A stretch of 32,000 nucleotides of DNA from Acaryochloris marina MBIC11017 (GCF_000018105.1 NC_009925.1:240001-272000); one strand, 5' to 3'. Positions 1 through 32,000 are shown, numbered from the stretch's first letter. Notes: generated by a model from the sequence alone, not told the origin. Numbers and translations are program-made.

Positions 1-140
1 CCGATTGGAATACTAGGCTTGCTCGAAAAAAGAGAGAACGTATCCCTAAAAATCAATTAGGGTGATTTCCAAACTTTTCCAAAAAACGGTTTTGACCGGG
101 GCCAAAATTCCCAGTAATTAGGGGTACGGTTTCTGAAAAA

Positions 141-446
141 TCACCCCTGTTTCAGCAGACTCCAACCACTTGGAAGCCTGTCAAAGAAATTCTTAATAGC
201 CCTTTGGTGTGTAACCTCGTCCTCCCAGTGGTGAAGCCGATCCAAAACCAAAGGCAAACACCAAAGTTTTTTTCGGCCAAGTCGCACGAAATGAACCCCC
301 TGGACCCATTTACCTGCTTGAGTCTGCACGTACAGCGTTGGGGCTGGGATGCCAATCAGTTGCTGCAACTCAACCTGAGAGCAATAGATTTGCCCCCCTA
401 ACAACTCTGGAAGTGTGGTGATTTCTGGTTCTGGAAAATTTGTCAT
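141..446 (-). CDS. small excisionase/AlpA-like helix-turn-helix DNA-binding protein (putative Xis of the integrase module)
   Basis: 101-aa ORF. The core QVELQQLIGIPAPTLYVQTQAGKW followed by GVHFVRLGRKKLW resembles the HTH-plus-wing pattern of MerR/AlpA-type excisionases. It is co-oriented with the integrase about 1.4 kb away. The call rests on motif resemblance only. Confidence 0.4.
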   Translation of the reverse strand: MTNFPEPEITTLPELLGGQIYCSQVELQQLIGIPAPTLYVQTQAGKWVQGVHFVRLGRKKLWCLPLVLDRLHHWEDEVTHQRAIKNFFDRLPSGWSLLKQG

Positions 447-966
447 TTGTTGCGCTTCTGAGTATCCGAAGCCGATCGCAACCGTGATCCTCAGCCGCCA
501 CGCATAAGGAATCAGGCCCGATAGGTTCGGGTTAGTTCGTCTCGTTCAGCCGCTAACCAATTTCAGAAATTGCAAAACTTCCTACACAGTTTCCACGCCT
601 GTGGTTTTTGGAGAGTTTGGTTGTGCCCCCGGCAAGTGGGGTTAGTTGCGATTCCTCTAAATTTGGTTTTGGCCTCGACCTGCTCAGAAATGGAATTGAA
701 AACTTGTTGGATGAGGCTCTTTTAGCCTTTTTGACTGACCGACCGCTGAAACCCAGTGCCTGTCAGTGATTTAACAATAGCTCGACCCCTATAAAAAGCG
801 CATCCGGGGCCTAAACTTTATTTTTCTTAACAATTAACGGTCTATACGCAGCAAGGCTTTCAGCCGTTTTTTTCGTAAACTTGCGTAAAGGTAAAAAATC
901 GTTGGAGAATTTCGCACTTAAGAATAGTTCTTAGATAGGCACGGTGCCCTGAGAACGCCAAAAGCC

Positions 967-1812
967 TTAACTAGCAAGCCTCCCAAGCTTTTTCTTTGTT
1001 CTACCGTGTCGAGGATTGCAAGCATTAGCAATCTCGGAGTCTAGTCTTTGTTTAGTCCTGTAGTAGCGTTCTAGTAGGTTATCGAGGGTGTATTGATGTT
1101 GTATTGACTTTGGTAGTTTACCGAGCCAATTCAACAGCCACAGCCGCGAACCGTGTCTAAGGTTAGATAGTCGTTCTTCGTCAGATGCCAAGTGTTTAGT
1201 AGCCAAGGCGAGAAGTTTATCTGACAGCTCCACACTCCCCCCGGTTAGCTGGTGACTGATTAACTTCTTGAGCTTGCCCCTTTCGTTTGCTCGGTAGGAC
1301 GCTAAAGATGTTTGACTTTTGCCTTTTAAGGCTTCACCTACGAATTCGGGACTGCACATCCACAGGTCGAAAGCAGCCTCTAAAGTGAGAATTGTCCGAA
1401 TAAAATCACCTGGGTTGTCAATCTTTCGATCGATAATCCCTTCCAACGTTTTCAAAGGGGAGTCTTTTCTCGTAACAATCAGGGTCCAAGAATACTGTGC
1501 AAGGGCGCATAGGTCCTCTAGTTGCGTTACTTCCAACCTAAAAATTCTTTGTTTTTGGACAGATAGTCCCCGAGGAAGGATTACTTCTCCATATGTATTG
1601 AGGTCGGAGAGCGCATCAAAGATCTCTTTGTACTTCTTTTTTAGATGGTTGAACTTAATCTGTGATTCTTCGTTGATCCTTCTCTCGGCAATGTCATCCG
1701 GGGGCATCCCATCTACAGCATGCTTAGATAAGGCATTAATCCTCTCTTTTCTGGTTGATGTCGATTTCTTGCTTGATCGGGCTAACTGGTTCTTCTTTTT
1801 GCGCCCTGCCAT
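967..1812 (-). CDS. hypothetical protein of the integrase module (basic N-terminus, helical body)
   Basis: 281-aa ORF that starts 79 nt downstream of the integrase stop on the same strand. It has a Lys/Arg-rich N-terminus (MAGRKKKNQLARSSKKSTSTRKE) and no motif I recognise. The overlapping plus-strand ORF 1319..1843 has S/R/L-rich composition typical of antisense noise. Confidence 0.5.
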   Translation of the reverse strand: MAGRKKKNQLARSSKKSTSTRKERINALSKHAVDGMPPDDIAERRINEESQIKFNHLKKKYKEIFDALSDLNTYGEVILPRGLSVQKQRIFRLEVTQLEDLCALAQYSWTLIVTRKDSPLKTLEGIIDRKIDNPGDFIRTILTLEAAFDLWMCSPEFVGEALKGKSQTSLASYRANERGKLKKLISHQLTGGSVELSDKLLALATKHLASDEERLSNLRHGSRLWLLNWLGKLPKSIQHQYTLDNLLERYYRTKQRLDSEIANACNPRHGRTKKKLGRLAS

Positions 1813-1891
1813 TAGAAGTCCTCCAAAGCTGCCACCACCTTAACCTCTAAGTGAAATCCTCTGTTCAGATAAAAATCATCAGCTGATCTGG

Positions 1892-3091
1892 CTAACAATC
1901 TCTTTCCAGCTCATCCAAATAATCGGCCCAAGCCTGCATCATTTCCCGCCGTTCTTCAAGAAACTCGGTCCTATTATATGCACGCCCCAAAGGACCCCGA
2001 ACTGCATGTGCAAGTTGATGCTCAATAAGCTCCGGTCGGTAGTGCAATTCTTCAGCAATTAGAGTCCTCGCCATAGCTCTGAACCCATGACCTGACATTT
2101 CATCTTTAGTAATGCCCATCGCCCGTAGTGCAGCCAGCACGGCGTTATTACTCATGTGCCGGGTCATGCTGTTAGCACTGGGAAAAACATATCGACTTGT
2201 GCCATTGCCCGTTATCAACTGCAGAGTCTGCAGTATCTCGATCGCTTGAGTAGCTAAGGGCACTATATGATCGGTCTCTGTTTTGGACACTTGAAACCGC
2301 CATTCTTTAGTATTCCAATTGATTTGTGACCATTGCATCGTCCGAAGCTCACCGGGTCTAACAAACGTTAAAGCCCCCATTCGCATAGCTGCCCGGACCA
2401 CCATCGAACCCCGATAGTCAGCGATCATCCGCATCAGCTCACCAACTCTTTTAGGATCTGTGATAGCAGCTCTATGTTTTGCGTCCACCGGGGCCAGTGC
2501 GCCGCCCAAATCATTGACTACATTGCGATCACATCGACCTGTAGCCACGGCATAACCCAGCACCATCCTCACAATAGACAGACATTTATGAGCCAGTGCA
2601 TTAGCTCCTCTAGCTTCAACAGCCCTAATAACCGCCAACACTTCAGGGGCTGTAATCTCTGTGACTGGCCTCGGCCCTAAGCTTGGATTTAAATCCCTAT
2701 TCAACCGATTCCTTACTATTCCGCGATAACTCTCAGACCAACCAGCATTCTTTTGACTGAACCATTCATCAGCCACAAATTCAAATGTGTTGCCTTGGGC
2801 TAGCTGTAACGATAACTGCAATCTCTTGGCCTCAGTAGTAGGGTTAAGACCCTGAGCCACTAGCCGTCTAGCTTCTAGGTGCTTAGCTCGTGCCTCACCT
2901 AGCCCTAATTCTGGATAAGATCCAATGCTGAACGTGGATTCTTTTCCTTGGATTCTGTACCTGTACTTCCAGTGCTTCCCACCAGCCGGGGTGATTTGCA
3001 AAAACAAGCCACCACCATCAGACAGTCTATAAGAGCCAGTCTTGGGTTTAGCGTTTCGGACCTGTAGATCCGTTAGTCTATTAGTAGCCAT
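1892..3091 (-). CDS. int: site-specific tyrosine recombinase, P4-type integrase (DUF4102 arm-binding N-domain plus phage integrase catalytic domain)
   Basis: 399 aa. The N-terminus LTDLQVRNAKPKTGSYRLSDGGGLFLQITPAGGKHWKYRYR is the classic DUF4102 signature. The catalytic residues are in the expected order: RPGELRTMQW (Arg), HGFRAMARTL (H-x-x-R), HQLAH, and GRAYNRTEF (Tyr). Confidence 0.92.
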   Translation of the reverse strand: MATNRLTDLQVRNAKPKTGSYRLSDGGGLFLQITPAGGKHWKYRYRIQGKESTFSIGSYPELGLGEARAKHLEARRLVAQGLNPTTEAKRLQLSLQLAQGNTFEFVADEWFSQKNAGWSESYRGIVRNRLNRDLNPSLGPRPVTEITAPEVLAVIRAVEARGANALAHKCLSIVRMVLGYAVATGRCDRNVVNDLGGALAPVDAKHRAAITDPKRVGELMRMIADYRGSMVVRAAMRMGALTFVRPGELRTMQWSQINWNTKEWRFQVSKTETDHIVPLATQAIEILQTLQLITGNGTSRYVFPSANSMTRHMSNNAVLAALRAMGITKDEMSGHGFRAMARTLIAEELHYRPELIEHQLAHAVRGPLGRAYNRTEFLEERREMMQAWADYLDELERDC

Positions 3092-3291
3092 AAAAATGTG
3101 GGCTAACTACAAGCCGCTCCTCTAAAACGACCCACAAATTAACCCACAGTTTTTTTAGATGCAGATAGATCACCTTGGCTAATGGTAGATTTTCAAGATA
3201 CAAAAACAACGACATATCAATTGGTACAATTCTTTAGTTAGATCTCAGTGGACCCTAGCAGATCGAGCAACGATTTCTCAAGGAGGATTCC

Positions 3292-4011
3292 ATGGTATTC
3301 CAGCGCTCTATCTCCGTATCTTTGGGAATGGTGCTTGCCCCCCTCATTAGCTTGTCCTGTGCAGATATAGGACAGGCTGCCGAGAGCATCATTGTTCGCT
3401 ACAAGTCAGAAGAAGCAACGGTGACTCGAAAAGACCTCAACAGGTTTGCGGAGACGGGGGAGATGCCCGCTGATTTGCAAAAGTTGCTAGGGACAGATGC
3501 CCAAGTGCCCAATGGTGTTCAAACACTCTTAAGAGAAGAAATCAAAATTCCTAGGTTTGTCGAACGCTTCATCGAAGGATCCAATGGTGATTTTTTATTA
3601 TTGAAACTGGATGATGCCATTAGTAGTGCTTCGGGCAGCACGGAAAGGGATTTAAATGCAATTCGAACGGCTGTATTAGATTCTATTGCTGACAACCGAG
3701 TATCCTTTATTGAACTGATTGCCAAGCATCCCCAAACTCAAATTCAGCTTGATCTGACCAGTTTAGAGGGGACTTACAAGGATGTACGCGGTTTTGTGGA
3801 GCGGGTACTGCCTGCCCTTGAAGTGGCTAAAGGGGTGTTGCAAGATTTAGTTTGCGACTGTGATACGGCGAAATCTGCGGTTGAACCGGCAGTAGATACG
3901 CCTGAAGGCAAGCAATACCAGTCTGCGAATACAGTGACCGACCGTCATTCCTCGCAGAATTGCAATCACCTTGAGCCGACTGAACAGGCTATCCCAATCG
4001 AGACCAAATAG
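3292..4011 (+). CDS. secreted DUF1400-like protein, paralog 1
   Basis: A strong SD (AAGGAGG) precedes the ATG. There is an N-terminal signal-like hydrophobic stretch (SLGMVLAPLISLSCA). IIVRYKSEEATVTRKDLNRFAETGEMPADLQKLLG resembles the cyanobacterial DUF1400 domain from memory. The C-terminus carries an LVCDCD motif shared with the next gene. Confidence 0.6.
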   Translation: MVFQRSISVSLGMVLAPLISLSCADIGQAAESIIVRYKSEEATVTRKDLNRFAETGEMPADLQKLLGTDAQVPNGVQTLLREEIKIPRFVERFIEGSNGDFLLLKLDDAISSASGSTERDLNAIRTAVLDSIADNRVSFIELIAKHPQTQIQLDLTSLEGTYKDVRGFVERVLPALEVAKGVLQDLVCDCDTAKSAVEPAVDTPEGKQYQSANTVTDRHSSQNCNHLEPTEQAIPIETK

Positions 4012-4081
4012 CTTGCTTTCCCAGGACGCAAGTCTTTCCCTCATTAACCAGAAGTCAGCTCTCTCAATTTGGGACCGTACT

Positions 4082-4789
4082 ATGGCATTAACATCGATGA
4101 TAGGTCGCTCTCGCTTCCAAAGAATGCGACATAGGCTGATCTGGATGGGACTGGGGGCTATTTGTACCTTGTCTTGTCTAGGCCTTCACACCGAAACGGC
4201 CCTGGGGGCCACCAAGATTAAATTTACCTATGGGCCATTTGGTCAATCCCTCACGGTACAGGAACTCAAGACCTTTGCTGAAACCGGTAAAGCCTCTTCC
4301 AAACTCAAGTTTTTTATGAATGCTGCCGATCAAGATCCAAAGGTCGTCCGTCGATTTTTAACTCAAGATGTAAAAATTAGCCTCAGATTGGCCGATCGGT
4401 TGCTCTACTTATTGCCAGGTGAATATGCCTTGTTTCAAGCGGGCCAGATTTTTCAGACTCCAAGTCAAGGGGCCAATATCCAAGCCCTTCGCTCGGGGGT
4501 GATTCAGTCCTTGAGCGATGATAGTCAGATTTCCCTATTGGAGTTTCTGGAAAAGTATCCCCTGGCTGAAATGACAATTGATGGCGTCAAGTTGGCCCGA
4601 ACCGCCGATCAGATTGATCGACTAGTGAGTCGGTTTGCACCTTCCGTGGAATCCGGTGCTGCGATCGCAACTGAACTTCTAGAAAGTTTGGTTTGTGATT
4701 GTGAGTCTGGTGCGATTCAACCAAAACCATCTGTTACTGCACCTAATCCCATCCCTGAACCAGCCCCTGACGCGACACCTCCCGGTTGA
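4082..4789 (+). CDS. secreted DUF1400-like protein, paralog 2
   Basis: The ORF is open from 3971, but the first 37 codons overlap the previous gene, so I place the start at ATG 4082 (MALTSMIGRS...). It has a signal-like segment (LIWMGLGAICTLSCLGL). IKFTYGPFGQSLTVQELKTFAETGKASSKLKFFMN parallels paralog 1. The C-terminus has an LVCDCE motif followed by a Pro-rich tail. Confidence 0.55.
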   Translation: MALTSMIGRSRFQRMRHRLIWMGLGAICTLSCLGLHTETALGATKIKFTYGPFGQSLTVQELKTFAETGKASSKLKFFMNAADQDPKVVRRFLTQDVKISLRLADRLLYLLPGEYALFQAGQIFQTPSQGANIQALRSGVIQSLSDDSQISLLEFLEKYPLAEMTIDGVKLARTADQIDRLVSRFAPSVESGAAIATELLESLVCDCESGAIQPKPSVTAPNPIPEPAPDATPPG

Positions 4790-4826
4790 GAGTTGAAGGA
4801 GACTCAAATCTGATGATGGTCTGACT

Positions 4827-5969
4827 CTATTGGATTAGGGAAATCAAATCAGGAGCAGAATCATAGACCGAGTTTTGCTGTTCTCGTAAAAATGATCCGG
4901 TTCGATGTTTAACAACAGCCTGGATCTCTGACACTATCGCTAAGGCAATTTCACTAGGTGTTTCCGCGCCGATATCTAGGCCAATGGGGCCATGGAGCCG
5001 ATTGAGTTGCTCCGGCGTAAGAGAGCCCCCATCCTGTAGACCTTGAATAAGCTGTTGAGTCCTTGCTTTTGTGCCAGGAACACCTAAGTAGCCTATGGCA
5101 CTAGACCAAAGAAACTTTACGATTGCCAAATCCTGCTCAAAGTCTCCAGTCATCACAACAGCAGCTGAATATGATGAGAGCTGAATTTGTTGATGCAAGT
5201 CCTGAGGCTCGACTTGCAGAATATGATCTGCCTCTGGGAAATGGTTGAGTTTAATCTCTCGCGATGGATGCTCAACGATAACAACAGTCCACCCCAACTG
5301 TTTTGCGAGGAGTGTAATGGGGGAAGTGTAAGGTGTAATACCAAAGATATAGAGCTGGATGGGGGGAATAATGACTTCAATCAGGGCTTGGACATAACCG
5401 TCAATAAAGGGATAGCTCCTAGTCCGAGTTTGCCCCGCTGCCAATATTTTGACCGTATCTTGAAAAATAAGATTGGTGAGAAAATGGTCCCCAATTTGAT
5501 TGGCCACTGAACCATCCATCTTGAGAAATAATCGGGAGGCGACTTGGGCAGGAATATCACCTTCTACAGTAAAGACAGTTGCGATTGCCCCGGATTGGTT
5601 CTCGTCATAACATTCAGCAATGAAATCAAACTGAGCTCTAGTGGATCGACTATTAAGAGGCTCCAGTAAAATTGTAGTTCCGCCTCGAGAGCTTGTCTTA
5701 TCCAGTGTGTGAAGTTGATCGACATGATATCGATACACTTGGGGACAGCCATTAATCTGAACAAGCTGTTTAACTTGGTTAATAATTTTCTGATCAATAT
5801 AATCCTCACAAATCGCCCGAATGGTTTGATCAGCTTTGGTCAATAGAATCCGAGTTCCAGACCTGCAGTAGCTTGATTCCTCCGCTTGCAACACAGTCGC
5901 TACAATAATTGACGGATCTTGATGATCGGCTTGAATAACAAAAGGAATGATTTCTTGTAGCTCTTTCAT
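4827..5969 (-). CDS. XdhC/CoxI-family molybdoenzyme maturation accessory protein
   Basis: The N-domain IVATVLQAEESSYCRSGTRILL, the Rossmann-like LYIFGITPYTSPITLLAKQLGWTVVIVEH, and the C-terminal GPIGLDIGAETPSEIALAIVSEIQAV match the XdhC pattern. The ATG is at 5969, and an alternative TTG lies at 5984. Confidence 0.75.
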   Translation of the reverse strand: MKELQEIIPFVIQADHQDPSIIVATVLQAEESSYCRSGTRILLTKADQTIRAICEDYIDQKIINQVKQLVQINGCPQVYRYHVDQLHTLDKTSSRGGTTILLEPLNSRSTRAQFDFIAECYDENQSGAIATVFTVEGDIPAQVASRLFLKMDGSVANQIGDHFLTNLIFQDTVKILAAGQTRTRSYPFIDGYVQALIEVIIPPIQLYIFGITPYTSPITLLAKQLGWTVVIVEHPSREIKLNHFPEADHILQVEPQDLHQQIQLSSYSAAVVMTGDFEQDLAIVKFLWSSAIGYLGVPGTKARTQQLIQGLQDGGSLTPEQLNRLHGPIGLDIGAETPSEIALAIVSEIQAVVKHRTGSFLREQQNSVYDSAPDLISLIQ

Positions 5970-6551
5970 TCGAACGGGTAGCAAAACTGTAAAGTGATTG
6001 CTCTAAACGGAAAAAATCTATTTCCAAATTTAGTTAGAGGTATGCTTTTCTGCTCTAAAAGTCATCAATCCCCCCAATCATCTAGTAATTCTTTTTTACT
6101 GCGAGAATCCTCGTTAACTTCGAATAAAATCCTTCTAAAATATTTCGAGAAATATTTAATGGGAACGTTGGCTATTTCCCAAATCTTGAGTTTATACTGC
6201 TACCATTTCTTAAGTTAGCTATTAATTTATACTTTGCTATTTAATCCAGCTATAACCCTTTAGCAAGGCATTGGCTCATAAATATTAGTAATCTTTACAA
6301 AAAGCTGAGAAGTTTACTTGTTGGCACTTTGCTGTAAAAGATTTGTGATGAAATGTGAATTATTTAGATATTGAAGCAATTCAAAGTATGACTAAATAAA
6401 TGAAAATATAGACAGGCACCAAAAGCGATTAATTTACTCTATTTCTGAAATTAGGACGAAATTCAATCTTTATGAATTCCCTTAGAACTCATCAACTCTT
6501 GATAAAGTGAGGCCACGTCTCACTGGTTTCAGATAAGGAGCAACAATAGTT

Positions 6552-7544
6552 GTGCGTAAGTACATTTTTCTACTGCTGTTGGGATTAATCTCTGTCCTGG
6601 GATGTGAATTGTCGACCCAAGCGAATCCTACTTTACAGCTAGGGCTACCCATTGATTGCACCTTAGGTAATGACTGCTTTGTTCTGCTTTATACGGATCG
6701 TGATCCTGGCCCAGAAGCGGTAGATTTTGGCTGTGGCCGGATGACATACGATGGCCACAAAGGGACCGACTTTGCTATCCCTGATGAGCAGGTAATGGCG
6801 GAGGGAGTCAAAGTAAAAGCCGCCGCCGCAGGGACAGTATTACGCACTCGGAACAACATTCGCGATCGCCGCATTCAGGATCAAACTCAAACCGACGCCG
6901 TTGAAGGAATGGAATGTGGTAACGGTGTTGTCATAGAACATGATGAAAACTGGCAGACTCAATATTGTCATCTTCGGAAAGGCAGTGTTCTAGTTCAACC
7001 AGGTGACAAAGTGAAAGAGGGGACGCCTCTAGGTTTAGTGGGTACTTCTGGAAAGGCTTCTTTTCCCCATGTTCACTTGAGTGTTCGCTACCAAGATCGG
7101 GTTGTGGATCCGTTTGTGGGACCGGAAGCCCCATCAGGGTGTCAGGGTAGCAAGAGTCCTTTATGGAAAACGGCCCTTCCCTATCAATCAACGGGATTGA
7201 TCCGGGCTGGCTTTGCAACGCAACTTCCAGAGCTAGAACAATTATGGGATGGAGAATTTAAAGATCAAGTGCTTCCAGTGGATAGCCCTGCCCTGGTGTT
7301 TTGGGTCCACACCTATGGAATGCTCAAAGGAGATCAAGAACGCCTGCAGCTCCGAGATCCTCAGGGTAAGATTGTCGCTCAGTTTAATCGAACAGTATCG
7401 GAATCTCAGAAGGTATGGACCCGTTCATTAGGGAAGAAGGGCACTAAGCAACCCCTTATTCCAGGTCAGTGGTCTGGACGGTACCAGTTGATTAGAGACC
7501 AGAAAACGATCATTGATCATGAAGCAGATGTGCTTTTGCAATAG
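6552..7544 (+). CDS. M23 (LytM-type) family metallopeptidase, secreted
   Basis: GTG start followed by a signal peptide (MRKYIFLLLLGLISVLGC). It has the HxxxD motif (HKGTDFAIPD) and the HxH motif (FPHVHLSV), with GDKVKEGTPLGLVGTSG in between. Confidence 0.85.
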   Translation: MRKYIFLLLLGLISVLGCELSTQANPTLQLGLPIDCTLGNDCFVLLYTDRDPGPEAVDFGCGRMTYDGHKGTDFAIPDEQVMAEGVKVKAAAAGTVLRTRNNIRDRRIQDQTQTDAVEGMECGNGVVIEHDENWQTQYCHLRKGSVLVQPGDKVKEGTPLGLVGTSGKASFPHVHLSVRYQDRVVDPFVGPEAPSGCQGSKSPLWKTALPYQSTGLIRAGFATQLPELEQLWDGEFKDQVLPVDSPALVFWVHTYGMLKGDQERLQLRDPQGKIVAQFNRTVSESQKVWTRSLGKKGTKQPLIPGQWSGRYQLIRDQKTIIDHEADVLLQ

Positions 7545-7651
7545 AGAAATAGGACAGATCCAAAGCTTCGGGGGGTATGATGTCTACTTTTTATAAAGTA
7601 CATGGAAGCTATCTTCTGCATTTGGATCCAAGAGGTCAAGTTTATGATGGG

Positions 7652-8545
7652 CTAGGTCATGGATTGATACCGACGCTCTAGATCCTTAATCTGCAAAGAG
7701 AGGTTAGATAGTTGACTGATTAGGTCAACTGGCACTTCTTCGGCTAATTGGATAATAGGGATATTAATATCAATTAAGTTTTTTGTTAAGACATAACACT
7801 CAACCAATTCGCTGAGTCTGTAATATTTACTCTGAAAGTACTGGCGTTTTCTGGGCTTATCTGAAATTGATCTGATGTGAAAGGCTTCATCTTGGCTATA
7901 TGGAAGTAGCCTTTTATTAGCTTGATGCAATTTTGTTAATTCTATTTCCAGTTGTTGGAGCTGTTCTCCCCAGGCATCACTTTGTTTAATGAGTCGTTGC
8001 TCCAACATCAAACGATTTTGTGTTTTGGAGTTGTGTTGCTTGCTTCGCAAGATTCTTGGCAAAATATTACCTACTAAAAGGCTACCGACAACCGCCACAA
8101 TGATAATTGTAGCTACCCCTCCTCGAATCGATAAACCTAAGCAAAGAATAAATATACTGACCCCAATCACGGTATATCGTTGATATTTGAGAAATTGCCG
8201 TTGAGGATGGGGCAAGAAGTGAGACTGGTTGGTCTTGACATCTACTAATAAAATGGGCTGTAAGTGACCAACACCTTTTGCCGGCATCATCAAAATAATT
8301 GGAATATTTGCACCGATGAGTTGATCAATTTCTACTGTTTTAATAGACCCAGTTCTCATCTGAATTCTAGCTAGATAAATATTTTGGTGATTACGGGAAA
8401 ACCCCAACCATGAGCCAATAACGACACCAGGCTCAGCTTGGTAGAGTGAATAGCAATGGGAACAAATGACTTGCCATTTTCTCAGAGACTGATAGTCTTC
8501 TGGTAAGTACAATGAACGTTTGCAAGTCGGACAAGTGCTTTTCAT
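7652..8545 (-). CDS. hypothetical zinc-ribbon / two-TM / coiled-coil membrane protein (orphan, AT-rich gene)
   Basis: 297 aa. The N-terminal CPTC...CSHC pair suggests a zinc ribbon. The central hydrophobic stretch YTVIGVSIFILCLGLSIRGGVATIIIVAVVGSLLVGNILP gives about two TM helices. The C-terminal part is heptad-like and charged. I recognise no family. Confidence 0.5.
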   Translation of the reverse strand: MKSTCPTCKRSLYLPEDYQSLRKWQVICSHCYSLYQAEPGVVIGSWLGFSRNHQNIYLARIQMRTGSIKTVEIDQLIGANIPIILMMPAKGVGHLQPILLVDVKTNQSHFLPHPQRQFLKYQRYTVIGVSIFILCLGLSIRGGVATIIIVAVVGSLLVGNILPRILRSKQHNSKTQNRLMLEQRLIKQSDAWGEQLQQLEIELTKLHQANKRLLPYSQDEAFHIRSISDKPRKRQYFQSKYYRLSELVECYVLTKNLIDINIPIIQLAEEVPVDLISQLSNLSLQIKDLERRYQSMT

Positions 8546-9085
8546 CTTCAGTTTAAATTGATAATTCCATGGCCTTATTTATCGTAATTTTCCAGATGAA
8601 AGATAATATTAGAGTGACATCTCTACTCGCCCATTAGATATCAAGGGACTATTTTTCTTGCTTGAACACTTTGGGAAAATCGACTATACTTCTTACCTAT
8701 ATTTTTACATATTTGAAATACAGTCTTTATCTTTTGAAATTATTATTATTTTATGTAGCCAGGAGTAAATTATTCTACTTGAATAGCCGTTTCAGATTGC
8801 GCAAACCTTAGGTCTGACACCCTAAGATCAATTGACTATTGATAGGTTGTTTAAATTCTATAAGTTCCAGAAAATAATTAGATAGATTAAAGGCCTTTCA
8901 GGATAAACACATTAAATTTTGGTCGTATACGGTTTAATGTTGAATGAGCTGAAATAATTGAGTGAAGTTTAAGCTAACAGAGGTGAGTCTAGAGGATTTC
9001 AAAAAGGTATCAGCGATCAACATATAAAGATGTAAATCTTCTAAGTTTTGTCCGTGAATTATGTCGTCATAGATGAATAGCATAA

Positions 9086-9981
9086 GAGGCTGTTTGAGAA
9101 GTCAGGGAAGCTCTCAAGAGAGTAATCTGTCACTGTAGAATTTCTGACAGGAACTTGAGAGCAATGTCTACAGCTTACGATAGCGACCTAACAGCAGAGC
9201 AATGGGAATTACTCGAACCTCTGATTCCCGCTGCTAAACCAGGAGGCAGACCACGAACCACTGATATGCTCAGTGTGGTTAATGCCATCTTTTATCTCGT
9301 TGTGACCGGCTGTCAGTGGCGACAGTTGCCTCATGATTTTCACTGCTGGTCAACGGTGTATAGCTATTTTCGAAAGTGGCGTGATGATGGTACTTGGAGG
9401 CAAATCAATGAACATCTACGGATGCAAGTCCGGGTGAGTGAAGACCGTCATCCGAGTCCCAGTGCAGCTATCTGTGATGCTCAATCGGTCAAAGTGGGCA
9501 ATCCTCGGTGTCAATCCATTGGGTTTGATGGTGGCAAACTCATCAAGGGGCGTAAGCGTCATGTCCTCGTTGATACCTTGGGTCTAATCCTGATGGTGGT
9601 CGTCACTGCTGCGAATATCTCTGACCAACGGGGGGCCAAAATTCTGTTTTGGAAAGCTCGACGCCAAGGGGCGAGCCTGGGCCGTTTGGTTCGGATATGG
9701 GCAGATGCTGGCTATCAAGGAGAAGCCTTGATGCAGTGGGTCATGGACCGTTTTCGCTATATTTTGGAAGTCATCAAACGCTCTGATAATTTAGCTGGGT
9801 TCAAGGTTGTTCCCAAACGATGGATTGTAGAGCGGACGTTTGGATGGTTGTTGTGGTCTCGACGGCTCAACAAAGATTATGAAGTGCTGACCAGAACGGC
9901 TGAAGCCCTTGTTTATGTGGCGATGATTCGACTGATGGTTCGAAGGCTGGCGCAGGAATACTAAACTTTTCAAACAGCCTC
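9086..9981 (+). mobile_element. intact IS5-family insertion sequence (896 bp)
   Basis: Terminal inverted repeats are GAGGCTGTTTGAGAAGT (9086..9102) and ACTTTTCAAACAGCCTC (9965..9981), matching at 16 of 17 positions. They are flanked by direct TAA copies at 9083..9085 and 9982..9984. The element contains a single transposase ORF. Confidence 0.85.
9164..9964 (+). CDS. IS5-family DDE transposase (DUF4096 N-domain plus DDE_Tnp_1)
   Basis: LTAEQWELLEPLIPAAKPGGRPRTTDMLSVVNAIFYLVVTGCQWRQLPHDF...YFRKWRDDGTW is the canonical IS5/IS4-like N-terminus. The DDE region includes DAQSVK, IWADAGYQGE and RWIVERTFGWL. The ATG is at 9164, with an upstream in-frame TTG at 9155. Confidence 0.9.
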   Translation: MSTAYDSDLTAEQWELLEPLIPAAKPGGRPRTTDMLSVVNAIFYLVVTGCQWRQLPHDFHCWSTVYSYFRKWRDDGTWRQINEHLRMQVRVSEDRHPSPSAAICDAQSVKVGNPRCQSIGFDGGKLIKGRKRHVLVDTLGLILMVVVTAANISDQRGAKILFWKARRQGASLGRLVRIWADAGYQGEALMQWVMDRFRYILEVIKRSDNLAGFKVVPKRWIVERTFGWLLWSRRLNKDYEVLTRTAEALVYVAMIRLMVRRLAQEY

Positions 9982-10365
9982 TAAGATGTGGGACAAACGC
10001 ATAATTAAATTTTGGCAGTAGCACTACAAACTCAACAGTGGAAGAGAATGAGATTAGTTTGAGATCGGATTTTCACCCTGCAAACATAATCTGGCCATTG
10101 GAATACCCCATTGTTGAACAATCATAATAAAATCCGGCAAATATTGGCGCGGGAAATTATGCCTCCCCATTAAGACATTGGATGGAGAGCTGTTGTGGAA
10201 ACTACGCTCTACTGTCTGCAGTAAATATGGCCAAGGGAGATGTGAGTTATTTATGTTCCTAGGACCAGCTGAAACTAGGATTTATTACTGGCAAGTATGC
10301 TCATGTTTATGACGAAAAGGTTAGGATAATTAACCCTAGCCGTCTAATGATCTTTGCTATTTGCC

Positions 10366-11289
10366 ATGACCCAGCTTAAATCGACAGGAAAAAAAGTGGG
10401 GTCTTATGGTGTTAAGCCCAATCCCTATGCTTTCATAGCGTTGCTTCTGGGGGCTATTGGTATTGCATTTGCTCCCATTTTTGTGCGCCTGAGTGAATTA
10501 GGGCCGAGTGCAACAGCATTCTATCGATTGGGATTTGCTGTCCCTCTATTGGGAGTTTGGTTATGGACCTCCCGACCTGCTACATCCTTCCCCGTGAATG
10601 AACAGCGTGTAACGGGGTTGCCTCTGATATCAGCAGGGTGTTTCTTTGCAGCAGATTTGGCGGTTTGGCATTGGTCTATTCAATTTACCTCTGTTGCCAA
10701 TGCAACCTTGTTGGCTAACTTCGCCCCTATTTTTGTGGTGTTAGGGGGTTGGCTACTGTTTGGGGAAACTGTTTCACGATGGTTTTTGGTTGCCATTGCT
10801 CTAGTTCTCTTAGGGGCGACCCTATTAGTCAGTGCGAGTATCGATACTCAACATGTATTTGGGGATGCCTTAGGACTGCTTACGGCCATTTTCTACGCTG
10901 GATATATTCTGTCTGTGGCTCGGTTACGTTTGCATTTCCCGACAGCAACTATCGCCTTTGCCTGCAGCATCGTTGGAGCTACGATTTTGTTTTTTATCGC
11001 TTGGCTGTCGGGAGAAGGATTCTTACCTATGACGATGACTGGGTGGTTATCGTTAGTGGGATTAGCCTGTATTTCGCAGGTGATCGGCCAAAGTTTGATT
11101 ATGTTTGCTTTGGCCCATTTGCCTTCCGCATTTGCTTCAGTCAGTTTGCTGCTACAACCGGTTACGGCGGCAATTTTAGCTTGGCGATTGTTTGGGGAGG
11201 CGCTGACCCTGCAGCAAGGCTTTGGGGGCGTTATTGTATTGGCAGGGATTGTTCTGGCTCGTTGGAGCGATCGCAAACCCGTATCATAG
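10366..11289 (+). CDS. EamA/DMT-superfamily transporter
   Basis: About 10 hydrophobic helices in a two-repeat layout, with a typical EamA C-terminal end (GFGGVIVLAGIVLARW). The ATG is at 10366, with an upstream TTG at 10354. The overlapping ORFs 10749..11429 and 10893..11276 are alternative-frame artefacts. Confidence 0.8.
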   Translation: MTQLKSTGKKVGSYGVKPNPYAFIALLLGAIGIAFAPIFVRLSELGPSATAFYRLGFAVPLLGVWLWTSRPATSFPVNEQRVTGLPLISAGCFFAADLAVWHWSIQFTSVANATLLANFAPIFVVLGGWLLFGETVSRWFLVAIALVLLGATLLVSASIDTQHVFGDALGLLTAIFYAGYILSVARLRLHFPTATIAFACSIVGATILFFIAWLSGEGFLPMTMTGWLSLVGLACISQVIGQSLIMFALAHLPSAFASVSLLLQPVTAAILAWRLFGEALTLQQGFGGVIVLAGIVLARWSDRKPVS

Positions 11290-11319
11290 CTTCTGGCAGG
11301 ATCCTTCGAAGAATCGTTT

Positions 11320-11811
11320 ATGCAATGCTCTACGCAACAACTAATTGCTCAACCAATTACTCCAGAGACATTTCAACCCTACGGTCAGGTCATATTTGCT
11401 TCCGAAGATGGGGCCGTTTATGGTCCTGACAATGCTCAATTACATTTAGATCAGGGGATTCCCCGGTTCTATATTGTGCGACTAGAAAAATTGGGCCGAC
11501 GGTTTTCTCGCATTACGCGGCATCTAAAATGTACCCAATGTTTAGGGTCTCTAGCTGGTAAACCTTGGCTGATGGCCGTTGCTCCCCCAGGAGATGCTGC
11601 TCAACCTGCCCTAGACCAGATCACGGCATTTCAAATTCCTGGAGACTGCTTTATCAAATTAGAAGTGGGGACCTGGCATGCGGGTCCTCACTTCGATACC
11701 GACTTTATCGATTTCTATAATTTAGAACTGTCTGACACCAATCAAGTTGATCACGATACATGTAACTTGATCAACCAATATAATGTTGAATTCATCATCA
11801 CGCCCATGTGA
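11320..11811 (+). CDS. ureidoglycolate lyase/hydrolase-family (AllA-like) protein
   Basis: 163 aa. The N-terminus AQPITPETFQPYGQVI and the later HLKCTQCLGSLAGKPWLMAVAPPG resemble the ureidoglycolate lyase fold signature. The call is from motif memory. Confidence 0.55.
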   Translation: MQCSTQQLIAQPITPETFQPYGQVIFASEDGAVYGPDNAQLHLDQGIPRFYIVRLEKLGRRFSRITRHLKCTQCLGSLAGKPWLMAVAPPGDAAQPALDQITAFQIPGDCFIKLEVGTWHAGPHFDTDFIDFYNLELSDTNQVDHDTCNLINQYNVEFIITPM

Positions 11812-12749
11812 TTGCCCTTTCTATTCGTTCGCCAGTGAAGTCCCGTCGTCGTCAATCCCTCCGCCGAAAACTAGCCCAAAGTTTGCCTCAAAAGAGCTAC
11901 TTGAAATTTCAAGACGGCAAATTTAGTATTTCTGGGCTGGGGGTTTGGTATACCTATTGGCGCGATCCTTATCATTTATTACTGACGATTCCTTGGCTGG
12001 GCTTTCTGCTAATTCTGGTCGGCGGCTATTTAGTCATTAATGTATTGTTTGCACTGGCCTATCTGGCTGGGGGAGATTGTATCGCCAATGCGACACCGGG
12101 CTCGTTTTGGGATGCCTTCTTCTTCAGTGTGCAAACTTTGGGGGCCATTGGTTATGGAGCCATGCACCCTACCACGGCTTATGCCAATTTTGTGGTTACG
12201 ATTGAGGCCTTTACTAGCATCCTTAGTGTGGCCTTAATTACAGGTTTGGCGTTTGCGAGATTTTCTCGACCGACAACCCGAGTGTTGTTTAGCCATGTTG
12301 CCGTGATTACACCTTACAATGGCGTCCCAACCTTGATGTTCCGCACCGCCAACCAGCGTCGTAACCAGATTCTTGAAGCTGAAATTAATCTCTATTTTCT
12401 GCAAGATGAAATCAGCACTGAGGGAGACGCGATGCGGCATTTGTATAATCTCAATTTGCTTCGTCCTCGAACGCCTTCATTCACCCTGACTTGGACGGTT
12501 ATGCATCCGATTGATGAATCTAGTCCACTCTATGGTGCTACTGCTGAATCCCTTGAACGTACAAAAGCAACCTTAATTGTGACATTGACTGGAATTGATG
12601 ATACAGTGGCTCAATCTTTGCATGCTCGCCATACTTATGGAGCCCTGGATATTATTTGGGATCATAAGTTTATTGATATTTTCCATCAAACTCCAGATGG
12701 GCATCGGTATATTGACTATACCCACTTTCACGATGTCGCTCCCAAGTGA
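11808..12749 (+). CDS. prokaryotic inward-rectifier-type potassium channel (KirBac family)
   Basis: It has two TM helices flanking a pore helix and selectivity filter, FFFSVQTLGAIGYGAM. This matches the KirBac pattern F-F-S-V-E-T-L-x-T-V-G-Y-G as I recall it. A C-terminal beta-rich cytoplasmic domain follows. The GTG start overlaps the previous stop (ATGTGA context), so the exact start is uncertain. Confidence 0.8.
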   Translation: MIALSIRSPVKSRRRQSLRRKLAQSLPQKSYLKFQDGKFSISGLGVWYTYWRDPYHLLLTIPWLGFLLILVGGYLVINVLFALAYLAGGDCIANATPGSFWDAFFFSVQTLGAIGYGAMHPTTAYANFVVTIEAFTSILSVALITGLAFARFSRPTTRVLFSHVAVITPYNGVPTLMFRTANQRRNQILEAEINLYFLQDEISTEGDAMRHLYNLNLLRPRTPSFTLTWTVMHPIDESSPLYGATAESLERTKATLIVTLTGIDDTVAQSLHARHTYGALDIIWDHKFIDIFHQTPDGHRYIDYTHFHDVAPK

Positions 12750-12892
12750 TGAACTTACAGTCAATCGAATGTTTACACATCACTATTTATTAACTCAATT
12801 TAGGGTTTGAGATTGGGGCAAGTCTGGAATAATCTGAGCTAAAAAAGAACTACAACCTGCAAGCTAGAATCGATGTCCTCCTGCAGAAAGAT

Positions 12893-15286
12893 TTAATGGT
12901 GGGTTTGCCCAGAATCTAAATGAGACTGCTGTTGGGTCAGTTTTCTTTGAAAAATTAAAGCCTCTTCAAAAGAGGGATCTGCCTGTAAAGCTTTTTGTAA
13001 ATAGGTAGTCGTTTCTTCTAGTTGTTGCAAATGAAAGTGACACATACTGATGTTGTACAGTGTGGCAGGGTCAGTTCCAGTTAATTGGATAGATTTCTCA
13101 AAATAATCTATTGCATCTGCATATTCAGCTAATTGATACAGCACCATACCTAGATAAAAGGCTAGATCTTGATTCTCGCCAATTGGGTAATAATTAGTCC
13201 AAATCTGATGAATACCTTCAATCAAATCCAATCTTATCGCTGGTGTTGCTGTGTCTAACTGATCTAATAGAGAAGAGAAACAGTCCAAGAAAATCTGAGA
13301 ATCCCAATGGTGAGAATGCAAATACCCTATTAGTTGGGATAAAGAAAGCGTCTCCATTCGCTCAGTCGTTATCTGTACTGAACCCTGCCAAGAGTCTGTC
13401 TCAGTTACTGTTGAATAAAACTGGTAACAGAGTTGTGTTTCTTGATATTGAGTGGGGTGCTTGCCAAAGAGGAGGGCTTGGGTATAGAAATCAGGCGTGT
13501 GGCGATGAGGTTGCAAAACCAGCCCGCCTTGCTGCACGGTATATGCTGCTAGGACATGGTAGTTGACAGGTAAAGATACACTTCCCTGTAGTTTAAACAC
13601 GGGCTCACCATAGCCTTGCCAAGCGTTTTGATGGCAATAGCCAAAGTCGCTGGAAATGATCATAAGCCGGTCTTTAGACAGATGGCGGAAGTAATCTAAG
13701 CAGGATAGAGCAACGGTAGGGAATAAGAAATGAGTTGGATGGTTCGTTTCCGAATAGGTGTAGAGAATGTTATTTGCGATCGCATCTTCGTAATAGTCAG
13801 ATTTATCTAATCCCACATCCGAAAATTGCAACGCTATTTGCCCAAGCGCTCGCCAATCTCGTAACTGATGTCCTGCAGGCGCAAACAGTCTTACCCGGCT
13901 TTCCGACAACTTTCCTGATTCAGTGCAGAATGCATCCTGGGGGAGTTTGCTGAGGACCTGGTTCGCTATCAGAATGATTGGGTTATTTAAGGTGTCTGGC
14001 GTCAAAGAATCACCAGATATTTGTAGAGTTAAATCAGTGGGATATTCAATATCAAAATAAGCAATGTCGAGTGTACCTTCTTTGAAAAAGGGTTGCAGAG
14101 AGGGATGCTGCTTCCAAAACTCAATATTTGCTGTTACAAAATCAGTCAACACATAACAAACTGATATTTTCTTCAAAGTGGGCTGTGATAAAAGAGGCAG
14201 TAAATGATGAAGAACCTGATATGCAAAGTGTCCTGAACCAGCACCTAACTCAATGAGATAAATCTTCTGGGATGCGTCAATGGCTTGATAATTCGCTTTA
14301 TGTCTTCTATTAATGGCACAATAATCTCTTAAGCATGAAAAGATAAGCTGTGCATAGTGACTTGCCTTGGACCTTGCTTGTCTCGAAGATTGTTGTTCAC
14401 ATTCTTGGAGAAAAATAGTGTTCCCTTGTTGTAGGTAATACTGTCGTTGTAAATCCCATATCGTAGATTGCGATAACCGTTTCTCCTCTATAGGAAGATG
14501 GCCTAAATTAGAGGGATGGCTTGTAGAAAATGATGATCCTGAGTTTAGTCCTTTAGGTAAGTCGAGGCCATTAGATAATTGATCAACACTAGATTGAGAA
14601 AATTCTTGTTGATGATATTCAGGACTAATCGTGCCCAGCTCTTCACATAATTTTTTCAACAACACTTGAACATTTTCTTGCTTAACCTCATCCATATTCT
14701 GAACAGATGATTTCCATCTTTGATAAGCTTGAGTGGTTATAAATGAGTTTTGCTGCCCAAGCATATTCGTAAGAGAAGACTCAGTTACTCGCTGTAGGAA
14801 TGGGCTCAAGATTGACCATAAATCTTGCTCTAATGGATCCTGTTCTTCGTGTACGCATAAATAGGCCCATATTGTTTTGGAGTAGACTTCTCTGTTCGCC
14901 TGTGTTTGACGAATGGAAGTGAGTAGCCAGCTGTCAGTTTTTAGTAAGGCGTGCTCAGGGCTGAGTTGTTCTAAGCACCTCAGTCCTGAAGAACCAGGGT
15001 CAGAGAGTGAGAGGAGTCCCGAAAATTCCTCGACTAAATCAGGACGTAGAAATAGCTCAAGATATACATCAATAGAATAGTCAAGAAACTGAAGATCAGT
15101 ATCGACTAAAATTTCATCATAGAGATTAAAAAGCTCAGTTGATTTGATCTGTTTGTATTTATCAGGCGAAACTTGAAAACTCATCCGAAGATAGTTGGCT
15201 TTATGGTTTCGTTTATTCAGTTCAAACTTAGGATTCAGTAGTTCGATGGACCGCTTATTTAGGTCAAGAAGAGTAACGTTAGCCAT
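12893..15286 (-). CDS. large SAM-dependent methyltransferase-like protein (MidA/Methyltransf_28-like core) with an unknown N-terminal ~330 aa and C-terminal TPR repeats
   Basis: 797 aa. SAM motif I is IYLIELGAGSGHFAYQVLHHL. The C-terminal TPR-like repeats are AFYLGMVLYQLAEYADAIDYFEKSIQL...YNISMCHFHLQQLEETTTYLQKALQADP. Its ATG lies 3 nt after the stop of the upstream DUF4157 gene (TAA act ATG). Confidence 0.6.
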   Translation of the reverse strand: MANVTLLDLNKRSIELLNPKFELNKRNHKANYLRMSFQVSPDKYKQIKSTELFNLYDEILVDTDLQFLDYSIDVYLELFLRPDLVEEFSGLLSLSDPGSSGLRCLEQLSPEHALLKTDSWLLTSIRQTQANREVYSKTIWAYLCVHEEQDPLEQDLWSILSPFLQRVTESSLTNMLGQQNSFITTQAYQRWKSSVQNMDEVKQENVQVLLKKLCEELGTISPEYHQQEFSQSSVDQLSNGLDLPKGLNSGSSFSTSHPSNLGHLPIEEKRLSQSTIWDLQRQYYLQQGNTIFLQECEQQSSRQARSKASHYAQLIFSCLRDYCAINRRHKANYQAIDASQKIYLIELGAGSGHFAYQVLHHLLPLLSQPTLKKISVCYVLTDFVTANIEFWKQHPSLQPFFKEGTLDIAYFDIEYPTDLTLQISGDSLTPDTLNNPIILIANQVLSKLPQDAFCTESGKLSESRVRLFAPAGHQLRDWRALGQIALQFSDVGLDKSDYYEDAIANNILYTYSETNHPTHFLFPTVALSCLDYFRHLSKDRLMIISSDFGYCHQNAWQGYGEPVFKLQGSVSLPVNYHVLAAYTVQQGGLVLQPHRHTPDFYTQALLFGKHPTQYQETQLCYQFYSTVTETDSWQGSVQITTERMETLSLSQLIGYLHSHHWDSQIFLDCFSSLLDQLDTATPAIRLDLIEGIHQIWTNYYPIGENQDLAFYLGMVLYQLAEYADAIDYFEKSIQLTGTDPATLYNISMCHFHLQQLEETTTYLQKALQADPSFEEALIFQRKLTQQQSHLDSGQTHH

Positions 15287-15289
15287 AGT

Positions 15290-17341
15290 TTATTGAGCCT
15301 CTGCTGCCGCTTTAGCTTTTCTCCAACTTGCTGCAGCCCGACTTTCCTTAATAGTCGCAACTAGTCCTAGAACAATATTTTTTGCCAATGCAGCTCCTTC
15401 CGTAGCAGCTCCGATGACAATTCCTAGTACTCGACCTATAGCAGTTAGAATCGCTTCAACAGAAGTCATTAATGCAACTAAATTGGGGTGCTTTTTATCA
15501 AAATCATCAATATGAAGTAAAGCTCCTCTCACTGCTTTAATGAGTCCACCAGATGCTCCAAGAATTGAGGCGGCAGCTCCTCCTGTGGCAATTGCCATAA
15601 ATGTGTTGAACGCTAAGCTCAGCAATCCTTCCATCGTGATTAAATTATTGAACCATTTTCCATATTTTTGGATTTTGTCCTCATCTTTTTCTTTCCCTTT
15701 TTTATGAGCTAGCCATGCTCGGCCAAACTTAGAAAGCCCAATCACAATTTGTATACCACCACCAATAGCTGCTGGAACACCAATAATTGCCCCGGCTCCA
15801 CTTCCAATAGCTGGTACAGTCAGAGCTAGAATAATTGCCCCTCCAGCTAAATGGCCAATCCCTTCAGCCCCTAATCGCCACTTATTGGTTTTTGCATTAG
15901 GCTTTGCTGCTTTGAAAAGCCCCCCAATTTTTCCAAAAATCGTCGAGGTATCTGCATTATCTGCTGACTCAGCGTTCTCCTGGCCCAAATCCTCCCCCAC
16001 TGCATCAATAAATCCTTCCCAAGGAATTCGGGAATTGAGTAAACCAGTTTCATCTTTATTGGCTTCTTCACGCCAGCTTGCTGCATCTCTCTCTGCCAGG
16101 GCGTATCCAACCCAAAATGTATGCAGGCTTTGTAAAGACATCTTATTTTCTGCTGCGGTCTCTGTATCTGCAGCTTGTCCTTCTACAAGATAGTAGAATC
16201 TTTGAGTGTCTGGATTGAAGTACCATTGCAATCCATGAATTTGATCTTTGAGTTTGTAGAGTTCTTCATCTTGATTCCAACTATCGGCTAACTCCCGCTG
16301 AATAGAAGGGGATGGATTAGAAGAAATAGAGTCTATAACTGTGGATTTGGGCTGCCGTTTCTCAACCAAAGCATATTGAGGCTGAGCAGGGACTTGTTGA
16401 AAAAGATGCTCCGTCTTCTGAAGCCTGCCATTGGTGGAAGAAGTTTGATGGATGCGTTTATCAGTTATGTATGGAATAACGTTGTTCTTTGCCTGAGAGA
16501 CATGGTTTTGTTTCTCCGACTGCCTCCTCAGGAAGACATCATTGGATTTCCAACACAGTTCCATTGACTTGGATGGTGTTGGCTCCTGATTTTGTTGGGG
16601 TTCAGCTGCAGTTGATTGGGGGTGTAGTGATGGCTGGATAGATTTGCCATTCTGCTGAACGACATGAGTCAGTTCATGGGCGAGGAGTTCCTGGCCTGCT
16701 CGGCTACTCGGTTGGTAGGCTCCTTGGCGAAAGAAAAGATCTTGGCCTGTGGTAAAGGCACGGGCTTGAATAGATTCGTTGAGTTGATGCGCTTTGCGAT
16801 CGCTATGGACTCGCACGCCACCAAAATTTGCTCCAAAAGCTTGTTCCATTGGACCGCGGATCTTATCGTCCAGGGGACGACCACCCCCTCTAGATTGGTT
16901 AATGGCATGTTCTAGGTTGGGGTTCGCATCTTTAGGGCCATTGTGTCGTTGAATAATGGGTTTCATCATCAGCTCATCTTGTTCAGGTAAATCCTGACGT
17001 TGAGCAGATGATGGAGGATTTAGGCCCTTGGGAGAATGCATTTGGGTGACGACCTGCTTGGCCACGCGGTCGGCCTCTTGTTCATATTTATCTCCCGGTG
17101 CTCCAATGGTCAGTTTGGGTTGAATGGGGTTTCCATTGGTTAAGCGTGGTGGCCCCATCTGCACCATACTGGTATCTAATCTCTGAAATTTCTCCAGTCG
17201 TTCTGCATGTTCTGCTAGACCTTCAGCATTCGACTTAGGTTCTACGATGGGGGATGGGGATGTCGGTTGAGTAACGGGTGGGGTAGAAGAAGGGACAGCC
17301 TCTGTTTTGGCTTGCTGTGACTGAGTTTGATGCGTCTGCAC
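15290..17341 (-). CDS. eCIS cargo candidate E3: shared N-terminal leader, DUF4157 (HExxH) domain, Gly/Ala-rich multi-helix membrane C-terminal module
   Basis: GTG start with a GGGGGA SD 6 nt upstream. The DUF4157 hallmarks are IQPKLTIGAPGDKYEQEADRVAKQVV, RGGGRPLDDKIRGPMEQAFGANFGGVRVHSD and LLAHELTHVVQQ. The last 196 aa (15290..15880) are hydrophobic and rich in GxxxG/A motifs. Confidence 0.85.
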   Translation of the reverse strand: MQTHQTQSQQAKTEAVPSSTPPVTQPTSPSPIVEPKSNAEGLAEHAERLEKFQRLDTSMVQMGPPRLTNGNPIQPKLTIGAPGDKYEQEADRVAKQVVTQMHSPKGLNPPSSAQRQDLPEQDELMMKPIIQRHNGPKDANPNLEHAINQSRGGGRPLDDKIRGPMEQAFGANFGGVRVHSDRKAHQLNESIQARAFTTGQDLFFRQGAYQPSSRAGQELLAHELTHVVQQNGKSIQPSLHPQSTAAEPQQNQEPTPSKSMELCWKSNDVFLRRQSEKQNHVSQAKNNVIPYITDKRIHQTSSTNGRLQKTEHLFQQVPAQPQYALVEKRQPKSTVIDSISSNPSPSIQRELADSWNQDEELYKLKDQIHGLQWYFNPDTQRFYYLVEGQAADTETAAENKMSLQSLHTFWVGYALAERDAASWREEANKDETGLLNSRIPWEGFIDAVGEDLGQENAESADNADTSTIFGKIGGLFKAAKPNAKTNKWRLGAEGIGHLAGGAIILALTVPAIGSGAGAIIGVPAAIGGGIQIVIGLSKFGRAWLAHKKGKEKDEDKIQKYGKWFNNLITMEGLLSLAFNTFMAIATGGAAASILGASGGLIKAVRGALLHIDDFDKKHPNLVALMTSVEAILTAIGRVLGIVIGAATEGAALAKNIVLGLVATIKESRAAASWRKAKAAAEAQ

Positions 17342-17479
17342 TGATATTCCCCCAGAATCCGTACGATATCATCGCCGAAGGAATTATCTCACTTCAAAAG
17401 GGTCTCAGGACCTCGCCATTGGGCTAATATTTCTGCCGTTTTCAAAGGCTACCCAACCTCTAAAAATAATTTATGATCA

Positions 17480-25104: not shown

Positions 25105-26415
25105 TCAAATGATCTGGACTGTGGGGCCCACAAAGCTACCAAACGTGGGGCTGGTTACTTCTGGGTCGATGTTTAATGAGCTCTCTGCCCCGTCAATTTG
25201 GATGCGGACAAAATATTCTCCTGGTTTTACATCGTCCACTTCAACTGTGATGGACTGATTATCAGTCGTTCGGTGAGACGCTTCAAATAAATAGGCGGCT
25301 GGATGTTCAACCGTTCGTTCATTCAGGATGAGCGTGACCTGTTGCAGGCTAGCGATGGTAACGTCCGTTGTGATTTGAATCGCAGCAGACCGAAGTTCTT
25401 CTTCTTGGCCTTGGGTAATGGTGACGGCTAGGTCAATGATGGTGGGTCGCAACAAAAAGGGAGAAGCATTAGAGACCATTCCGACTTGGTGGTTTGGAGC
25501 CACTAAGGCAGCTCTGGCAGAACGCCAAGCTCCAGGTCGGTTTGGTGTGGGGGTTTGCGATTGATGGACCACCTGCAAACTTTGGACTCCAGCCCGGAGG
25601 CTATGGGTGGGCAAACGAACCAGAGGCAGCAGCAGCTCTCCTTCACTCACCTGGGAAGGAGTAACTTCCACGGCCCCAATCCGGATACCGGTATGATTTC
25701 CCTGCAGCCGTTTGCCCCGAATTAATAGGGTAGAATCGGCCACAATTGGCTCAAATTTACCAGTCATTGACGCAATCTCCGTGATCAGGGGCTGGCCGGA
25801 GAAGGGGGCAACAGCTAAGCCTCGACTGGCCACAGGCAGGGCTTTTTGGGCTGGAGTCTGGCCTTCGATCATGATCACTGTACTGCGGTAGGCCATCGAC
25901 AGGGCATAGGGGGTCTGAAAGAAGACCGACCAGACTTTGGAGAGATCTTCTAAGGACATATCCATAGGTTTAAAGTTAATCTCTTCCACCTGCTGCCATA
26001 GATCAGATTCAGCTAGGTATTCGTAATTAGAGTCGGAAAGGGTCTCTTGAATCATCTCCTCCCGCACCACCTGGGCATCGCTAAGGGAGCGGACGACGCT
26101 ACCTAATAAGCGTTGGGGTTCTAGCTCGACTTCGTTACCATAGACGCTAATCATATAGTGTAGGTCTAGGGCAGTGCGTGATCGCTTAGCCGTATCGCTA
26201 TGACGATGCCGACCTCGATGATCGGTATTGTTCCAGGCTGTATTTAGGGCGGTTTGATAGAGGTAAATATTGACCCCAGAAACAGGTGTGCCCTTACCGA
26301 TGTCGGCGGGACGCAGGGTGGTGACCCTGGCTCCTTCTACATCCTCTTGAATGGCCGCTTGCAAGGTCCGTTGGAGGACCGCAGTTACGGTTGCGATCGC
26401 AAGAAAGTTACTCAT
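25105..26415 (-). CDS. long DUF4255 (Pvc16_N-like) protein with C-terminal beta-sandwich (IPT/Ig-like) extension
   Basis: The N-terminus MSNFLAIATVTAVLQRTLQAAIQ, with VNIYLYQT and HYMISVYG, is the DUF4255 pattern. The C-terminal half has IPT-like strings (LLIRGKRLQGNHTGIRIGAVEVTPSQV and YFVRIQIDGAES). Confidence 0.8.
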   Translation of the reverse strand: MSNFLAIATVTAVLQRTLQAAIQEDVEGARVTTLRPADIGKGTPVSGVNIYLYQTALNTAWNNTDHRGRHRHSDTAKRSRTALDLHYMISVYGNEVELEPQRLLGSVVRSLSDAQVVREEMIQETLSDSNYEYLAESDLWQQVEEINFKPMDMSLEDLSKVWSVFFQTPYALSMAYRSTVIMIEGQTPAQKALPVASRGLAVAPFSGQPLITEIASMTGKFEPIVADSTLLIRGKRLQGNHTGIRIGAVEVTPSQVSEGELLLPLVRLPTHSLRAGVQSLQVVHQSQTPTPNRPGAWRSARAALVAPNHQVGMVSNASPFLLRPTIIDLAVTITQGQEEELRSAAIQITTDVTIASLQQVTLILNERTVEHPAAYLFEASHRTTDNQSITVEVDDVKPGEYFVRIQIDGAESSLNIDPEVTSPTFGSFVGPTVQII

Positions 26416-26425
26416 TCACCTAACC

Positions 26426-27103
26426 TTAGGGGGTAACCAAACCCAGCTTCAGGGCTTTGACAATCGCCTGGGAGCGACTTTTAACCTCAAGCTTTTCAAA
26501 CACGGCGGTTAGGTGGGCTTTCACCGTTGCGATCGTAATGTGTAAGTGATTTGCGATCGCTTGATTTGATGCCCCCTGAACCAGCCAATGGAGCACCTGC
26601 TTTTCCCGCGCCGTCAGATGGAGGGTCTGCTCCGATTGAACAGCCCGACCTTCATAGAAATGAAAAGATCGGAAAAATCCAGTTGCCGCATCCGGTGGCA
26701 AAAACACCTCATTCTTCAGCACTGTTTGAATGGCTTGATGCAAATTCATAGCTAACTGAGACTTAAACACATAACCATCAGCCCCCGCTCGCATGGCCCG
26801 AAACACCCATTCATCTTCCTGATGGGCTGAAATCACGAGAATCTTGCCGGTGTAGTTCTGCTGTCTGAGATGTTGTAGAGCGGCGACCCCGTCATCTTTC
26901 GGCAGTTCCAAGTCTAGAAACAGCAAGGTTGGATGTTGTTCCAACGCCAAACTAATCGCCTGATCGGCTGAGGCTGCCTCACCCACAATATGAAACTGGA
27001 ACGATTCTTGGGCTTGGTAAAACCCCAGTAATGTTCGCAATCCCTGGCGAAAGGTGGGCTGATCATCCGCTAAAACGACGGATAGCGGCTGAGTACTTCT
27101 CAT
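26426..27103 (-). CDS. NarL/FixJ-family response regulator (REC plus LuxR-type HTH)
   Basis: The REC domain shows VVLADDQPTFRQGL, an acceptor Asp context (LLFLDLELPKDDG) and a conserved Lys (YVFKS). The C-terminal LuxR HTH is LTAREKQVLHWLVQGASNQAIANHLHITIATVKAHLTAVFEKLEV. The ATG at 27103 has a GGGGGA SD 7 nt upstream, and the ORF-track TTG is at 27109. Confidence 0.9.
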   Translation of the reverse strand: MRSTQPLSVVLADDQPTFRQGLRTLLGFYQAQESFQFHIVGEAASADQAISLALEQHPTLLFLDLELPKDDGVAALQHLRQQNYTGKILVISAHQEDEWVFRAMRAGADGYVFKSQLAMNLHQAIQTVLKNEVFLPPDAATGFFRSFHFYEGRAVQSEQTLHLTAREKQVLHWLVQGASNQAIANHLHITIATVKAHLTAVFEKLEVKSRSQAIVKALKLGLVTP

Positions 27104-27123
27104 GGTCAAATCCCCCGATAATT

Positions 27124-28284
27124 CTAATTGTTGGACTCTTGTGGCAAACTAATTGAAAATTGAGCACCGCCTTCTGGCAAATTAGATGCCCACAGCCGAC
27201 CCCGATGACGACAAACGATTTGCTGTGCGATCGCTAATCCTAAACCTCGCCCTCCTTGCCGTCGTGAGTAATAAGGGGAAAACATGCAGCACAAATCTTC
27301 CGATGATAATCCCGGTCCTTGATCCCTGACCTCGATCAAGATTTCGGTTTGGAATCGCTGCCAAGTGAGCGTAATCTGACCTCCTTGGGGGCTAAAATGC
27401 AGAGCATTACTCAGTAGATTGTCGAAAACTTGCAGCATTTGCCAACGATCTATCCAAACGACCTCAGACGTTTGTGGATAGCAAATCTCCATGCCCTGAC
27501 TTTGCAGGTGGGGTTGAAGAGCGCGGATATTCTCCGCCACCAAATCATGTAAATTACATGGTTCAACAAGGGGGGAGTCCTCCTCTTCGTCATCCACCAA
27601 ATCCTGGAGATGATGATGGAGTTGTTTAACGGCCTGTTGCAACGGTACTAGATAGTTCTGACCGTTTTGGGGGGTTGTTTTAACTTGCAACATGTCAGCA
27701 TAAAGGGTGATGAGTGACAATGGCGTCCCCAATTGATGAGTGGTCTGGTGAAGATGCTGTTGTTTAGCTAAGAGCGCGGCTCGCTGTTGATTAAAGGCCA
27801 AATGCAGATCAAAATAGTCACTCATTAACAGAATTTGTCGTTCTATCCATTGCCGTTCCGACGTCGTTAACGGAGACTGGGAGACAAATAAAAGGTACTG
27901 CCCCTGATGCTGACAAAGGCAGCTACTGTAGACTTGCCAGTCTTGATAAACCCAGTGTTGTAAACCGGGTTGAGTAGATACAAGAGCAAATTGAGAAAAT
28001 AGATTCGGGGATGCTAGGAGATCCTTGAGAGAAGTGCGGTTGTGAGCAGCCGTGAGTATATCCTGCGGTACACAACCATCTACCTCCATCCCAATCTTTA
28101 GCTGATGCCCCAACCCCCGCCGTAAAATCCAAGCGATGGGGAGGGATAAATAATCAATAATTAAATCTAAAAAATCCTGGCAATGCTGATTTAAATCGAT
28201 GGTTGAGAAGGATTGGCGACGGTCTGGAAGCTTTTCCAGACCAAAAGACCCATTGCTTAGAGTTATGGGTTGATCAACCTGCAT
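27124..28284 (-). CDS. soluble sensor histidine kinase (N-terminal cytoplasmic sensor domain, HisKA, HATPase_c)
   Basis: The H-box is TTHQLGTPLSLITLYADML. Other motifs are the N-box (FDNLLSNALHF), G1 (VRDQGPGL) and G2 (GGRGLGLAIA). I see no convincing TM helix in the first ~170 aa, which may be GAF/PAS-like, though that part is inference. Confidence 0.88.
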   Translation of the reverse strand: MQVDQPITLSNGSFGLEKLPDRRQSFSTIDLNQHCQDFLDLIIDYLSLPIAWILRRGLGHQLKIGMEVDGCVPQDILTAAHNRTSLKDLLASPNLFSQFALVSTQPGLQHWVYQDWQVYSSCLCQHQGQYLLFVSQSPLTTSERQWIERQILLMSDYFDLHLAFNQQRAALLAKQQHLHQTTHQLGTPLSLITLYADMLQVKTTPQNGQNYLVPLQQAVKQLHHHLQDLVDDEEEDSPLVEPCNLHDLVAENIRALQPHLQSQGMEICYPQTSEVVWIDRWQMLQVFDNLLSNALHFSPQGGQITLTWQRFQTEILIEVRDQGPGLSSEDLCCMFSPYYSRRQGGRGLGLAIAQQIVCRHRGRLWASNLPEGGAQFSISLPQESNN

Positions 28285-28786
28285 AGCCGCCCCCCATCCC
28301 CATCCAGTAATTATAAAAAATAATAAAACGAGTGAGCGCTTGTTTTATGATTGAAAATTTCACAATTGAAGCAAGGCTGGAGTGAGTTTTCTCCCCCATC
28401 ACATTTCCACACTTAGTAATAAATCTCATAACCAAACCACTCGCACTCATAAATCAGCCTACGGCTTTCTATTCAAATTCCCCTCGGTATTTAGATTCTT
28501 TTAAGTCCCTTAAAAATGAGGCTAATCCTCCTGGTAAATATTTAAAAATATGAGGATCTTGCTTTCGCATGAAACCAATACAAAAGCGTTTGGAGAGTAG
28601 AATACCCAGTTATAGACTTTTTGGAATCAGTTTATTTTTTATTCTAAAAAGGATAAAATTCGTGGCTTAACGACTCCTTCAGATAATCGTGGGAGATTGT
28701 TTATTGACAAAGTCCTCCATAGCAATAAATCATTAGAGGTTATGGCATGGATAGGTCATTTGGGGGCTTAACTTTTTTATTTTGGC

Positions 28787-28827
28787 ATGAGGTAAAACTT
28801 AAAATGCTTCAGTTTTACCTCACTTTT
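28787..28827 (+). promoter_or_regulatory. conserved box, copy A, with a perfect 12-bp hairpin in the divergent control region of the eCIS locus
   Basis: TGAGGTAAAACT (28788..28799) is the exact reverse complement of AGTTTTACCTCA (28811..28822), with an 11-nt loop and a following CTTTTT. The 27-mer at 28801..28827 recurs at 22509..22535 with 25 of 27 identities. Confidence 0.55.
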
Positions 28828-29053
28828 TCCCAGAGATTAGTAAAGAAATATTTAGTTTTTTGATTTTTCCCAACTGGCATCGATAAAAGTCTTATTTACT
28901 TGAGTCTTTCAATATTTCAGGAAAAAAACTTGTGCTAGGTGGCTATTTATAAATGGTGCAGCCTAAGGAAGACAATAATTCCGACCTAAGTCTAATAACG
29001 ATATATTTCGTAACTCCTTACTGTAGAGCTGTGCTCCCTCATGGCGCTCATTT

Positions 29054-29602
29054 ATGATTCCTGCTGTCACTCAAACCTTGGCAGAAATCCTGTCTGACGG
29101 AACGTCTTCCATCACGAAGGACCAAATATTTTTCAACCACCCCAAAGTGGAACAGGAGATGGCAGTTGGGGTAAACCTTTACTGTTATGACGTTCGTGAA
29201 AGCTATCCTTGCCTCCCAACCGGTTTACCTGGGGAAGAAGGGTCTGAAGCAAAACAGACCAAGCCCTTAAAGTGGTTTGATATTTCCTTCTTAGTTAGTG
29301 CCTGGGATTTTACTGCTTTAGGAGAGCAACATTTGCTCTCAGAAGTCCTGATGCTTTTATCCCGTTATTCTTTCTTACCCCTCGAATATTTATCTCCAGT
29401 TTTGCAAGGCTACGGCCGTTTGCCCATGAGAGTTTCGACTGGACGATTAGGAGACCCGATCGAACTCTGGCATGCCTTGGGTGCTCCCCTGCGTCCGGCG
29501 CTACATGTCATCGTTACCATTCCGTTTCTTATCTCTGATCGAGCGTCTACTAATCCCAACCCCAGTAGGAATCATTGGTGTGAAAGCACGCCTATAAAGT
29601 AG
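29054..29602 (+). CDS. short DUF4255 (Pvc16_N-like) protein, first gene of the structural operon
   Basis: 182 aa. MIPAVTQTLAEILSDG..., VNLYCYDVRES, and WFDISFLVSAWD follow the DUF4255 pattern of an N-terminal helix, a LYDIRE-like motif, and a later aromatic/acidic strand. Confidence 0.8.
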   Translation: MIPAVTQTLAEILSDGTSSITKDQIFFNHPKVEQEMAVGVNLYCYDVRESYPCLPTGLPGEEGSEAKQTKPLKWFDISFLVSAWDFTALGEQHLLSEVLMLLSRYSFLPLEYLSPVLQGYGRLPMRVSTGRLGDPIELWHALGAPLRPALHVIVTIPFLISDRASTNPNPSRNHWCESTPIK

Positions 29603-29642
29603 TTCAAATTCTTACCCCGTATTGAATGGAGGAAGCTAGTCA

Positions 29643-31343
29643 ATGGCCCTGGATTATTTTGCCCCTGGCGTTTACGTCGAAGAAGTTGACCGAGGGAGTC
29701 GCCCCATCGAAGGTGTCAGTCTCAGTGTGGCCGGATTTATCGGCTTTACTGAAGACGTACGCGGAGATGCTGAATTGTTCCAGCCGATGATGATCACCAA
29801 TTGGGATCAATATCGGGAATTCTTTGCCAAACCTGGTTCAGACGGGTTTACGGATTATGATGCCTACTTACCTTTCGCCGTTCAAGGCTGGTTTCTGAAT
29901 GGGGGTGGGCGCTGTTGGGTAACGAGTATTGGCACCCAATTACCGGGCTCTGCTGCTCCAGATCCAGAAGAAGCCGGAACCTTATTACCCACCTTTAGTG
30001 GCCGACCTTCCTTAAAATTTAGCCTTAAACTACCTGAAGATTCAGGGGATGCTCCTGCACTCCCCTCTGGTGATGCCCGCATACAAGTGGCTATCTTTGA
30101 GAGCACGCCCAAGCCAGTGGACGACGATGAAGAGCCCCCTCTCAACTCTGGTGAATTCTTTACCGTTGTCGTGCGGCAAGGAGAAGAACAGCTGGAGATG
30201 TATGAACATCTGACCATGAATCCTGACGTTGACACGGCTGTTGCAGACTACGTCGTTACAGCTTTGGAAGAGTCTGAATTCGTTGCAGTTGCGAACCTCT
30301 CCCAATCTGGCCAAGCCCTATCTCGTCGCCCAGCCAATGGCGCTTTTGAAATAACCCCTCCACCCCAAATCTCCACCCCTGAAAGATTCCCTCGTGATCT
30401 GCAAGGCCAGCGGGATGACCGAACTGGGATGCAAGGGATATTCGAGATTGATGAAGTGGCGATGATTGCCTGTCCTGACCTAATGCGTGCCTACCAAAAT
30501 GGTCTGCTCGATCTGGACCAGGTTCATGGGGTCATGGAAATGATGGTCAGTCTATGTGAGAATTCCTTCCCTGGACCTGCTTACCGGATGGCTGTCCTAG
30601 ATCCCCCTCCTGTCAAAATTGGTAAAAATGACAACACCGCGGTTCCCCCAGAGCAACAGCGCCCCCAGCATGTCGCTCAGTGGCTCAATGAGTTTAATCG
30701 CCGCTCGATGTTTGGGGCCATCTATTATCCCTGGATCAAAGTCGCAAATCCACGCAATGGTGGACGCCCCATCATGGTGCCACCCTGCGGGCATATGATG
30801 GGAATTTGGTGCCGGACAGATGAGTCCAGAGGAGTGTTTAAAGCGCCTGCAAATGATACCCCAAGAGGCGTTATTGGCTTAGCCTACGAAACCAATATGC
30901 GGGAGCAGGAACTCTTAAACCCCAAAGGGATCAACTGTATTCGCAACTTTGCCAATTACAATCGTGGCTTTAAAGTTTGGGGAGCACGCACTCTGGTGGA
31001 ACCAGATAACGTCCAATGGCGTTATATCAGTGTCCGTCGTCTGATCAGCTATATCGAAAAATCCATTGAAATTGGCACCCAGTGGGTCGTTTTTGAACCC
31101 AATGATCAGGACCTATGGGCACGGATTACTCGAACCGTTAGTAACTTCCTAGAGCGGCTTTGGCGCGAAGGAGCATTGTTCGGAGCCTCTCCCTCCGAAG
31201 CATTCTATGTCAAATGCGATGGTGAATTAAATACCAATGAAACCATTATGTTAGGTCGGCTCTATGTCGAAGTGGGCGTCTGTCCAGTACGACCAGCAGA
31301 ATTCGTGATCTTCCGCATTAGCCAGTGGGCTCCGAATCAATAA
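29643..31343 (+). CDS. contractile tail sheath protein (phage tail sheath family; Afp2-4/Cis2-like)
   Basis: A GGAGGA SD lies upstream. The N-terminus YFAPGVYVEEVDRGSRPIEGVSLSVAGFIGFTE and the C-terminal region GINCIRNFANYNRGFKVWGARTL...WRYISVRRL are hallmark sheath motifs. Confidence 0.92.
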   Translation: MALDYFAPGVYVEEVDRGSRPIEGVSLSVAGFIGFTEDVRGDAELFQPMMITNWDQYREFFAKPGSDGFTDYDAYLPFAVQGWFLNGGGRCWVTSIGTQLPGSAAPDPEEAGTLLPTFSGRPSLKFSLKLPEDSGDAPALPSGDARIQVAIFESTPKPVDDDEEPPLNSGEFFTVVVRQGEEQLEMYEHLTMNPDVDTAVADYVVTALEESEFVAVANLSQSGQALSRRPANGAFEITPPPQISTPERFPRDLQGQRDDRTGMQGIFEIDEVAMIACPDLMRAYQNGLLDLDQVHGVMEMMVSLCENSFPGPAYRMAVLDPPPVKIGKNDNTAVPPEQQRPQHVAQWLNEFNRRSMFGAIYYPWIKVANPRNGGRPIMVPPCGHMMGIWCRTDESRGVFKAPANDTPRGVIGLAYETNMREQELLNPKGINCIRNFANYNRGFKVWGARTLVEPDNVQWRYISVRRLISYIEKSIEIGTQWVVFEPNDQDLWARITRTVSNFLERLWREGALFGASPSEAFYVKCDGELNTNETIMLGRLYVEVGVCPVRPAEFVIFRISQWAPNQ

Positions 31344-31346
31344 ATA

Positions 31347-31387
31347 CTTTAGGGCAGAAAGCGGTGCTCCTGCTTTCTGCCCTAAAG
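31347..31387 (+). terminator. perfect 16-bp stem-loop immediately after the sheath gene (attenuator or mRNA-stabilising hairpin, with no U-tract)
   Basis: CTTTAGGGCAGAAAGC (31347..31362) and GCTTTCTGCCCTAAAG (31372..31387) are exact reverse complements separated by a 9-nt loop. The hairpin starts 4 nt after the sheath stop. It is followed by CATATCC rather than a T-run. Confidence 0.55.
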
Positions 31388-31462
31388 CATATCCATTGGG
31401 ATTGATAGCCCCTTTGAAGCTCCATCGTTAATTTCATCGATCACTGAACAAGGAGAATAGCT

Positions 31463-31963
31463 GTGCCGAGTGAACTGAATAAACCCATTGCCCCCAGCAG
31501 TTTCTATCTAGAGATTTCTGGTGTTGCAGATGGCGAAAAATCTGTATTCAAAAGCGTAAATATTCCCGATTACTCGCCTAAAGTCCAGGGGGGACAACAG
31601 GCAGTGGGGACCACGAAAGGGGGAAAAACGGTTTGGCAAGTCAACTCCGCAGGTTTTGAAGGGTTATTCTCCTTCGACTGCATATGCATTGCCAGTGGAG
31701 ATGGCGATAGTACCAGTATGAATATGTATAAATGGTTTGAGCAATGTCTGCCCTCCTCCAGTGGTGGCAAAGGCAAGTGGGCCGATAACCAGAAAGAAGG
31801 CAGTATTACGGCCTACAACACAGATGGTGAAGAAGTGGCCAAATGGCAGTTTAGTGAAGCTTGGCCGTCTAAGTACAAATGTGCAGACTTAGATGTTACT
31901 GCCGATAGCTATATAGAAGAAACCTACACCATCACTTGCGAGAAGTTTAACCGGACAAAATAG
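31463..31963 (+). CDS. contractile tail tube protein (T4 gp19-like; Afp1/Cis1-like)
   Basis: GTG start with an AAGGAGA SD about 7 nt upstream. 166 aa. SFYLEISGV...FKSVNIPDYS...GSITAYNTDGEEVAKWQFSEAWPSKY...ETYTITCEKF fits the gp19-like tube pattern, and the gene sits directly after the sheath gene. Confidence 0.85.
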   Translation: MPSELNKPIAPSSFYLEISGVADGEKSVFKSVNIPDYSPKVQGGQQAVGTTKGGKTVWQVNSAGFEGLFSFDCICIASGDGDSTSMNMYKWFEQCLPSSSGGKGKWADNQKEGSITAYNTDGEEVAKWQFSEAWPSKYKCADLDVTADSYIEETYTITCEKFNRTK

Positions 31964-32000
31964 TGCCGCTTGCTTCTCGTTAGATCTAGCACAATAGTGT

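Follow-up and report, generated by a model that had tools for sequence, protein, structure and literature searches.

The presence of contractile sheath and tube genes in the chromosome of Acaryochloris marina MBIC11017 raises the question of what kind of machine they encode and where the rest of it lies. In the 32,000 nt stretch of DNA that was analysed (the window), the relevant genes are AM1_0257 to AM1_0272, as established by identity of the encoded proteins with those of MBIC11017, whose locus tags are used here. Strain MBIC10699 has 3 SNPs relative to the window, and Rfam and tRNA scans of the window returned no matches. A sequence-only reading had claimed that this is a contractile injection system (CIS) locus, and Pfam domains for the sheath, the tube, DUF4255, the AAA+ ATPase, and DUF4157 were all found. 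There is little doubt that the stretch holds locus I of a phage-tail-like CIS, a system whose genes are split between at least three separate sites on the chromosome.

The same element appears, as two loci, in the catalogue of phage-like protein translocation structures (PLTS) by Sarris et al. 2014, where the entry is 'Acaryochloris marina: AM1_6406-6403, AM1_0270-0276'. Multi-locus entries are likewise given there for Cyanothece PCC 7822 and Gloeobacter violaceus. Neither the ATPase, cap, regulator, and cargo arm (AM1_0257-0269) nor the Vgr locus (AM1_5907-5911) is included in the catalogue, and it does not list any regulation. The CIS, known here from its genes alone, is real, expressed, and of a known kind, listed since 2014.

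The contractile components are on the plus strand. AM1_0270 (29054-29602) encodes a short DUF4255 cap-type protein (Pfam Pvc16_N/DUF4255, 1e-25), which in a comparison with PDB matches the Streptomyces CIS cap Cis16 (9gts, 2e-14). The contractile sheath, AM1_0271 (29643-31343; Phage_sheath_1C, 1e-18; Phage_sheath_1, 6e-11; PF04984 and PF17482), consists of one 566-aa protein. The inner tube protein, AM1_0272 (31463-31963; Pfam T4 gp19, PF06841, 3e-12; NCBIfam TIGR02241 and CIS1_fam matches each under cutoff), is the first of three paralogs, the other two, also of gp19 type (PF06841), being encoded just to the right of the window. The earlier calls on this strand, a short DUF4255 protein, a sheath, and a gp19-like tube, for which a Pfam check had been advised, are all three supported by Pfam. 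The tube had also been described as running off the window, but its ORF stops inside, and it is the operon that continues beyond. In the 10 kb examined to the right, this operon continues with the second and third tube genes, two chaperone-like genes, a DUF6760 gene, and a kinase-like/PBP gene. A Nif11 gene is also present there, and then come the unrelated genes for a peroxidase, a DUF1643 protein, and a glycosyltransferase. The kinase-like/PBP gene was considered as a further unrelated neighbour, and this was rejected because homologs 33-38% identical to it sit in other cyanobacterial CIS loci, often beside a histidine kinase and response regulator (HK-RR) pair.

Between the plus-strand arm and the divergent minus-strand arm is an AT-rich control region (28451-29053, GC 0.38). 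Conserved blocks are present within it at about 28809-28856 and 28981-29053, as identified by alignment with strains that have diverged to a coding dS of roughly 1 or above.

The minus-strand arm is headed by a called gene for a 58-aa ORF (28274-28450), which by counting of the locus tags is probably AM1_0269. This is followed, all on the minus strand, by a soluble histidine kinase, AM1_0268 (27124-28284; Pfam HisKA and HATPase_c), whose sensor domain, some 170 aa long, has no match in Pfam, NCBIfam, or PDB, and by a NarL/LuxR-type response regulator, AM1_0267 (26426-27103; Pfam Response_reg and GerE; exact match to ABW25353.1). The next gene, AM1_0266 (25105-26415), encodes the long DUF4255 protein (Pvc16_N, 1e-44, with Ig-like/TIG domains), and its arrangement adjoining the ATPase gene is kept in other genomes. 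Two small ORFs then encode proteins of 82 aa (24847-25095) and 76 aa (24604-24834), neither of which has a match in Pfam, NCBIfam, or PDB. The former is found only in Acaryochloris loci, while the latter, adjoining the ATPase gene, is kept in this CIS family, with tblastn matches in 11 loci, always between the long cap gene and the AAA gene. AM1_0263 (22603-24597) is an AAA+ ATPase of the Afp15/Pvc15 type that carries a winged-helix domain at its N terminus (AAA, 5e-25; WHD, 1e-11); its single AAA domain matches the D2 type of p97/Cdc48, with ClpA matched only at 0.004. Gene calls and Pfam agree with the minus-strand assignments of the sequence-only reading (HK, RR, long DUF4255, two small ORFs, AAA+ ATPase, and a methyltransferase-TPR protein), and its intercistronic gaps of 20, 10, 9, 12, and 6 nt are reproduced exactly with the called gene starts. 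Two of the features that it held to be unusual are found elsewhere: the arm made up of the long cap gene, small ORF, and AAA gene diverges from the sheath arm in Calothrix 336/3 too, and the HK-RR pair at the head of the assembly arm recurs in several cyanobacterial CIS loci.

The putative cargo genes are also on the minus strand. The first (20350-22437) encodes a DUF4157/eCIS_core protein with an HExxH motif (Pfam, 8e-31); from the gene call its start is probably at 22368, which would give 672 aa. Its C-terminal domain is of low GC (0.34-0.35) and without a family match, and in a related strain a different cargo protein is encoded at this position. The second is a protein of 543 aa (17480-19111; ABW25345, AM1_0259 by accession offset), and the third, AM1_0258 (15290-17341), is again a DUF4157/eCIS_core protein with HExxH (Pfam eCIS_core, 6e-33), the C-terminal part of which is glycine-rich and hydrophobic. 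These had been described as three large leader/HExxH proteins. The leader is indeed present in all three, but this N-terminal segment, some 75 aa long, is all that the 543-aa protein has in common with the other two; it contains neither DUF4157 nor HExxH and has no Pfam or PDB family match. None of the cargo C-terminal domains has a match in Pfam, NCBIfam, or PDB. The last gene of the cargo arm, AM1_0257 (12893-15286), starts 3 nt past the stop codon of the preceding gene and encodes a Methyltransf_28 and TPR protein (Pfam; exact match to ABW25343.1). Its membership of the CIS is uncertain, because it has no counterpart in the other CIS loci compared.

An intact IS1-family element (19168-20062, minus strand), absent from the sequence-only reading, lies among the cargo genes. 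It carries InsA-like and InsB-like ORFs (Pfam DDE_Tnp_IS1 and Zn_ribbon_InsA) and 20-nt terminal inverted repeats, and is flanked by a direct repeat, AAGGTAGCGAG, that represents the target duplication. The element occupies the spacer between two cargo genes and interrupts no ORF. Some cargo genes may be disturbed in their expression by it; neither AM1_0259 nor AM1_0262 is in the list of significantly regulated genes from the published RNA-seq study. That IS activity broke up a formerly contiguous cluster was considered and rejected, on account of the clean target duplication in the spacer and since the truncated layout is common to long-diverged lineages.

The baseplate, spike, and tape-measure genes had been predicted to lie just right of the window, but extension by 10 kb in that direction found none there. 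In the window and this right-hand 10 kb there are no Pfam matches for the baseplate genes gp25, gp6/J-like, or gp7/P2_I-like, and no VgrG/PAAR spike or tube initiator. Relatives with full gene sets additionally encode a Cis5-like tube, a presumed tape measure of about 2000 aa (2078 to >2362 aa, positioned after the chaperones), a baseplate protein of 732 aa, CIS_tube, gp25, and Tail_P2_I. By published annotation, two distant chromosomal loci of A. marina supply such functions: AM1_6402-6406 are gp25/baseplate-wedge genes, with AM1_6406 annotated as GPW/gp25 family, and AM1_5907-5911 are a Vgr-containing module, with AM1_5911 annotated as 'Rhs element Vgr protein'. The content of both loci is taken from this annotation together with the matching gene order in relatives, from which the predicted baseplate components are present in A. 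marina but unlinked to the window. For A. marina, neither a tape-measure nor a PAAR gene was identified, and AM1_5909 is by its position a tape-measure candidate.

Homology searches gave no further placement. With the Altericista 732-aa baseplate protein as query, no Acaryochloris protein is named among the best 120 matches, and the 20 homolog clusters from the baseplate search are from other organisms only. The Altericista protein of about 2000 aa, the presumed tape measure, is too divergent, its search returning 3 proteins including the query. There was no Acaryochloris plasmid in tblastn against PLSDB, only distant relatives in IMG/VR, and no Acaryochloris among the best 80 of >599 matches in a scan of a genome collection, from which the known positive Calothrix 336/3 is absent too.

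The dispersed layout could be explained by decay, in which deletion removed the baseplate, spike, and tape-measure genes from a CIS cluster whose product then ceased to assemble. The operon does stop abruptly after DUF6760, at the point where relatives have the Cis5-like tube and the protein of about 2000 aa, and there is an IS element among the cargo genes. That insertion is a simple target duplication in a spacer, however, with no ORF broken. Nor is the layout peculiar to this genome: a sheath arm ending after the chaperones, paired with an HK-RR pair and both DUF4255 genes, is present in two other lineages, with sheath identities of 86% and 83%, and the same truncated layout is retained in lineages where the ATPase is only 53% identical. 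In comparison with a strain at dS 0.9-2.8, the dN/dS of the 11 genes tested is 0.005-0.10, including 0.016 for the sheath, 0.010 for the tube, 0.075 for the ATPase, 0.055 for the 82-aa ORF, and 0.054 for the 76-aa ORF. This shows that the CIS genes of the window are under strong purifying selection and, given these values, are maintained. That all 11 are at or below 0.10 at near-saturated dS is not what would be seen in a remnant.

The genes are also expressed. In the part of the published RNA-seq data that is used here, values are given as log2(WL/FR), so that a negative value denotes higher expression in low-intensity far-red than in high white light. The values are -1.99 for AM1_0257, -2.07 for AM1_0258, -0.98 for the ATPase AM1_0263, -2.35 for the long DUF4255 gene AM1_0266, -2.64 for the RR AM1_0267, -2.92 for the HK AM1_0268, -1.70 for the sheath AM1_0271, -2.17 for the tube AM1_0272, and -1.92 for AM1_0275. 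At the distant loci they range from -1.47 to -2.29 (AM1_6402-6406) and from -0.90 to -2.55 (AM1_5907-5911), such that in these data all three loci go up together in low far-red light. The MU13 orthologs of these genes rank among the 35 most induced, and the MU13 ortholog of AM1_0269 is induced. Co-induction with the distant gp25 and Vgr loci argues against a remnant as well, and decay is a very unlikely explanation.

It is extremely unlikely that the genes belong to a prophage tail module or an R-type tailocin, as opposed to an Afp/PVC-like CIS. The sheath and gp19 tube domains are phage-derived and there is a P4-type integrase at 1892-3091, but the integrase is 10 kb off, behind ordinary cellular genes. 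No capsid, portal, terminase, or lysis genes were found by Pfam among the CIS genes, the main ORFs (≥80 aa) in the rest of the window, and the right-hand 10 kb, in keeping with the earlier view that this is not a prophage. The Afp15-type AAA+ ATPase, DUF4255, and DUF4157 are marks of a CIS and not of a phage or pyocin, and the pyocin sheath is matched weakly (3e-09), as against 2e-114 for the Streptomyces CIS. A canonical membrane-anchored T6SS, likewise doubted before, would share the contractile sheath and tube, and a structural relative (haloarchaeal 9ezm) acts by cell contact, but this reading has almost no likelihood, given one 566-aa sheath protein in place of a TssB/TssC pair, a single-AAA p97-like ATPase and not ClpV, a gp19-type and not Hcp tube, and no TssJLM-type genes seen by Pfam in the window and right flank.

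For a CIS of this kind, Afp, PVC, MAC, AlgoCIS, and tCIS had been offered as examples; the nearest solved relative, by sheath match, is instead the cytoplasmic CIS of Streptomyces coelicolor and S. venezuelae (CIS-Sc; dbeCIS subclade IId; PDB 8BKY, 8BL4, 9GTP, 9GTS). Its sheath (8bky/9gtp) gives the best full-length match to AM1_0271 (2e-114, residues 4-563), its cap Cis16 is matched by AM1_0270, its cargo proteins likewise have a similar N-terminus in common, and in this cyanobacterial family the 732-aa baseplate protein has 35-37% identity to Streptomyces and Deinococcus homologs. The Streptomyces system differs in having one contiguous locus (sco4242-4260), in which Cis16 is the only cap and a typical tape-measure gene is lacking, whereas A. 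marina, as read from gene content, has at least three loci, two DUF4255 proteins, DUF4157-type cargo, and a dedicated HK-RR pair.

The thylakoid-anchored tCIS of Anabaena sp. PCC 7120 (all3313-all3327; PDB 7B5H/7B5I) is alike in its cyanobacterial host, in the DUF4157 proteins that are its putative cargo, and in having two DUF4255 caps, Cis16A and Cis16B, so that the duplication seen in A. marina is not the oddity it had been taken for. Its cluster is contiguous, unlike that of A. marina, only the C-terminal domain of its sheath All3325 matches AM1_0271 (residues 375-561, 3e-50), and neither A. marina DUF4255 protein matches the Anabaena cap chains at E <0.01. The tCIS anchoring features are the Cis13 transmembrane domain, reported in filamentous cyanobacteria only, the Cis12 extension, and the Cis19 crown, all of them from baseplate-locus genes, which are outside the window. 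Afp (Serratia) and PVC (Photorhabdus) have in common with A. marina the sheath, gp19-like tube, DUF4255 cap (Afp16/Pvc16), Afp15/Pvc15-type AAA+ ATPase, and the placement of cargo genes at one end. They differ in that their sheaths match by the C-terminal domain only (~1e-44 to 1e-46), that two to three sheath paralogs are present in one operon, and that the locus described here is not linked to any tail-fibre or baseplate genes.

If the system works as solved CIS do, polymerization of the tube would start from the spike and baseplate as its nucleus, and the sheath would polymerize around the tube, with one or both DUF4255 proteins capping the distal end. The ATPase may help in assembly or in loading of cargo, the shared N-terminal leader/DUF4157 region would direct the cargo into the particle, and contraction would expel the tube together with the cargo. 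The local HK-RR pair is a likely transcriptional switch, and it may regulate all three loci. More tentatively, and on balance doubtfully, the pair would be a light-responsive master switch of AM1_0257-0278, AM1_5907-5911, and AM1_6402-6406, and the machine would act inside the producing cell. Such a machine may, by analogy with that of Streptomyces, serve to lyse the cell or release cargo in a way that is coupled to the light regime. If true, this would be a light-controlled multi-locus CIS regulon in a unicellular chlorophyll-d cyanobacterium, and such regulation is not described in the literature consulted.

The finding correctly identifies a kind of system that was known and had been catalogued before. 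CIS clusters are present, according to one study, in ~40% of sequenced cyanobacterial genomes, yet among these only the Anabaena thylakoid-anchored type has been the subject of structural work, and the A. marina element represents a different branch, nearer to the Streptomyces cytoplasmic CIS. It indicates that a working CIS can be dispersed over several loci, and methods of detection that depend upon clustering might miss such systems or score them as incomplete. The co-induction of the dispersed parts in low far-red light, as seen in the RNA-seq results drawn on here, provides a testable handle on the role of CIS in phototrophs.

The window comprises AM1_0257 to AM1_0272 of MBIC11017, and 3 of 12,358 bases differ between it and chromosome AP026075.1 of Acaryochloris marina MBIC10699, which carries the sheath protein. 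By Pfam, the plus strand encodes the short DUF4255 protein (Pvc16_N, 1e-25; 29054-29602, equal to AM1_0270), the sheath (29643-31343, equal to ABW25357.1) and a gp19 tube protein (31463-31963). The minus strand encodes the HK (27124-28284), a LuxR-type RR (26426-27103, an exact match to ABW25353.1, AM1_0267), the long DUF4255 protein (Pvc16_N and TIG; 25105-26415), an ATPase (AAA and WHD; 22603-24597, equal to ABW25349.1), two eCIS_core/DUF4157 cargo proteins (20350-22437 and 15290-17341) and a Methyltransf_28 and TPR protein (12893-15286), with ORFs of 82 and 76 aa between the long DUF4255 and ATPase genes. All gene calls of the sequence-only reading, on both strands, are thereby upheld, and its intercistronic gaps of 20, 10, 9, 12 and 6 nt are reproduced with the called gene starts.

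On the Pfam evidence the observations of that reading are sound, with two corrections. It described three leader/HExxH proteins; the leader is indeed common to all three, but the 543-aa protein is without DUF4157/HExxH, and its likeness to the other two is confined to the N-terminal leader of ~75 aa. It also left unreported an intact IS1-family element (19168-20062) in the spacer separating cargo genes, with 20-nt terminal inverted repeats at its ends and an 11-bp direct repeat, AAGGTAGCGAG, flanking it. In related strains, several contigs assembled from short reads end close to this element. The 695-aa DUF4157 protein has a C-terminal domain in which GC falls to 0.34-0.35 (20350-22000), and in a related strain its position holds a different cargo (1063 aa, eCIS_core and DUF3990) with a similar N-terminus, which suggests that cargo domains have been exchanged between strains.

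No CIS-related genes were found in the window left of 12893, where there are a P4-type integrase, two DUF1400 genes, XdhC, an M23 peptidase, an IS4/5 transposase, EamA, a ureidoglycolate-lyase-like gene and a Kir-type channel. The last, a bacterial inward-rectifier-type (Kir-like) potassium channel gene (IRK_C, Ion_trans_2; 11808-12749), is directly left of the cargo arm. The P4-type tyrosine integrase (Arm-DNA-bind_3, Phage_int_M, Phage_integrase; 1892-3091) is 10 kb from the CIS genes, with ordinary cellular genes intervening, and there is no tRNA gene to accompany it anywhere in the window.

Baseplate, spike and tape-measure genes had been predicted just right of the window. Extension rightward by 10 kb shows none, and this central prediction therefore fails. 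Instead, the sheath operon runs on through two further gp19 tubes, a paralogous pair of chaperone-like proteins (139 and 110 aa), an overlapping 46-aa DUF6760 ORF and a 731-aa kinase-like/PBP protein with a PstS-like domain. A 69-aa Nif11 protein is on the opposite strand; it and the kinase-like protein together occupy 14330-16782 of L001, the locus record reaching right of the window. Genes for a peroxidase, a DUF1643 protein and a glycosyltransferase lie beyond. The 110-aa chaperone-like and DUF6760 ORFs overlap in the -1 frame (L001 13843-14300, equivalent to window 33485-33942), and the latter, which is without a canonical start codon, has faint similarity to P2 GpE. The arrangement is reminiscent of E/E+E', the frameshift pair of phage P2; the overlap shows no canonical slippery heptamer. 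The kinase-like/PBP and Nif11 proteins are not chance neighbours: their homologs are also present in the CIS loci of further cyanobacteria (L047 2592-6583; L058 8081-11788). In two CIS loci the kinase-like gene directly follows an HK-RR pair homologous to that in the window, making an HK-RR-kinase trio.

In Calothrix sp. 336/3 and Altericista, DUF6760 is followed by a small ORF, a Cis5-like gp19 protein, a protein of 2078 to >2362 aa, presumed to be the tape measure, and CIS_tube. On a separate arm, the same two species have gp25, a 732-aa baseplate protein, Tail_P2_I, a ~450-aa protein, a Cache/cNMP sensor and WD40. The Cis16-long/small ORF/AAA arm of Calothrix likewise diverges from its sheath arm, so the divergent layout is a family trait. 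Two further lineages (sheath identity 86% and 83%) repeat the A. marina layout, with HK, RR and long DUF4255 opposite short DUF4255, sheath, three tubes and chaperone(s), and unrelated genes next. The uncoupled sheath-tube-cap module is therefore of long standing and has been kept. A two-protein cap, Cis16A and Cis16B, is known from Anabaena. The divergent units, paired DUF4255 genes and embedded regulators, initially considered unusual, are common in the family.

A published record of the locus already exists: Sarris et al. 2014 listed, among phage-tail-like translocation structures, 'Acaryochloris marina: AM1_6406-6403, AM1_0270-0276', together with other cyanobacterial multi-locus examples. 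RNA-seq of MBIC11017 itself, in the supplementary tables of an mBio 2024 paper, sets high white light against low far-red light. There, AM1_0257, 0258, 0263, 0266, 0267, 0268, 0271, 0272 and 0275 are induced in far-red (log2(WL/FR) -0.98 to -2.92), as are AM1_6402-6406, of which 6406 is annotated GPW/gp25, and AM1_5907-5911, of which 5911 is annotated 'Rhs element Vgr protein'. From order and annotation, AM1_5907-5911 would fit the run of small ORF, Cis5-like tube, large protein, CIS_tube and Vgr in the relatives. In strain MU13, orthologs of the sheath operon, RR, HK and AM1_6406/6403 rank within the 35 most induced genes. Also among the strongest low-far-red-induced genes in the published RNA-seq tables, in both A. 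marina strains, are AM1_3684-3690 and AM1_3478-3485, outside the window, with 'Phage tail collar' genes and a hypothetical run; these may be additional CIS genes, for accessory proteins or fibres.

The CIS of the window locus is genuine, expressed and of a known kind. Its sheath matches those of Streptomyces cytoplasmic CIS (8bky/9gtp) over the full length at 2e-114, followed by haloarchaeal CIS (9ezm), whereas the Anabaena All3325, Pvc2/3, Afp2/3 and AlgoCIS sheaths match in the C-terminal domain only (~1e-44 to 3e-50) and the pyocin sheath at 3e-09. The short DUF4255 protein has a match in Cis16, the cap protein of Streptomyces, and the ATPase is p97/Cdc48-like, not ClpV. Against one related strain, with coding identity of ~80% and dS of 0.9-2.8, dN/dS is 0.005-0.019 for the tubes, 0.016 for the sheath, 0.03 for the RR, 0.05 for the two small ORFs, 0.07 for the long DUF4255, 0.075 for the ATPase, 0.09 for the HK and 0.10 for the short DUF4255. 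Between the divergent HK and short DUF4255 genes, blocks 28809-28856 and 28981-29053 are almost invariant between strains with near-saturated synonymous sites; the second reaches the start codon and holds a small hairpin (29028-29045). Both blocks, which match no Rfam family, are candidate regulator-binding or 5' leader elements.

What is documented here is which component classes are present, that they are under selection and that they are co-expressed. Beyond this, analogy with solved CIS suggests that the sheath and tube would assemble on a baseplate and spike whose genes lie elsewhere and be capped by the DUF4255 protein(s), that the ATPase may assist assembly or cargo loading, and that cargo would be directed by the leader; the local HK/RR pair may be in control. 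The three-locus organisation, the joint induction in low far-red light and the relatedness to the cytoplasmic CIS of Streptomyces add modestly to the interest of this system.
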